Assembly: GCF_013167455.1 (NCBI RefSeq)
Contig: NZ_CP038328.1
Origin: Escherichia coli O157:H7
GTDB taxonomy: Bacteria; Pseudomonadota; Gammaproteobacteria; Enterobacterales; Enterobacteriaceae
Direction: 5' to 3' (one strand)
DNA: 64,000 nt
Part shown: one piece after another, positions 1-64,000 of the stretch
How the letters are laid out: every line of letters begins with the position of its first letter
Position numbering within the stretch: position 1 is the first letter of the stretch
The notes under the pieces: model-generated
What the model was told of the DNA's origin: nothing
The model's database searches: none
Seen by the model: the letters and a program-made list of their open reading frames with translations, nothing else
Position numbers and translations under genes: made by a program

Positions 1-9415: not shown

Positions 9416-12066
9416 CGCCCGCTCCCCGATAACATACCGCCATCACGCAACTGCAGCCGGAGCTCATCCTGCGCCCCCTTGCGGGCCATGTCATACACCG
9501 CCTTCATCAGCTGCGGCCCCGCCTGTCCGTTGGTGCCGTCGTTCTGAATCACCACGTGATTGTTCTGATTAAAATTAATACCTTCCGCCCGCCGCATCTG
9601 CGCCGGACTTCCGGCACCACCCACATAACCACCTTCCGCATAGCCGCGCATCAGACGGTAAAGATTCCCCACACCTATCCGGCTGGTTGCCTCTTTCGTG
9701 AAAACAAACTCCCCGCGGTGAACTATCCCCGCAGGCTCATATTTGCCGCCCGTCCCCGTAAATCCTCCGGTCGCGAAATGGAAGTTCGCCGCCGCAGCCT
9801 GAATGGCCGTCCCCGAGGAAGCAGATGCACCACCACCGAAAGCACCGCCAATGGCGCTGCCGATACGCCCGACAATGCCCACCATGGCCTGTTTAAGCAG
9901 GATTTCTGTCATCATGGACAGCACCGAACGGGTGAATCCCCGCCAGTCTGCCTCTGCACCGGTCAGCATCGCCGCCATATTCTGTGCAATACCGTCAAAG
10001 GTCTGCGTGGCAGCACTTTTAACCTGCGAAAAACTGTCCGTCGCACTTTCCGCCCACTCGCCCCAGCCGGACTTCAGCCCGGCCATCCAGCTTCCACGAA
10101 GCTGCTCCTCCGCAGACCTGGTGTTCTTCAGTGCCGATGTGGCCTTCGCCAGCGCAGCCGGATTATCACCGTACACGTCCCGAAGACGCTGCGCTTCAGA
10201 CTCCCGCTGCGCCTGACGGTCAGTGAGACCGCGGGCTTTTGCGCTGATGGCGGCCTGCTTCGCGCTCTGCTGCTCTTCAAACCGCACCGCCTGCTGTGCC
10301 AGCTCATTCAGGCGTTTCTGGTATTCAACCTTGTCGCCCAGCTCAGCCAGCTGGCGTTTGTACTCCAGCGTCTCGTCTTTATGCGCCAGCAGGGATTTTT
10401 CCTGCTCAGATAACTGTCGTTTCGTGGCAGCCTCTTTCAGGACCGCATACTGACTTTCCGCCTTCCATAAATCACGGCGCTGCCGGCTGATTTTCTCATT
10501 CGCACCGCTGTGTTTTTCCAGCGTCCTGAGCTCAGCTTCAAGGGCAAGCAGAGCCTCTCTTGCCTGCTCCTCTTCCCTCTCCCCGGCAGAGCGCGTTTTC
10601 GGTGATGTATGCTTTTTACCTGTCAGCTCTTCAGCCAGACGGCTGACGGCTTCCTGCTGCCCCGGACCTTTGCTGACGCCTGTTGCACGCGAGCGGTTGA
10701 TGTACCCCATTTCCCCCTGGCGTATACGCGCATCCCGTTCCGCAATGGATTTTCTCAGCGCCAGTTCATCGCGTTTTGTTTTCTCAATAAATACGCGGTT
10801 CTCTTCTGCCAGTTCACCAAACAACGCACCAACGCCGGGCACATTCTTTGTCGTTTCCCAGGCTGACTGAATAAATTCAGCCAGCGCCAGATCCCCCTGC
10901 ACAAGCAGCAGCTTCACTTGTTCAACGGTTCCGGCCACCACGTCAGTGATCAGACTGAGTGCCCCCAGTGTATGATCACCTATCCATGCCCATGCGTCAG
11001 AAGTCCAGGTTTTAACATCGTCCCAGATTTTTTCCACCGGCGTGGCCGCTTTATCAAGTTGCTCCAGACGTGCATTCATGACATCCGCAAACAGGGACAT
11101 CGCCTCCGTCACCGCAACCTGTTTACCTTTCGTGCGCTCAAGCTCATCAATATGGCGTAACTGGGAAACGCTCAGGAAGTTATACTGCTGATTCAGGGAG
11201 GCCAGCGCCTTCACCGGATCTGCTGCAATCCCTTCAAAGGCTTTTTCCACCTTCCCGGCATCGTCCCCCACCGTCTGCAGCCATCTCTGAGAGGTTTCCC
11301 CCATGATCCGTAGCTGCCCGGCGGTATATTTCCCGCTTTCTGCCAGACGGGCCAGATTTTCTGCCGCCTGTCTGATACCACCACCGGCTTCATCGCTGAT
11401 CACCCCGGCCATTTTCCACAATTCTGCCGTTGTGGTGGCAGCCGCCCCTCCGGTCAGGATCAGTGAACGCAATAAGGCCCGGTCAGCCTGCTCTGCCTGC
11501 CAGGCGGCGGCAGCAAGCGCGGCCAGTACGGCAACCCCGCCACCGGCCGCCACACGGGCCACCGACATAAATCGTCCCAGCTCACCGGCATTCCGGGCAT
11601 TTTCAGCCAGTGCATTTGCCGTATCTGACAGCGACTCCTCTGATGATTCAGAGGCATCCCTGATCCCGAGAAGTTCCTCCTTCAGCAGGGTAAGCAGGCT
11701 GAGCGGTCCACCGAATGAATCGCTGATCTGCCCCCCCTGCTGCAGCATGATAAGGAAGGGATTCTGACCACCGGCAAGCTGAGTGACAATATCCGTGAAC
11801 TGTGCGGGCAGTGTGCGCATGGCAGCCTTATACTGTCCGACTGATATCCCGGCTTTTTGTGCAGCCAGCGCCTGTCGGCTCAGACTCTGCTCAGCAGCAT
11901 CAGCCTGTTTTCTGAAAGACTGACTGACTTTCCCGGACATCAAATCAGCAAGCGCACTGGTTTCACCCAGCTCTTTTTTTACCCGCGCTGCCTCTTCAGA
12001 AAAACGGGCAGAATCCAGTGTCAGCACGGCTGTCAGATCGGCAAAATTACCTGCCATCGTGGTCAC
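9412..12066 (-). CDS. H: Tail tape measure protein H
   Basis: 884 aa, Ala/Gln/Glu-rich coiled-coil composition; located after G/GT. Confidence 0.85.
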   Translation of the reverse strand: MTTMAGNFADLTAVLTLDSARFSEEAARVKKELGETSALADLMSGKVSQSFRKQADAAEQSLSRQALAAQKAGISVGQYKAAMRTLPAQFTDIVTQLAGGQNPFLIMLQQGGQISDSFGGPLSLLTLLKEELLGIRDASESSEESLSDTANALAENARNAGELGRFMSVARVAAGGGVAVLAALAAAAWQAEQADRALLRSLILTGGAAATTTAELWKMAGVISDEAGGGIRQAAENLARLAESGKYTAGQLRIMGETSQRWLQTVGDDAGKVEKAFEGIAADPVKALASLNQQYNFLSVSQLRHIDELERTKGKQVAVTEAMSLFADVMNARLEQLDKAATPVEKIWDDVKTWTSDAWAWIGDHTLGALSLITDVVAGTVEQVKLLLVQGDLALAEFIQSAWETTKNVPGVGALFGELAEENRVFIEKTKRDELALRKSIAERDARIRQGEMGYINRSRATGVSKGPGQQEAVSRLAEELTGKKHTSPKTRSAGEREEEQAREALLALEAELRTLEKHSGANEKISRQRRDLWKAESQYAVLKEAATKRQLSEQEKSLLAHKDETLEYKRQLAELGDKVEYQKRLNELAQQAVRFEEQQSAKQAAISAKARGLTDRQAQRESEAQRLRDVYGDNPAALAKATSALKNTRSAEEQLRGSWMAGLKSGWGEWAESATDSFSQVKSAATQTFDGIAQNMAAMLTGAEADWRGFTRSVLSMMTEILLKQAMVGIVGRIGSAIGGAFGGGASASSGTAIQAAAANFHFATGGFTGTGGKYEPAGIVHRGEFVFTKEATSRIGVGNLYRLMRGYAEGGYVGGAGSPAQMRRAEGINFNQNNHVVIQNDGTNGQAGPQLMKAVYDMARKGAQDELRLQLRDGGMLSGSGR

Positions 12067-12100
12067 CTCCTGAAATGTCCTCTGATACCATCAATAACTG

Positions 12101-12409
12101 TCACAACCTCCTTCCCTCCTCCCCGAAACGGACTCCACCGGCGAGGCCCGCCGCCTTCTGCATCAGTACATCATTTTCGTCCGGCGTCTCCGCCTGTCCT
12201 TCCTCTGCCTCCGGAGCGAACAGGCTGAAATCCGCCGGATGCATATCCGGATCGCAAAAAAACAGGCTGAGTACGGCGTACATCAGCCCGGAAAAATGCA
12301 TATCCAGCTGGGTATCCTGAAAATAATGCGTGCAGTAAAAACGTCGCCAGTCGGCATATTCGGTGGATGTCATCCCGGCAAGCATGGCGCGCCAGTCGGC
12401 TCTCCCCAT
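12101..12409 (-). CDS. T: T portion of tail assembly chaperone GT (reached by -1 frameshift from G)
   Basis: ORF in the -1 frame relative to G with no RBS of its own; becomes contiguous with G after a shift at the A AAA AAG site. Confidence 0.6.
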   Translation of the reverse strand: MGRADWRAMLAGMTSTEYADWRRFYCTHYFQDTQLDMHFSGLMYAVLSLFFCDPDMHPADFSLFAPEAEEGQAETPDENDVLMQKAAGLAGGVRFGEEGRRL

Positions 12410-12435
12410 CTCACGCGCCAGTTTCAGGACAAAGT

Positions 12436-12858
12436 TCAGCTCGCCTTCGAATGCTTTTTTGATGTTACCGGCTCAGTCGCTTCTGTTTTCCCGGTTGGTT
12501 CAGGATCGGCATCGTGCCGGTTATCCAGCATACCTGAAAGATAAAGCACCCGGTTCGTTGCCTGATTCAGTGCATCAGCAGGCCATCCCAGCATCACTTC
12601 ACGGCGGATCTGCTGCATCTCTGTCTCCGGAGAGGCCAGAGTGCCTTTGAGGGAATGGGAATGCCATAGCGACATCGCCACAAGCAGGGATGCCGTTTCC
12701 AGATATCGCTGGTTAATGTGCACGACATCATGCTTCGTTGTCTCCTGTTGTTCTGCGTCTGAAACAAACTTTATATAATCAAACCGCTGCAGCGCAGACA
12801 ATTCGGAAAGCGTGACGGACACACCGTTATATTCAAATTGTTCTGTTTTCAGAAACAT
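12436..12858 (-). CDS. G: Tail assembly chaperone G
   Basis: 140 aa between V and T; ends just after a slippery heptamer. Confidence 0.75.
   Translation of the reverse strand: MFLKTEQFEYNGVSVTLSELSALQRFDYIKFVSDAEQQETTKHDVVHINQRYLETASLLVAMSLWHSHSLKGTLASPETEMQQIRREVMLGWPADALNQATNRVLYLSGMLDNRHDADPEPTGKTEATEPVTSKKHSKAS
12454..12460 (-). other. Programmed -1 ribosomal frameshift site (A AAA AAG) for the G-T fusion
   Basis: Minus-strand heptamer tcA AAA AAG in the G zero frame, 5 codons before the G stop; the -1 frame reads ...KKAFEGELNFVLKLAREMGRADW... into T. Confidence 0.6.
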
Positions 12859-12871
12859 GTATTACCTCCGT

Positions 12872-13624
12872 TTACCCTGCAGCGCCCGCTTCAGTAACGG
12901 TGACTTCAGCCACTGCGGCGAACTGACCATTTCCGCTCACCACAGGGATCTGCACCTTACCTGTCGCCACGCCGTTTACCGTAATTGTCATATCTTTCAC
13001 ACTAATGGTGGCTTTCGACGGATCGGCGGAAACCGCTCTGAACGTCTTGTCGGTTGCACTTTCCGGCTCAAAAGAAACCGTCAGGGTGGTTGTTTTCCCT
13101 TTTGCCACCGTACCGGATGTCGGTGTCACCTTAATTGCAGTGGCCGGCGTAATTTCGCTGCGTTCTTCCGCCACGGAAGGTTTGCCCACGTTAGTGACTT
13201 TCACCGTGCGGGTGATCACTTCTTTCGCCGTCACGGCCTTACCGATACTGCTGACCCAGCCACGGAACACATCCACCGTGCCATTTGGGAAACGGATTTT
13301 ATAGGCCCGCACATCCCCGCTTTCAAACCAGCCTATAAGCCCTTTCTGACCTTCTTCTCCCGGTTTCCAGGCCAGCGTAAAACTGGTATCTCCTGCAGAC
13401 TTCTGCCCCTGCCCGGTCGCGGTCCAGTCCGCGTCTTCATCATCCAGGTAGTTATCATCGTAGGGTTCTGCCGTCATCTCGCCCGGCGTCAGATCCTTCA
13501 CCTTAGCCAGTCGCTGCCAGTCATCGTCTGACAACGGGTTTGCATAAGCATCACCCTTGCCGTTGTAAACCCACAGAGTGGTACCGGCACCTTTTACCGG
13601 CTCAAGGGGATTTGGTGTTGCCAT
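12872..13624 (-). CDS. V: Major tail protein V with C-terminal Ig-like domain
   Basis: 250 aa; position before G; Thr/Val-rich C-terminus typical of Ig-like tail decoration domains. Confidence 0.85.
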
Positions 13625-13631
13625 ATCGTCC

Positions 13632-14030
13632 TCACATCTCGTAGGTAATTTTCCACAGGAGATCTGCCGATCCCCACATCATAAACTCATCATCCCGGCG
13701 GTAGTCATACCCCTGAAGATTCATCTTCAGCAGTAATGCACTGAGCCCGGGAACTGCCTCCAGCGCAGGAAGAATTTTTTCTTCCATCCACATATCCAGT
13801 GCCGAGTCCGGTTCTTTTGCCCTGAGAAAAACCTCAATATGCAGTGTCGCCTCCCAGGTTCCCTCATCAACGAACTCGTCAGCAGCAGACGCATCTGTCA
13901 GGTAAACAGCAACAGCAGGCAGTTCCTGTTCATCAATAAAAACCGGGCGACCGTCAAACCAGCTCACCCTCTCAGAAATATTTTCTTTCAGGGCAGACAG
14001 AACTGCCGCCCGTATTTCACGGTGTTTCAT
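13632..14030 (-). CDS. U: Tail terminator protein U
   Basis: 132 aa immediately upstream of V. Confidence 0.75.
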
Positions 14031-14042
14031 ACACCCTCCCAG

Positions 14043-14672
14043 TCATTTTCTTTTCAGCACCAGGCGTAACTGATGCGTCATGGCTTTCATCATCTGCGCC
14101 GGTAATTTTTCCCGGTACATCCGGTCCCGTTCACGTTCAAAGGTTTCTGCCAGCGGTCCGGCAGTCGTAATCTTCACCACTTCGATCGGCAGACGGTGGC
14201 GTTTCGGCCTCCCTTTGCTGTCCGCGCCGGTGGATGATGATGCCCACGGCATACGCTGCATCACATGCCAGCGTCCGTTAGCCAGCCGGGTGATAAAGGC
14301 GTCCGGGATCCGTCTTTTCCCCACAATCAGCACACTGCCGCCCCCTTTCAGGGCCGCACGCTGTCCTTTCTTTCTCCGTTTTCTGCGGGAAAGTCGAACG
14401 CGGGCCTCCCCCAGTTTGATGGCGGGCAGGTTGCCGGTATTGATGTAAACCTTTGCGTAAACCTTATCCGGTCGTGCCGGACTTAACCGGATGCGGGCAC
14501 GGATAAGACGACGGGGAACGGCCAGCTCCCTGGCAACTGAAGAGGCCGTTTTCGCAATAATGGCCCCCGCCACTCGGTTCAGTGTCGTGGCAGAGGCCCG
14601 GGGAACGGCACGGCGATCAATTGCATCCAGATTTTTCATGGCCTGCGCCAGACCTTTTATTGCCATACTCAT
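14043..14672 (-). CDS. Z: Tail completion protein Z-like
   Basis: 209 aa basic protein between the head-tail adaptor and U. Confidence 0.65.
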   Translation of the reverse strand: MSMAIKGLAQAMKNLDAIDRRAVPRASATTLNRVAGAIIAKTASSVARELAVPRRLIRARIRLSPARPDKVYAKVYINTGNLPAIKLGEARVRLSRRKRRKKGQRAALKGGGSVLIVGKRRIPDAFITRLANGRWHVMQRMPWASSSTGADSKGRPKRHRLPIEVVKITTAGPLAETFERERDRMYREKLPAQMMKAMTHQLRLVLKRK

Positions 14673-14950
14673 TCCTGTTCGACAAAAATCCGGGGTTTAC
14701 CGTTGTACGTGTCATAACGGGTCACCGTCAGTGTGCGCCCCGCAAACACAACAACATCATGACGGGCCGGACGGTACCGGGCTGAAAACACCACCAGTGA
14801 CAACTGGCTGCCCGAAAGCGCCCCCATCTCCGCGGACTCTTCCTCCGGCATCACGTCGTACACGACGCCGTTAATCTCCGCCTGTTTGCCCATCACCCGA
14901 ACGGTCGCCACGTCCATCCGGCAACACATTCGCGTAAACAGATCAGACAT
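14669..14950 (-). CDS. Putative head-tail joining protein (FII-like)
   Basis: 93-aa ORF with overlapping start/stop in the head-to-tail junction position. Confidence 0.45.
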   Translation of the reverse strand: MSDLFTRMCCRMDVATVRVMGKQAEINGVVYDVMPEEESAEMGALSGSQLSLVVFSARYRPARHDVVVFAGRTLTVTRYDTYNGKPRIFVEQE

Positions 14951-15269
14951 TGATTTTTACCGCCACAGTGGCGCTGTTTGCAGGGGCATTTTCCCAGGCT
15001 ACCCCCGCTGCCACCGCACCGTCTGCAGCCAGCTGCACAACCCCGTCCTTCAGATAAACCACCGCGCCGGACTGAATGTCGTCAGCAGACTGTTTGGGCA
15101 GCAGGAACACGCCTTCGGCAAAACCGTCACCGGCCTCACCGGCAGGAATATCGGTAATGGCCACGGCCACCATACTGCCGACCACCACCGCAGCACCGCT
15201 CAGGATGGTCTGATCTCCGGCATTCACCAGTTCAATGGTGGTACCGTCCTGTACAAAATTTTTCGCCAT
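14943..15269 (-). CDS. Putative head decoration/cement protein
   Basis: 108 aa, Ala/Val/Gly-rich, directly after the capsid gene. Confidence 0.45.
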   Translation of the reverse strand: MAKNFVQDGTTIELVNAGDQTILSGAAVVVGSMVAVAITDIPAGEAGDGFAEGVFLLPKQSADDIQSGAVVYLKDGVVQLAADGAVAAGVAWENAPANSATVAVKINV

Positions 15270-15356
15270 AATGCTGTTTCTCCGGACAGCCCCTGTGGGG
15301 CTGTTTTTCAGGCATAAAAAAAGCCCTTTCGGGCAGTGATTGTGATAACGCGGTTA

Positions 15357-17336
15357 TCAGGCCACCGACGAACGCACCAGCCCGCGCCAGTCAAGTGGTG
15401 CCACTCCGGCATCAATACGGATTTTTGTGGCAATGCCGTCAGTGGTGAAACCTTCCTGCTGATCAATGTATGGCGTGTCCACACCATCCAGCCAGGCCAC
15501 TTCAATGGTGTCAGTGCCCTGTGCCGCCGCCAGATACCAGGTTTTCGGGTCTGCCGCATCAAGACGCGCTTCTGCAATCACCTCAGCAAAGTTCTGGATA
15601 GGGTTAATGACACCGGCGTTTGCATCCGCCCCTTTCACACTGGCCGATTTGATGGTCTGGTTCGCCACCGTCTCCAGTGCCACCGGTACCAGCATAAAGG
15701 CCGGACGGATATTCAGGGCACGATCGCCTTCTTTCTGCAGGCGCATCATCTGACGGGCCGCATCCAGTCCGGAAACGGAGATCCCCCCGGTGGCAATATT
15801 TTTGTGATCGGCATGGAACAGCGCCTTACCGTCGGACAGTTTCGGGTTATCCGTCAGCACCTTGTAGACCAGGTCACCAATCGTTGCCTTCGCCGCACGC
15901 CCCATCTTCATCGGCACGTCCACCAGCATATTCAGATCATCATTGATAATGGCCTGGCGGGTGATGGAGAAAATCTCCCCGTAAGTGGCCAGTGCAATGG
16001 TCTCCTTGCGATCTGAGGTGGTGATGTATTTATACTCCGCCCCCTCACGAACCTGGCGCAGAGAACCAAAACCGCCCATCCCCACGCGATACGCTGTTTT
16101 GAAGTCTGACAGGCGTCCCTTACGGGTCCACTTCTGGAAGGTTTCTTCTGATTCCTCCCAGCCCTGGATCAGCCCCTTGTTCGACACATCCAGCAGAATA
16201 TTGCCAAAATCAGAGGTGCTGTGCGTCAGCGCCAGCCCGACCATCTGCATGGGGTTATAACTGGCCACCCCAATACCGCGCTCCGTCAGTGACATGCGAG
16301 CCCATTCACGCAGGGTCATCCCGTTATAGGCGTTATCCTTCTCGACATTTTCAAATCCGGCACGGGCCAGCATCGCCTGGCGGATCCCGTCCCCCACAAA
16401 ATTGCCGTTTCCGGCATAAATATGGGCCGGTGTATTTTTGTTGGTCGGCGAGGACTCCTTGCCCATTTCATTCAGCAGACGTTCACGGGCCATTTCCAGC
16501 GAACAGTCAGGATCAGCCACGCACTGTGCCTGAAGCGTCTGATAGCGACCGCCGAACATGGCAAACAGATCGTTAATGCCTGACATGCGGGCTTTCTGCT
16601 CAGCCATAACGCGGGCGCGAATGGTCGCCTCATCAGACACTGCCGGTACCGGTGATGGTTCTGTTACCGCCGGTGCAGGGATTGTCACTGTGGTATCACG
16701 CGGGGCACTGTTGCGTGGCGGAGTAATCATGTTTCGGATGGATTCCGGCATCTTTTTAAATTCCTCTGTACGTTTTGACTGAATACATGCCATTGCCTCA
16801 ACAGCGGGTGTCACCTGGTCAGCAAATCCGTGTGCCAGACATTCGGCACCGGACATCCAGGTTTCATCCGCCAGCATGGCGGCAATTTCATCGGTGGTTT
16901 TTCCGGTTTTCTGCGCATAGGCTGGCAACAGTACCGATTCGACTTTATCCAGCAAATCGGCATAACTGCGCATATCCTCAGCATCCCCGCCACTGAATCC
17001 CCATGGCTTATGGATCATCATGAAGGCATTTTCCGGCATAATGACCGTATCACCGGCCATCGCAATCACAGATGCCATCGAGGCGGCAACGCCATCCACA
17101 TACACGGTAATGGTCGCCCCCTGATTTTTCAGGGCATTAAAAATGGCGATGCCTTCAAAGACATCGCCACCCGGTGAATTGATATGGAGATTAATGTGGG
17201 TGATATCACCCAGTGCATTCAGTTCGCTGACAAACTGCTTCGCGGTAACTCCCCAGAAACCAATCTCGTCATAAATATAAATATCCGCGTCACCCGGCCC
17301 CCCAGCTTGCATCCTGAACCAGGATTTATTCTTCAT
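15357..17336 (-). CDS. Prohead protease (ClpP/S49-like) fused to major capsid protein
   Basis: N-terminal region (INSPGGDVFEGIAIFNALKN...MAGDTVIMPENAFMMIHKPWG) resembles ClpP-family serine proteases; long C-terminal domain in the capsid position; start chosen at MKNKSWF just after the portal stop. Confidence 0.8.
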   Translation of the reverse strand: MKNKSWFRMQAGGPGDADIYIYDEIGFWGVTAKQFVSELNALGDITHINLHINSPGGDVFEGIAIFNALKNQGATITVYVDGVAASMASVIAMAGDTVIMPENAFMMIHKPWGFSGGDAEDMRSYADLLDKVESVLLPAYAQKTGKTTDEIAAMLADETWMSGAECLAHGFADQVTPAVEAMACIQSKRTEEFKKMPESIRNMITPPRNSAPRDTTVTIPAPAVTEPSPVPAVSDEATIRARVMAEQKARMSGINDLFAMFGGRYQTLQAQCVADPDCSLEMARERLLNEMGKESSPTNKNTPAHIYAGNGNFVGDGIRQAMLARAGFENVEKDNAYNGMTLREWARMSLTERGIGVASYNPMQMVGLALTHSTSDFGNILLDVSNKGLIQGWEESEETFQKWTRKGRLSDFKTAYRVGMGGFGSLRQVREGAEYKYITTSDRKETIALATYGEIFSITRQAIINDDLNMLVDVPMKMGRAAKATIGDLVYKVLTDNPKLSDGKALFHADHKNIATGGISVSGLDAARQMMRLQKEGDRALNIRPAFMLVPVALETVANQTIKSASVKGADANAGVINPIQNFAEVIAEARLDAADPKTWYLAAAQGTDTIEVAWLDGVDTPYIDQQEGFTTDGIATKIRIDAGVAPLDWRGLVRSSVA

Positions 17337-18828
17337 GCTGGCTTTCGGTGTCGCGCTGATACTGTCGTTCAGTTCCGGCACTGTTGCCTCCTTTGTCGTT
17401 GACGGGGTCAGTATCAAAGACCAGCCCCAGTCTGCTGTTTTCATCAATTTCAGCCTTGCGGCGACGTTTGACCTCATCCGGATTGCGCCCACCGGCACGC
17501 ACCCAGTCAGATTCTGTCGCTGCACCACCCCGGATCTGAATTCTCCAGGCTTCAGCTTCCTTAACCGGGTCGATCCACGGCATCACCGGACCGGAATACG
17601 TCGCGTTATATAGCGTTTTCATCTCCACATCCGCCGGAATTTTCAGCAGACCTGCCGCAACCACCATATTCAGCCATGTCCGGTACACCGGGCGGGTTAC
17701 CGCGCCAATAAAACAGTCCTGCAGGATCAGGTAACCATCCGTGGACTCGACCAGCTCCTGCCGCTGGGCGCTGTAGGTGCCGTTATAGTTACGCGCCGCA
17801 CTGGAAAAACTCAGACGACTGCCTGCTGCCACTGCACGCAACTGGCCGTTGCGGAAAGTTTCAAGGTTGGGATTGGGACGGTCAGATTTGACCATGCCGA
17901 TATCCTCGCCCTTGCGCAAATCGTCATAAATAATACCCGGGGTGATATGGACTTCCCGCTCGGTCTCTTTGATCCCCGGATCTTCATAGTCCTGTCCGTC
18001 ACCTTTACGGATATACAGTCCCAGCGCCGCAGCAATACGCGCCGCTGTCAGTTCCGCATCCTCATACTCCTTAAGGGCACTGATCCGCATCAGCACCCCC
18101 GATAACATGGATGAGCCTCGCGTCTGATGCAGACGACGAGTGAACTTCAGGTGGATCATTTTTCCGGCAGCGATTTCTTTCGTATCACTCTGCCGGCCGC
18201 TGACCGGATAATTTTTATAAACCAGATATTTTTTCGGTCTTCCCCACTCATCAAGAAAAACCCCCTGATTCAGTCCGGCGGATTCATCAGTGCGCATGGG
18301 AACAAAATCCGGCTCCATCGCCTCAAGCCAGAATGGCACTCCCGCCGTCCGTTCCAGACCGTTTCCCGCACCACTGACCATCTGCGCAAACACTTCACCA
18401 TCCCGCAGCCAGGTCCGCAGCAGTAAACGTTCAAGCACAGGACGGGTATACTGCCCTGTCACATCCGGACTCACGGACCATTCAGCCCACAAACGGCGGA
18501 TATCCGCAGCCAGCTCAGCCGCCATTTCCCCGTTTTTTCGTAATGGCTGAGGCTCCACAATAATTCCCCTGGCACCAATCACCCGCTCTTCCAGCTTGTC
18601 AAACACACCAATCACCAGGTCATGATTGATATCCAGAAAACGGGCCTGCTCCCGCAGGGAAACCGCACCGTATTTACTGAGCTGATCAGCAGAGCGATTT
18701 TCCCGCCGGGCTTTATGTGTCCGGGTCGGTTTCACCGCCTCATAGGCCATGATTAACGCCCTTGAACGCAGTCTGGCTGCTTTCCACCCGGGGGAAAACA
18801 CGCCGATCACATCATCAATAATTGCCAT
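17326..18828 (-). CDS. B: Portal protein (lambda B family)
   Basis: 500 aa between gpW and the capsid-protease gene. Confidence 0.85.
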   Translation of the reverse strand: MAIIDDVIGVFSPGWKAARLRSRALIMAYEAVKPTRTHKARRENRSADQLSKYGAVSLREQARFLDINHDLVIGVFDKLEERVIGARGIIVEPQPLRKNGEMAAELAADIRRLWAEWSVSPDVTGQYTRPVLERLLLRTWLRDGEVFAQMVSGAGNGLERTAGVPFWLEAMEPDFVPMRTDESAGLNQGVFLDEWGRPKKYLVYKNYPVSGRQSDTKEIAAGKMIHLKFTRRLHQTRGSSMLSGVLMRISALKEYEDAELTAARIAAALGLYIRKGDGQDYEDPGIKETEREVHITPGIIYDDLRKGEDIGMVKSDRPNPNLETFRNGQLRAVAAGSRLSFSSAARNYNGTYSAQRQELVESTDGYLILQDCFIGAVTRPVYRTWLNMVVAAGLLKIPADVEMKTLYNATYSGPVMPWIDPVKEAEAWRIQIRGGAATESDWVRAGGRNPDEVKRRRKAEIDENSRLGLVFDTDPVNDKGGNSAGTERQYQRDTESQHEE

Positions 18829-19064
18829 TAAAACCTCGCCAGTTTAAATCCCGGTTTTCCCCGCCTGCGGCTCACCATCGCGGCAAGCCTGCGTTCCCAC
18901 TCCTGACGTCCGGCGCGGATCTGAGAAAGGCTTTCCAGCGTCAGTTGCTGCCCGTTGAAGATGACAGACTTTCCCTCCAGTACGGCCATTTCCGCTTCAC
19001 GGTACCGCTGTATCATTTCTCTGGCTTCTTCTGTGCTCACAACCAGCCTCCTGATGTTATCCAT
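18828..19064 (-). CDS. W: Head-tail joining protein W-like
   Basis: 78-aa ORF between terminase large subunit and portal. Confidence 0.55.
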   Translation of the reverse strand: MDNIRRLVVSTEEAREMIQRYREAEMAVLEGKSVIFNGQQLTLESLSQIRAGRQEWERRLAAMVSRRRGKPGFKLARF

Positions 19065-28458: not shown

Positions 28459-29057
28459 TACGCAAACTCCAGTAGCTGCGCGGCCACATTTTCGACTTGT
28501 TCCGGAGAGGAAAATTTACGGAACAGGATCCAGTTCCACAGTACATTCAGCACAGATTTATAAACCTGCTGAAACTCGGTTTCGTCCATATTCGCAAACG
28601 CGATGGATTTCGCCCTGCGCCCACGGCTACCGTCCGGATAAAAATGCTCGGTGTAAAATCCGGCCTGAATGGTTACCCACTCGCGGAAAGCCTCAAACGA
28701 CTTTAGCAATGCCGTATCCCGGGTTCTGCGTGTCGCAACGGTATTCAGATATTGCTCTGCGGCATCACTCAGGGCTGGAGTATGTTCCCGACCTACTGAT
28801 TCGCACAGGAAATCAACGAAACCGGACACCAGTTCTCGTTCGCGAGGCGTGATCGCCCCACCGTTCGGAGTCCAGTAATCGAATCCCAGTTGCAGGAGTT
28901 TGAAAAAACGCTTGTGGAATGCGTAGTTACGCACACGCTTAAAGTCTGCGTGTATCCACTCACCGATTTTGATTTGATGCAAAAAATCGCAACTCTCCGG
29001 CGTCGCCGGGAGAAGTAATCCGGAAGAGGTTTGTTTGACCAGTTGTATATGCGCCAT
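28458..29057 (-). CDS. Hypothetical nin-region protein
   Basis: 199-aa ORF with overlapping stop/start with the ybcO-like gene. Confidence 0.45.
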   Translation of the reverse strand: MAHIQLVKQTSSGLLLPATPESCDFLHQIKIGEWIHADFKRVRNYAFHKRFFKLLQLGFDYWTPNGGAITPRERELVSGFVDFLCESVGREHTPALSDAAEQYLNTVATRRTRDTALLKSFEAFREWVTIQAGFYTEHFYPDGSRGRRAKSIAFANMDETEFQQVYKSVLNVLWNWILFRKFSSPEQVENVAAQLLEFA

Positions 29058-29128
29058 CGTAGTTCTCCGCTGGCGCAGTAGAATGGGTGTTCAGCCCGTT
29101 ATGTAGTATACCAGAATTAATGCCAATA

Positions 29129-29380
29129 CTAACAGGATGCTCTGACTCGCAATTCATCCAGCAGTTTATCATTTCCCATAATGTCACTTACCCTCATCGG
29201 TAAAAAAATTGCCTTTCGACCATTACGATACATCATTGATTTTGGGGTTTCAGGGAAGTAATCCATTTCGACTATAACTGACAGGTCATCACGACGTATG
29301 ACTGCGTATTTGCAACTAAATAGTTTCTTTATTTTTTCCACGATGCCTCCGAGTTTATAAGTACAAACGGTTATATCCAC
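29129..29380 (-). CDS. Hypothetical protein
   Basis: 83-aa ORF in an AT-rich segment; no motif. Confidence 0.3.
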   Translation of the reverse strand: MDITVCTYKLGGIVEKIKKLFSCKYAVIRRDDLSVIVEMDYFPETPKSMMYRNGRKAIFLPMRVSDIMGNDKLLDELRVRASC

Positions 29381-29526
29381 ATAGAGACAAAAATATTAAT
29401 CTGAAAAATATTTATTTCACGCCGTATATTTGATTATTTAATGTGCAGGTACAATGACTTTTATTTTTTGTTGTGTATATAATCAAATATATGGTTATTT
29501 TTCACCCTGCGCATTCAGCGCGCAAC

Positions 29527-29548
29527 AAAAAACCCGCCGAAGCGGGTT
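29527..29548 (-). terminator. Intrinsic terminator ending the hok mRNA
   Basis: Hairpin aacccgccgaagcgggtt with T-run on the minus strand, about 70 nt after the hok stop. Confidence 0.6.
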
Positions 29549-29616
29549 AAGTGCGGGTGCGTTGAGGATGCCTGACACATCAGAGGTGGCGAGGGATTTC
29601 TCCCCCGCCAGGTCTC

Positions 29617-29772
29617 TTACTCCTCAGGTTCGTAAGCTGTGAAGACAGCGACCTCCGTCTGGCCGGTTCGGATTCGTACCTCGCAGAGGTCTTTCCTCGT
29701 TACCAGTGCCGTCACTATGACGGTTAAACAGATGACGATCAGGGCGACTAACATCGCCTTTTGCTGCTTCAT
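29617..29772 (-). CDS. hok: Hok-family type I toxin (small membrane killer protein)
   Basis: MKQQKAMLVALIVICLTVIVTALVTRKDLCEVRIRTGQTEVAVFTAYEPEE, near-identical to Hok/Gef family members as recalled; RBS AAGGAG; the in-frame upstream extension of the ORF is mok-like. Confidence 0.8.
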   Translation of the reverse strand: MKQQKAMLVALIVICLTVIVTALVTRKDLCEVRIRTGQTEVAVFTAYEPEE

Positions 29773-29951
29773 AGCCTGCTTCTCCTTGCCTTTCGGCACG
29801 TAAGAGGCTAACCTACGTTTGTGAAGCATAGATTGGGCCTCAGATTAATGTTAAGCGTCTTGCAGGACGCGTAATGTTAACTGGGGCTTTTCTCTATCTG
29901 CCTTTTGGTGTTCATGCCTGAGGCAGATAGCCTCAAGCACCCATTATGATT

Positions 29952-31073
29952 TTAACCAAAGTCTTTGTATCTATAAAGAGGCACAATATTACTCGATATA
30001 TCATCATGTGTGCGCCTTATTCCAAACATTTTGGAAACAAAGCGTTCCCTCACTCCCGACATATCCAGTATCTGCTTCCAAGAAGATATATCCAGCAATT
30101 CAACTGCACAGGAAAGTAAGCGAGGTTTTTCCTCAGGGATTAACTCATCCCCCATCTCTCCTTTAATCGTCCCTCTTTTATTTAGATGGATAAATCCCGT
30201 TCTCATTTGTTGTGGCGTAATCAGCCCCAAAACCGTAGCACGATAAATACACATGCGAAGACTGATTTTCCATCGTTCTTTGAAATTAATTAGTGCATTC
30301 CAGTCAAGATGCGATCCTCGCATTTTAGGAAATTCATTAACGAACGAAACTCTAGGTACAAGGAATGCGCTCGAAAAATAATCCGCATGATGTTCTGTAA
30401 TTTTATCCCCTGTTATAATCCCTTCATGCAAAACAAGATGCCCCAGTTCATGACCGAGATCTGAGCGAAATCGACACACACTCTTTTTCGCGGAATTTCT
30501 AATTATCAATGGGCGTTTACTATTAATAGTAAACGCATCAATACGATCATCCACGCCAGATACATGAGCAACAACAACCCCAATACTTTCCACGAAATTA
30601 ACCATTGAAGATATCGGTCCCAGCCCCAAACCCCAATACCTTCTACAGGCCTCGGCAATTCTTTCAATATCTTCATCGGAGTTCAAAGGTAATCCGGACG
30701 TATCAGGAAAGTTCAATTCTGGAAGAACTATTTCTGTTTCCAAACACTTTACAAACTGCTCCAAAATTTCAGCTCGAGCCAGAATACTATTAGTTAAGGA
30801 CTGCGTCCTTGATCTCTTGCTTCTGAAATGGCAGTTCTCGCTGTCTAATGGTGATTTCCTTCCAGTGAAGAAAAACGACTCTTTAACATCCAGATAATCT
30901 GCAAGAGCTGTCAACATCTGAGATGAAGGGGGATAACCACGCTCTAACTTGTTTATAAATTGCCGAGTCACCCCCAAAGCAGTAGCAAGCTCTTCGCCCG
31001 TAACCCCTTTAGCCTGACGAGCTAATTTTAAGCAGTCACCACGATAATTACCTATAGAATCAAATAGTTCCAT
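29952..31073 (-). CDS. HTH_XRE DNA-binding domain fused to ImmA/IrrE-family (M78) zinc metallopeptidase
   Basis: N-terminal HTH (LARQAKGVTGEELATALGVTRQFINKLERG) and HEXXH site (LGHELGHLVLHE); start ambiguous between 31073 and 31109; AT-rich. Confidence 0.7.
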   Translation of the reverse strand: MELFDSIGNYRGDCLKLARQAKGVTGEELATALGVTRQFINKLERGYPPSSQMLTALADYLDVKESFFFTGRKSPLDSENCHFRSKRSRTQSLTNSILARAEILEQFVKCLETEIVLPELNFPDTSGLPLNSDEDIERIAEACRRYWGLGLGPISSMVNFVESIGVVVAHVSGVDDRIDAFTINSKRPLIIRNSAKKSVCRFRSDLGHELGHLVLHEGIITGDKITEHHADYFSSAFLVPRVSFVNEFPKMRGSHLDWNALINFKERWKISLRMCIYRATVLGLITPQQMRTGFIHLNKRGTIKGEMGDELIPEEKPRLLSCAVELLDISSWKQILDMSGVRERFVSKMFGIRRTHDDISSNIVPLYRYKDFG

Positions 31074-31710
31074 ATTTATCACTATCTGCTTTTTTCGCAT
31101 TCTTAACACGCCGCTGCAAATTCAGCGGTGGTGTTTCCACGGCCTCTGGCAATACGTCAGTATTAGCTGCTTGTACTGGAGCATGGACTTTAGACACCAA
31201 TTCGTATCTACTCACTACATTATTTGATGAATCAAAACCTATCAGGGCTAAAAGCCACGTTGGAGGTTCAATATCTTCATCTTTTTTATTTGCAGATGGT
31301 AATTTTTCAGCCAGAACACGCCATGTAACATCATGTTCAAAATTAACATCATCTTCAAAAAGAGATAACTGACGACACTCAACATCATTTTTACATAAGC
31401 GATGTTTCTTTTTTGGTGAATCCAGTTTATCGGTCACAAACTGTAACGGCACCCTGTTCAGGGTAAACACAAAATTCAGAGGTGTTGAAAGAATCGCCAC
31501 TCCTTTGAGTTTTTTATGATTTTTTACAAGAAAGTTTTTTATCCATCCATAGGCCCTACATCCATTAATCCAGTTATCATCATACTCATGGCGATGGAAC
31601 CATAATTCGCCAAGTACGTTAGCAAATTGCTGAAGAAGATTGATAACAGATTTTTCATCCAAACAAGGATTGATTTCAAAACACGGTTGGAGATTCTGTT
31701 CAGACGGCAT
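31060..31710 (-). CDS. Uncharacterised protein, upstream partner of the HTH-peptidase gene
   Basis: 216 aa from Met MPSEQNLQPC... with RBS GAGGG; stop overlaps the next gene start; no motif recognised. Confidence 0.5.
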   Translation of the reverse strand: MPSEQNLQPCFEINPCLDEKSVINLLQQFANVLGELWFHRHEYDDNWINGCRAYGWIKNFLVKNHKKLKGVAILSTPLNFVFTLNRVPLQFVTDKLDSPKKKHRLCKNDVECRQLSLFEDDVNFEHDVTWRVLAEKLPSANKKDEDIEPPTWLLALIGFDSSNNVVSRYELVSKVHAPVQAANTDVLPEAVETPPLNLQRRVKNAKKADSDKYGTI

Positions 31711-31864
31711 AAGGTATCCCTCTCTCTTAAAACTCCGCTCATCTTTACGCAAAATTTTATTTTTGTAAACCTAATCTTTAGGGGATTTCACGAATTCGTC
31801 AACCAGTCGAACAAACTTTAACCACAATACATATTTATCTACATTGATATGTGTATCGCTAACA

Positions 31865-32095
31865 CTATTGTGGGCATTCAGCTAGTATTACCAAGCCTTC
31901 AGGTGCGCGAAGTTGTTCCGCACAGTGCAGCAGCGCATCAGTCGCTTCCTTAAGCGTCACAGTGTCGCCATCACCCAGTCCTGCAATTTTTGCGTGCCTG
32001 ACAAACGCCGCGCAAAGGTCGTTAAACGCCCCTGCCCGCACATCCGCCAGGAAAGCGTTGGCAGCAGCCAAATCCTGGTAGTCAATCCCGCTCAC
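31865..32095 (-). CDS. Hypothetical small protein
   Basis: 76-aa ORF with start/stop overlap to the upstream gene. Confidence 0.35.
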   Translation of the reverse strand: MSGIDYQDLAAANAFLADVRAGAFNDLCAAFVRHAKIAGLGDGDTVTLKEATDALLHCAEQLRAPEGLVILAECPQ

Positions 32096-32529
32096 TGTGC
32101 CACCTCCTGAAAATTACCCTGATAAAACGCCAGTGCGCGCTGCATAACTTCGCTCTTCCGGCACTCGCTACAGATTATGTTCTGACGCCTGTCGTAGCGG
32201 CGTATTTCTCCGTCTGGTAATGACCAGATAAGGTCCGGATCATCCACAGATGTTTTCTTCAGATTTGCCCTTGAGAGTTTTTTGCGGGCGTTTTGCCAGT
32301 CCTTACGCGCCTGTTCAGACGGGAATAACCCGTAACCAGAGTTGTATACATCGCCACTGGCAACCAGCTCTCTGGCGAGAACACTCATCAGATATCTTGT
32401 CGCACCTGTTTTCTCTTCCAGTTGCCGTAACGTCTCGCGGCCGCTCAGACGTACAAGTTCAACAACCTGCCCTTTAATTTTTTCCCGCTCTTCTGGTGTA
32501 AATACTTTTGCCATGGGCGCCTCCGGCAA
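32092..32529 (-). CDS. Hypothetical protein
   Basis: 145-aa ORF downstream of the ydaW-like gene. Confidence 0.45.
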   Translation of the reverse strand: MPEAPMAKVFTPEEREKIKGQVVELVRLSGRETLRQLEEKTGATRYLMSVLARELVASGDVYNSGYGLFPSEQARKDWQNARKKLSRANLKKTSVDDPDLIWSLPDGEIRRYDRRQNIICSECRKSEVMQRALAFYQGNFQEVAQ

Positions 32530-33342
32530 TCACTTTTCCGATGCAACACGGCGGGAAAAATCAGTAATCTGTCGAACAATATCCCGATGCTTGTTCAGCT
32601 CCCGCAGCGCGGCGCAGACACGCTCCCACTTCTGGACATGATTTTTCGCCCGACGCAGTTCACGGTTTGCCATATGCAGCGATGACAAAATCAAATCATC
32701 AGATCGCGTTGCAGTAAACGATGGCAGCGACTGCACAATGTCCGCCACAGTTTCTGTTTTAATATCTTCCTGTGTTGCAGCCTCCTGTACTGGTAACGCA
32801 ACACATGCAGGCTGAGGAAAGGCTTTACCATCAGTTTCCGCTACCGATGCTGCTTTCGGCTCTGCTGGTAAATTATCGCCCGGTATGCAGTAACGAAATT
32901 TACCGTTCTGGTTTACGCGAATCAGGCGTCCTTTGCTGATTGCCATTGCCAGCGTTGAAGCAACTTTGCGGGATGTTGTACCGAACAGCGTAGCCAGTTC
33001 ATCCGCCGTTTGTGGTCCGCGTTGTTCAATCGTCGCGGTTAAATCGCACTCTGAGATTTTCGCTACTGTTGCCGTGGTGGTTTCTTCCGGCAGTTCTGCC
33101 TGCATTGGCTGTTCCTGCTGAACGTTGTTATCGGCCACACGCCAGGTGTATACGCTTTTATCAACGAATCCAGCCTTTTTCAGTTCCCAAAGCTCGTTCA
33201 GCACTTCTTCACGACTGATATCAAGTCGCGCAGCCAGTTCTACCGACGTGGCTTTTCCCATTGCTTTCAGTGCACCAAAAACGGTTTCCATTAAAATTTC
33301 CTCCCGGTAAAAATCACTTCGCAATTCCTGGCTGGACGACAT
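32530..33342 (-). CDS. YdaW-like protein (start may be Met18 at 33291)
   Basis: 270-aa ORF following the DnaC-like gene, as in the Rac ydaV-ydaW arrangement. Confidence 0.5.
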
Positions 33343-34060
33343 TCGGACGCCAGCTCTCCCAGTTAAAATTCACCCATCGCCCGCCGTTCATGGTCATGCG
33401 ATCCATAATCCTCTCGCCGAGCAATGTTTTCATGGCCTCATAGTTCAGGTTTGTCAGCATCCCCACGCTGCGCATCGACGCTGTCCGGCGATCAACAATC
33501 TGGTGCAGCACCACCTGCTCGTTTTTTGTCTCGCGCTGAATGCCAATTTCATCAAGAACCAGCAGATCCACTTCGCACAGTTCCCGCAAAAATTTTTCGC
33601 CTGACTGCCCGTCGTCATAGCTGGCGTGCAGGGCGCTCATAACATCAGCCACGGTAACCACAATCACTGTCTGACCGTCTTTCAGCAGGCGATTCCCGAT
33701 AGCTGCCGCTAAGTGATTCTTCCCGGTACCAGGTTTTCCGCTGAACGCAAAATTTGTACACCCGGTCATCAGTTCATCGGCGATGGATTTCGCCTGGCTT
33801 AACGCGTATCGCTGGCCGTCGTTCTGCACCTGGTAATTCGCAAACGAGCATTTACGGTGCAACGGCTGGATGCCTGAGCGATTCAGAATTTTTTCCACCC
33901 GCAACTGACGATTCAGGCGGTTGATCTCCTCGCTACGTTTCTGGCCTTCAGCAAGTTGCCACTCGCGCCACTCCGCAACCGTTCTGAATGGGGCGGTTAC
34001 ATGTGGTGGGGCCAGTCTGCGGATACGCTCCAGAACGCCTCCTGTCGCAATATTTTTCAT
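33314..34060 (-). CDS. DnaC/IstB-like replicative helicase loader (YdaV-like)
   Basis: Walker A ([17 protein letters not shown]) and Walker B (LLVLDEIG) motifs. Confidence 0.8.
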
Positions 34061-34066
34061 GGTCTG

Positions 34067-34855
34067 TTACCCCCTGAAGCCTGGCGGGATCGCACTGTCC
34101 GGCAACGAGACGGTGTTAACCTGTCGGAGCAACGTCTCAGGCCGAACACCTTTCGGCGCGAACAGGCCCTGGTATTCATTGGCGATGCTGTTTCGAATCA
34201 CCAGCTCAGGTGTAAAACCCTGCTGACGGAATTTTTCCAGTTCCCGTATCGCCCCGTTAGCGCCCTGCTCCGTTCGAATCGGTTTTCGCAATGCCTGTCT
34301 GAACCGGACCCACTCATGCCAGAGTGTTTCCGGCAACCAATCGGGCAGCTCAATAGCCTCCGGCTCGAATTTTTTAGACGCTCGTTTTTGGCGAGGGGGA
34401 TTTAGGGGGAGATCAGTATTTAGATCTTCCTCTTCCTCTTCCTCTGGTAACGCTTTTTGATCCGTTTGTGTAACGCCGGCAGCGTTACCTTTTCGTTTCA
34501 GTTCACGTATTTTTGTAACTCGCTCGTTTGTAACCGCCCGTTTTTTAGAGCTTTTTCCGTTATGGCGTTCAAAGTTAGGTAGAGAAAGCCCAACGTCATT
34601 TTCGACCAGCCATCCAACCTGAATTAACGCATCAGCAAAACCAGCCATAAAAGAGATGCGATCTATTGCACTTTTTGTAACGCCGCGAGCGTTACAATCT
34701 GCATTACCGTCTATCATTTGTTGATCCGCCCATGCCCAGAAGCGAATAACCTTCCCTAATGCGGCATCTGGATCAATATTCAGAATCTCAGCAAGCCTGA
34801 ATATTTCCGGCTTATCCGGCGTAATAACCTCGAGCTTTATCCAGTTTGAAGCCAT
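34067..34855 (-). CDS. Replication initiation protein (YdaU-like)
   Basis: 262 aa upstream of the helicase loader; acidic linker (EEEEEED); contains inverted-repeat motifs within its coding sequence. Confidence 0.6.
   Translation of the reverse strand: MASNWIKLEVITPDKPEIFRLAEILNIDPDAALGKVIRFWAWADQQMIDGNADCNARGVTKSAIDRISFMAGFADALIQVGWLVENDVGLSLPNFERHNGKSSKKRAVTNERVTKIRELKRKGNAAGVTQTDQKALPEEEEEEDLNTDLPLNPPRQKRASKKFEPEAIELPDWLPETLWHEWVRFRQALRKPIRTEQGANGAIRELEKFRQQGFTPELVIRNSIANEYQGLFAPKGVRPETLLRQVNTVSLPDSAIPPGFRG
34469..34488. repeat. Inverted-repeat motif TGTAACGC-N5-GCGTTAC, copy 1
   Basis: tgtaacgccggcagcgttac inside the replication gene. Confidence 0.6.
34685..34705. repeat. Inverted-repeat motif, copy 2
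   Basis: tgtaacgccgcgagcgttaca. Confidence 0.6.
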
Positions 34856-34867
34856 TTGTTTTCACCT

Positions 34868-34888
34868 TGTAACGCTCGCAGCGTTACA
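34868..34888. repeat. Inverted-repeat motif, copy 3 (just upstream of the replication gene start)
   Basis: tgtaacgctcgcagcgttaca. Confidence 0.6.
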
Positions 34889-34932
34889 TTTAACTGATAC
34901 CGAACAAAACAATCCGGCACGATTAATTTCAA

Positions 34933-35355
34933 TCAATGCACTACGACAGAATCACCGGGCGACCCACCACCGCTGAAATGTGCTTTCCGGTAAACGGCCT
35001 GGACTGCATCATCATGCGCATCAATTGCCGTACTCAACGCTTCCTGCGCCGCCAGTAATGCACGGCGTTCCAGGGTATCGAAGATGCAGAGTCGGTGACG
35101 CAGCTCGCGCGGAAGAATTGCCAGAACCGCAGGGATCAGTTTCTGAATTTTTTCCCTTTGCGCTTTCGTTTCACCTTTCAACCAACGGTGATAGATATTC
35201 TGCTGATTGTTCCAGTCCTTGCCTGGTACCAGGGGCAATTCGCCGCCCCCCTGGCGCAGATATTCATCAGTAATTGCGTTAGCGACCCACGCCTGCCCTT
35301 TTTCGGCTGCCAGGGCTAACAGCACTGATTCGATGTGCTCATGCCTGATTTTCAT
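34933..35355 (-). CDS. YdaT-like protein (proposed CII-like regulator in Rac-type prophages)
   Basis: 140-aa ORF immediately after the cro-like gene with overlapping stop/start. Confidence 0.5.
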   Translation of the reverse strand: MKIRHEHIESVLLALAAEKGQAWVANAITDEYLRQGGGELPLVPGKDWNNQQNIYHRWLKGETKAQREKIQKLIPAVLAILPRELRHRLCIFDTLERRALLAAQEALSTAIDAHDDAVQAVYRKAHFSGGGSPGDSVVVH

Positions 35356-35594
35356 GAATCAACCGCTCCTATGCTGTTTTCGCTATGCTTACCGTCTGGG
35401 GGGAATACATCGTCAAGTCCACAATGAGCGCCAAGCCGATTAAGGGTAGAAACAATTTTTCTGCACTCCTCTAGTCCAGGGGTACGAAAATTTGCTTCGT
35501 AATTTGCCAGTCGGCTTTGTATCCACCCTAACTGAACAGCAAGTTGTCTTTGAGACAGCCCAAGCTGTTTTCGATATGTTGAAATTTTGTTCAT
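35352..35594 (-). CDS. Cro-like HTH regulator (YdaS-like)
   Basis: 80 aa with HTH (LGLSQRQLAVQLGWIQSRLANYE); divergent from the repressor gene. Confidence 0.65.
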   Translation of the reverse strand: MNKISTYRKQLGLSQRQLAVQLGWIQSRLANYEANFRTPGLEECRKIVSTLNRLGAHCGLDDVFPPDGKHSENSIGAVDS

Positions 35595-35690
35595 TGAAAA
35601 CCTCCGATGACAATTTTAAACACATCTTGTGTTATATGGTCAAGCTGTTTTGTGTTTTGTGTAAATCACGATTCGTGATACAAGGATGCA
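35595..35690. promoter_or_regulatory. Divergent promoter/operator region between cro-like and repressor genes
   Basis: Two palindromes: AACACAtctTGTGTT (35629..35643) and ATCACGAtTCGTGAT (35665..35679), plus a ttttgtg direct repeat. Confidence 0.5.
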
Positions 35691-36110
35691 ATGGAAAAAG
35701 AAAACGAAAAAATTGCCGCTAGTAGGCTCAATGACAAAATTGCAATGCGTCTTAAAGAGCGCAGGCAGAAGCTTGGTTTATCTCAAGGAAAACTTGCTGA
35801 AATCTGCGGATGGACGCAATCGCGTATAGGTAACTATGAGGCGGGTAGCAGAAATGTTGGAGTGCATGACGCTGTCGTATTGGGAAAGGCACTTGGCATA
35901 TCTCCTCCTGAGCTCCTCTTTGGAGAACAGGAATCTTCTGAATTGTGGTTAAATGAATCCCAACGAAAACTTCTTGAGTTGTTTAACCAGCTACCGGGCT
36001 CAGAACAACAACGAATGATTGAGCTATTTGAAGTCCGGCTAAAAGAAATCGATGAGTATGTAGAAAAATATTTGAGAGGCAGGCTTAAAGATAATCCCCC
36101 ACCGGAGTAA
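35691..36110 (+). CDS. Prophage repressor (HTH_XRE, cI/RacR-like)
   Basis: 139 aa with HTH (LGLSQGKLAEICGWTQSRIGNYE); followed by an intrinsic terminator. Confidence 0.65.
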   Translation: MEKENEKIAASRLNDKIAMRLKERRQKLGLSQGKLAEICGWTQSRIGNYEAGSRNVGVHDAVVLGKALGISPPELLFGEQESSELWLNESQRKLLELFNQLPGSEQQRMIELFEVRLKEIDEYVEKYLRGRLKDNPPPE

Positions 36111-36140
36111 TGATCTTGCTATCACAGTAATATGCCAATC

Positions 36141-36166
36141 AGCCCGCTATCAGCGGGCTTTTTTTG
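36141..36166 (+). terminator. Intrinsic terminator after the repressor gene
   Basis: Hairpin agcccgctatcagcgggct plus T7. Confidence 0.6.
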
Positions 36167-36416
36167 TACCATCATCATATGACACCCACCACAAAACACA
36201 TTTCGTGTTGACACAAGAAAACGCATTGTGTTTAATAAGCATATCCAAACAACGCCCCACCAGAGAACGGCAGGACAATACCTCGAGTTATCCAGCCACT
36301 GAACAGGGCTAAGTAGCCAGCCTGAGGCATACGAACATGACGGCAGTTGTTGATTGATACAAAGCGCAGTAGATAAAACGTTCCGCCACCCGGCGTTAAG
36401 GGGAAATGAGGTCAAC

Positions 36417-36569
36417 ATGGATACTATCGATCTTGGCAACAACGAATCTCTGGTATGTGGCGTGTTTCCCAATCAGGACGGCACATTCACCGCCATGACG
36501 TATACCAAAAGCAAATCGTTTAAAACCGAAGCTGGCGCACGTCGCTGGCTTGCCAAAAATACCAGCTAA
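36417..36569 (+). CDS. YdaF/YdfA-like small protein
   Basis: MDTIDLGNNESLVCGVFPNQDGTFTAMTYTKSKSFKTEAGARRWLAKNTS (50 aa), resembling Rac YdaF as recalled. Confidence 0.45.
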   Translation: MDTIDLGNNESLVCGVFPNQDGTFTAMTYTKSKSFKTEAGARRWLAKNTS

Positions 36570-37085
36570 ACCATTTATTGGATTAATTCAATATTCTTGC
36601 TGTAGGGGTATAGCCGAGGCCACCAAAGCCCGGAGGTGGTGAAATAAAACCGGGCACAACACGAAGGCGCATTTCCGATATCCATAAAGAGTCGGTCTTG
36701 TCTGTTAAATTTAAATGGTGGGAGTGCGCCTCCGGTTGTAAATAACGACATTGCTGTGTGTAGTCTTGGCGGCATCAGTTCTACTCCGTGGCTGCCCTGC
36801 CGCCCCTTTTTAAAGTGAATTTTGTGATGCGGTGAATGCGGCTGAGCGCACGCGGCACAGTTAAAAGCATCAGTGTTATGGGTGGATTATCCGGCGTTAA
36901 TTGTTAACTGGTTAACGTCACCTGGAGGCACCAGGCACCGCATCAACAAAGTTCACTTCAGTGATGAAAGGTGAGAGAAAATGTTGGATGTAGCTATTGA
37001 AAACCAGAACGGGTGGAATTATAGTGCACCTGCACCTCATAAAACGGGTGCCGGGATTTGCACCCCGATGATCACTAGAGCGCAT

Positions 37086-37109
37086 AACCGCGCCAAAGCG
37101 GTTTTTTTA
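37086..37109 (+). terminator. Intrinsic terminator inside the noncoding region upstream of rha
   Basis: Hairpin aaccgcgccaaagcggtt plus T7. Confidence 0.5.
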
Positions 37110-37274
37110 TGCGTAAAGCGCAGCCACATTCAGATTATGGTGGGGCGTATGGGGCCGTTTTCGGGCGGGCCGGATTCTCTAGTGACCGGTAGTGCAAACC
37201 CTGTACGTCTCACCACCCATGAGATTTGCACCTCCGGTGGTGAGTTTACCAACTTATCACTAGAGGCTGCCATC

Positions 37275-49240: not shown

Positions 49241-49260
49241 GCCACGGATGCGTCTCGAGA

Positions 49261-49824
49261 TCAACGACTGCGCTTAGCGTGGCGCTCCCAGTTTTCTTGC
49301 TTTGCCTGTGCCGTTTTACGTAGTGCGACGTAACACGCCCCGCTGCCGCCATGATGCGGTAGCGCGGTACAATATGCCTGGACATCATCAAATTCGGTCA
49401 ACCAGCGCGCCACATAGCTGCGGACAATATTGGCATGCGATTTATCATCCCGCCCTTTACCATGAATAATCAGCACGTTACGCAAACCATCCGCCATGGC
49501 TTGTTGAATGAAACTGAACATCATTTTGCGGCACTCTTCCACCGGCTGGCGCAAAAGATTCAGGCTCGCCTGTTGCGGATATTTACCACTGCGCAGCTTA
49601 TCCAGCACCCCATGTTGCAACCCTTCCCGCCGAAACTCCAGCGGCTGACTTAGCGGGATGATGTCGAGAAATCCGGTGGTGAGGAAATTATCAAGTTGCA
49701 GCGTGTCGATACGCTGCGGCGCACGTTGGTTACGCGTTGGATGCCAGTGGACATCGGTAGCACGTTTCAGCGGCTGGACATCTTCCATGGCGTCAAGAAA
49801 CAGCGATTTGTCGTCAAGGTTCAT
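49261..49824 (-). CDS. smrA: Smr-domain endonuclease SmrA
   Basis: 187 aa with Smr-like region (LIIHGKGRDD...). Confidence 0.85.
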   Translation of the reverse strand: MNLDDKSLFLDAMEDVQPLKRATDVHWHPTRNQRAPQRIDTLQLDNFLTTGFLDIIPLSQPLEFRREGLQHGVLDKLRSGKYPQQASLNLLRQPVEECRKMMFSFIQQAMADGLRNVLIIHGKGRDDKSHANIVRSYVARWLTEFDDVQAYCTALPHHGGSGACYVALRKTAQAKQENWERHAKRSR

Positions 49825-50051
49825 GTTACATCCTCCCGCAATTAAGAGCGCGATATGATAACCAGACCGGGTCGGTCCAACAACGTATTACCCAAAATTC
49901 CAGTAATAAGTTCCAAATATTGCCGATATTTTAAGCAAAATGCTTATGCATGATTATTCATTCACGATATTAATAATGTAACTTATATTTTCGTGAAATC
50001 TGTCACTGAAGAAAATTGGCAACTAAAGGTTAAAACCGTTATAACACAGTC

Positions 50052-50145
50052 ACCGGCGCAGAGGAGACAATGCCGGATTTAAGACGCGGATGCACTGCTG
50101 TGTGTACTGTAGAGTCTGGCGGATGTCGACAGACTCTATTTTTTT
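50052..50145 (+). ncRNA. mcaS: McaS small RNA
   Basis: ACCGGCGCAGAGGAGACAATGCCGG...GTGTGTACTGTAGAGTCTGGCGGATGTCGACAGACTCTATTTTTTT matches McaS as recalled, with terminator; between smrA and abgR. Confidence 0.55.
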
Positions 50146-50153
50146 ATGCAGTT

Positions 50154-51062
50154 TTAACTTTGCAGATAGCCGCATTCTCGCCGGAATTGCGTGATTAATG
50201 ACGCGGTCAGTGGTGTCTGGCGACTATCACGCCGCTGAATCAAATAATAGGCCGCTTTCGGTAAAATTTCGCTAACCGGCAACATCACCAGCCCCTGTCC
50301 GTGCAAGGGATCGCAGCCCATTTCTTCAGGCAGTATGCTGAGAAAATCGCTTTTTGCCACCAGACTGATACAGGCTGAGAACGTCTCGCAGACTACACCG
50401 ACCTGTGGCGTTTGCGCCTGATCGTCAAGCAATTCACTCAACTGTTTGTAGTAGCTGCCGTGTGGCGTCGGCATTGTCCAGCTGTAATCCAGTAACTGTT
50501 TGATCGAACGGGCACCAATGGCGGGGTGTCCCGGGCGGCAAAAGATCGCGAATTGCTTTTCCAGTAATTTCTCAAAAGTAAATTCGTGGTCGTACGGTCC
50601 CTGATAATAGGTATTGATGGTGAAATCCAATTCTCCCTGACGCAATTCATTAATCATCGACACCAGTTGCCCTTCCATAATGCGTACTTTTACCTGCGGA
50701 TGCTGCTGATGAAAACGAGATATTACAGCTGGCATCAGACTGCGGGAAATACTGGCCCCCATGCCGATATTAATCTGCCCTGCCAGTTGCCCTTGTCGTT
50801 GGCGAATATCCTCTTGGGCTGCGCGCAGTTCTTCAAGAATAAGACTGGCGTGCTGATAAAAACTTTCACCGGCATCAGTTAACGTCACGCCTTTACTACG
50901 GCGAAAAAAGAGTTGCGCCGCTAACCCTTCTTCCAGCTCCTGAATAGATTTACTCAGTGCCGGTTGCGACATATTCAACATTCGGCTCGCTCCGCGAATG
51001 CTGCCCTGACGAGCCACTTCAACAAAAGCCCGAATTTGATGAATTTTTACCTGAAAAGCCAT
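50154..51062 (-). CDS. abgR: LysR-family regulator AbgR
   Basis: 302 aa, N-terminal HTH; divergent from abgA. Confidence 0.85.
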   Translation of the reverse strand: MAFQVKIHQIRAFVEVARQGSIRGASRMLNMSQPALSKSIQELEEGLAAQLFFRRSKGVTLTDAGESFYQHASLILEELRAAQEDIRQRQGQLAGQINIGMGASISRSLMPAVISRFHQQHPQVKVRIMEGQLVSMINELRQGELDFTINTYYQGPYDHEFTFEKLLEKQFAIFCRPGHPAIGARSIKQLLDYSWTMPTPHGSYYKQLSELLDDQAQTPQVGVVCETFSACISLVAKSDFLSILPEEMGCDPLHGQGLVMLPVSEILPKAAYYLIQRRDSRQTPLTASLITQFRRECGYLQS

Positions 51063-51237
51063 GACGCCACCGATAACCGTTATTTATCAGACCAAAGAAA
51101 CTGGCATCTACTTTAATGCAGATGATTGTGTCAGGGTAATTTATGAACGGTTAAAACTGTGAAAAATCAGTTAGTGATAAGTAAAAACTATCGCTACGTG
51201 AACCGGGTCACACTTTTTACTGATGACGGGAAAGGTT

Positions 51238-52548
51238 ATGGAGTCTTTGAATCAATTTGTTAATTCGCTTGCCCCAAAATTATCGCACTGGCGACGTGAT
51301 TTTCATCACTATGCAGAGTCTGGCTGGGTGGAATTCCGCACTGCCACCCTTGTTGCGGAAGAATTGCAGCAGCTCGGCTACTCACTGGCGCTGGGCCGCG
51401 AAGTAGTTAATGAAAATAGCCGGATGGGACTACCTGATGAACTCACTCTACAACGCGAATTCGAGCGCGCTCGTCAACAGGGTGCGCTAGCACAATGGAT
51501 TGCGGCTTTTGAAGGTGGTTTCACGGGTATCGTCGCCACCCTGGATACCGGTCGCCCCGGTCCGGTGATGGCTTTCCGTGTCGATATGGACGCGCTGGAT
51601 CTCAGTGAAGAGCAGGATGTCAGCCATCGCCCCTACCGCGACGGTTTTGCGTCATGTAACGCCGGAATGATGCATGCCTGTGGTCATGATGGGCATACCA
51701 CCATTGGGCTTGGGCTGGCGCATACCCTTAAACAATTCGAGTCCGGACTACATGGCGTCATCAAACTGATTTTTCAGCCTGCAGAGGAAGGTACGCGTGG
51801 CGCGCGGGCGATGGTCGATGCAGGTGTCGTAGATGATGTTGATTATTTTACTGCCGTGCACATTGGCACTGGCGTACCTGCGGGCACCGTGGTGTGCGGC
51901 AGTGATAATTTTATGGCAACCACCAAATTTGACGCGCACTTCACCGGTACCGCCGCTCACGCAGGCGCAAAACCAGAAGACGGTTACAATGCCTTGTTGG
52001 CGGCAGCACAAGCCACTCTTGCACTGCATGCAATCGCCCCGCACAGCGAAGGAGCTTCCAGAGTAAACGTGGGCGTTATGCAGGCAGGAAGCGGTCGTAA
52101 CGTTGTTCCTGCCTCGGCGTTGCTGAAAGTGGAAACACGCGGGGCCAGCGACGTCATTAATCAATATGTTTTTGACCGTGCTCAGCAAGCGATTCAGGGC
52201 GCAGCAACCATGTATGGTGTCGGCGTTGAAACTCGTCTGATGGGTGCAGCTACCGCCAGTTCTCCTTCGCCGCAATGGGTCGCATGGTTGCAAAGTCAGG
52301 CGGCTCAGGTCGCGGGGGTCAATCAGGCCATTGAACGTGTTGAAGCGCCTGCGGGTTCCGAAGATGCCACATTAATGATGGCCCGCGTGCAGCAACATCA
52401 AGGGCAAGCCTCCTACGTGGTGTTTGGCACACAGCTGGCGGCAGGTCATCACAACGAAAAATTCGATTTTGACGAGCAGGTTCTCGCTATTGCCGTCGAA
52501 ACGCTGGCGCGCACCGCGCTCAATTTTCCCTGGACGCGAGGTATCTGA
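51238..52548 (+). CDS. abgA: p-Aminobenzoyl-glutamate hydrolase subunit A (M20 peptidase)
   Basis: 436 aa from the internal Met MESLNQF...; metal-binding His/Asp pattern. Confidence 0.85.
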   Translation: MESLNQFVNSLAPKLSHWRRDFHHYAESGWVEFRTATLVAEELQQLGYSLALGREVVNENSRMGLPDELTLQREFERARQQGALAQWIAAFEGGFTGIVATLDTGRPGPVMAFRVDMDALDLSEEQDVSHRPYRDGFASCNAGMMHACGHDGHTTIGLGLAHTLKQFESGLHGVIKLIFQPAEEGTRGARAMVDAGVVDDVDYFTAVHIGTGVPAGTVVCGSDNFMATTKFDAHFTGTAAHAGAKPEDGYNALLAAAQATLALHAIAPHSEGASRVNVGVMQAGSGRNVVPASALLKVETRGASDVINQYVFDRAQQAIQGAATMYGVGVETRLMGAATASSPSPQWVAWLQSQAAQVAGVNQAIERVEAPAGSEDATLMMARVQQHQGQASYVVFGTQLAAGHHNEKFDFDEQVLAIAVETLARTALNFPWTRGI

Positions 52549-53993
52549 TGCAGGAAATCTATCGTTTTATCGACGATGCGATTGAAGCCGATCGCCAACG
52601 TTATACCGATATTGCCGATCAAATCTGGGATCATCCAGAAACACGTTTTGAAGAGTTCTGGTCAGCGGAGCATCTGGCTTCGGCGCTGGAATCTGCAGGC
52701 TTCACCGTTACCCGCAACGTAGGCAATATCCCAAATGCCTTTATTGCTTCGTTTGGTCAAGGCAAACCGGTTATCGCCCTGCTGGGAGAATATGACGCCC
52801 TGGCAGGTTTAAGTCAGCAAGCAGGTTGCGCGCAACCTACATCCGTGACGCCCGGTGAAAATGGTCACGGTTGCGGACACAATTTGCTGGGAACCGCCGC
52901 CTTTGCCGCTGCAATAGCCATCAAGAAATGGCTGGAACAATATGGGCAAGGCGGCACAGTGCGCTTTTATGGTTGTCCTGGCGAAGAAGGCGGCTCGGGT
53001 AAAACGTTCATGGTCCGCGAGGGGGTATTTGATGATGTGGATGCGGCACTCACCTGGCACCCGGAAGCCTTTGCCGGTATGTTCAATACCCGTACGCTGG
53101 CAAACATTCAGGCATCATGGCGCTTTAAAGGGATCGCAGCACATGCCGCGAATTCCCCTCATTTGGGACGCAGCGCCCTTGATGCCGTAACGTTGATGAC
53201 CACTGGCACCAACTTCCTCAACGAACATATTATTGAAAAAGCGCGCGTACACTATGCCATCACAAATAGTGGCGGGATCTCGCCCAACGTGGTCCAGGCG
53301 CAGGCAGAAGTGCTTTATCTTATCCGCGCCCCCGAAATGACCGACGTGCAGCATATTTATGATCGGGTCGCCAAAATCGCCGAAGGTGCGGCATTGATGA
53401 CCGAAACCACGGTTGAATGCCGCTTCGACAAAGCCTGTTCCAGTTATCTCCCGAATCGCACCTTAGAAAATGCCATGTACCAGGCCCTATCCCATTTTGG
53501 TACCCCGGAATGGAACTCCGAAGAACTGGCTTTTGCGAAACAAATTCAGGCTACGCTTACCTCCAACGATCGGCAAAACAGTCTGAATAATATCGCCGCA
53601 ACCGGTGGCGAAAACGGCAAGGTTTTTGCACTACGTCATCGTGAAACGGTACTGGCGAATGAAGTCGCTCCATATGCCGCCACCGATAACGTGCTTGCGG
53701 CATCGACTGATGTCGGCGACGTCAGTTGGAAACTGCCTGTTGCCCAGTGTTTCAGCCCCTGTTTTGCCGTCGGTACACCCCTACATACGTGGCAACTGGT
53801 TAGCCAGGGGCGAACATCTATTGCTCATAAAGGAATGCTGCTGGCGGCGAAAACTATGGCAGCAACCACACTCAATCTCTTCATTGATTCAGGGCTATTG
53901 CAAGAATGCCAACAAGAGCATCAGCAAGTTACGGACACGCAACCGTATCACTGCCCTATCCCGAAAAACGTGACACCGTCACCTTTAAAATAA
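52548..53993 (+). CDS. abgB: p-Aminobenzoyl-glutamate hydrolase subunit B
   Basis: 481 aa, translationally coupled to abgA. Confidence 0.85.
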   Translation: MQEIYRFIDDAIEADRQRYTDIADQIWDHPETRFEEFWSAEHLASALESAGFTVTRNVGNIPNAFIASFGQGKPVIALLGEYDALAGLSQQAGCAQPTSVTPGENGHGCGHNLLGTAAFAAAIAIKKWLEQYGQGGTVRFYGCPGEEGGSGKTFMVREGVFDDVDAALTWHPEAFAGMFNTRTLANIQASWRFKGIAAHAANSPHLGRSALDAVTLMTTGTNFLNEHIIEKARVHYAITNSGGISPNVVQAQAEVLYLIRAPEMTDVQHIYDRVAKIAEGAALMTETTVECRFDKACSSYLPNRTLENAMYQALSHFGTPEWNSEELAFAKQIQATLTSNDRQNSLNNIAATGGENGKVFALRHRETVLANEVAPYAATDNVLAASTDVGDVSWKLPVAQCFSPCFAVGTPLHTWQLVSQGRTSIAHKGMLLAAKTMAATTLNLFIDSGLLQECQQEHQQVTDTQPYHCPIPKNVTPSPLK

Positions 53994-54851
53994 CAACAAC
54001 AACGCAAACACAACAACCGAGGAATGCCCATGAGTATGTCATCCATACCGTCGTCCTCCCAATCCGGGAAGCTCTATGGCTGGGTCGAAAGAATTGGTAA
54101 CAAGGTTCCCCATCCTTTTTTGCTCTTTATCTATTTGATTATCGTACTCATGGTGACGACGGCAATTTTGTCGGCCTTTGGCGTCAGTGCGAAAAACCCG
54201 ACCGATGGTACGCCGGTGGTGGTGAAAAACCTGCTCAGTGTGGAAGGATTACACTGGTTTTTACCCAATGTTATTAAAAACTTTAGCGGTTTTGCTCCAC
54301 TTGGTGCGATCCTGGCGCTGGTTTTAGGTGCCGGTCTGGCGGAGCGCGTCGGCTTACTGCCAGCACTAATGGTTAAAATGGCATCGCATGTTAATGCCCG
54401 CTACGCCAGTTATATGGTGCTGTTTATTGCTTTTTTCAGCCACATTTCTTCCGATGCGGCGTTAGTGATCATGCCACCGATGGGTGCGCTGATTTTTCTG
54501 GCGGTGGGCAGGCATCCAGTTGCAGGTTTACTGGCTGCCATTGCAGGCGTAGGTTGCGGCTTTACGGCTAATTTACTGATTGTCACAACCGACGTGTTGC
54601 TGTCGGGGATCAGCACGGAAGCGGCAGCTGCGTTCAATCCGCAAATGCACGTCAGTGTAATTGATAACTGGTATTTTATGGCCAGCTCCGTAGTCGTACT
54701 GACGATTGTTGGCGGCCTGATAACCGACAAAATCATCGAGCCACGGTTAGGTCAATGGCAGGGAAACAGCGATGAGAAACTGCAGACATTGACCAAATGA
54801 ACCGCCCCGGAAATCCTGGAGACTAAACTCCCTGAGAAAGAGGTAAACAGG

Positions 54852-55178
54852 ATGACTAAAAATACTCGTTTTTCCCCCGAAGTCCGTCAGCGGGCGATTC
54901 GTATGGTTCTGGAAAGTCAGGATGAATATGACTCACAGTGGGCGGCAATTTGTTCCATTGCCCCAAAGATTGGCTGTACGCCGGAGACTCTGCGTGTCTG
55001 GGTTCGCCAGCATGAGCGGGATACCGGGGGCGGTGATGGTGGGCTCACCAGCGCTGAACGTCAGCGTCTGAAAGAGCTGGAACGTGAAAATCGTGAACTG
55101 CGCCGCAGTAACGATATCCTTCGCCAGGCTTCCGCTTATTTTGCGAAGGCGGAGTTCGACCGCCTCTGGAAAAAATGA
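54852..55178 (+). CDS. IS3-family transposase OrfA
   Basis: [41 protein letters not shown]... HTH plus leucine-zipper region. Confidence 0.85.
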
Positions 55179-55828
55179 TGCCACTGCTGGATAAGCTGCG
55201 TGAGCAGTACGGGGTCGGACCGGTATGCAGCGAACTGCATATTGCCCCGTCAACGTATTACCATTGTCAGCAACAGCGACATCATCCGGATAAACGCAGT
55301 GCCCGTGCGCAGCACGACGACTGGCTGAAGAGAGAGATACAGCGCGTATACGATGAAAATCATCAGGTGTACGGTGTGCGTAAAGTCTGGCGTCAGTTGT
55401 TACGGGAAGGAATCAGGGTGGCCAGATGTACAGTGGCACGTCTCATGGCGGTTATGGGACTTGCCGGTGTTCTCCGGGGTAAATGGGCCCGTCGTCCGTC
55501 TGGCACCATCCATCACAGCGATAAAGGCTCTCAGTATGTGTCACTGGCCTATACGGAGCGACTAAAAGAAGCCGGATTACTGGCATCAACAGGGAGTACA
55601 GGCGACTCGTATGACAACGCGATGGCTGAGAGCATCAATGGTCTTTACAAAGCGGAGGTAATACACCGTAAGAGCTGGAAAAACCGTGCAGAAGTGGAAC
55701 TGGCCACACTAACGTGGGTGGACTGGTATAACAATCGACGATTGCTGGGAAGGCTGGGCCATACTCCTCCGGCAGAAGCAGAAAAAGCTTATTATGCTTC
55801 CATCGGAAACGATGATCTGGCAGCCTGA
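55175..55828 (+). CDS. IS3-family transposase OrfB, internally deleted
   Basis: 217 aa; retains HSDKGSQY and [11 protein letters not shown] blocks but lacks the upstream segment that should carry the first catalytic Asp. Confidence 0.7.
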
Positions 55829-56641
55829 GTTCACAGATAAAACACTCTCCAGGAAACCCGGGGCGGTTCAAAAGTCAGCGTTTTGGTTTACGCATAGCAG
55901 GTGTCGTATCGCTACTTTTTATTGCTGCGATTGCGCTGATGGTGATCCCGGAAAACGGGATATTGCGCGATCCGATTAATCACACCGTGATGCCATCACC
56001 CTTTATTAAAGGTATCGTGCCACTGATCATTCTTTTTTTCTTTGTTGTCTCGCTGGCTTATGGCATCGCTACCCGCACAATTCGACGTCAGGCGGATTTA
56101 CCGCATTTAATGATTGAACCGATGAAAGAGATGGCGGGATTTATCGTGATGGTTTTTCCCCTCGCCCAGTTTGTCGCCATGTTTAACTGGAGCAACATGG
56201 GGAAATTCATCGCCGTGGGGCTGACCGATATCCTGGAAAGTTCAGGGCTTAGCGGCATCCCGGCGTTTGTCGGTCTGGCGTTGCTTTCCTCTTTCTTATG
56301 CATGTTTATCGCCAGCGGTTCCGCAATCTGGTCGATTCTGGCCCCCATTTTCGTACCAATGTTTATGCTACTTGGCTTTCACCCGGCATTTGCGCAAATC
56401 CTCTTTCGTATTGCCGACTCATCCGTATTGCCTTTAGCGCCAGTATCTCCTTTTGTTCCACTGTTTCTTGGATTCCTGCAACGCTACAAACCAGACGCGA
56501 AACTGGGTACTTACTATTCGTTAGTCTTGCCCTATCCGCTTATCTTTTTGGTGGTATGGCTGCTGATGTTGCTGGCGTGGTATCTTGTGGGCCTGCCGAT
56601 AGGTCCGGGTATTTACCCACGTTTGTCTTAAGAGAGAACGG

Positions 56642-57157
56642 ATGCTGAGATTACTTGAAGAAAAAATTGCCACACCACTGGGTCCACTGTGGGTGATTTG
56701 CGATGAGCAATTTCGCCTGCGGGCGGTTGAATGGGAAGAGTACAGCGAACGCATGGTGCAGCTGCTGGACATCCATTATCGCAAAGAAGGCTATGAGCGC
56801 ATTTCTGCCACCAATCCAGGCGGTTTAAGCGACAAGCTTCGTGAATATTTTGCCGGTAATCTTAGCATTATTGATACGCTTCCCACTGCTACGGGGGGGA
56901 CGCCATTTCAGCGCGAAGTCTGGAAAACACTACGCACTATCCCCTGCGGGCAGGTAATGCATTACGGCGAACTGGCTGAGCAATTGGGCCGTCCTGGCGC
57001 GGCGCGTGCCGTTGGTGCGGCAAACGGATCGAATCCCATCAGCATCGTCGTACCTTGCCATCGGGTTATTGGCCGAAACGGCACCATGACCGGATATGCA
57101 GGCGGAGTTCAGCGAAAAGAGTGGTTATTGCGCCACGAAGGTTATCTTTTGCTGTAA
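56642..57157 (+). CDS. ogt: O6-methylguanine-DNA methyltransferase Ogt
   Basis: 171 aa with active-site PCHRV. Confidence 0.9.
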
Positions 57158-57351
57158 ACATTAAACAATTTGTGCCAGCTTGTTCACACTTTTATGTAAA
57201 GTTACCCTTAACAACTTAAGGGTTTTCAAATAGATAGACATATATTTACATCTAATATCGGAATTCTCTGCTGTTAAGGTTTGCTTAGACTTACTTGCTC
57301 CCTAAAAAGATGTTAAAATTGACAAATATCAATTACGGCTTGAGCAGACCT

Positions 57352-58104
57352 ATGATCCCGGAAAAGCGAATTATACGGCGCATTCAGTCTGGCGGTTGTG
57401 CTATCCATTGCCAGGATTGCAGCATCAGCCAGCTTTGCATCCCGTTCACACTCAACGAACATGAGCTTGATCAGCTTGATAATATCATTGAGCGGAAGAA
57501 GCCTATTCAGAAAGGCCAGACGCTGTTTAAGGCTGGTGATGAACTTAAATCGCTTTATGCCATCCGCTCCGGTACGATTAAAAGTTATACCATCACTGAG
57601 CAAGGCGACGAGCAAATCACTGGTTTCCATTTAGCAGGCGACCTGGTGGGATTTGACGCCATCGGCAGCGGCCATCACCCGAGCTTCGCGCAGGCGCTGG
57701 AAACCTCGATGGTATGTGAAATCCCGTTCGAAACGCTGGACGATTTGTCCGGTAAAATGCCGAATCTGCGTCAGCAGATGATGCGTCTGATGAGCGGTGA
57801 AATCAAAGGCGATCAGGACATGATCCTGCTGTTGTCAAAGAAAAATGCCGAGGAACGTCTGGCTGCATTCATCTACAACCTGTCCCGTCGTTTTGCCCAA
57901 CGCGGCTTCTCCCCTCGTGAATTCCGCCTGACGATGACTCGTGGCGATATCGGTAACTATCTGGGCCTGACGGTAGAAACCATCAGCCGTCTGCTGGGTC
58001 GCTTCCAGAAAAGCGGTATGCTGGCAGTCAAAGGTAAATACATCACCATCGAAAATAACGATGCGCTGGCCCAGCTTGCTGGTCATACGCGTAACGTTGC
58101 CTGA
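57352..58104 (+). CDS. fnr: Fumarate/nitrate reduction regulator FNR
   Basis: [29 protein letters not shown]... Cys cluster and C-terminal HTH; 250 aa. Confidence 0.9.
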
Positions 58105-58255
58105 TTTTTCCGCATAACTCACTATCCTTCTGTCATATCATTAAATTTTTCTGATTTATTGATCTGGCAGAAGGTTCATCACTGTTTCATTCACCAGATA
58201 TGGGTTAATCTTTTAATTACAAACTGCGTTGACAGTTGTTGTAAGGAGACCCTGT

Positions 58256-59206
58256 ATGGCTATGTATCAGAACATGCTCGTTGTTATCGATCCTAACCAG
58301 GACGACCAACCAGCATTGCGGCGAGCTGTTTATTTACATCAACGGATTGGTGGCAAAATTAAAGCCTTTTTGCCGATCTATGACTTCTCATACGAAATGA
58401 CCACCCTGCTCTCCCCGGACGAACGTACCGCTATGCGTCAGGGCGTCATCAGCCAGCGTACAGCCTGGATCCACGAGCAGGCAAAATATTATCTCAATGC
58501 TGGCGTTCCCATTGAAATTAAAGTGGTCTGGCATAACCGTCCTTTCGAAGCCATCATTCAGGAAGTGATCAGCGGCGGGCACGATTTGGTGCTAAAAATG
58601 GCGCACCAACATGACCGTCTGGAAGCGGTGATTTTTACGCCAACGGACTGGCACCTGTTACGCAAATGCCCAAGCCCGGTGTGGATGGTGAAAGACCAGC
58701 CGTGGCCGGAAGGAGGTAAGGCGCTGGTGGCGGTGAATCTCGCCAGTGAAGAGCCGTATCATAATGCGCTCAATGAAAAACTGGTCAAAGAGACGATCGA
58801 ACTGGCAGAACAAGTCAACCATACCGAAGTTCATCTGGTTGGCGCTTATCCGGTAACGCCAATTAATATCGCGATTGAACTGCCGGAATTTGATCCGAGC
58901 GTTTATAACGATGCCATTCGTGGGCAACATTTGCTGGCAATGAAAGCCCTGCGGCAGAAATTCGGCATTAATGAAAACATGACGCACGTAGAAAAAGGTC
59001 TGCCAGAAGAGGTGATTCCTGATTTGGCGGAGCACTTACAGGCGGGGATTGTGGTTCTGGGCACGGTAGGACGCACCGGTATTTCAGCAGCATTCCTCGG
59101 CAACACGGCGGAACAGGTGATTGATCATCTTCGCTGCGATCTGTTGGTCATTAAACCTGACCAGTATCAGACACCCGTTGAACTGGATGACGAAGAAGAC
59201 GATTAA
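58256..59206 (+). CDS. uspE: Universal stress protein E
   Basis: Tandem Usp domains; starts [17 protein letters not shown]... Confidence 0.85.
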
Positions 59207-59255
59207 CGACTCCTCAATAACTGACAAGGCCCGAGTTATCGGGCCTATTTTTTAC

Positions 59256-59513
59256 TTACTGCTCTTCGCCGCCAAGGAAATAAATTCCCAACGGGATTGC
59301 CAGCAACACAGTAAAGACCAGGCTATAAACAAAAATCATCGATGACTGAATCACATACATTGATGTCGTCCACTCCGACAGCGGAATATTGTACTGTTCT
59401 ATAACGCCGCCGATAGTCGCGCGAGTCACAACCGACGCCGCAATAATGAAAACCGCCAACAAACCAAAGAGAAATTTCTTCCCTTTCGCTGACTTCAGTT
59501 TCGCCATAATCAT
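59256..59513 (-). CDS. ynaJ: Small inner-membrane protein YnaJ
   Basis: 85 aa, two hydrophobic helices. Confidence 0.7.
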   Translation of the reverse strand: MIMAKLKSAKGKKFLFGLLAVFIIAASVVTRATIGGVIEQYNIPLSEWTTSMYVIQSSMIFVYSLVFTVLLAIPLGIYFLGGEEQ

Positions 59514-59756
59514 GATGTAATCCTTGTGCAGACAAATTTCTTGTTACCTAAACGTAACAATACCATGACATTTCACCATTGTCTGCTCTGAAAACCTCAC
59601 CTCTTAGCTGGATTTACAATCAACGCATTGATTAGTTAGCTAATGTTGCTACTTCCTTCCCTGACTATTGATGATCTGAATGAATTGTCGCGGTAAAATA
59701 GCCCCGCCAGGGGTTTCCGGCATGACGACAATTATCTGGAGGAGCCTGATAAAACA

Positions 59757-60788
59757 ATGATCGCTGAACTGTTTACAAATAATGCGCTTAATCTGGTCAT
59801 TATTTTCGGTAGCTGCGCAGCATTGATTCTGATGAGCTTTTGGTTTCGCCGCGGAAATCGTAAAAGAAAAGGCTTTTTATTCCATGCGGTGCAATTTTTA
59901 ATCTACACCATAATTATCAGTGCTGTTGGTAGCATTATTAATTATGTTATAGAAAACTATAAACTCAAATTTATCACTCCAGGCGTTATCGATTTTATCT
60001 GTACGTCCCTGATTGCGGTTATTCTGACGATTAAGCTATTTTTGCTGATTAATCAGTTTGAAAAACAGCAGATTAAAAAGGGTCGCGATATCACCAGTGC
60101 GCGGATTATGTCGCGCATTATCAAAATCACCATTATTGTGGTGCTTGTTCTGCTTTATGGCGAACATTTCGGCATGAGCCTTTCTGGCTTGCTGACCTTT
60201 GGTGGTATTGGTGGTCTGGCTGTCGGTATGGCTGGCAAAGATATTCTGAGTAATTTCTTTTCCGGGATCATGCTCTATTTCGACCGTCCTTTCAGTATTG
60301 GCGACTGGATCCGTTCACCGGACAGAAATATCGAAGGTACAGTAGCGGAAATTGGCTGGCGAATTACCAAAATTACGACCTTTGATAATCGTCCATTGTA
60401 CGTACCGAACTCGCTGTTTTCATCGATCAGCGTAGAAAACCCAGGACGAATGACCAACCGCCGCATTACCACGACCATTGGTTTACGTTATGAGGATGCG
60501 GCAAAAGTGGGCGTTATCGTCGAAGCCGTACGTGAGATGCTGAAAAATCACCCGGCCATCGACCAGCGACAAACCTTACTGGTTTATTTCAACCAGTTTG
60601 CTGACTCGTCATTGAATATTATGGTTTATTGCTTTACCAAAACCACGGTATGGGCTGAGTGGCTTGCTGCACAGCAAGACGTTTATTTGAAGATTATCGA
60701 TATTGTACAGTCACACGGCGCGGACTTTGCCTTCCCCAGCCAGACGCTGTATATGGATAACATTACACCGCCGGAACAGGGTCGCTAA
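59757..60788 (+). CDS. ynaI: MscS-family mechanosensitive channel YnaI
   Basis: 343 aa, multiple transmembrane helices then MscS-like beta domain. Confidence 0.85.
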
Positions 60789-60838
60789 ATCAGACATCAC
60801 TGGCGTTATCCACAAGGGTAACGCCAGTTCCCATCACA

Positions 60839-64000: not shown

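Follow-up and report, generated by a model that had tools for sequence, protein, structure and literature searches.

The minus strand of an Escherichia coli O157:H7 prophage carries a small hok-type reading frame, and the question it raises is whether this frame belongs to a complete type I toxin–antitoxin module that can still act or is the leftover of one. We analyzed the locus within a window of 64,000 nucleotides (contig NZ_CP038328.1 of assembly GCF_013167455.1), where an initial annotation made from the letters alone had described an intact hok-type locus, and all of the defining RNA and protein elements are indeed found on the minus strand. We conclude that positions 29527–29942 of this strand form a complete hok/mok/sok type I toxin–antitoxin module of the hokD/hokW clade, which is probably functional (at a probability of roughly 0.77). 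Every sequence element of the module is present, intact, and energetically sound, and is identical or near-identical to its counterpart in tested loci; its transcription, processing, Sok expression, toxicity, and biological role in the prophage of the window are what we infer, rather than observe.

The module is real but ordinary, as it occurs in about three-quarters of complete E. coli genomes and the 93.5%-identical hokW/sokW has already been characterized experimentally. The initial annotation set the copy apart from its K-12 relatives for being intact, and the contrast is correct as far as it goes: K-12 hokD is without the leader, the mok start, and the Sok gene, all of which the window copy has. 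We find no support for treating the copy as remarkable on that account, since copies outside K-12 are normally intact and experiments have already been done on a near-identical one. The finding itself has no novelty: published work already covers the family, its mechanism and its prophage enrichment, as well as the difference between defective K-12 copies and complete wild-strain copies. The coordinates of the individual features are collected in Table 1.

Table 1. Features of the hok/mok/sok module, in positions of the window; nt, position in the hok/mok mRNA
Feature	Coordinates	Strand	Sequence or size	Remarks
Candidate hok/mok promoter	29949–29977	−	TTTATA-17-TAAAAT	Consensus scan 9/12; presumed activity
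Full-length hok/mok mRNA	29527–29942	−	~416 nt	+1 at G29942, begins GGGUGCUUGAGG; start of the Rfam match
tac, nt 1–12	29931–29942	−	GGGUGCUUGAGG	12 bp with fbi in MFE; alternatively 7 bp with ucb
Metastable 5' hairpin, nt 3–13 / nt 19–29	29914–29940	−	11 bp	MFE of first 30–52 nt −19.6 kcal/mol
Leader hairpin, nt 13–22 / nt 40–49	29894–29930	−		Rfam helix 1; contains tatctgcc/ggcagata
ucb (mok anti-SD), nt 54–60	29883–29889	−	AAGCCCC	Closed form: pairs mok SD (nt 56–60/102–106); open form: pairs tac
mok-SD/anti-SD hairpin, nt 56–106	29837–29887	−		Tip is the 16-nt palindrome gcgtcttgcaggacgc, 29855–29870; on the plus strand, Sok terminator stem
dcb, nt 135–139	29804–29808	−	GCCUC	Complementary to GAGGC; downstream partner of mok SD, assigned by analogy
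mok frame	29617–29829	−	70 aa	In frame with hok; SD GAGG at 29838–29841, 8 nt upstream
hok toxin gene	29617–29772	−	51 aa, MKQQKAMLVALIVICLTVIVTALVTRKDLCEVRIRTGQTEVAVFTAYEPEE	SD AAGGAG at 29782–29787, 9 nt before ATG
UACG TadA editing motif	29631–29634	−	UACG	Tyr47 codon; edited A would be 29633, Tyr to Cys
3' UTR hairpin, nt 333–356	29587–29610	−		Equivalent to R1 hairpin GGCGGGCGCAGGCCCGCC, which ends the processed active mRNA
fbi, nt 376–388	29555–29567	−	CCUCAACGCACCC	Pairs tac; duplex −21.5 kcal/mol
Intrinsic terminator	29525–29548	−	AACCCGCTTCGGCGGGTT + T-run	7-bp stem (29531–29548), UUCG loop, U-run
Sok promoter	29786–29814	+	−35 TTGCCT (29786–29791), 17-nt spacer, −10 TAACCT (29809–29814)	Identical to sokW
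Sok antisense RNA (predicted)	29821–29891	+	~71 nt (71–75)	Coordinates carried over from the 933W sokW misc_RNA annotation

Toxin, mok frame, and extent of the transcript

The Hok reading frame is complete, as had been claimed. Its product covers 42 of the 42 positions of the Pfam family HOK_GEF (PF01848) with E=2.1e-23, and the mok/hok frame matches PHROG 251 ('MokW-like host killing') with E=2e-32; the score against the NCBIfam Hok subfamily HMM is 49 bits, under the curated cut-off of 73. The identical protein, WP_000813269.1, carries the PGAP name HokD, and window Hok is separated from K-12 HokD by a single substitution, I9V, at a position where HokC also has Val. No inactivating change was found in the window copy. 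Of 45 Hok homologues tested, 42 were toxic, with HokD among the controls whose toxicity was already in the literature (10.1101/2025.08.07.668861), and HokW, five residues apart from window Hok, is toxic experimentally (PMC8621323). The UACG motif at the Tyr47 codon is kept in all 50 unique relatives, and K-12 hokD is reported to be edited at this very site (PMC5630033, PMC12214031).

The strong ribosome-binding site ascribed to hok corresponds to the AAGGAG of Table 1, and the mok-like in-frame extension proposed upstream of it is a 70-residue open reading frame laid out like the annotated mokW of 933W, mok of Rac-SA53, and mokC. The in-frame arrangement was considered as a possible oddity and rejected: mokW and mokC are in frame too, while R1 mok, mokB, and the P1-like copy are out of frame.

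The original end coordinate of 29900 was too short: 42 nt at the 5' end of the mRNA fall outside it, among them tac and half of one repeat. The corrected transcribed extent is 29527–29942, and a promoter-like site reaches 29977. Homology to hokW, to Rac-SA53, and to 80 loci on viral contigs starts at G29942 and stops at fbi or the terminator, and the flanks diverge. The candidate −10 element lies 6 nt before the +1, in register with the TAGAAT of 933W and Rac-SA53; a start from an alternative −10, CATAAT, would remove tac. Most relatives have TTTGCG-17-TAGAAT as the hok promoter, unlike the window copy, where the stop codon of the upstream gene, RmrA, is 10 nt from the hok +1, so that the 3' end of the RmrA coding sequence replaces the usual hok −35. 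At the other end, the intrinsic terminator described downstream of hok was recovered. K-12 hokD shares it, and it is missing from hokW, Rac-SA53, and R1. A stable UUCG-loop terminator located 3' of fbi might slow the 3' trimming that activation needs.

Folding of the messenger and its antisense RNA

The Rfam model RF01794 ('sok') has a single match in the whole window, at 29767–29942 on the minus strand, which spans the full model (1–157) with 120.1 bits (E=1e-28; gathering threshold 59 bits). The consensus of this model ends in the hok start codon, which indicates that it describes the sense-strand leader of the hok mRNA and that the antitoxin lies opposite; automated annotation that follows the name of the model would thus misplace the antitoxin strand. 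Folding of the locus, put forward in the initial annotation as a check, gave an MFE of −174.9 kcal/mol for the 416-nt RNA, compared to −127.7 ± 5.2 kcal/mol for shuffled sequences (z = −9.0), and 0 of 100 shuffled sequences folded as well.

The full-length RNA is closed by 12 bp between tac and fbi in both the MFE and the centroid structures. The same pairing is found in hokW, Rac-SA53, PPompW, and the P1-like copy, and an analogous one in the R1-type locus. Behind this closure, nt 56–66 pair with nt 95–106, and the GCCCC of ucb covers the GAGGC of the mok Shine–Dalgarno sequence; further downstream, the hok start region (nt 167–180) is paired with nt 294–308 in the MFE. The Rfam consensus has no counterpart to the 16-nt tip of the mok hairpin. 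The idea that this tip is an unusual insertion was considered and dismissed, the tip being standard in the hokD/hokW clade and present in all relatives of that clade except PPompW. The roles of the hok mRNA elements, including ucb and the closed-to-open switch, were defined for R1 hok/sok, where dcb likewise lies inside the Sok promoter region (PMC9841398).

The initial annotation had also pointed to two inverted repeats in the leader as consistent with hok mRNA fold-back elements. Both repeats are present (29855–29870 and 29896–29903/29923–29930), but neither is the fold-back inhibitory element, which is not in the upstream leader at all: fbi lies downstream of hok, at 29555–29567.

Constrained folding describes the energetics of the switch. 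The price of forcing the tac/ucb pairing falls from 13.0 kcal/mol in the full-length RNA to 0.1 kcal/mol when the RNA ends at nt 357, just past the 3' hairpin; the R1-type control gave 11.6 and 2.0 kcal/mol for its full-length and shortened forms. In the MFE of the RNA ending at nt 357 the open tac/ucb form is not chosen spontaneously, the two forms being isoenergetic by constrained folding, which is also the case in the R1-type control. In nascent folding, the tac/ucb stem appears at 62 nt. Across relatives, these helices vary little. The tac element is invariant among 50 unique relatives from viral contigs, and 100% of the cells of the metastable 5' hairpin are paired. A covariation test on these 50 relatives found the tac/fbi, tac/ucb, and metastable stems nearly invariant, with 0 compensatory pairs among sequences that are too similar for such a test. 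The few double changes fall only in the leader, sokT, and 3' hairpins and in the terminator; they include pair 15/47 of the leader hairpin, where a compensatory A-U to G-C change occurs in 6 unique relatives.

The Sok promoter had been expected in the upstream leader and instead lies inside mok, as its identity to the sokW promoter indicates. The assignment is based on this identity and on homology to R1, where the counterpart is TTGCGC-17-TATCCT. A generic promoter scan missed the site, because TAACCT fits only 3 of 6 consensus positions. In the 'pro-less' construct of sokW, the change of TAACCT to GAGCCG (deduced from primers YO-421/422) abolished antitoxin activity (PMC8621323). The predicted Sok consists of a single-stranded 5' tail of 9–13 nt whose sequence is complementary to the start of mok, followed by a long hairpin and then a U-rich tail, with a folding energy of −30.7 kcal/mol (z = −4.7). 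Within the module, strong variation is limited to the Sok 5' tail together with mok codons 2–5. A common Sok-tail allele among relatives is CCATATCTATGCTCTACACACG. Of the 507 genomes with the allele of the window, most have a single copy of it and none has more than 2. No clean rule of one copy per Sok-tail allele per genome emerged, as three contigs of one IMG genome share an allele other than that of the window.

Prophage setting, conservation, and rival readings

The module shares its strand with the early-right operon and has the replication genes on one side and the NinB/Q antiterminator genes on the other. Its neighbors downstream of the transcript are rem, a NinB/Orf homologue, DUF1364, and DUF1133. 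The location of the locus in a prophage nin region was correctly called, since the DUF1367 protein matches NinB/Orf (PHROG 319, E=8e-70). An identical region in O157:H7 strain ECP19-598 is annotated by PGAP as a Rac-like lambdoid prophage, in which recET, kilR, a repressor pair, ydaT, the replication genes (ydaV), DUF1627, DUF977, and a two-gene insert are followed by hokD, a rem-like ORF, DUF1367, DUF1364, DUF1133, tRNA, and lysis genes. The insert, which borders hok on its upstream side, consists of the RosmerTA pair (RmrA, E=6e-107; RmrT, E=2e-18), and the exact RosmerTA–hok junction is common to only about 120 genomes. No terminator was found between the RosmerTA genes and hok. The orientation of hok relative to its upstream gene, judged in 77 loci by the crude measure of the longest open frame, is the same in 39 and opposite in 38.

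Of 5426 complete E. coli genomes, 4011 contain at least 80% of the 416-nt module; identity is 95–99% in most cases, with a median of 2 places per genome and up to 9. Among the 80 viral-contig loci, the 51-residue ORF is intact in every one, and sequence entropy is close to 0 inside the module and about 1.3 bits just outside the +1 and the terminator. Conservation therefore ends where the mRNA ends, which identifies the transcript itself as the mobile, conserved unit. A published catalogue already covers how Hok is enriched in prophages, that HokD is toxic, and how the element is distributed (10.1101/2025.08.07.668861). Decay can be recognized in the chromosomal copy of strain NWU_4, whose best tac/fbi duplex reaches −13.3 kcal/mol compared to −21.5 kcal/mol in the window, and whose hok Shine–Dalgarno sequence has changed from AAGGAG to AAGAAG; decay marks of this type were looked for in the window copy and none was found.

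The main competitor of a functional module is one that is structurally intact but physiologically silent, transcribed yet permanently off and hitch-hiking with the prophage. It owes this rank to the chromosomal hokA, hokB, and hokC, which showed neither post-segregational killing nor activation by rifampicin, according to the account of Pedersen and Gerdes (1999) given in 10.1101/2025.08.07.668861. The window copy has features of its own that would fit silence: the strong terminator hairpin located 3' of fbi could keep exonucleases from activating the mRNA, the −35 of the hok promoter is non-standard (9 of 12 consensus positions overall), and genomes with up to 9 copies, some sharing a Sok-tail allele, could allow Sok acting in trans to silence any one of them. 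We nevertheless regard silence as unlikely, since conservation across 80 loci is far higher within the module, untranslated parts included, than in its flanks, with no ORF broken among them, since hokW/sokW, at 93.5% identity, is active in the prophage to which it belongs (PMC8621323), and since one chromosomal copy of R1 hok is lethal without Sok (PMC9841398).

A decaying pseudo-locus that resembles K-12 hokD, with a leftover toxin ORF and lost regulation, is contradicted by the alignments and is far less probable still. In its favor, PGAP, which labels the coding sequence of the E. coli copies hokD, marks this sequence alone at the window locus, missing both mok and Sok; K-12 hokD and some chromosomal copies such as NWU_4 are in fact truncated or mutated. 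However, the window copy retains the 5' 156 nt that K-12 has lost, and its tac/fbi pair, ucb, both Shine–Dalgarno sequences, both start codons, Sok promoter, and terminator are intact. As for a chance resemblance of an ORF and some hairpins to a hok locus, we give it no weight: the small size of the ORF is all that speaks for it, against the Pfam (E=2e-23) and Rfam (E=1e-28) matches, a folding z of −9, and thousands of homologous loci.

Proposed circuit and comparison with known systems

A functional module in the window would most likely work by the canonical circuit of R1 hok/sok. A weak promoter would yield a stable mRNA of about 416 nt, whose 5' end would be held in the metastable hairpin during synthesis. 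In the completed mRNA, tac would pair with fbi and ucb would lock the mok Shine–Dalgarno sequence, so that the molecule would escape both translation and binding by Sok. As its 3' end is slowly trimmed back to the hairpin at nt 333–356, fbi would be lost; the tac/ucb pairing could then free the ribosome-binding site of mok, whose translation would drive that of hok. The short-lived Sok, made from the plus strand (29821–29891), would pair with the mok start region of the processed mRNA, leading to repression and cleavage. Should Sok synthesis stop, the stored mRNA would yield Hok, a small inner-membrane peptide, and the membrane would collapse. The trigger may be prophage induction, as in the RecA-dependent case of hokW; in principle it could also be loss of the element or the shut-off of host transcription by an infecting phage.

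The evidence for a role in the hokD/hokW clade comes from hokW/sokW, its only direct case. [quoted passage not shown] 2021, PMC8621323), with lysis about 40 min earlier and a two-fold increase in phage release (PMC8621323). Prophage retention and the exclusion of other phages are possible roles of the window module. That hok is oriented like the early operon, with no terminator upstream of it, suggests a further scenario, in which antiterminated read-through upon induction could meet the Sok promoter head-on and silence Sok by transcriptional interference. Read-through from the early operon could also produce 5'-extended hok RNAs, in which tac is no longer at the 5' end. In addition, the variable Sok 5' tail and mok codons 2–5 may set a Sok recognition that is specific to each paralogue. 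Both readings, read-through silencing and paralogue-specific tails, are speculative, and we regard them as unlikely. If true, read-through silencing would supply a reason for the RecA-dependent loss of Sok, for which the hokW study offered none, and hok would then serve to help lysis at the time of induction, not as an addiction module; paralogue-specific tails would mean that co-resident prophages give each other no protection.

As a discovery, the window module matters little, a 93.5%-identical phage copy having already been dissected. Its position next to the RosmerTA defence pair makes it a convenient natural case in which to weigh lysis timing against prophage retention and phage exclusion.

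The closest characterized system is hokW/mokW/sokW (933W, Sp5/VT2-Sakai), which shares 93.5% nucleotide identity with the window copy over module nt 1–398. In both, tac, fbi, ucb, the Shine–Dalgarno sequences, the Sok promoter, and the 16-nt tip are identical, mok is a 70-residue in-frame ORF, and the carrier is a lambdoid prophage. The five residues that distinguish HokW from window Hok are I9V and four positions at the C-terminus. The hokW locus differs in its allele of the Sok 5' tail and mok codons 2–5, in its upstream promoter sequence, in having no terminator after fbi, and in its neighborhood: it adjoins ead/Ea22-like genes, whereas the window copy is in the nin region.

K-12 hokD (relF), in the Qin cryptic prophage, is 98.8% identical over nt 157–415 and has the same terminator and the same downstream rem. 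It is without nt 1–156, which comprise tac, the leader, ucb, the mok start, and the Sok gene with its −10, and has relBE there instead. The breakpoint coincides with the Sok −35, and relE occupies everything upstream of the hok Shine–Dalgarno sequence. Our alignment agrees with earlier publications, in which K-12 hokD is described as having lost its regulatory parts (PMC5630033, PMC12214031). The mok/hok loci of Rac-SA53 (KU052037) and phage Rac (MN652886) are 94–95% identical to the window copy and are followed by rem, a NinB-like gene (irsA), ybcO, and Q. The upstream neighbor in these Rac phages is other than the RosmerTA pair of the window, and Rac-SA53 has no terminator after fbi.

The more distant prototype is R1 hok/sok (parB), whose Hok is reported as 44% identical to HokW (PMC8621323). 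In R1, tac, the metastable hairpin, ucb, the mok Shine–Dalgarno sequence, dcb, and the Sok promoter follow each other in the same order as in the window, and the order continues alike through the hok Shine–Dalgarno sequence, the 3' hairpin, and fbi; the energetic switch is comparable. R1 mok is out of frame, with an offset of 58 nt (PMC9841398), whereas window mok is in frame at 57 nt; the Sok terminator hairpin of the window has the extra 16-nt tip, and fbi is followed by an explicit terminator. The carrier of the R1 system is a plasmid, and that of the window module is a prophage.

Flanking genes and signals of hok

The hok gene, which encodes the toxin of the hok/mok/sok type I toxin-antitoxin module in the prophage nin region, lies directly downstream of RosmerTA, an anti-phage defence pair. 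The larger protein, RmrA, scores 162 bits against the NCBIfam spr1629-family model, under its cut-off of 335. Transcription of hok is placed to begin 10 nt from the RmrA stop, and the candidate -35 element of its promoter is provided by RmrA. This RmrA-hok junction is rare, occurring in about 120 of the 5426 complete E. coli genomes.

At the other end of the gene, the hok 3' UTR, comprising a hairpin and the terminator, matches the isrK model at 30.5 bits (E=1e-4), below the threshold of 50. The score probably reflects a two-hairpin resemblance; a full isrK match is found elsewhere in the window. The AT-rich spacer between hok and the following Rem-like ORF contains a good promoter-like site directed toward the hok 3' end, antisense to the terminator and to fbi, the fold-back inhibitory element near the 3' end of hok mRNA. 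A Rem-like ORF after hok is an order common to K-12 Qin and the Rac-type phage Rac-SA53; the PGAP version of this ORF is shorter, at 70 aa.

Features in and around the hok module and regulatory RNAs elsewhere in the window
Feature	Position	Strand	Description
RosmerTA pair	29952-31752	-	two genes
RmrA	within 29952-31752	-	385 aa; HTH and ImmA-type peptidase; PADLOC E=6e-107
RmrT	within 29952-31752	-	230 aa; E=2e-18
Sok 5' tail and mok codons 2-5	29817-29836		mRNA nt about 107-125
RF01794 match	29767-29942	-	
TadA motif, hok Tyr47	29631-29634	-	A that would be edited, 29633
hok 3' UTR	29527-29608	-	hairpin and terminator
Promoter-like site	29454-29483	+	ATGACT-18-TATAAT; 10/12, consensus match only
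Rem-like ORF	29129-29380	-	83 aa; PHROG 1813 (function unknown), E=4e-35
isrK, full match	37032-37108		
AgvB, STnc100	27076-27476		Rfam; beside tRNA-like match
DicF, isrK, C4 antisense RNA	36755-37220		Rfam
RalA	42069-42247		Rfam; antitoxin of RalR
FnrS, McaS	46557-46674, 50052-50147		Rfam; spans listed jointly
ALIL pseudoknot	55133-55249		Rfam; cis-regulatory family

Sok and other regulatory RNAs

The Rfam family RF01794, although labelled 'sok antitoxin', matches the sense strand of hok mRNA, and the 3' end of its consensus is the hok AUG. The true Sok strand gives only a shifted match of 24.6 bits, and automated annotation from this family would put Sok on the wrong strand. The remaining RNA families in the table are Rfam matches over threshold elsewhere in the window; the prophage therefore holds several regulatory sRNAs in addition to at least two RNAs of type I toxin-antitoxin systems, Sok and RalA.

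Variation, decay and conservation of the module

The module is nearly invariant except for one segment, the 5' tail of Sok together with codons 2-5 of mok, which has about ten alleles among 80 related viral-contig loci. The allele of the window is present in 507 genomes and is nearly always single-copy, whereas hok loci reach up to nine per genome. A specificity rule for these alleles is unproven because one IMG genome holds three copies of a different allele.

A decayed chromosomal relative in E. coli NWU_4 (L009, 301-708) serves as a negative control for the term 'intact': tac, the pairing 5' end of the mRNA, reads GGGGGC and fbi is mismatched, with AAGAAG as the hok Shine-Dalgarno sequence and a degraded terminator.

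The hok Tyr47 codon is UAC followed by G, a TadA A-to-I editing motif conserved in all 50 unique relatives. Editing by TadA at the same motif changes Tyr to Cys in K-12 hokC, hokD and hokE, with a level of ~6% in hokD (PMC5630033, PMC12214031).

Follow-up and report, generated by a model that had tools for sequence, protein, structure and literature searches.

RosmerTA is a two-gene toxin–antitoxin system that protects against phages; attempts to obtain a delta-rmrA mutant did not succeed (Millman 2022). In the verified system of E. coli OLC-716, two co-oriented genes, toxin first, encode a 239-aa toxin, RmrT, and an antitoxin of about 370 aa, RmrA, in which an XRE helix-turn-helix (HTH) is fused to an M78 zinc peptidase (Millman 2022). 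Various RmrT toxins pair with an ImmA-type antitoxin (Ernits et al. 2023). In the Gordonia phage Kita, the toxin (RmrT-D5) depolarises membranes, and the system gives narrow defence (Ernits et al. 2023). Three independent reports have also linked Rosmer-type systems to the essentiality of ClpX or ClpP: one on the toxin–antitoxin pair of an E. coli E101 prophage, one on RipAB (Spr1630/Spr1629) of S. pneumoniae, whose toxin RipA is reported to target the DnaN sliding clamp, and one by Tn-seq in Pectobacteriaceae. The rmrA gene itself is essential in several species.

Here we describe a two-gene cassette in a 64-kb stretch of E. coli DNA (the window), which is very probably a toxin–antitoxin and anti-phage module of the RosmerTA type and forms a moron of a Rac-like prophage at ttcA. 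Both genes match PADLOC profiles of RosmerTA, and the pair is therefore identified as such. The 373-aa downstream protein matches the RmrA profile at 5.7e-107, and the 216-aa upstream protein gives a moderate, full-length match to the RmrT profile PDLC03929 at 1.4e-18 (65 bits, profile positions 9–197 of 198). The original prediction had guessed that the upstream gene encodes an effector or toxin, and this guess gains support from the match to the toxin profile of a known defence system. The cassette is a further RosmerTA with an uncharacterised toxin family: its architecture has already been named, and standard defence-finder profiles detect it. It belongs to a known kind of system and would come as no surprise to specialists in phage defence.

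With OLC-716 RosmerTA the cassette shares the gene order, the common orientation and the size and domain composition of the antitoxin. It differs in occupying a nin-region slot of a lambdoid prophage and in being known from sequence alone. RmrA is 30% identical to the verified OLC-716 RmrA over 296 residues (E 2e-36). RmrT shows no relationship to the verified 239-aa RmrT by BLASTP or hhalign, and its toxicity is therefore extrapolated from gene context. Like the Kita system, the cassette is phage-borne and has an ImmA-type antitoxin; the Kita toxin has a membrane-localised C-terminus, whereas RmrT here is predicted to have a restriction-endonuclease-like alpha/beta core. The likeness to RipAB and the E101 pair rests on the Rosmer-type antitoxin and not on the toxins. 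Since these two systems make ClpX or ClpP essential, the same dependency is predicted for the present cassette.

Gene organization and composition of the cassette

The features of the locus are collected in Table 1. The RefSeq annotation of both genes was read in identical genomes, where the coordinates are the same. The start of rmrT was taken as the ATG; a longer, TTG-initiated reading frame would cross the promoter-like units described below. The overlap between the two genes recurs at 14 nt in the homologues from Proteus and Tenebrionicola, and in another locus (L009) the toxin and peptidase genes overlap by 26 nt.

Table 1. Features of the rmrT–rmrA cassette and its surroundings (positions in the window)
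Feature	Position	Strand	Details
hokD, intact	29617-29772		directly beside the cassette; RefSeq
sok RNA	29767-29942		Rfam, 120 bits
Whole cargo insert	~29943-32090		relative to related prophages
rmrA antitoxin gene	29952-31073	minus	373 aa, WP_000418464.1; RefSeq 'helix-turn-helix domain-containing protein'
Peptidase_M78 (ImmA/IrrE) domain	30237-30590	minus	RmrA residues 162-279; Pfam PF06114, 2.6e-12
HEXXH zinc-binding/catalytic motif	30438-30452	minus	HELGH, RmrA residues 208-212; read from sequence
H82-F83-R84 motif	30822-30830	minus	RmrA, HTH–peptidase linker; conserved in 118 homologues
HTH_3 (XRE) DNA-binding domain	30873-31031	minus	RmrA residues 15-67; Pfam PF01381, 1.5e-12
rmrT stop/rmrA start overlap	31060-31073	minus	14 nt, ATGGAACTATTTGA; translational coupling
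rmrT-like toxin gene	31060-31710	minus	216 aa, WP_001138877.1; RefSeq 'hypothetical protein'
Unit 2, GGTTTAC-N17-TAAAGAT	31741-31771	minus	33 nt downstream of unit 1, ~30 nt before the rmrT ATG
Unit 1, GGTTGAC-N17-TAAAGAT	31774-31804	minus	promoter/operator-like; TTGACG would be the -35
76-aa gene remnant	31865-32095	minus	RefSeq pseudogene missing its N-terminus
ydaV-like replication gene	33314-34060		

The cassette has a GC content of 40.0% (37.9% for rmrT and 41.0% for rmrA) against 50.8% for the window. Sliding windows of 1759 bp placed it at approximately the lowest-GC stretch of the 64 kb: 0.24% of these windows are as low or lower, and every one of them overlaps the cassette. The original prediction, which had described two AT-rich, translationally coupled genes that look foreign to the rest of the phage, thus agrees with the exact reading frames, the computed composition, the 14-nt overlap and the patchy distribution given below.

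Predicted architecture of RmrA and RmrT

RmrA combines an N-terminal XRE-type HTH with an ImmA/IrrE-type peptidase domain and an intact HELGH, which is the fusion that had been read from the letters of the sequence (Table 1). In an alignment of 118 homologues, H208, E209, H212 and E227 are invariant, the last being a candidate for the third zinc ligand. The linker between the two domains carries a further conserved element, with F83 and R84 invariant and H82 conserved in at least 90% of the homologues. The predicted model is less confident here, with a pLDDT of 62–78 over residues 71–90. We infer that H82-F83-R84 might act as a pseudo-substrate or an autocleavage site. [quoted passage not shown] The sole NCBIfam model matched by RmrA was that of spr1629 (1.7e-47, 162 bits), which lies under the 335-bit equivalog cutoff.

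The absence of a recognisable motif in the 216-aa upstream protein, as originally reported, was confirmed by profile searches. RmrT had no match in Pfam even at E<=10 and none in NCBIfam, and a Pfam search of all 113 members of the toxin family returned nothing. PHROG 5786 matches RmrT at 6.6e-72, the function of this PHROG being listed as unknown. Searches of PDB sequences with toxin profiles gave nothing meaningful, and every AFDB50 entry that Foldseek retrieved with the RmrT model was an uncharacterised protein of this toxin family. By exhaustive profile search the family comprises 126 representative clusters at E<=1e-3, nearly all of about 200 aa. Reading the sequence by eye, we found no hydrophobic, transmembrane-like segment in RmrT, which suggests a soluble protein of an uncharacterised family.

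The AlphaFold2 model of RmrT, built from a 113-sequence alignment, is confident (pLDDT 88.2, pTM 0.77). From the N-terminus it runs through two helices and three strands, then two short helices and another three strands, and ends in a C-terminal tail that is less ordered. The predicted core is restriction-endonuclease-like, with the order alpha-beta-beta-beta-alpha-beta, and resembles the PD-(D/E)xK fold of NaeI, BglI, SwaI and others. In the family alignment, strands 2 and 3 lack the canonical D...(D/E)xK residues: position 79 is D in 33% of the 113 members (acidic in 37%), and R/K90 in strand 3 has no acidic partner. Because these catalytic residues are missing, nuclease activity of RmrT is uncertain. 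Other positions are well conserved, namely D44 (93%), E111 (85%), Q114 (88%), R131 (85%), E/D135 (78%) and R/K/Q90, and D44, E111, Q114, R131 and E135 could form a variant active site. That RmrT acts on nucleic acid is speculative and is hinted at by the predicted fold alone.

Prophage context, distribution and upstream units

The cassette is carried by a lambdoid, Rac-like prophage of a Shiga-toxin-type E. coli, with ttcA as the integration site. The gene order of the prophage begins with intR–xisR, followed by recET–kilR, a repressor pair, ydaT, the replication genes, DUF1627 and DUF977, with further genes in between. The remnant ORF, rmrT, rmrA, sok/hokD, DUF1367, DUF1364, the Q-like DUF1133, the lysis genes and the structural genes follow. 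The cassette therefore lies, as proposed, between the replication genes and Q, with the ydaV-like gene on one side and the Q-like DUF1133 on the other. The adjacent hok toxin gene is indeed intact and is accompanied by its sok antisense RNA.

The borders of the insertion were located by comparison with other genomes. In a relative in BL21 that lacks the cargo, similarity stops at 29942 and restarts at 32218, and hok/sok is separated from DUF977 by 155 bp. Approximately 1084 genomes share only 29900–29942, the sok side, of the cassette query. On the right side, sequence common to many genomes restarts near 32091. The sharp left junction and the shared sequence on the right delimit the insert listed in Table 1. 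The 76-aa remnant matches the C-terminal part of phage protein families of 195–239 aa; at a coverage of at least 80% it was found only in 30 genomes, the same number as for the cassette.

The whole cassette was present in 30 of 5426 complete E. coli genomes, and in the 25 carriers that are among the matches listed it is 100% identical. Identical protein accessions are recorded for the same prophage in O157:H7 and O103:H2. The phage collection contained no cassette DNA, and tblastn found no toxin homologue there. A scan of IMG/VR yielded five loci, three identical to the cassette and two Proteus-like.

Beyond this prophage, a gene of the toxin family stands directly before an M78 peptidase gene in every complete locus inspected; HTH and M78 are both on record in the loci inspected except L012 and L016/L017, where only M78 is recorded. 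In Proteus lambdoid prophages the pair sits at the corresponding place, with the replication genes on one side and DUF1367/Q on the other. It was also found in a Tenebrionicola prophage, in a Mu-like prophage, where it lies between mor and lysis genes, in an enterobacterial chromosomal islet between housekeeping genes, and on metagenomic contigs, one of which carries an adjoining RES-domain gene. On two E. coli plasmids a toxin-family gene adjoins an XRE family regulator, by annotation alone. Loci seeded with RmrA carry a toxin-family member upstream in Pseudomonas aeruginosa, where the locus is IS-flanked, and in Mesorhizobium, where it adjoins deaminase and RES genes; the E-values of about 1e-44 to 1e-47 may arise partly by construction, since these proteins or close relatives may be in the alignment of the profile. 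With this reservation, RmrA of this clade and RmrT of this family seem to move jointly as a two-gene mobile unit.

Two tandem promoter- or operator-like units lie between rmrT and the preceding ORF, with the joint pattern GGTTKAC-N17-WAAAGAT. The pattern has two matches in the 64 kb, both upstream of rmrT, against 0.15 expected; for the window itself this count is circular, since the pattern came from there. Stronger evidence for the units is their conservation across loci: all nine of the divergent loci examined, Pseudomonas and Mesorhizobium included, have GGTTGAC(A)AAA ahead of the toxin gene, usually with an A/T-rich hexamer 17 nt further on and often with a second unit. The units may be read as sigma70-like promoters (TTGACx-17-xAxxxT) that would give the cassette a promoter of its own and to which the RmrA HTH could bind as its operator. 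Such a promoter would be needed for expression of the cassette in the lysogen, in which the early-right operon is repressed. A scan for consensus promoters and terminators did not report the upstream units, and it reported no terminator between rmrA and sok. The near-palindrome TTGACGAATTCGTGAA, which encloses the -35 of unit 1, was considered as an operator; it is not conserved in the other loci and is therefore not used as operator evidence.

Proposed mechanism and alternative readings

In a RosmerTA-type module, according to the literature on the family, RmrA would neutralise RmrT. It would probably also repress the operon by binding of its HTH to the GGTTKAC repeats. Other Rosmer systems are reported to require host ClpXP for neutralisation, and the same probably applies here. 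A competing phage infection would disable RmrA, and the freed RmrT would arrest or kill the cell in an abortive infection. The proteolytic or sensing element might, speculatively, be the H-F-R linker in RmrA or else the C-terminal tail conserved in RmrT.

A more specific version of this scheme is possible, if doubtful. Here the RmrT family would be a new class of endonuclease-fold toxin with a rearranged site, restrained by proteolysis through RmrA and ClpXP. The H-F-R linker or the RmrT tail would be the cleavage or sensor element perturbed by the phage, and RmrA would regulate its own operon at the 33-nt-spaced direct repeats and not at a palindrome. If this were true, STEC strains carrying the cassette would depend on clpX/clpP.

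The toxin–antitoxin architecture of the pair would also suit a pure addiction module that stabilises the prophage by post-segregational killing, as hok/sok does, and has no role in defence. The adjoining hok/sok, the homologues on plasmids and the essentiality of rmrA in several species are all consistent with such a function. We nevertheless regard addiction alone as improbable, given that the two unrelated RosmerTA systems tested to date protected against phages and that distant members of the family lie in defence-like neighbourhoods with RES-domain and deaminase genes; moreover, addiction and defence are not mutually exclusive. Far less probable still is that the cassette came in by horizontal transfer and is now decaying and without function, a reading to which we give almost no credence. 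Decay is visible in the truncated gene next door and in several structural genes of the prophage that are frameshifted in some carriers, but both reading frames of the cassette are intact and identical in the 25 listed carriers, all catalytic and family-invariant residues are present, and the gene overlap and the upstream units are conserved.

The domains and folds of RmrA are also those of ImmR/ImmA, IrrE/DdrO and CapH/CapP, and the cassette lies within the early-right operon. The pair could accordingly be imagined as a prophage induction switch, in which RmrA is a self-cleaving repressor and the upstream gene encodes a phage accessory protein instead of a toxin. Against this, a repressor/Cro-like pair belonging to the prophage itself is encoded about 4 kb upstream, and the cassette is missing from almost all related prophages. 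The two genes of the cassette also move together into plasmids, non-phage loci and a Mu-like phage, and next to them there is no integrase, CBASS or regulon partner. In ICEBs1, ImmR and ImmA are separate proteins, repressor and protease, that control excision genes, whereas here a single protein combines both functions and has a toxin gene as its partner; the distance to intR/xisR is about 12 kb, so that the layout is not of the ImmR/ImmA type. CapH and CapP are likewise separate and regulate a CBASS operon, while the neighbours of the cassette are hokD, DUF977 and DUF1627, with no CBASS among them; the PADLOC profiles of capP and capH match RmrA weakly, at 1e-11 and 1.6e-3, compared with the far stronger RmrA match given above. 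In IrrE/PprI an N-terminal peptidase is followed by an HTH and a GAF-like sensor, whereas the order in RmrA is reversed and its C-terminal region is helical throughout. In Deinococcus, DdrO is a separate protein and the substrate of IrrE, the two regulating a DNA-damage regulon, and no DdrO-like gene adjoins the cassette. Taken with these differences, an induction switch is very unlikely.

The RosmerTA assignment gives a likely function, as toxin–antitoxin and defence cargo, to the two genes, annotated by RefSeq as given in Table 1, in O157:H7, O103:H2 and other STEC genomes. The toxin family, predicted to be soluble, is confidently modelled with an endonuclease-like fold, has one clade of RmrA as its partner and is preceded by a conserved upstream element. 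With these properties it lends itself well to the question of how ClpXP and a peptidase antitoxin keep a toxin under control. The presence or absence of the cassette in related prophages bears out the view of this part of the nin region as a cargo hotspot: the cassette is far from universal, and the slot between DUF977 and hokD is variable. Elsewhere this slot holds QueH, an alpha/beta hydrolase, beta+sce7726, KilA-N, ParA, DUF5677 or nothing. Further cargo includes DUF4406, Ead/Ea22-like genes with DUF7167, an HNH endonuclease and an IS1 element, and the slot in Rac-like prophages is worth mining for defence genes.

Variable cargo at the cassette site

The site occupied by the rmrTA cassette, between DUF977 and hokD, proved to be variable. 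Elsewhere in E. coli (genomes H31, H35, H41, H53 and H56), the slot equivalent to 29943-32090 carried many alternative cargos, including QueH, an alpha/beta hydrolase, beta+sce7726 family proteins and DUF5677, as well as KilA-N, ParA and an HNH endonuclease. Several of these could represent uncharacterised counter-defence or defence genes. In the prophage studied here, a putative gene remnant, a 76-aa ORF, accompanies the cassette in the slot. It matched the C-terminal part of phrog_492 and phrog_368, phage protein families of 195-239 aa, and at a coverage of at least 80% was found in only 30 genomes, a number equal to that of the cassette carriers. We suggest that this ORF is probably the leftover of a gene broken during cargo exchange. 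Its GC content is about 55%, in contrast to the AT-rich cassette.

On the other side, 10 nt separate the end of the hokD/sok locus from the stop codon of rmrA. With no terminator-like site detected between rmrA and sok, transcription of the cassette may continue into hok/sok. Further along lies an 83-aa ORF, identical in length and position to 'rem' of Rac-SA53 and BL21; in O157:H7, the RefSeq call at this site is a shorter, 70-aa hypothetical protein. The ORF is located within a very AT-rich stretch, with a GC content of about 31% at 29200-29499.

Features in and around the prophage, and neighbours of distant RmrT/RmrA family members (L011, L014 and L016, other loci carrying such members; positions locus-internal)
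Feature	Position	Strand	Remarks
AgvB (anti-GcvB) prophage sRNA	within 27076-27330	+	96 bits
STnc100 prophage sRNA	within 27076-27330	-	150 bits
tRNA-Met	27407-27477	-	RefSeq annotation; directly downstream of Q-like gene
83-aa ORF	29129-29380	-	phrog_1813, function unknown
hokD (intact) and sok RNA	29617-29942	-	sok: Rfam RF01794, 120 bits
76-aa ORF, putative remnant	31865-32095	-	RefSeq: pseudogene without N-terminus
DicF, isrK, C4 antisense RNA	36755-37220	+	three clustered prophage sRNAs near immunity region
RalA antitoxin RNA	42069-42247	-	type I ralR system; 219 bits
FnrS (host sRNA)	46557-46674		outside prophage
McaS (host sRNA)	50052-50147		outside prophage
ALIL pseudoknot	55133-55249		outside prophage
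Neighbour genes, L011	1642-2883
Neighbour genes, L014	1-1433 and 4663-5834
Neighbour genes, L016	4843-7146

Surroundings of distant family members

Distant RmrT/RmrA family members have RES-domain proteins as neighbours, along with a large protein carrying a deaminase domain, surroundings that resemble defence or toxin loci. In Pseudomonas aeruginosa, DDE transposase genes are located on both sides of the pair.

RNA genes of the prophage and beyond

Downstream of the Q-like gene (DUF1133), AgvB and STnc100 are arranged back to back. ARAGORN detected no tRNA in the whole window, including the annotated tRNA-Met site, where Rfam gave a weak, partial match of 37 bits that covered model positions 7-64 of 71; the annotated gene is possibly an atypical or degenerate prophage tRNA. 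The presence of RalA RNA indicates that the prophage has a toxin-antitoxin system at ralR besides hok/sok. The second low-GC stretch of the window (about 41%, 41300-43700) surrounds ralR/xisR/intR. The ALIL pseudoknot near 55.1 kb may mark an IS3-family insertion sequence.

What the first reader, a model, noticed from the sequence alone, without database searches (positions are those of the whole stretch)
34440..34890. Three spaced copies of a 20-21 bp inverted repeat in and just upstream of the replication initiator gene
TGTAACGC-N5-GCGTTAC(A) occurs at 34469, 34685 and 34868 (spacings 216 and 183 bp), with additional gtaac half-sites nearby. Two copies lie inside the ydaU-like coding sequence and one in its 5' region, reminiscent of origin iterons embedded in lambda O, or of operator sites for the adjacent regulators.
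Basis: seen in the sequence. Interest (0 to 1): 0.45.

Follow-up and report, generated by a model that had tools for sequence, protein, structure and literature searches.

The report
Probable replication origin inside initiator gene
The three palindromes are real, selected DNA sites that travel together with the DNA-binding half of a prophage replication initiator, so they most likely mark the phage's replication origin, built like phage lambda's but for a large, uncharacterised initiator family.

Summary

They are selected as DNA, not as protein:
- The arms are invariant in relatives about 68% identical, while the spacers vary.
- The central palindrome is read in two different codon phases.
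- Codons under the arms are fixed (GGT, AAC and GTT, each 37/37).

All three sit in a 506-bp cassette (34429-34934) that also encodes the initiator's N-terminal winged-helix domain. This cassette has no similarity to K-12 Rac, although both flanks are 92% identical.

Across distant phages the half-site changes by lineage (GTAACG, GTCCGC, GTAGAC, GTCAC) but is the same at every site within one genome. The central cluster always abuts an all-purine tract, as in lambda ori.

In the reverse test, 112 of 153 such palindromes in viral contigs lie in homologous genes, at two fixed positions.

Best reading: binding sites for the initiator's own N-domain, forming an origin embedded in its gene. The published YdaT operator is a different sequence.

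Binding and origin activity are inferred, not shown. I rate this a new variant of a known kind, of moderate interest.

The parts
34868..34888 (.). Palindrome C (TGTAACGC TGCGA GCGTTACA on the gene strand). It lies in the ydaT-initiator intergenic gap and ends at the SD AGGTGA (34862-34867), 13 nt before the ATG. It is specific to the E. coli Rac-like lineage.
   Evidence: Kept in 77 of 80 close relatives, with invariant arms and 4 spacer variants. Absent from relatives about 68% identical. In the viral sample only 1 of the 112 gene-associated palindromes lies upstream of the ATG.
34676..34696 (.). Palindrome A, at gene nt 160-180. It encodes the low-confidence loop (aa 47-60) of the N-domain. 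Its position is conserved across the family.
   Evidence: Codons under the arms are fixed: GGT 37/37, AAC 37/37, GTT 37/37, against 24%, 58% and 31% elsewhere. The loop has pLDDT below 50 at aa 50-54. 58 palindromes in viral contigs lie at nt 140-170.
34469..34489 (.). Palindrome B, at gene nt 367-387. It is the core of the central, origin-like cluster in the segment that encodes the inter-domain linker.
   Evidence: It is read in a different frame in the window than in Klebsiella, ZX5 and BUCT554 phages. Across representatives it occurs in two codon phases, 36 versus 15. It has at least 10 spacer variants with invariant arms among close relatives.
34446..34453 (.). Extra half-site (GCGTTACC on the gene strand) that directly abuts the purine tract. 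This is the most conserved junction in the family: CGTTACC[A/T]AGAGAAG.
34514..34535 (.). Two degenerate half-sites (TGTAAC at 34514 and 34529), corresponding to gene-strand GTTACA at nt 322 and 336.
   Evidence: Only partly conserved in relatives.
34425..34445 (-). A 21-nt all-purine tract AGAGGAAGAGGAAGAGGAAGA, which encodes the acidic linker EEEEEED. Proposed unwinding or structure-prone element.
   Evidence: The longest purine run (median 24 nt) falls at nt 360-440 in 72 of the 76 family representatives that have one. Arg codons inside the tract are AGA in 160 of 161 cases, against 10% elsewhere. Lambda ori has an 18-nt purine run next to its iterons.
34395..34424 (-). A short AT-rich piece with two GATC sites (34411, 34423) and a pair of C5 tracts (CCCCCTAAATCCCCC on the gene strand).
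   Evidence: Analogous C-tract pairs or alternating CG/CA runs occupy the same place in other lineages. Function is not tested.
34429..34934 (-). The origin-specificity cassette: all three palindromes, the N-domain coding sequence and most of the purine tract. It is replaced as one unit relative to K-12 Rac.
   Evidence: blastn shows 92% identity over 32842-34428 and 34935-35361, with no similarity in between. This agrees with the coverage pattern in 1444 E. coli genomes.
34067..34855 (-). Replication initiator gene (262 aa). It has an N-terminal winged-helix-like domain (aa 1 to about 115, window 34511-34855), a linker, and a DnaT-like C-terminal domain (aa 170-262, window 34070-34348).
33314..34060 (-). 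DnaC-like helicase loader (ydaV), immediately downstream in the same operon.
   Evidence: PHROG 50, E=2e-83. RefSeq annotation ydaV.

Best explanation
The palindromes are binding sites for dimers of the initiator's own N-terminal winged-helix domain. Together with flanking half-sites they form a replication origin embedded in the initiator gene.

Proposed mechanism:
1. The prophage's rightward early operon (cro-like, ydaT-like, initiator, DnaC-like loader) is transcribed and the initiator is made.
2. N-domain dimers occupy the central cluster (34446-34535), which lies in the linker-coding segment, and also palindromes A and C about 200 bp to either side.
3. The occupied sites assemble into a higher-order complex comparable to the lambda O-some.
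4. This destabilises the adjoining all-purine tract and short AT-rich tract (34410-34445).
5. The DnaT-like C-terminal domain, working with the DnaC-like loader, brings in host DnaB.

Palindrome C touches the initiator's ribosome-binding site and is lineage-specific. It may additionally give negative feedback on initiator synthesis.

Shown here:
- The sites exist and are non-random.
- They are under selection as DNA.
- They are co-inherited with the N-domain and change in concert with it.
- The layout relative to the purine tract is conserved.
- The fold prediction and the DnaT homology.

Inferred, not shown:
- Which protein binds the sites.
- Origin activity.
- Unwinding at the purine tract.
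- Looping between sites.
- Feedback through palindrome C.
For: 1. Non-random. Three perfect copies occur only here in 64 kb; 0.13 expected.

2. Selected as DNA.
- Arms are invariant and spacers variable in relatives about 68% identical and in 80 close relatives.
- Palindrome B is read in two codon phases.
- Synonymous positions under the arms are fixed, 37/37 for each of three codons.

3. Cassette. The 506 bp at 34429-34934 carry all sites plus the N-domain and are swapped as a unit against K-12 Rac. K-12's own cassette has its own repeat, GTTCAAAC x3, in the same linker position.

4. Concerted change. The half-site is GTAACG in ten lineages, GTCCGC in epsilon15, phiPSA1 and Carin1, GTAGAC in Raharianne and GTCAC in Vibrio phage 1.211.A. 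It is identical at both clusters within each genome. It does not follow the host: Pseudomonas phages carry either type. It does not follow neighbouring genes, which differ.

5. Enrichment. In 68 epsilon15-like loci GTCCGC occurs 7.6 times per 540-nt gene segment, against 58 times in 150 kb outside.

6. Reverse test. 112 of 153 GTAACGC-N5-GCGTTAC palindromes in 120 viral stretches lie in N-domain homologue genes, at nt 140-170 (58) or nt 320-400 (52).

7. Half-sites within clusters sit 11-13 bp apart, about one helical turn.

8. Origin-like surroundings. The purine tract lies next to the last half-site in 72 of 76 representatives, with AGA Arg codons forced. Lambda ori has the same order of elements: dyad-symmetric iterons, then an 18-nt purine run (PMC7466680).

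9. Protein. The N-domain is predicted to be a winged helix. The C-domain is DnaT-like. A DnaC-like, DnaB-like or P-like gene follows in several phages.
Against: - There is no experimental evidence for binding or origin function for this family. None was found in the searchable literature.
- The region is not strongly AT-rich; the lowest GC is about 0.375-0.40.
- The window has only one full palindrome plus scattered half-sites in the central cluster, not a tight iteron array.
- Distances between clusters (192-300 bp) show no consistent helical phasing.
- No DnaA-box or IHF-like sites were found.
- The specificity classes coincide with deep clades, so the concerted change rests on only four or so independent switches.
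Confidence: 0.7

Rival explanations
1. The sites bind the initiator but serve only in control, not as the place where replication starts. They would act through autorepression, or through handcuffing-type copy control as in the inverted repeats of iteron plasmids. The true origin would lie elsewhere.
For: Palindrome C ends at the initiator's Shine-Dalgarno sequence. Inverted repeats bound by Rep dimers are classic autoregulatory operators in iteron plasmids (established knowledge). The sites are dispersed over 420 bp rather than forming a tight array.
Against: No promoter-like site is predicted next to any palindrome. The gene lies inside a longer operon. The central cluster always abuts a purine plus AT-rich tract in the inter-domain linker, exactly as in lambda ori. 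Palindrome C is missing in most lineages while the intragenic clusters are universal.
Confidence: 0.13
2. The palindromes act as hairpins in RNA or single-stranded DNA. Possible roles are mRNA stability or processing, translational control of the initiator, or single-strand priming signals. Under this reading they are not duplex protein-binding sites.
For: Each palindrome folds into an 8-10 bp hairpin with z-scores of -2.5 to -4.0. The nested arrangement (-> -> <- <-) could also form a longer interrupted stem.
Against: - A structural role would not require the same arm sequence at every site in a genome, yet this is always the case.
- Stems never show independent compensatory changes between sites.
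- The numbers of forward and reverse half-sites are often unequal, e.g. 3+2 in CBW1004C and 1+3 in QkW1.
- There is no Rfam match.
- Any palindrome gives a favourable fold, so the z-scores are uninformative.
Confidence: 0.07
3. The palindromes are operators for the neighbouring regulators: the ydaT/CII-like, cro-like or cI/RacR-like proteins.
For: They lie close to these genes. One palindrome sits in the ydaT-initiator gap.
Against: YdaT proteins of Rac and CP-933P bind TTGATT-N6-AATCAA (PMC11879457 and PMC9986795). Such a box sits over the ydaT ATG at 35345-35362. The ydaT gene is 93% identical to K-12's, whereas the palindrome cassette is unrelated. The palindromes are conserved in phages with quite different neighbours, such as methylases, KilAC antirepressors and hypothetical proteins. 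None occurs in the cI-cro intergenic region.
Confidence: 0.03
4. The repeats are chance or a by-product of a repeated peptide motif (G-N-A-x-x-V-T), with no function as DNA.
For: The family consensus protein contains NAxxVT twice.
Against: - One copy is non-coding.
- The central copy is read in two frames and so gives different peptides.
- Synonymous codon positions are fixed 37/37.
- Shuffles expect 0.13 copies.
- The peptide lies in a low-confidence loop.
Confidence: 0.01

Closest known systems
Lambda ori inside gene O (lambdoid O/P replication module; also 933W and P27 Stx phages)
   Same: - The origin lies inside the initiator ORF, in the segment between the DNA-binding N-domain and the C-domain that deals with the helicase loader.
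- The sites have dyad symmetry and would be bound by dimers. Lambda iterons are ATCCCTC-N-GAGGGA, and O is a dimer (PMC7466680).
- A purine-rich/AT-rich tract follows the sites.
- Ori plus N-domain behave as an exchangeable specificity cassette.
- A helicase-loader gene follows.
   Different: - The N-domain has no detectable homology to lambda O (hhalign probability 1.4%; no Pfam hit).
- Lambda has 4-6 tandem 18-bp iterons within about 90 bp. Here there is one palindrome plus flanking half-sites at about 12-bp spacing in the centre, a second palindrome or cluster inside the N-domain coding region about 200-300 bp away, and in this lineage a third upstream of the gene.
- The adjoining tract is a (GAR)n all-purine repeat and is only modestly AT-rich.
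- The C-domain is DnaT-like and the partner is DnaC-like rather than lambda P.
K-12 Rac prophage replication module (ydaU-ydaV, oriJ)
   Same: - Same operon order: cro-like, ydaT, initiator, ydaV.
- 92% nucleotide identity in ydaT, in the initiator's C-terminal half and in ydaV.
- Rac is reported to have an active origin, oriJ (PMC3945230).
- K-12's cassette also has a repeated motif in the linker-coding segment, followed by an AT/purine-rich stretch and the shared C-tract pair.
   Different: The 506-bp cassette is unrelated. It has a different N-domain (RefSeq names the K-12 protein 'YdaU family protein', the window's 'hypothetical protein') and a different repeat (GTTCAAAC against GTAACGC palindromes). 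I could not find the sequence-level position of oriJ in the accessible literature.
Bacillus phage SPP1 G38P with oriL (inside gene 38) and oriR; phage P4 ori/crr
   Same: The initiator binds repeats inside its own gene, and further separated copies of the same repeat contribute to replication through looping or bridging (from my own knowledge; not checked here).
   Different: The proteins are unrelated. Their sites are direct repeats, and the second site set lies kilobases away rather than about 200 bp. No experimental data exist for the present family.
Iteron-plasmid Rep proteins (pSC101 RepA, F RepE, R6K pi)
   Same: Winged-helix initiators in which dimers recognise inverted repeats and autoregulate, while the same half-site is used in origin repeats (established knowledge). 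Palindrome C at the ribosome-binding site could play the operator role.
   Different: No promoter overlaps the palindromes. The origin lies inside the gene, not beside it. No direct 19-22-bp iteron array is present. No sequence homology was detected.

Membership tests
Lambda-type origin embedded in the initiator gene | Repeated initiator-binding sites with dyad symmetry inside the initiator ORF, in the segment between the N- and C-terminal domains | tested here: met
   Palindrome B and its half-sites lie at gene nt 322-411, between the N-domain (aa 1 to about 115) and the DnaT-like C-domain (aa 170-262). The same placement is seen in 15 diverse phages and 68 epsilon15-like loci.
Lambda-type origin embedded in the initiator gene | A tandem array of four or more complete iterons about 20 bp apart | tested here: not met
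   The window has one full palindrome in the centre plus 1-3 half-sites. The two other palindromes are 207 and 399 bp away. Lambda has four 18-bp iterons within 85 bp.
Lambda-type origin embedded in the initiator gene | An AT-rich/purine-rich unwinding tract adjoining the sites | tested here: inconclusive
   A 21-nt all-purine tract directly follows the last half-site. It is conserved family-wide with forced AGA codons, and lambda has an 18-nt purine run at the same place. However, GC only falls to about 0.40, and unwinding cannot be tested here.
Lambda-type origin embedded in the initiator gene | Initiator homologous to lambda O (Pfam Phage_rep_O N-domain) | tested here: not met
   No Pfam hit, even at E<=10. 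hhalign of the family profile against lambda O gives probability 1.4%. Only aa 100-236 match PHROG 678 'O-like'.
Lambda-type origin embedded in the initiator gene | Sites and DNA-binding domain are exchanged together as a specificity module | tested here: met
   The 506-bp cassette 34429-34934 is unrelated to K-12 Rac and sits between flanks that are 92% identical. The half-site changes in concert with the N-domain lineage.
Lambda-type origin embedded in the initiator gene | Initiator binds the sites, and the fragment has origin activity | not testable with these tools
   Needs EMSA or footprinting and a plasmid replication assay.
YdaT (CII-like) operator | Inverted repeat TTGATT-N6-AATCAA (YdaT-box) | tested here: not met
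   The palindromes are TGTAACGC-N5-GCGTTACA. The published box (PMC11879457, PMC9986795) is found separately at 35345-35362.
YdaU family (K-12 Rac YdaU) | Homology over the whole protein, including the N-terminal domain | tested here: not met
   Only window 34000-34428 (the C-terminal half plus the start of ydaV) matches K-12. The N-terminal 120+ aa are unrelated. RefSeq names the window protein 'hypothetical protein'.
DnaT-like C-terminal domain | Sequence similarity to the DnaT C-terminal (ssDNA-binding) domain | tested here: met
   aa 170-262 match PDB 2RU8 (E=1.6e-4) and 9ZBT (E=4.9e-4). There is a weak NCBIfam DnaT hit and a match to PHROG 6451 'primosomal protein'.
Iteron-plasmid Rep autoregulatory operator | Inverted repeat overlapping the rep promoter | tested here: not met
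   No sigma-70-like promoter is predicted near any palindrome; the only matches on that strand are at 35613-35584 and 36138-36110.

The most novel reading that the evidence does not exclude
This would be a widespread but undescribed type of phage origin, present in about 6,800 50%-identity clusters of the N-domain.

In it, the initiator's sites are split between the coding sequence of its own DNA-binding domain and the linker, with an upstream site added in E. coli. The sites would be bridged into a loop or wrap. Opening would then occur at a conserved all-purine mirror-repeat tract capable of forming H-DNA, flanked by C-tract or alternating-purine/pyrimidine sequences, rather than at a classical AT-rich unwinding element.

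The four half-site classes would then provide a readable recognition code for a new winged-helix family.
Probability: 0.2. Interest if true: 0.65.

Novelty: new variant of a known kind. Interest (0 to 1): 0.45.

Why it matters
If correct, this gives a sequence-level prediction of the replication origin and of initiator specificity for a very large, unannotated family of phage and prophage initiators. The family has no Pfam or NCBIfam model and is labelled 'hypothetical protein' in RefSeq. It is present in Rac-like prophages of at least 678 of 5,426 complete E. coli genomes, and in phages of Salmonella, Klebsiella, Pseudomonas, Xanthomonas, Ralstonia and Vibrio.

It explains why two peptide motifs (G-N-A-x-x-V-T) and an acidic or REEKRREE linker are conserved: they are translations of DNA signals.

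It also defines a 0.5-kb exchangeable origin-specificity cassette. This is useful for annotating prophages, for judging whether cryptic prophages can still replicate, for building compatible phage-derived replicons, and for testing how winged-helix specificity evolves.

Tried and rejected
- **Family and structure look-ups.** Pfam scan of the initiator gave no hit at all. NCBIfam gave only a sub-threshold DnaT hit. A PDB sequence search with the family profile found nothing. Rfam found nothing for 34000-35700.
- **First viral-contig scan.** The scan with the window's N-domain returned only relatives 96-100% identical. These served for within-lineage conservation but not for diversity, which came from tblastn against phage records and a second scan seeded with epsilon15.
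- **Literature.** Searches for ydaU, oriJ, epsilon15 origin, or the motif itself found no description of these sites. The search by sequence string returned only unrelated primer hits. The oriJ plasmid paper (PubMed id 10964622) is not held.
- **Promoter and terminator scan.** Nothing beyond chance. The terminator-like call at 34470-34488 on the antisense strand is just palindrome B followed by a broken T-run that is not conserved in relatives.
- **Host-factor sites.** No DnaA-box or IHF-consensus matches at 34300-34950, and no unusual GATC clustering (3 per 150 nt; window maximum 4).
- **Helical phasing between clusters.** Distances of 192, 207, 209, 211, 216, 231, 279 and 300 bp give no common phase, so there is no support for a fixed loop geometry.
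- **Composition.** Only a shallow GC dip.
- **RNA folding.** Favourable, but trivially so for palindromes.
- **Recognition residues.** aa 107-113 differ between half-site classes, but this is confounded with phylogeny, so I did not pursue it.
Full report
**1. The observation**

TGTAACGC-N5-GCGTTAC occurs perfectly at window 34469, 34676 and 34868. It occurs nowhere else in 64 kb, even with two mismatches allowed. Dinucleotide-preserving shuffles give a mean of 0.13 matches.

The true spacings are 207 and 192 bp.

All relevant genes are on the minus strand:
- a DnaC-like loader, ydaV (33314-34060)
- a 262-aa 'replication initiation protein' (34067-34855; PHROG 2509, E=4e-87; RefSeq 'hypothetical protein')
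- a ydaT/CII-like gene (34933-35355)
- a cro-like gene (35352-35594)

A cI-like gene lies on the plus strand (35691-36110).

On the gene strand, palindrome C (34888-34868) lies in the 77-bp ydaT-initiator gap and ends at the Shine-Dalgarno sequence AGGTGA. Palindrome A is at gene nt 160-180 and palindrome B at nt 367-387. Extra GTAAC/GTTAC half-sites at 34447, 34515 and 34530 make the stretch around 34431-34530 the densest 100 nt in the window, with 5 half-sites against at most 3 elsewhere.

**2. The palindromes are selected as DNA, not as protein**

The N-terminal half of the gene is about 68% identical at nucleotide level to genes in Klebsiella phage ST11-OXA245phi3.2, Enterobacter phage BUCT554, and E. 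coli phages ZX5 and TL-2011b.
- In the five-way alignment the arms of palindromes A and B are invariant while the 5-nt spacers differ.
- Indels of 2 and 11 nt put palindrome B in a different reading frame in the window (K-G-N-A-A-G-V-T) than in the other four (K-V-T-L-A-A-L-Q).

Among 80 close relatives from viral contigs, 70 keep all three palindromes. The arms never vary where a site is present, and palindrome B shows at least 10 spacer variants.

Across 77 representatives below 85% amino-acid identity:
- The central palindrome is read in two codon phases, 36 against 15.
- At palindrome A the codons under the arms are fixed: GGT 37/37, AAC 37/37 and GTT 37/37. For the same residues elsewhere in the domain the figures are 24%, 58% and 31%.

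The peptide encoded by palindrome A falls in the only low-confidence loop of the predicted N-domain (pLDDT below 50 at aa 50-54).

**3. The sites belong to a cassette with the initiator's N-domain**

Against K-12 Rac, the window is 92% identical over 32842-34428. That segment covers the genes downstream of ydaV, ydaV itself and the initiator's C-terminal half. It is 93% identical over 34935-35361 (ydaT). The 506 bp in between show no similarity (the same pattern appears in the coverage of 1,444 E. coli genomes).

That cassette contains all three palindromes, the half-sites, most of the purine tract, and the coding sequence of the N-domain, and nothing else.

K-12's own cassette carries a different repeat, GTTCAAAC. 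It has two direct copies and one inverted copy at gene nt 394-457 and none elsewhere in 5.4 kb. The repeat is followed by an AT/purine-rich stretch and the shared C-tract pair. Rac is reported to have an active origin, oriJ (PMC3945230). I could not find its sequence-level position.

**4. Family-wide architecture and concerted change**

tblastn with the N-domain found 59 phage records, down to 34% identity. I fetched eleven diverse ones.

Every one has a cluster of a short half-site at gene nt ~330-410. Nearly all have a second cluster or palindrome at nt ~55-200.

The half-site differs by lineage:
- GTAACG in the window, the four enterobacterial phages, Xylella phage Usme, CBW1004C-Prop1, PAN70, QkW1 and VW-6S
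- GTCCGC in epsilon15, phiPSA1 and Carin1
- GTAGAC in Raharianne
- GTCAC in Vibrio phage 1.211.A

Within a genome the half-site is the same at both places. The peptide at palindrome A changes accordingly: G-N-A-x-x-V-T, G-H-A-P-L-V-T, V-D-G-A-A-S-T.

The half-site does not follow the host. Pseudomonas phages carry either GTAACG or GTCCGC, and Uetakeviruses ZX5 and epsilon15 differ. It does not follow neighbouring genes either, which vary.

In 68 epsilon15-like viral loci GTCCGC occurs 7.6 times per 540-nt gene segment, typically as -> -> <- <- at nt 55-101 and again at nt 334-369. Outside that segment it occurs 58 times in 150 kb. Half-sites within a cluster are 11-13 bp apart, about one helical turn.

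Of 153 palindromes in them, 112 lie within a gene encoding an N-domain homologue. Of these, 58 are at nt 140-170 and 52 at nt 320-400.

**5. Origin-like surroundings**

The last half-site directly abuts an all-purine tract. In the window this is AGAGGAAGAGGAAGAGGAAGA (34425-34445); in most other lineages it is AGAGAAGAGAAGAGAAGAGAAGA.
- In 72 of the 76 representatives that have a purine run of 8 nt or more, the longest run of an 800-nt segment (median 24 nt) falls at nt 360-440.
- Arg codons inside the tract are AGA in 160 of 161 cases, against 10% elsewhere, even in phages with 63% GC. Purine content is therefore selected as such.

Beyond the tract comes a short AT-rich stretch. After that come either C-tract pairs with a following G-run, or alternating CG/CA runs. 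In the window these are two GATC sites and CCCCCTAAATCCCCC.

Lambda's annotated ori shows the same order inside gene O (PMC7466680): four dyad-symmetric iterons (ATCCCTC...GAGGGA), then an 18-nt purine run in an AT-rich tract.

**6. The protein**

The N-domain family is large: 6,814 50%-identity clusters at E<=1e-3. It has no Pfam or NCBIfam model and no homology to lambda O.

The C-terminal 93 residues match the DnaT C-domain (PDB 2RU8, E=1.6e-4). Downstream genes in relatives are DnaC-like, DnaB-like or P-like.

**7. Interpretation**

The only protein-coding element that always accompanies the sites is the N-domain itself. The most economical explanation is therefore that N-domain dimers bind the palindromes, and that the central cluster plus the purine/AT tract is the replication origin. 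Palindromes A and C would be auxiliary sites, acting through complex assembly or looping. Palindrome C might also give feedback at the ribosome-binding site.

Binding, origin firing, unwinding and looping are inferred, not shown.

**8. Rivals**

- **YdaT operators are excluded.** The published box is TTGATT-N6-AATCAA. It is present separately at 35345-35362, and ydaT is conserved with K-12 while the cassette is not.
- **RNA or single-strand hairpins fold but do not explain the data.** They do not account for identical arms at every site, unequal numbers of forward and reverse half-sites, or the lack of independent compensatory change. There is no Rfam match.
- **A control-only role cannot be excluded without experiments.** It fits the conserved linker position and purine tract less well. 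No promoter overlaps the sites.

**9. Novelty and score**

An origin embedded in the initiator gene, with an exchangeable ori/N-domain cassette, is the lambda paradigm. What differs here:
- The initiator domain is unrelated and unannotated.
- The sites are arrays of palindromic half-sites split into two or three clusters, one of them inside the coding sequence of the binding domain itself.
- The adjoining element is a (GAR)n purine tract.

I found no description of this in the accessible literature, although older subscription papers on oriJ are not held.

I rate it a new variant of a known kind, with interest 0.45. It is a solid and useful prediction that can be tested directly, but it would not greatly surprise a phage-replication specialist.

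Noticed in passing
window 35345-35362: A YdaT-box-like inverted repeat (CTGATTTTCATGAATCAA, one mismatch to TTGATT-N6-AATCAA) overlaps the ATG of the ydaT-like gene. This is the same position as the footprinted YdaT-box of K-12 Rac (PMC11879457). A second one-mismatch match lies at 42283-42300.
   Followed up: partly
window 34395-34424 and the equivalent place in loci L088, L089, L092, L226, L227, L234, L270 and others: Just past the purine tract, different lineages carry different structure-prone sequences. These are paired C5-7 tracts followed by a G-run (CCCCCCTTACCCCCC..GGGGG), or alternating runs such as CACACACACAC or GCGCGCG. The window has CCCCCTAAATCCCCC and two GATC sites. Function is unknown. 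They encode P-P-x-P-P at the start of the C-terminal module.
   Followed up: partly
window 34428/34429: The left boundary of the swapped cassette relative to K-12 Rac falls at the edge of the conserved purine tract (GATC|TTCC...). The conserved tract may itself be the crossover point for exchanging origin cassettes.
   Followed up: no
L096 2968-3032 (K-12 Rac ydaU nt 394-457): K-12 Rac YdaU, which has a different N-domain, carries its own repeat GTTCAAAC: two direct copies and one inverted copy, plus degenerate copies (GATGTTGAAG, GATGTCAAC). They sit in the linker-coding segment and are a candidate sequence-level location for oriJ.
   Followed up: partly
initiator aa 104-113 (window 34517-34546): Residues after the conserved H-N-G-x-x-x-K-x-R-A motif differ with half-site class. 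They read A-[LV]-T-x-x-R-V in GTAACG lineages, against A-[QN]-[DK]-x-[DE]-R-[KQ] in GTCCGC and GTAGAC lineages. This may be part of the recognition surface, but it is confounded with phylogeny.
   Followed up: no
window 34697-34708: Relative to relatives about 68% identical, the window lineage has a 12-nt insertion, GGTAATGCAGAT, just before palindrome A. It looks like a degenerate duplicate of the left arm (GGTAATGC against TGTAACGC) and adds four residues to the loop.
   Followed up: no
window 35362-36237: The immunity region (cro-like and cI-like genes and their intergenic operators) is also unrelated to K-12 Rac's ydaS/racR, while ydaT next to it is 93% identical. This is a second swapped cassette in the same early region.
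   Followed up: no

What the first reader, a model, noticed from the sequence alone, without database searches (positions are those of the whole stretch)
35595..35690. Immunity switch region with two different palindromes
AACACAtctTGTGTT and ATCACGAtTCGTGAT lie between the divergent repressor and cro-like genes. Two unrelated palindromes suggest two different DNA-binding proteins (repressor and Cro-like, or host factor) rather than a tripartite operator of one specificity.
Basis: seen in the sequence. Interest (0 to 1): 0.35.

Follow-up and report, generated by a model that had tools for sequence, protein, structure and literature searches.

The report
Three-site prophage immunity operator
The two palindromes are real and conserved, but they are two variants of one operator family in an ordinary lambda-style three-site genetic switch of a Rac-like E. 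coli prophage, not sites of two unrelated specificities.

Summary
Both palindromes exist as described: AACACAtctTGTGTT at 35619-35633 and ATCACGAtTCGTGAT at 35665-35679. They lie in the 96-bp gap between a Cro-like gene and a DicA-like repressor gene of a Rac-family prophage (E. coli 2011C-4251). Two such palindromes in 96 bp are unlikely by chance (about 1.4%). Their arms are conserved across 32 sequence variants while the central bases vary.

They are not unrelated. Both are 15-mers with the same dyad geometry and the core CAC-N5-GTG. A matrix built only from relatives in other genera ranks them 2nd and 3rd of about 64,000 positions in the window. Ranks 1 and 4 are two further copies at the early-left promoter (36195, 36218).

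A conserved half-site (35642-35656) sits exactly midway, 23 bp from each, and some relatives carry three full sites at 23-24 bp. This is therefore a tripartite right operator. By inference, OR1 covers the cro promoter and OR3 covers a leaderless repressor promoter.

The repressor and the Cro-like protein share the same recognition helix, so both probably bind all sites with different affinities. The kind of system is known; the operator sequences appear undescribed. One modest curiosity: a natural swap replaced the repressor and operators but kept an identical cro.

The parts
35619..35633 (.). OR1-like operator (palindrome 1): AACACAtctTGTGTT. It fills the spacer of the cro-side promoter and overlaps its -10.
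   Evidence: Sequence read. Perfect inverted repeat. Arms invariant and centre variable in 32 variants. Scores 17-20 bits, rank 2 in the window, with a matrix built from other genera.
35642..35656 (.). OR2-like weak site: AAGCTGtttTGTGTT. The right half is perfect and the left half degenerate; the left half overlaps the -35 of the cro-side promoter by 2 bp.
   Evidence: Lies exactly 23 bp from OR1 and from OR3. The right half TGTGTT is invariant in 32 variants while the left half varies. A mid-site 23-24 bp from site 1 is found in 8 lineages, combined p = 7e-7. Full middle sites occur in L091, L103, L108 and L122. On its own it scores weakly: 85 positions in the window score as well.
35665..35679 (.). 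OR3-like operator (palindrome 2): ATCACGAtTCGTGAT. It lies in the spacer and extended -10 of the inferred repressor promoter.
   Evidence: Sequence read; perfect 7-bp arms. Unique in the window at up to 2 mismatches. Arms invariant. Rank 3 of 63,986 with a matrix that excludes all site-3 positions. The homologous site in relatives always has the right arm CGTG[AG]T.
35638..35643 (-). -35 hexamer TTGACC of the PR-like promoter for the cro-like/ydaT operon (inferred).
   Evidence: Read from the sequence. The same layout (-35, 4 nt, 15-bp operator, -10) is seen at OL and in relatives. Not reported by the consensus scan.
35613..35620 (-). -10 region of the PR-like promoter: TTTAAA with a 17-nt spacer, or TAAAAT with a 19-nt spacer (inferred). 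It overlaps the end of OR1.
   Evidence: Sequence. Parallels the PL-like promoter and K-12 Rac PydaST (TTGACA-18-TAATAT; PMC11879457).
35676..35684 (+). Extended -10 (TGaTACAAG) of the inferred PRM-like repressor promoter. The predicted transcription start is at about 35691, the A of the ATG, giving a leaderless mRNA.
   Evidence: cGTG[AG]TAnAAn followed 6-7 nt later by the ATG in 34 of 50 distinct variants across the family. Leaderless repressor transcripts were shown experimentally for paaR2 (PMC8630535) and racR (PMC9638921). No start site was measured for this sequence.
35691..36110 (+). Repressor gene, 139 aa: an N-terminal HTH_3 domain plus a DicA-like C-terminal helical part, with no peptidase domain.
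   Evidence: ORF. Pfam HTH_3 only. 29% identity to DicA over 129 aa, E = 2e-15. NCBIfam DicA model 57 bits, below the cut-off of 101.
35352..35594 (-). Cro-like gene, 80 aa, HTH_3.
   Evidence: ORF; Pfam. Its HTH is 45% identical to the repressor's HTH, with the same recognition helix QSR[IL]xNYE.
36141..36159 (+). Intrinsic terminator after the repressor gene.
   Evidence: 8-pair stem with 6 GC pairs, followed by a T-run.
36195..36209 (.). OL1-like operator AACACAtttCGTGTT. It overlaps the -35 of the PL-like promoter by 2 bp.
   Evidence: the best-scoring site in the window. Arms invariant over 38 variants.
36218..36232 (.). OL2-like operator AAAACGcatTGTGTT. It lies 23 bp from OL1 and overlaps the -10 of the PL-like promoter.
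   Evidence: rank 4 in the window. Right half invariant, left half variable.
36208..36238 (+). PL-like promoter: TTGACA at 36208-36213 and TTTAAT at 36231-36236 (or TAATAA at 36233-36238). It would drive DUF1391, DicF, the Rha-like gene, kilR and recET (inferred).
   Evidence: Sequence. Both hexamers invariant in 38 variants. Gene order.
35345..35362 (-). YdaT-box: TTGATTcatgaaAATCAG on the ydaT strand, with the ydaT start codon in its spacer. This is the site of the third regulator of the switch (CII-like).
   Evidence: It matches 16 of 18 positions of the footprinted K-12 Rac box ATGATTCATGAAAATCAA (PMC11879457) and fits TTGATTN6AATCAA (PMC9986795).
34933..35355 (-). ydaT, the CII-like regulator gene.
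   Evidence: Pfam YdaT_toxin 43 bits against a cut-off of 21. PHROG 'CII-like transcriptional activator', E = 5e-36.

Best explanation
The 96-bp region is the right operator (OR) of a lambdoid, Rac/Qin-type prophage immunity switch. It holds three 15-bp sites of one operator family, consensus about A-A/T-CAC-R-N3-Y-GTG-K/A-T, centred 23 bp apart.

- OR1 (palindrome 1) sits in the spacer and -10 of the promoter that drives the cro-like/ydaT operon.
- OR2 is a weak half-site that overlaps that promoter's -35. It is centred about 42 bp upstream of the repressor start codon.
- OR3 (palindrome 2) overlaps the extended -10 of a weak promoter whose transcript should start at the repressor's own ATG, making it leaderless.
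- Two more sites of the same family, 23 bp apart, cover the early-left promoter beyond the repressor gene (OL).

Proposed mechanism. The DicA-like repressor occupies OR1/OR2 and OL1/OL2 and so silences both early promoters. Occupancy of OR3 shuts off repressor synthesis. That occupancy could come from the Cro-like protein after derepression, or from excess repressor.

Shown here: the sites, their shared core, their phasing, their conservation, their copies at OL, and the related recognition helices of the two proteins.

Inferred: the promoters, the transcription start sites, which protein binds which site first, and activation from OR2.
For: 1. One family.
- P1 and P2 share length, dyad geometry and the CAC/GTG core.
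- Matrices built only from relatives in other genera place 36195, 35619, 35665 and 36218 as the top four of about 64,000 positions, well above the fifth.

2. Phasing.
- Site starts are 35619, 35642 and 35665, and 36195 and 36218: all 23 bp apart.
- A middle site is found 23-24 bp from site 1 in 8 lineages, combined p = 7e-7.
- Three full sites at 23/23-24 bp occur in L103, L108 and L122.

3. Selection.
- Arms vary in 1 of 24 columns against 35 of 72 elsewhere, and the centres are free.
- The OL arms and both PL hexamers are invariant over 38 variants.

4. Covariation over 235 loci.
- The repressor residue before 'SR' in the recognition helix tracks operator positions 1-2: Q goes with AA; TA with GA/GT/GC; G[AS] or T[PS] with TT/CT.
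- The Cro-like proteins carry Q or R at the same place.

5. Shared reading heads.
- The repressor and Cro-like HTH are 45% identical, with the same helix QSR[IL]xNYE.

6. Promoter geometry.
- The right arm of site 3 is always CGTG[AG]T followed by AnAAn.
- It lies 12-13 nt before the ATG in 34 of 50 distinct variants.

7. Precedent in homologous contexts.
- CP-933P: PaaR2 and YdaS footprints overlap across a 97-bp region; paaR2 is leaderless; YdaS occupies PRM first; OL copies exist (PMC8630535).
- K-12 Rac: three 6-n3-6 inverted repeats and a leaderless racR transcript (PMC9638921).
Against: - No binding or transcription data exist for this sequence.
- OR2 is weak by itself: 85 positions in the window score at least as well.
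- The consensus promoter scan did not report any of the three promoters I infer. Their -10 elements (TTTAAA, TTTAAT, TACAAG) fail its rules.
- P2 deviates from the AACAC consensus symmetrically on both arms, and this deviation is invariant. That hints at selection for a distinct preference rather than a merely weakened site.
- A Shine-Dalgarno-like AAGGA lies before the repressor ATG, so leadered transcripts probably also exist.
- In K-12 Rac, YdaS did not repress racR (PMC9638921). The Cro role therefore differs between relatives.
Confidence: 0.78

Rival explanations
1. P1-type sites (AACAC...GTGTT) are bound only by the repressor. P2 (ATCACG...CGTGAT) is a dedicated site bound only by the Cro-like protein. 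The region would then hold two separate specificities rather than one graded operator set.
For: - P2 differs from the AACAC consensus at position 2 on both arms, forms a perfect 7-bp-arm palindrome, and is invariant in all 32 variants.
- No P2-type copy exists at OL or anywhere else in the window.
- The identical Cro-like protein also occurs with a different repressor/operator cassette (L003, L005), whose sites are all xTCAC...GTGA, like P2.
Against: - P2 scores as a strong member of the family defined by the cro-proximal and OL sites of other genera (rank 3).
- A/T mixtures at position 2 within one operator set are common in relatives. An ATCAC-type site serves as OL1 in pAEv1818, where it overlaps the -35 of the PL-like promoter and so is presumably a repressor site (inferred).
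- The right arm CGTG[AG]T of site 3 is the same in every lineage whatever the Cro type. It coincides with the extended -10, so part of the difference between P1 and P2 is a promoter constraint.
- The two proteins have the same recognition-helix residues QSR..N.
- In CP-933P both proteins protect overlapping stretches (PMC8630535).
Confidence: 0.13
2. P2 is the target of a third factor: a host transcription factor, or YdaT (the CII-like protein).
For: - In K-12 Rac, YdaT also protects part of the racR-ydaS intergenic region (PMC11879457).
- P2 is unique in the window.
Against: - The YdaT recognition sequence is TGATT-N6-AATCA. A 16/18 match to the footprinted K-12 box lies elsewhere, at 35345-35362. 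P2 has a different half-site and spacing.
- The homologous site is kept in prophages of Aeromonas, Pectobacterium, Serratia, Citrobacter and Pseudomonas. Its outer bases follow the phage's own repressor type, which argues against a host factor.
Confidence: 0.04
3. The palindromes act as RNA or DNA hairpins, or are chance features of AT-rich intergenic DNA.
For: Both can form short hairpins.
Against: - Predicted stabilities are -3.6 to -6.8 kcal/mol, with z-scores of -0.3 to -1.0 against shuffles.
- Across lineages the arms change without keeping complementarity (for example TTCACA/CGTGAT and AACACG/CGTGGT) but keep CAC/GTG.
- The chance of two such palindromes in 96 bp is about 1.4%, and the arms are under purifying selection.
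Confidence: 0.02

Closest known systems
CP-933P immunity region of E. coli O157:H7 (PaaR2 / YdaS / YdaT; PMC8630535, PMC9986795)
   Same: - Divergent repressor and Cro-like genes separated by 96-97 bp.
- Several equally spaced inverted repeats overlapping PR- and PRM-type promoters.
- Further copies at a PL-type promoter.
- A repressor without a peptidase domain.
- A leaderless repressor mRNA (measured there, inferred here).
- A YdaT box at the ydaS/ydaT junction.
   Different: - Different operator sequence: the consensus half-site there is GTTTAGTAA, with four 18-bp repeats.
- No paaA2-parE2 toxin-antitoxin genes follow the repressor here.
- YdaT here is only distantly related to the crystallised CP-933P protein (8bt1, E = 3e-6).
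Rac prophage of E. coli K-12 (RacR / YdaS / YdaT; PMC9638921, PMC11879457)
   Same: - Same prophage family and attachment site (ttcA), and the same flanking genes (ydaT, ydaV, kilR, recET, intR).
- Three operators with the same 6-n3-6 geometry.
- A leaderless repressor transcript.
- A YdaT-box across the ydaT start codon (16 of 18 positions identical).
   Different: - The repressor is not homologous to RacR, and the Cro-like protein is not homologous to K-12 YdaS.
- The RacR operator WTAGGC-n3-GCCTAW is absent from the immunity region.
- This is therefore a different immunity type in the same prophage backbone.
Qin prophage dicC-dicA region (DicA; PMC3441716)
   Same: - The repressor is a full-length distant homologue of DicA (29% identity).
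- Downstream gene order is the same: repressor, DUF1391, DicF RNA.
- DicA bound at one inverted repeat represses dicC and activates dicA.
   Different: - The DicA operator Oc (TTGTTAGTcataACTAACAA) is absent.
- The Cro-like protein is unrelated to DicC.
- The NCBIfam DicA model is not reached (57 bits against 101).
Phage lambda / 434 / P22 OR (CI and Cro). The lambda figures below are from my own knowledge and were not checked here.
   Same: - Three related sites at 23-24 bp spacing between divergent cI-like and cro-like genes.
- The inferred positions of the site centres relative to the repressor start (-65, -42, -19) match lambda's OR1, OR2 and OR3 relative to PRM, as I recall them.
- Copies at OL.
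- Repressor and Cro share recognition-helix residues.
   Different: - The sites are 15 bp, not 17 bp.
- The repressor lacks the LexA-like self-cleavage domain, so induction cannot work by RecA-stimulated cleavage.
- OR2 is only a half-site.

Membership tests
Lambdoid CI/Cro-type immunity switch (tripartite OR plus OL) | Divergently transcribed repressor and cro-like HTH genes with a short shared control region | tested here: met
   ORFs at 35691-36110 (+) and 35352-35594 (-), 96 bp apart. Both match HTH_3.
Lambdoid CI/Cro-type immunity switch (tripartite OR plus OL) | Three related operator sites phased about two helical turns apart | tested here: met
   Sites at 35619, 35642 and 35665, 23 bp apart. 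OR2 is only a conserved half-site in this lineage but is a full site in some relatives.
Lambdoid CI/Cro-type immunity switch (tripartite OR plus OL) | Operators of the same family at a second, early-left promoter | tested here: met
   Sites at 36195-36209 and 36218-36232 flank TTGACA/TTTAAT.
Lambdoid CI/Cro-type immunity switch (tripartite OR plus OL) | Operators overlap two back-to-back promoters (PR and PRM) | tested here: inconclusive
   Hexamers were identified by eye and are conserved in relatives. The consensus scan did not report them, and no transcription start data exist.
Lambdoid CI/Cro-type immunity switch (tripartite OR plus OL) | Repressor and Cro bind the same sites in opposite order of affinity | not testable with these tools
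   Indirect evidence only: a shared recognition helix and covariation of both proteins with operator positions 1-2.
Lambda CI / LexA-like cleavable repressors | C-terminal S24 peptidase (self-cleavage) domain | tested here: not met
   Pfam finds only HTH domains in the 139-aa protein.
DicA family (NCBIfam NF007257) | Score above the curated cut-off of the family model | tested here: not met
   57.2 bits against a cut-off of 101. It is nevertheless a full-length homologue: 29% identity over 129 aa, E = 2e-15.
Rac K-12 immunity type (RacR/YdaS) | RacR and YdaS homologues, and WTAGGC-n3-GCCTAW operators | tested here: not met
   No significant similarity to RacR or YdaS. The operator pattern is absent from the region.
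YdaT (CII-like) regulators | YdaT_toxin domain, and a TGATT-N6-AATCA box at the ydaT start | tested here: met
   Pfam 43.3 bits against a cut-off of 21. The box at 35345-35362 matches 16 of 18 positions of the footprinted K-12 box.

The most novel reading that the evidence does not exclude
In this immunity type, OR3 (ATCACGAtTCGTGAT) may have been tuned to the Cro-like protein rather than to the repressor. That would partly uncouple Cro specificity from repressor specificity. It would explain how a natural recombinant could replace the whole OR-repressor-OL cassette (35592-36240) and keep a 100% identical cro. It would make 'repressor plus operators without cro' the exchangeable immunity unit in Rac-like prophages.
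Probability: 0.2. Interest if true: 0.45.

Novelty: new member of a known kind. Interest (0 to 1): 0.22.

Why it matters
The result assigns a concrete operator consensus and promoter layout to an immunity type found in 152 of 5426 complete E. coli genomes, including O157:H7 and O145 strains. I found no description of it in the searchable literature.

It extends the Rac / CP-933P / Qin picture to a large family reaching Pseudomonas and Vibrio. The shared features are three 15-bp sites, a leaderless repressor transcript and a repressor without a peptidase domain. The family also shows readable covariation between the recognition helix and the operator.

It does not change how such switches are understood.

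Tried and rejected
- RNA or DNA hairpin function: predicted folds are weak and no better than shuffles, and arm changes across lineages do not preserve pairing.
- RacR-type and DicA-type operators: neither pattern is present in the immunity region.
- A second P2-type copy: none in 64 kb at up to 2 mismatches.
- YdaT as the P2 binder: the YdaT box has a different half-site and spacing and lies at 35345-35362.
- The automatic promoter scan reported only two sites, neither of them one of the three I infer: one with its -10 inside the cro-like coding region, one on the minus strand just beyond the repressor stop codon. My promoter assignments rest instead on hand reading and conservation.
- Searching the paper library for the protein accessions and for the exact operator sequences gave nothing.
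- The first viral-contig scan returned almost only near-identical copies. Diversity came from the genome scan and from two reordered scans.
- I tried to decide from recognition-helix residues whether Cro prefers TCAC over ACAC. Both proteins carry the same QSR..N helix, so no call is possible.

Full report
**Context.** The window matches E. coli 2011C-4251 at 100% identity. The finding lies in a Rac-family prophage inserted next to ttcA. The local gene order, from the record's annotation and my ORF reading, is:
- ydaV;
- a DUF1376-like gene;
- ydaT (34933-35355, minus strand);
- an 80-aa HTH gene (35352-35594, minus strand);
- the 96-bp gap 35595-35690;
- a 139-aa HTH gene (35691-36110, plus strand);
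- a terminator (36141-36159);
- DUF1391, a Rha-like gene, kilR, recE, recT, xis and int.

Pfam finds only HTH domains in the two regulators and a YdaT_toxin domain in ydaT. PHROGs calls ydaT 'CII-like transcriptional activator'. The 139-aa protein is a distant full-length homologue of DicA (29% identity over 129 aa). It is below the NCBIfam DicA cut-off, has no similarity to RacR and has no peptidase domain. The 80-aa protein is unrelated to DicC and to K-12 YdaS. This is therefore a distinct immunity type in a Rac backbone.

- AACACAtctTGTGTT is at 35619-35633 and ATCACGAtTCGTGAT is at 35665-35679.
- The window has 115 comparable perfect inverted repeats, or 0.17 per 96 bp. Two or more in this gap has a probability of about 0.013. 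Only 1.4% of 5000 dinucleotide shuffles of the gap give two or more.
- Among 82 related loci there are 32 distinct, indel-free versions of the gap. The 24 arm columns vary once, while 35 of the other 72 columns vary (Fisher p = 5e-5). The central bases of both palindromes vary freely. That is the signature of dimer-binding half-sites.

**The palindromes are related, not unrelated.**
- Both are 15-mers with an odd centre, and both have CAC at positions 3-5 and GTG at positions 11-13.
- A search for P1 with at most 2 mismatches finds four sites in 64 kb. Three of them are here: P1 itself, AACACATTTCGTGTT at 36195-36209, and AAAACGCATTGTGTT at 36218-36232. The 36195 site is a hybrid, with a P1-type left arm and a CGTG right arm like P2.
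- I built a weight matrix only from sites of relatives in other genera: Citrobacter phage Chris1, Serratia, Citrobacter, Dryocola, Pectobacterium, Aeromonas phage pAEv1818, and a second E. coli cassette. The top four positions of the window were 36195, 35619, 35665 and 36218, scoring 20.5, 17.4, 16.9 and 13.7 bits. The fifth scored 11.0.
- A matrix that left out every repressor-proximal site, and also the one ATCAC-type site, still ranked P2 third of 63,986 positions.
- In relatives the two homologous positions carry graded forms:
  - TTCACAtttCGTGAG / TTCACAcatCGTGAT (E. coli PEC178);
  - AACACAtaaTGTGTT / AACACGtaaCGTGGT (Chris1);
  - AACACAtaaCGTGTT / AACACGctgCGTGGT (Serratia);
  - GACACAaatTGTGTC / GCCACAtttCGTGGT (pAEv1818).
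- The OL1 of pAEv1818 is ATCACTattCGTGAT.

**The operator is tripartite.**
- The starts 35619 and 35665 are 46 bp apart. Exactly midway, at 35642-35656, lies AAGCTGtttTGTGTT.
- Its right half is invariant in all 32 variants, while its left half varies. The left half overlaps the -35 of the cro-side promoter.
- Alone this site is weak: 85 positions in the window score as well.
- With leave-one-out matrices, the best 15-mer near the midpoint lies 23-24 bp from site 1 in all eight lineages tested. It falls in the top 1-3% of local block maxima in six of them (combined p = 7e-7; the window and L073 are not independent).
- Dryocola has AACACAtaaCGTTTT in the middle.
- Serratia sp. H1w, Vibrio plantisponsor and Aliivibrio have three full CAC...GTG sites spaced 23/23-24 bp.
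- The two OL sites are also 23 bp apart.

**Promoters (inferred).**
- On the minus strand the sequence reads TTGACC (35643..35638), then 4 nt, then OR1, then TTTAAA/TAAAAT, then GGAGG, then the cro ATG.
- On the plus strand at OL it reads OL1 overlapping TTGACA (36208-36213), then 4 nt, then OL2, then TTTAAT. So the two early promoters have the same layout.
- TTGACA, TTTAAT, the OL1 arms and the OL2 right half are invariant over 38 variants.
- For the repressor, the right arm of OR3 runs into TGaTACAAG (35676-35684), an extended -10. Its hexamer ends 6 nt before the ATG.
- Across the family the right arm of site 3 is always CGTG[AG]T followed by AnAAn. The ATG follows 12-13 nt after the site in 34 of 50 distinct variants. 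This holds even though the N-terminus of the window's repressor is 10 residues longer than in most relatives.
- This fits a leaderless transcript, as measured for paaR2 in CP-933P (PMC8630535) and for racR in K-12 (PMC9638921).
- With +1 at 35691, the three site centres fall at -65, -42 and -19. As I recall it, this is the lambda OR1/OR2/OR3 geometry relative to PRM.
- The consensus scan did not report any of these promoters, and there are no start-site data for this sequence.

**Who binds.**
- The two HTH domains are 45% identical and share the recognition helix QSR[IL]xNYE.
- Over 235 loci, the repressor residue before 'SR' tracks operator positions 1-2: Q goes with AA; TA with GA/GT/GC; G[AS] or T[PS] with TT/CT. 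The Cro-like proteins carry Q or R at the same position. This argues that both proteins read the same family of sites.
- In CP-933P both proteins protect overlapping stretches, and YdaS occupies PRM first.
- The most likely working is therefore the lambda logic. The repressor on OR1/OR2 and OL1/OL2 silences the early promoters, perhaps activating its own promoter from OR2. OR3 occupancy, by the Cro-like protein or by excess repressor, shuts off repressor synthesis.
- A third regulator, YdaT, has its own truly different palindrome outside the gap: TTGATTcatgaaAATCAG at 35345-35362, across the ydaT start codon. It matches 16 of 18 positions of the footprinted K-12 box.

**What remains open.**
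- P2 deviates from the AACAC consensus at position 2 on both arms, and this deviation is invariant.
- A natural recombinant sharpens the question. The window and E. coli PEC178 (L003) are about 100% identical from 34912 to 35591 and from 36241 to 36400, but only 40-75% identical from 35592 to 36240.
- So the cassette OR-repressor-OL was exchanged while the Cro-like protein stayed 100% identical. In complete E. coli genomes this cro occurs with only these two cassettes, in 152 and 9 genomes.
- All sites of the other cassette are xTCAC...GTGA, like P2. This is compatible with a Cro preference for TCAC-type sites.
- It is equally compatible with a Cro that reads only the shared core. In addition, part of P2's right arm is fixed by the promoter in every lineage.
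- I give the strict two-specificity reading about 0.13.

**Comparison and novelty.**
- The kind of system is known: lambda, CP-933P, Rac and Qin.
- The RacR and DicA operator patterns are absent.
- The exact operator sequences and the protein accessions do not occur in the searchable literature.
- I file this as a new member of a known kind, of low to moderate interest.

Noticed in passing
window 35345-35362 and 34919-34936: A YdaT-box (TTGATTcatgaaAATCAG on the ydaT strand) spans the cro-like stop codon and the ydaT start codon. It matches 16 of 18 positions of the footprinted K-12 Rac box. A weaker copy, ACGATTaatttcAATCAA, lies at the ydaT stop codon. The box centre is about 42 bp upstream of a possible plus-strand start downstream of TATGCT (35384-35389). 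That would be a PRE-like promoter reading toward the repressor gene; this promoter is my inference only.
   Followed up: partly
window 36755-37220, and ORF 36981-37829: Rfam finds DicF (36755-36805), isrK (37032-37108) and C4 antisense RNA (37133-37220) above their gathering scores, and STnc100 (36795-36964) just below its own. They lie upstream of, and inside the 5' part of, a Rha/Ant-like ORF in the early-left operon. This looks like a P1 immI / Gifsy isrK-type antirepressor module. It could be the induction route for a repressor that lacks a cleavage domain.
   Followed up: no
window 35592-36240, compared with L003 (E. coli PEC178): A clean module exchange. The flanks are about 100% identical, while the OR-repressor-OL cassette is only 40-75% identical. 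The breakpoints are at the cro start codon and just after the -10 of the PL-like promoter. Cro itself is not part of the exchanged unit.
   Followed up: yes
L005 (PP818812.1, 'Actinobacillus phage vB_Apl-pPE4'): The immunity region of this record is essentially identical to that of E. coli PEC178 and carries Rac-like genes (ydaT, kil). The stated Actinobacillus host looks doubtful.
   Followed up: no
L004, L089, L090, L266 and other loci of the Citrobacter group: A fourth CAC...GTG site (CTCACAt[ac]tAGTGTT) lies 26 bp beyond site 1 and overlaps the cro ribosome-binding site. It recalls the four repeats of CP-933P. It is absent from the window.
   Followed up: partly
window 35368-35387 and 35559-35578: A 20-nt direct repeat, 85% identical (CCTATGCTGTTTTCGCTATG / CCCAAGCTGTTTTCGATATG), lies near the two ends of the cro-like gene. 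It may be chance.
   Followed up: no
window 36241-36400: The leader of the early-left transcript is identical between the two cassette types. It contains a terminator-like hairpin on the minus strand (36277..36253). Its function is unknown.
   Followed up: no

What the first reader, a model, noticed from the sequence alone, without database searches (positions are those of the whole stretch)
36570..37274. About 700 bp of structured noncoding DNA upstream of rha, ending in an intrinsic terminator
Between the ydaF-like gene and rha there is no convincing ORF. The region has several GC-rich complementary segments (ccggaggtgg / cctccgg, gttaac-tg-gttaac) and a clean plus-strand terminator at 37086..37109. 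The long ORF that appears to extend rha upstream runs through this terminator and is probably not translated. A structured small RNA or regulatory leader is plausible.
Basis: seen in the sequence. Interest (0 to 1): 0.45.

Follow-up and report, generated by a model that had tools for sequence, protein, structure and literature searches.

The report
Known prophage small-RNA genes upstream of rha
The 700-bp "noncoding" stretch is a row of already-described prophage small-RNA genes (a DicF/KilS-type RNA, IsrK and the C4 antisense RNA) that control the rha regulator and sit ahead of the cell-division killer kilR; it is ordinary biology, although public genome records label part of it as protein.

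Summary
The window is a Rac-like prophage, 100% identical to E. coli O157:H7 genomes. Three Rfam families match 36570-37274 on the + strand above their curated thresholds.

- DicF, 36755-36805. It is the 3' half of the ortholog of the K-12 Rac sRNA KilS.
- IsrK, 37032-37108.
- C4 antisense RNA, 37133-37220.

The two exposed C4 segments (b' 37177-85, a' 37192-98) are exact reverse complements of two site pairs. One pair lies inside IsrK (a1 37057-63, b1 37072-80). The other lies just upstream of rha (a2 37225-31, b2 37257-65), where b2 covers the Shine-Dalgarno sequence. In 30 homologs the three partners co-vary, giving 17 specificity combinations. A P1-like phage aligns over the whole module. 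This is the P1 immI / P4 / Gifsy-1 "IsrK-C4 immunity" cassette, here inserted between the DicF-type leader and kilR.

The 282-aa "Rha" in RefSeq is probably over-extended, because upstream of ATG 37275 there is no codon periodicity. Its N-terminal Pfam "Ash" match coincides with the RNA genes in all 6 loci tested. A short frame starting at ATG 37137 may still be translated.

The parts
36595..36717 (+). Conserved 5' part of the kilR-type leader, upstream of the KilS 5' end. No separate function assigned.
   Evidence: Lies within the block 36595-36958, which is 87% identical overall to K-12 Rac 1418625-1418248; this stretch is nearly identical. Fold of 36590-36812 has z = -2.5.
36718..36811 (+). 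DicF/KilS-type small RNA. It is the ortholog of the annotated K-12 Rac sRNA KilS. Its 3' half (36755-36805) is a DicF-class stem-loop with a Rho-independent terminator (stem 36768-36804, T run 36807-36811).
   Evidence: Rfam DicF 54.7 bits against a threshold of 48. Aligns to K-12 KilS b4833 and to K-12 DicF; the loop UCUACUCCGUG matches DicF, not K-12 KilS. Terminator scan. KilS was confirmed by RIL-seq and northern blot in K-12 (PMC8175672).
36806..36971 (+). Structured leader between the DicF-type RNA and the next gene. A long closing helix (36813-36834 with 36936-36958) encloses small hairpins, including the gttaac hairpin. It is homologous to the dicF-dicB spacer of Qin and to the kilR leader of Rac, and is the likely RNase III substrate.
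   Evidence: Fold z = -4.8. The 22-bp helix is 98.7% paired in 38 homologs, with only wobble-type changes. 89% identity to Qin. RNase III makes a 72-nt DicF from the full-length dicBF mRNA (PMC5069750); that the cut falls in this helix is inference. The Rfam STnc100 hit here is below threshold (41.8 against 47).
36997..37025 (+). Sigma-70-type promoter of isrK (TTGAAA, 17 nt, TATAGT). It predicts a start at about 37031-37032.
   Evidence: Best promoter match in the region, 10 of 12 positions. Conserved in homologs. Locus L026 has unrelated upstream DNA but its own TTGACG-17-TATATT at the same distance.
37032..37108 (+). IsrK small RNA, equivalent to the a1/b1 element of P1 and seqA of P4. It has two hairpins with a1 (37057-37063) in loop 2, then b1 (37072-37080), then the terminator 37086-37109.
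   Evidence: Rfam isrK 68.6 bits against a threshold of 50. Hairpins 99-100% paired. a1:a' and b1:b' are 94.8% paired, with 13 of 16 pairs changed on both sides.
37133..37220 (+). C4-type antisense RNA. A 17-bp closing stem holds two hairpins. The recognition segments are b' (37177-37185, in the hairpin loop) and a' (37192-37198, in the junction).
   Evidence: Rfam C4 78.1 bits against a threshold of 45. The stems are 98.7-100% paired, and 7 of the 27 C4 pairs show compensatory changes.
37225..37265 (+). Target sites on the rha mRNA: a2 (37225-37231) and b2 (37257-37265). b2 overlaps the rha Shine-Dalgarno AGAGG (37262-37266), which lies 8 nt before ATG 37275.
   Evidence: Exact reverse complements of a' and b'. 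Cognate duplex energies are stronger than non-cognate ones. b':b2 co-varies in homologs in a register shifted by 2 nt.
37209..37244 (+). Alternative helix. The 3' strand of the C4 closing stem (37209-37217) can instead pair with 37236-37244, which would place a2 in a hairpin loop.
   Evidence: Exact 9-nt complement. 98.1% paired in 30 homologs, with 2 pairs compensated in the P1-like and F039 sequences.
37137..37274 (+). orf45-like reading frame with ATGs at 37137 and 37149. It overlaps C4 and is fused in frame to rha with no stop codon. It may be translated on read-through mRNA.
   Evidence: The two AUGs are 12 nt apart, as in Gifsy-1 orf45. The frame is open in 13 of 13 C4 loci. There is no codon periodicity.
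36981..37274 (+). N-terminal extension of the RefSeq 282-aa 'Rha family' CDS. It matches Pfam Phage_ASH and is probably an annotation artefact, at least from 36981 to 37136.
   Evidence: RefSeq annotation. Pfam Ash matches residues 14-108. Ash hits coincide with IsrK/C4 RNA genes in 6 of 6 loci. Codon-position variability is flat at 43/44/42, against 71/48/131 in rha (p = 4e-4).
37275..37829 (+). rha (184 aa), a Rha-domain antirepressor-type regulator and the gene controlled by the cassette.
   Evidence: Pfam Phage_pRha and TIGR02681. PHROG anti-repressor families. Clear codon periodicity. The start codon context ATGGCTACTATCCC is shared with icd of a P1-like phage.

Best explanation
The gap holds two known prophage RNA modules in series on the + strand of the early-left operon of a Rac-like prophage.

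Module A (36595-36971) is the long untranslated leader that precedes a cell-division inhibitor gene in Qin (dicB) and Rac (kilR). It encodes a DicF/KilS-type Hfq-class small RNA that ends at the terminator 36788-36811. A large helix-closed structure follows.

Module B is a roughly 900-bp cassette (36959-37865) inserted between that leader and kilR. It comprises its own promoter, IsrK, a C4-type antisense RNA and rha. It is a P1 immI-type immunity cassette.

Proposed mechanism (inferred from the homologous systems):
1. Transcripts from the isrK promoter mostly stop at 37109, giving IsrK.
2. Read-through transcripts carry C4, which is cut out of the transcript.
3. C4 pairs through b' and a' with b2 and a2 on the mRNA. 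This covers the rha ribosome-binding site and blocks Rha synthesis, probably with Rho-dependent polarity on downstream genes.
4. IsrK carries a second copy of the target sites (a1, b1). It therefore competes for C4, in cis or in trans, and relieves the block.

Shown here: the identity of the elements, their folds, the complementarities and their three-way co-variation, and the homology to the P1-like, P4 and Stx-phage cassettes. Inferred: expression, processing and the direction of the regulatory effects.
For: - Rfam hits exceed the curated thresholds for C4, isrK and DicF.
- b' matches b1 and b2, and a' matches a1 and a2, as exact complements. b2 lies over the Shine-Dalgarno sequence.
- In 30 homologs the local folds are 99.1% paired, with 10 compensated pairs.
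- a1:a' plus b1:b' are 94.8% paired, with 13 of 16 pairs changed on both sides. The covariation score is 0.676 against 0.176 in shuffles, reached by 0 of 500 shuffles.
- Cognate duplexes are about 6 kcal/mol stronger than non-cognate ones for b'. There are 17 distinct a'/b' combinations.
- A P1-like Punavirus aligns over the whole module, with icd starting where rha starts.
- P4 gives the same isrK and C4 hits at seqA and CI.
- A GenBank Stx2 phage record already annotates isrK, then C4, then a CDS, then kilR.
- The promoter sits at the right distance, and an independent promoter occupies the same place in L026.
- The leader is homologous to K-12 Rac (which includes the annotated KilS) and to Qin dicF-dicB.
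- Literature: IsrK given in trans activates translation of the downstream antirepressor, and a stable processed RNA lies downstream of IsrK (PMC4825925). The term 'IsrK-C4 immunity system' is in PMC3632133.
Against: - There are no expression data for this locus.
- The prophage is Rac-like and may be cryptic, so the cassette could be idle.
- The published Gifsy-1 model places the regulated ribosome-binding site at orf45 rather than at the downstream gene. The exact step that C4 blocks may therefore differ.
- The leader structure is too conserved to be proven by covariation; only wobble changes are seen.
- The Rfam c4-a1b1 model scores only 18.8 bits here.
Confidence: 0.85

Rival explanations
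1. The 282-aa ORF from ATG 36981 is the real gene. On this reading Rha carries an N-terminal 'Ash' protein domain, and 36981-37274 is coding sequence rather than RNA genes.
For: - RefSeq annotates it this way.
- Pfam Phage_ASH matches residues 14-108 at E = 4.8e-15.
- The frame is open in nearly all of the 77 homologs.
- ATG 36981 has a plausible Shine-Dalgarno sequence (AAAGGTGAGAG). It sits where dicB or kilR start after the same leader.
Against: - A promoter and a Rho-independent terminator lie inside the ORF.
- Variable columns are spread evenly over codon positions (43/44/42), against 71/48/131 in rha (p = 4e-4).
- Stems show compensatory changes that alter codons.
- Every Ash hit examined (6 of 6) sits on IsrK/C4 RNA genes, including the obsolete P4 'cI protein' ORF.
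- L026 lacks the upstream ATG, and L022 and L046 carry frame-breaking indels.
- Another annotator starts the homologous CDS after C4.
Confidence: 0.07
2. The region has a dual use. On read-through mRNA, ribosomes start at the conserved AUG inside C4 (37137 or 37149) and translate the orf45-like frame straight into rha. This would give a 230-aa Rha isoform, or would serve mainly to open the rha start region. The RNA genes and this ORF coexist.
For: - The two AUGs are 12 nt apart, exactly as in Gifsy-1 orf45. There, mutating the AUGs or adding a stop lowers anrP expression (PMC4825925).
- The frame is open from that AUG through C4 and the variable a2-b2 spacer in 13 of 13 loci, including P4 and P1-like phages. 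A 3-nt indel at a2 preserves the frame.
Against: - There is no codon periodicity, so the peptide is not under detectable selection.
- The stop-free status of the variable codons has no statistical power; my estimates give P of about 0.2-0.6.
- In this window there is no stop before rha, unlike the coupled arrangement described for Gifsy-1.
Confidence: 0.35
3. Control is P4-type rather than P1-type. On this reading C4 pairing with a1/b1 and a2/b2 on the nascent RNA mainly enforces premature transcription termination, at the IsrK terminator or at a Rho site, rather than directly occluding the rha ribosome-binding site.
For: - P4 seqA and CI give the same Rfam hits.
- b1 ends 6 nt before the terminator stem.
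- The authors of PMC4825925 raise this possibility for STnc1160.
Against: - b2 overlaps the Shine-Dalgarno sequence in every homolog, which is the hallmark of translational control.
- In Gifsy-1, constitutive STnc1160 did not reduce the IsrK effect.
- The two mechanisms are not exclusive. In P1, translational block leads to Rho-dependent termination (my own knowledge, not checked here).
Confidence: 0.25
4. The elements are inert remnants in a decaying cryptic prophage. They are recognisable by homology but no longer expressed or functional.
For: - Rac-type prophages are usually defective.
- The complete 705-bp arrangement occurs in only 62 of 5426 complete E. coli genomes.
Against: - All complementarities are perfect: 9 of 9 and 7 of 7 nt, at both target pairs.
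- The promoter, terminators and stems are intact.
- Homologs keep three-way co-variation, which needs ongoing selection.
Confidence: 0.08

Closest known systems
P1/P7 immI operon (a1 b1 - c4 - a2 b2 - icd - ant)
   Same: The order of elements is the same. C4 fold: Rfam gives 78.1 bits here and 75.9 bits in a P1-like Punavirus. Two recognition segments are complementary to an upstream and a downstream site pair. The downstream b2 lies over the ribosome-binding site. The start-codon context ATGGCTACTATCCC is even shared. The DNA aligns over the whole 262-nt module.
   Different: The controlled gene is a Rha-domain regulator instead of icd-ant. The recognition sequences differ, so the specificity is different. 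The host element is a Rac-like lambdoid prophage. The a1/b1 element reaches the Rfam isrK threshold here but not in the P1-like phage.
Gifsy-1 IsrK - orf45 (STnc1160) - anrP locus of Salmonella
   Same: IsrK has its own promoter and terminator. Read-through mRNA carries a stable processed RNA and two AUGs 12 nt apart. An antirepressor-type gene lies downstream. The helix reported between the middle of IsrK and the 3' part of orf45 corresponds to a1b1:b'a' here.
   Different: Here the orf45 frame has no stop and is fused to rha. The downstream context is kilR-ydaE-recE, and no antQ is seen nearby. The published model does not invoke a C4-type block at a2/b2.
P4 immunity (seqA - CI RNA - seqC)
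   Same: The same two Rfam families hit in the same order. An RNA made from the leader pairs with sites on both sides of it.
   Different: In P4 the outcome described is premature transcription termination in a satellite phage. The spacing and the downstream genes differ.
DicF of the Qin dicBF operon and KilS of K-12 Rac
   Same: Same position: a long untranslated stretch after a DUF1391 gene and before a division-inhibitor gene. 87-89% DNA identity to both. Rfam DicF hit above threshold. The DicF loop sequence CUCCG is retained.
   Different: The element is chimeric: the 5' part is KilS-like and the stem-loop is DicF-like. K-12 KilS itself does not reach the DicF threshold. The IsrK-C4-rha cassette separates it from kilR here.

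Membership tests
C4 antisense RNA (Rfam RF01695) | Covariance-model score at or above the curated threshold | tested here: met
   78.1 bits against a threshold of 45, full-length match to model positions 1-87.
C4 antisense RNA (Rfam RF01695) | Closing stem plus two hairpins, maintained by compensatory change | tested here: met
   The three C4 helices are 98.7-100% paired in 30 homologs. 7 of their 27 pairs are changed on both sides.
C4 antisense RNA (Rfam RF01695) | Two exposed segments (a', b') complementary to a2/b2 on the same transcript, with b2 at the ribosome-binding site of the controlled gene | tested here: met
   Exact 7- and 9-nt complements, with b2 overlapping AGAGG 8 nt before the ATG. 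Co-variation.
C4 antisense RNA (Rfam RF01695) | Excised from the precursor transcript by RNase P, and represses the antirepressor in vivo | not testable with these tools
   Needs RNA mapping and genetics. Known for P1/P7 from my own knowledge of the literature, not checked here.
IsrK (Rfam RF01394) | Covariance-model score at or above threshold; two 5' hairpins plus a Rho-independent terminator | tested here: met
   68.6 bits against a threshold of 50. Terminator. Hairpins 99-100% paired.
IsrK (Rfam RF01394) | Own promoter immediately upstream | tested here: inconclusive
   A consensus match (TTGAAA-17-TATAGT) ends 6 nt before the IsrK 5' end. L026 has a different promoter at the same position. 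No transcription start data.
IsrK (Rfam RF01394) | Carries sites complementary to the downstream C4-type RNA (a1, b1) | tested here: met
   Exact complements. 94.8% paired across 30 homologs, with 13 of 16 pairs compensated.
IsrK (Rfam RF01394) | Hfq binding and trans-activation of downstream translation | not testable with these tools
   Shown only for Salmonella Gifsy-1 (PMC4825925).
c4-a1b1 (Rfam RF03163) | Covariance-model score at or above threshold | tested here: not met
   18.8 bits against a threshold of 46.7, at 37019-37071. It models the same two hairpins as isrK, so the element is filed under isrK.
DicF (Rfam RF00039) | Covariance-model score at or above threshold | tested here: met
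   54.7 bits against a threshold of 48. Homologous loci score up to 76.7 bits.
DicF (Rfam RF00039) | Lies in the long untranslated stretch of an early operon, between small genes and a division-inhibitor gene | tested here: met
   The order HTH(-), HTH(+), DUF1391, DicF-like..., kilR mirrors dicC, dicA, ydfA, dicF, dicB.
DicF (Rfam RF00039) | Represses ftsZ by pairing through its 3' part | tested here: inconclusive
   The loop CUCCG, complementary to the ftsZ CGGAG, is retained. Whole-RNA duplex energies against ftsZ were no better than shuffles, even for authentic DicF (z = -0.9 to -1.5).
KilS (K-12 Rac sRNA b4833) | Orthologous position and sequence | tested here: met
   Window 36718-36811 aligns to K-12 1418502-1418405. 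The 5' 60 nt are nearly identical; the loop differs.
STnc100 (Rfam RF02076) | Covariance-model score at or above threshold | tested here: not met
   41.8 bits against a threshold of 47 here, and 34-42 bits in homologs. A true STnc100 (149.9 bits) lies elsewhere in the window and shares only a 22-nt stretch with this leader.
Pfam Phage_ASH (PF10554) protein domain | Profile match | tested here: met
   Residues 14-108 of the 282-aa ORF, E = 4.8e-15.
Pfam Phage_ASH (PF10554) protein domain | The matched stretch evolves as a protein | tested here: not met
   No third-position excess (43/44/42 against 71/48/131, p = 4e-4). All 6 Ash loci tested overlap IsrK and/or C4 RNA genes.

The most novel reading that the evidence does not exclude
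The Pfam 'Ash' domain (PF10554) is not a protein domain. It is named on many phage 'ash family' and 'Rha/Ash' proteins, and one study used it as the marker for the P4 epsilon gene. On this reading it is the conceptual translation of the IsrK-C4 RNA cassette. A more interesting variant is also open. The cassette may be a true dual-use sequence, in which a frame starting at a conserved AUG inside the C4 RNA is kept open so that ribosomes can run through the antisense RNA gene into whatever regulator lies downstream. Separately, the a' and b' recognition segments assort independently (17 combinations in 30 sequences). That suggests a two-part address code that keeps co-resident prophages from cross-regulating.
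Probability: 0.55. Interest if true: 0.45.

Novelty: already known. Interest (0 to 1): 0.2.

Why it matters
For biology the result is confirmatory. It places a textbook antisense-RNA immunity cassette (P1 c4, P4 CI, Gifsy-1 IsrK) and a DicF-type RNA in the early operon of a Rac-like O157:H7 prophage, directly upstream of the toxic genes kilR and recE.

The practical value is for annotation.
- RefSeq gives no RNA genes here and extends rha by 98 codons through a promoter, a terminator and two RNA genes.
- The same artefact probably underlies a Pfam family and the 'ash family protein' names.

Matches to parts of this region occur in 4661 of 5426 complete E. coli genomes, with a median of 2 and up to 10 places per genome. 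The many specificity variants could therefore matter for cross-talk among co-resident Stx and other prophages.

Tried and rejected
1. STnc100 as the identity of 36795-36964. The hit is below threshold here and in all homologs. A genuine STnc100 elsewhere in the window shares only 22 nt with it.
2. It is at chance level and absent from the predicted fold.
3. Testing DicF-ftsZ pairing with whole-length RNAduplex. It did not discriminate even for authentic DicF, so no functional claim is made from it.
4. b':b2 pairing counted in the window's own register across the alignment gave only 47% paired. The homologs pair 2 columns upstream (90.7%). This was resolved with the slide control and with alignment-free duplex energies.
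5. Using the absence of stop codons in the variable a1/b1/b'/b2 codons to decide whether the frame is under selection. There are too few independent codons (my estimates, P of about 0.2-0.6).
6. Covariation proof for the leader helix. The sequence is too conserved, and only wobble changes occur.
7. NCBIfam has no family for the 98-aa extension.
8. I did not retrieve the Gifsy-1 sequence, so the correspondence with orf45 rests on the positions given in the paper.
Full report
**Context.** The window around the finding is 100% identical to many E. coli O157:H7 chromosomes. RefSeq annotates the neighbourhood as a Rac-like prophage. The gene order is ydaV, ydaT and an HTH gene on the minus strand. 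On the plus strand come an HTH gene, a DUF1391 (ydaF-like) gene at 36418-36569 and a 282-aa "Rha family" CDS at 36981-37829, followed by kilR, ydaE and recE. No RNA gene is annotated in the gap.

**Checking the observation.**
- The only long + strand ORF in the gap is the upstream extension of rha from ATG 36981.
It also finds a second + strand terminator at 36788-36803 plus a T run.
- The three sub-regions fold more stably than shuffled sequence, with z = -2.5, -4.8 and -4.7.
- The region does not end at the terminator; 165 nt follow it.
- The 7-nt ccggaggtgg/cctccgg match is what chance gives in 700 nt, and the predicted fold does not use it.

**What the elements are.** An Rfam scan gives three + strand matches above the curated thresholds:
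- DicF, 36755-36805, 54.7 bits against a threshold of 48.
- IsrK, 37032-37108, 68.6 bits against 50.
- C4 antisense RNA, 37133-37220, 78.1 bits against 45.

A fourth match, STnc100 at 36795-36964, is below threshold (41.8 against 47). A genuine STnc100 lies elsewhere in the window and shares only 22 nt with this stretch. I do not count the STnc100 match.

**Module B: IsrK, C4 and rha.** The C4 hairpin loop (b', CTCTAGTGA, 37177-85) is the exact reverse complement of two sites. One is 37072-80, inside IsrK (b1). The other is 37257-65 (b2), which overlaps the rha Shine-Dalgarno AGAGG, 8 nt before ATG 37275. The C4 junction segment (a', GTGCAAA, 37192-98) is the exact complement of 37057-63 (a1, in the loop of IsrK hairpin 2) and of 37225-31 (a2). 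The order a1 b1, C4, a2 b2, gene is the layout I know from the P1/P7 immI operon.

I tested that resemblance directly.
- A P1-like Punavirus (vB_EcoM-673R5) aligns with the window over the whole 262-nt module. It has a C4 hit of 75.9 bits. Its icd gene starts at the position of the rha ATG, with the same first codons.
- Phage P4 gives the same two Rfam hits, at seqA and at CI RNA.
- A GenBank record of an Stx2 phage already annotates "isrK Hfq binding RNA", "C4 antisense RNA", a CDS and kilR in this order.

**Covariation in module B.** I fetched 80 loci encoding Rha relatives. They gave 26 further distinct versions of the module. With the three phage loci, the alignment has 30 sequences.
- The local folds are 99.1% paired, with 10 pairs changed on both sides.
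- The long-range a1:a' and b1:b' pairings are 94.8% paired, with 13 of 16 pairs changed on both sides. The covariation score is 0.676 against 0.176 in shuffles, and none of 500 shuffles reaches it. Slid controls give 0.04-0.13.
- b':b2 co-varies equally well, but in most homologs it sits in a register 2 nt upstream of the window's register.
- Alignment-free duplex energies confirm that each C4 prefers its own IsrK and its own downstream sites. For b' the means are -13.7 and -15.2 kcal/mol for cognate pairs, against -7.3 and -9.3 for non-cognate pairs.
- There are 17 different a'/b' combinations among the 30 sequences, so a' and b' assort independently.
- A further conserved alternative helix joins the 3' strand of the C4 stem (37209-17) to 37236-44. 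It would present a2 in a loop.
- The centroid fold of the full read-through RNA shows the long-range IsrK:C4 pairing.

**Promoter.** The best sigma-70 match in the region, TTGAAA-17-TATAGT at 36997-37025, ends 6 nt before the IsrK 5' end. Locus L026 has unrelated DNA upstream of IsrK. It nevertheless carries its own TTGACG-17-TATATT at the same distance.

**Literature for module B.**
- In Salmonella Gifsy-1, IsrK has its own promoter. Part of its transcripts read through into orf45 and the antirepressor gene anrP.
- A stable processed RNA (STnc1160) lies downstream of IsrK.
- The middle of IsrK pairs with the 3' part of orf45.
- IsrK supplied in trans switches on anrP translation (PMC4825925).
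[quoted passage not shown] They note related systems in P1, P7, N15 and lambdoid prophages (PMC3632133).
- Rfam also holds a family for "a1, b1 targets of C4". It scores only 18.8 bits here and overlaps IsrK.

**Module A: the DicF/KilS leader.** Window 36595-36958 is 87% identical to the stretch just upstream of kilR in K-12 Rac. That stretch contains the annotated small RNA KilS. KilS was found by RIL-seq and confirmed by northern blot (PMC8175672). Window 36766-36955 is also 89% identical to the dicF-dicB spacer of K-12 Qin, and gene order is the same in all three prophages.

The window's RNA is chimeric. Its 5' part is KilS-like, and its stem-loop is DicF-like with the loop CUCCG. K-12 KilS itself does not reach the DicF threshold. 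Homologs show at least three loop classes on an otherwise conserved scaffold.

Downstream, a 22-bp helix (36813-34 with 36936-58) closes a multi-hairpin structure. It is 98.7% paired in 38 homologs, but only wobble changes occur, so the structure is consistent with the data rather than proven. The full-length dicBF mRNA is cut by RNase III to give a 72-nt DicF (PMC5069750). A cut 19 nt past the 53-nt end would fall in this helix; that placement is inference.

In K-12 the leader runs straight into kilR. In the window, homology to K-12 stops at 36958 and resumes at 37866. The cassette of isrK promoter, IsrK, C4 and rha is therefore a roughly 900-bp insertion between the leader and kilR.

**The long ORF.** Upstream of 37275 the variable alignment columns fall evenly on codon positions (43/44/42). 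In rha they fall 71/48/131 (p = 4e-4). A promoter and a terminator lie inside the extension.

Pfam nevertheless matches the extension. Phage_ASH (PF10554) covers residues 14-108, which is exactly the stretch translated through IsrK, C4 and a2-b2. I followed this up.
- The obsolete "cI gene product (137 aa)" CDS of the P4 record matches Phage_ASH, and it contains the C4 (CI RNA) hit.
- The real P4 antirepressor, epsilon, belongs to another Pfam family.
- Four further "ash family protein" loci, down to 32% identity, all contain isrK and C4 hits inside the CDS. One of them has two tandem cassettes.

In 6 of 6 loci, then, the Ash match is the translation of the RNA cassette. One study used PF10554 as the marker for P4 epsilon (PMC8628076). 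Another notes that no function is known for the Ash domain of Rha/Ash proteins (PMC8951638).

A caveat remains. The frame that starts at the conserved AUG inside C4 (37137, with a second AUG at 37149) is open through C4 and beyond in 13 of 13 loci. A 3-nt indel at a2 keeps it in frame. It also corresponds to Gifsy-1 orf45, whose translation is needed for anrP expression. In the window this frame runs into rha without a stop. Translation from 37137 on read-through mRNA cannot be excluded, although the peptide itself shows no sign of selection.

**Mechanism proposed.** The identities, folds and complementarities are shown here. The steps below are inferred from the homologous systems.
1. The isrK promoter gives mostly short IsrK.
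2. Read-through RNA yields C4.
3. C4 covers a2/b2 and the rha ribosome-binding site. Rha stays off, probably with polarity on kilR-ydaE-recE.
4. IsrK carries a1/b1 and competes for C4, which relieves the block.
5. Upstream, the DicF/KilS-type RNA ends at its own terminator, and the structured leader follows it.

**Verdict.** However, every element belongs to a described family, and identical cassettes are already annotated elsewhere. The novelty is nil for the biology and modest for annotation: the over-extended rha CDS and the doubtful Ash protein family.

Noticed in passing
window 36981-37304; L088 8168-8584 (-); L089-L092: Pfam Phage_ASH (PF10554) matches coincide with IsrK and/or C4 RNA genes in all 6 loci examined. 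These include the obsolete 137-aa 'cI protein' CDS of phage P4. The real P4 epsilon protein is in a different Pfam family. The Ash 'domain' and the 'ash family protein' names look like translations of an RNA cassette.
   Followed up: partly
L089 1627-1968 and 2130-2324: A Salmonella diarizonae element carries two IsrK-C4 cassettes in tandem, next to a BrnT/BrnA toxin-antitoxin pair. Each cassette lies inside a called 'gene'.
   Followed up: no
window 37133-37829 and 12 other C4 loci: An AUG at C4 positions 5-7 is conserved. The frame it opens has no stop through C4 and continues into the downstream gene in 13 of 13 loci, while the other two frames usually have stops. This may be a dual RNA/ORF use.
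   Followed up: partly
A2 alignment (window 37029-37290 and homologs): The a' and b' recognition segments assort independently: the same b' occurs with three different a'. There are 17 combinations in 30 sequences, implying recombination between the two halves of the specificity code.
   Followed up: partly
window 37266-37290; L083, L084, L085: The ribosome-binding region and the first codons (GAGGCTGCCAnnATGGCTACTATCCC) are shared by otherwise different downstream genes: rha, P1-like icd, ST64B sb41 and an Stx2-phage CDS. The cassette boundary therefore lies inside the regulated gene.
   Followed up: no
window 36208-36240 (+): By eye, TTGACA followed by TTTAAT/TAATAA with an inverted repeat ACACAA..TTGTGT between them. 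It lies just after the terminator of the + strand HTH gene and before ydaF. This looks like the repressor-controlled early-left promoter. The scan's rules did not call it.
   Followed up: no
A3 alignment, columns 50-95 (window 36766-36805): The DicF-type stem-loop comes in at least three loop classes (DicF-like, K-12 KilS-like and a third, UUUAAUUGCUGG) on a conserved scaffold. The 60-nt stretches flanking the leader are almost invariant and surround a hypervariable, indel-rich centre.
   Followed up: no
window 27076-27476, 29767-29942, 42069-42247, 46557-46674, 50052-50147, 55133-55249: Other Rfam hits above threshold in the window: AgvB (+) back to back with STnc100 (-) and a tRNA-like hit; sok (-); RalA (-), the antitoxin RNA of the Rac ralR system; FnrS (-); McaS (+); and an ALIL pseudoknot (+, an IS element frameshift signal).
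   Followed up: no
L026 2190-2255: One Rha locus has unrelated DNA upstream of IsrK, with its own strong promoter match (TTGACG-17-TATATT) at the same distance. A full-score DicF (76.7 bits) lies about 1.1 kb further upstream.
   Followed up: no

Follow-up and report, generated by a model that had tools for sequence, protein, structure and literature searches.

The abgT gene in the 64,000-nt stretch of Escherichia coli O157:H7 DNA analysed here (the window) is a two-piece pseudogene, split by an IS629/IS1203 copy of the IS3 family that has itself lost 237 bp from its transposase gene. The insertion at abgT is already catalogued as site IS.11 of the Sakai/EDL933 lineage, and the deleted IS variant is already annotated as well; the only new detail is the occurrence of the deleted form at abgT, together with an adjacent 1-bp deletion. 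We consider it very probable that the known IS.11 insertion, which had made abgT a pseudogene, acquired the 1073-bp deleted allele by gene conversion from a copy of the type found in prophage Sp4, and that the 1-bp deletion followed. Overall, the feature is an ordinary pseudogene, with both site and allele on record.

The first-pass annotation, made from the sequence alone, had described an IS629-like element of only 1073 bp that inactivates abgT, with imperfect terminal inverted repeats and a possible 3-bp AAA target duplication. All of this was confirmed by alignment to full-length IS629 copies and by comparison with an empty site (Table 1). Outside the deletion the element shows 100% identity to full-length IS629 copies of Sakai and EDL933, with one SNP with respect to the Sakai abgT copy. 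Its terminal repeats are 25 nt long, imperfect and 88% complementary (TGAACC...GGTTCA), with the 5'-TG...CA-3' termini of the IS3 family. The 13-nt tip TGAACCGCCCCGG occurs in the window at these two places only (0.11 occurrences expected by chance), and the tip search detected no second IS629 copy in the 64 kb. In the uninterrupted abgT of strain AUSMDU00002545 the empty site reads ACCGAAAGTCAG and holds one AAA only; therefore, the AAA on either side of the IS is a genuine 3-bp target duplication, within the 3-4 bp of direct duplication typical of the IS3 family. The two reading frames of the element also follow the family arrangement: orfA and orfB lie in the 0 and -1 frames and overlap at 55175-55178, with an A6 slippery run at 55170-55175, the orfA stop at 55176-55178 and a pseudoknot downstream.

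Table 1. Features of the interrupted abgT gene and of the inserted element, in window coordinates.
Feature	Position	Strand	Evidence or remark
abgT 5' fragment, codons 1-256	54030..54797	+	PF03806 ABG_transport profile positions 1-240 of 502, E=4e-101
1-bp deletion site (G of abgT nt 766)	54794..54795	+	alignments to EDL933, FRIK1989 and intact abgT
Left target-site duplication AAA	54795..54797	.	single AAA in empty site; Rump et al. 2011 list the same for IS.11
IS629/IS1203 copy (IS3 family), 1073 bp, internal 237-bp deletion	54798..55870	+	100% identity to Sakai Sp4 copy
Left terminal inverted repeat (IRL)	54798..54822	+	inverted-repeat comparison
orfA, 108 aa, HTH_Tnp_1, intact	54852..55178	+	ORF and Pfam match
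ALIL frameshift-stimulating pseudoknot	55133..55249	+	Rfam RF01497, 121.5 bits (gathering score 50)
orfB with in-frame deletion, 217 aa (full 296)	55175..55828	+	HTH_21, D195 (HSD) and E231 kept; D136 gone
Deletion junction, between IS nt 686 and 924	55483..55484	+	GGGGTAAA joined to TGGGCCCG; alignment to full-length copies
Right terminal inverted repeat (IRR)	55846..55870	+	inverted-repeat comparison
SNP in IRR, IS nt 1297	55857	+	C in window, FRIK1989 and Sp4 copies; A in full-length abgT copies of Sakai and EDL933
Right target-site duplication AAA	55871..55873	.	single AAA in empty site
abgT 3' fragment, codons 257-508 and stop	55873..56631	+	PF03806 profile positions 253-500, E=2e-102
ogt	56642..57157	+	starts 10 bp downstream of abgT, same strand

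Annotated abgT extends over 54030-56631, so that the start of 54024 previously given for the feature has to be moved, and it is interrupted after codon 256 of the 508 codons of the intact gene. The reading frame of the 5' fragment ends at a TGA (54798-54800) formed by the opening three bases of the IS, and the frame that stops at 54800 picks up again at 55873. Instead of one uninterrupted open reading frame of about 508 aa spanning the whole PF03806 profile, the window holds two fragments that each match a part of it. The homologous stretch of FRIK1989, EDL933 and Sakai appears in RefSeq as an incomplete AbgT pseudogene. The gene order near the insertion is abgR, abgA, abgB, abgT, ogt, fnr and uspE, with abgA, abgB and abgR all intact; the IS may have a polar effect on ogt. 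AbgT is the uptake route for p-aminobenzoyl-glutamate (PABA-glutamate), and its import serves the salvage of a folate breakdown product (PMC6002978). AbgT-dependent uptake is predicted to be absent from this strain, a loss of small importance that is already present in most Sakai/EDL933-type O157:H7 strains.

With respect to the 1310-bp EDL933 copy at the same site, the window copy lacks IS nt 687-923; the loss of 237 bp, or 79 codons, keeps the frame, and no exact microhomology is present at the junction. OrfB residues 104-182 (KVRTT...LEQAL) are absent, WVADFTY with D136 among them, and the junction sits 11 residues before the HSD motif. The first-pass annotation had read OrfB as going from the N-terminal region straight to HSDKGSQY, with the first catalytic Asp region missing, and had suggested an alignment to a full-length reference; the alignment was run, maps the loss to nt 687-923 and agrees with this reading, D136 lying inside the deletion and D195 and E231 being kept. 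Since no solved structure matched full-length OrfB at E<=0.01 in a sequence search, the DDE residues were placed by the Pfam profile and the motif spacing. In the full-length protein they are D136, D195 (HSDKG) and E231, separated by 58 and 35 residues (D-58-D-35-E), which agrees with the DD(35)E pattern of the IS3 family. This pattern is documented for the family (bioRxiv 10.1101/2023.06.07.543989). In full-length OrfB the Pfam rve match scores 96.9 bits (profile positions 2-101); here it scores 29.2 bits (60-101), below the curated cut-off of 32.6 bits, and the window copy has neither the full 1310-bp length nor the complete rve (DDE) domain of IS629. The same comparison makes it virtually impossible that 1073 bp is the length of a natural full-length variant with a complete DDE triad, the counter-case raised beforehand: the 79 residues that the window copy lacks map to the rve core of the same-site 1310-bp copy, D136 included, the same-site copies of the 29 other genomes listed measure 1310 bp, and no point in favour of such a variant was found.

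With the first catalytic Asp and 79 residues of the RNase-H-like core missing, transposase activity is probably lost, and it is reasonable to regard the window copy as immobile unless a transposase is supplied in trans. Neither the two IS ends nor orfA nor the frameshift pseudoknot is damaged, and more than 10 full-length IS629 copies are present in close relatives. In an OrfAB fusion of 325 aa the DNA-binding N-terminus, the second Asp and the Glu would remain, as would the frameshift signal, and the window copy, having both ends, would at most be acted on by the transposase of full-length genomic copies. In excision assays OrfAB of IS1203v/IS629 works in trans, and DDE mutants abolish activity (bioRxiv 10.1101/2023.06.07.543989).

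The insertion itself is shared with many relatives. An abgT::IS629 arrangement with the same site, orientation and duplication is present in 93/5,426 complete E. coli genomes, and among the matches listed all 29 other abgT::IS629 genomes (29/29) carry a full-length 1310-bp copy with all three DDE residues. In Sakai the abgT pseudogene halves ECs_1917 and ECs_1920 flank an element annotated as 'IS1203 Family: IS3' (ECs_1917-1920), and the same arrangement is found in EDL933. A literature text search joining IS629 and abgT gave no match, and the site was traced by its flanks in the table of Rump et al. 2011, where backbone site IS.11 is listed with flanks CGCTGACTTT and TTTCGGTCAA, is 1310 bp long in Sakai and EDL933 and is absent from EC4115 and TW14359 (PMC3271280 suppl. 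table 2). The earlier description of a disrupted abgT and of a deletion in the IS was correct; it overlooked that the site and the variant had both been catalogued, that the copy is identical to that of Sp4 and that at abgT the deleted form is a rare, secondary one.

Base for base, the 1073 bp of the window are the IS629 of Sakai prophage Sp4, which is annotated as two 'IS1203 partial' repeat regions (ECs_1089/ECs_1090). Rump et al. list this copy as site IS.1, with a length of 1073 bp in Sakai and of 1310 bp in TW14359 (PMC3271280). An 80-nt query across the deletion junction matched at 106 places in 101/5426 complete genomes. Altogether 289 genomes have an occupied Sp4 site, which, among the matches listed, holds the deleted form in 45/60; in these matches the deleted form aligns as one piece of 1673 bp and the full-length form as two pieces over 1910 bp, TW14359 and EC4115 being full-length. 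This distribution fits a single deletion event at Sp4 in an ancestor of the Sakai/EDL933-type strains. The Sakai Sp4 copy (L003, 2986-3000 and 4074-4088) lies between ...GCGGAT and TTAATT... flanks and has no target duplication, and hybrid flank pairs, for example that of IS.26 in EDL933, are listed by Rump et al. (PMC3271280). Both features point to past recombination between IS629 copies.

At abgT the deleted form is rare. A chimeric query combining the deletion junction with the abgT flank found it among the 5426 complete genomes in FRIK1989 only, and the abgT-deleted state is present in three assemblies, namely the window, FRIK1989 and the draft contig AERQ01000013.1. The second junction of FRIK1989 is its Sp4 copy (2070259-2071331), which is identical, inverted and located about 660 kb from abgT. 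As we infer from these comparisons, the insertion at abgT is most likely an older one that was once full-length, and its deleted form arose later and in few strains. We also considered that the inverted Sp4 and abgT copies had undergone a reciprocal double crossover or an inversion, and ruled this out, FRIK1989 being deleted at both sites.

Gene conversion is the most likely origin of this state, and the order of events would be as follows. IS629 would have inserted in abgT with a 3-bp AAA duplication and produced the two-piece pseudogene; the 237-bp deletion would have arisen once, in the IS629 copy of prophage Sp4; the deleted Sp4 allele would then have been copied into the resident full-length abgT copy by non-reciprocal homologous recombination in a FRIK1989-like sublineage, and the separate 1-bp deletion beside the IS would have come afterwards. 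Two further loci show the same kind of replacement. At the Sp5 site downstream of stx2, TW14588 carries the deleted allele (L015, 2355-3427; duplication CTTT) where Sakai IS.3 is full-length, and in xis of an mlrA-integrated prophage the contig AVQT01000042.1 carries it (L009, 3624-4696; duplication CTAC) where F7349 is full-length. At either locus, site and duplication are those of the full-length copies of relatives, and IS nt 1297 is still the local A. This nucleotide alone separates two types of IS629 copies, the A-type comprising abgT of Sakai and EDL933, Sp5 of Sakai and TW14588 and the xis site, and the C-type comprising Sp4 and the window abgT copy. Because the site-specific A is retained, the Sp5 and xis copies fit in-situ conversion rather than a new insertion; a point against this reading is that all the in-situ replacement cases found come from draft assemblies, Nanopore plus Pilon assemblies or the window.

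The same SNP provides counter-evidence to conversion at abgT, since nt 1297 is the Sp4-like C in the window copy but A in abgT of Sakai and EDL933, and the scores of the other full-length abgT copies among the matches listed agree with A. To the right of a conversion tract covering nt 1297, no more than 13 bp of homology would be left. Either the tract reached that close to the IS end, or the ancestral abgT copy may have had C and this lineage may have split off before the change from C to A.

The C at nt 1297 is also what an independent insertion would leave, that is, a deleted Sp4-type element mobilised in trans by a full-length transposase and landing at the IS.11 hot-spot position and orientation, for it is the donor-type base and not the A of the full-length abgT copies. 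The deleted allele does occur elsewhere with its own duplication and no full-length partner seen, at a site of NJS001 and STEC799 (TAT; NJS001, L016, 2355-3427) and in AVQV01000012.1 (GGA; L013, 37-1108). As for the NJS001 site, a full-length occupant was not established, the apparent matches having an IS nearby with a GTA duplication. These two sites would fit mobilisation in trans, which may also occur with the deleted allele; the abgT, Sp5 and xis sites are also full-length in relatives. That OrfAB is active in trans in excision assays (bioRxiv 10.1101/2023.06.07.543989), and that the intR segment of the window is closer to a strain with intact abgT than to EDL933, would likewise favour a separate arrival. 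But the insertion shares its base position, its orientation and the AAA duplication with the 93 abgT::IS629 genomes, and because these are common to relatives a fresh insertion is unlikely here. FRIK1989 moreover has the Sp4 deletion in common with the abgT::IS629 group, arguing for common descent, and the Sp5 and xis loci, with their local SNP kept, show that in-situ change happens. Near abgT, over 43.9-64 kb, no informative backbone SNP was found that would place the window with respect to EDL933 and the intact-abgT strain.

An improbable account of the 1073-bp form is that the abgT copy is truly full length and that the Sp4 deletion was propagated onto it by mis-resolution of repeats during assembly or polishing. 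More than one deleted copy was found in three complete genomes, FRIK1989 and TW14588 among them, and these two come from one Nanopore/Flye plus Pilon pipeline; the other in-situ cases are draft assemblies; and short-read contigs end about 28 bp inside the IS, which makes them uninformative on its size. On the other side, the window, FRIK1989 and AERQ01000013.1 agree while being separate assemblies of close, non-identical strains, a G deletion and 80 prophage differences set the window apart, an IS of 1.3 kb is short enough to be spanned by Nanopore reads, and 2-3 of roughly 18 IS copies per genome are affected, not all of them. That the same 237-bp deletion recurred independently in the abgT copy by a site-specific process is very improbable, because the junction has no exact microhomology and shows not a single base of variation from locus to locus. 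Recurrence could be suggested by GGTCCGT / GGCCCGT, a weak imperfect repeat immediately to the right of the two breakpoints, and by the presence of one junction at several loci, yet both checked genomes with a secondary-site deletion (FRIK1989 and F7349) also hold the Sp4 copy. The gene-conversion origin thus remains our preferred reading.

Directly 5' of the left AAA the window has lost one G and reads GACCAAA in place of the canonical GACCGAAA. This missing G, which the first-pass annotation had overlooked while recognising the disruption by the IS, is the sole difference from FRIK1989 over 35098-64000. The same loss is found in AOEF01000081.1 and in the Logan contig SRR24147942_18, a short-read contig found in five samples. 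Since these independent contigs carry it, a read error is ruled out and the loss is real; it is a sublineage marker and a second abgT lesion. Precise excision of the IS would still leave abgT broken in this strain, given the missing G.

We also observed an abgT allele without IS in the Logan contig SRR12823537_148 (L025, 3755-3785), which reads TTGACGAAATGAGCGTTTT vs TTGACCGAAAGTCAGCGTTTT. The TGA of the left IS end is kept, and the right-hand AAAGTCA and one C are lost; the allele looks like the scar of an imprecise IS629 excision. The C loss of this contig and the G loss of the window are two different 1-bp losses in the same CCG beside the IS end, and both may be scars of abortive transposase or IEE events.

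The closest complete genome to the window is FRIK1989, to which positions 39001-64000 align in one piece with a single gap. Over the 64 kb we counted 85 differences, 80 of them clustered in prophage genes. These 80/85 (window 2014-27265) lie in the prophage tail (host-specificity J), DUF6645 and lysis-region genes, and they represent either mosaic exchange among O157:H7 lambdoid prophages, which is typical, or a mixing of paralogues during assembly. The Rac-type integrase gene intR (window 43078-43878) differs at 22 positions from EDL933, and all but one match AUSMDU00002545, in which abgT is intact; this suggests local recombination of the segment, next to a backbone that is identical elsewhere.

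We also considered a broader proposal, in which gene conversion and/or mobilisation in trans carries the deleted allele to further IS629 copies and sites, and the truncated OrfAB, in the manner of KP, inhibits IS629 transposition and IEE-dependent excision in a dominant-negative way in lineage I O157:H7. The truncated protein could inhibit because its DNA-binding and multimerisation parts are intact and its catalytic core is dead, but we regard the proposal as a whole as decidedly unlikely.

O157:H7 strains are typed with IS629 site and allele states as markers, and a small FRIK1989-like sublineage can be recognised by the deleted form at abgT with the 1-bp loss. The presence of the same deletion allele at several loci either illustrates, on a small scale, how IS copies evolve in concert or warns that repeats may be wrongly resolved in assemblies.

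In comparison with known elements, the window insertion is like IS.11 of Sakai and EDL933 in gene, base position, orientation, AAA/TTT duplication and flanking DNA, which is identical; it differs from those copies (1310 bp, A at nt 1297) in its IS length of 1073 bp, its C at nt 1297 and the missing G of abgT. To the 'partial IS629/IS1203' of Sp4 / CP-933M it is identical over 1073 bp, with the same deletion junction, whereas the Sp4 copy adjoins pchA in a lambdoid prophage and has no target duplication (GAT / TTA flanks). Non-autonomous transposon derivatives with internal deletions, such as the KP type of P elements and MITE-like IS derivatives, form what we take to be the comparable class. 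Intact ends, a defective transposase gene, autonomous copies in the same genome and presence at several loci are shared with them. Unlike the case of KP-type elements, a repressor role of the truncated IS629 protein is without support here, and, unlike KP or MITE-like derivatives, the spread of the IS629 allele at three loci resembles conversion from copy to copy rather than transposition.
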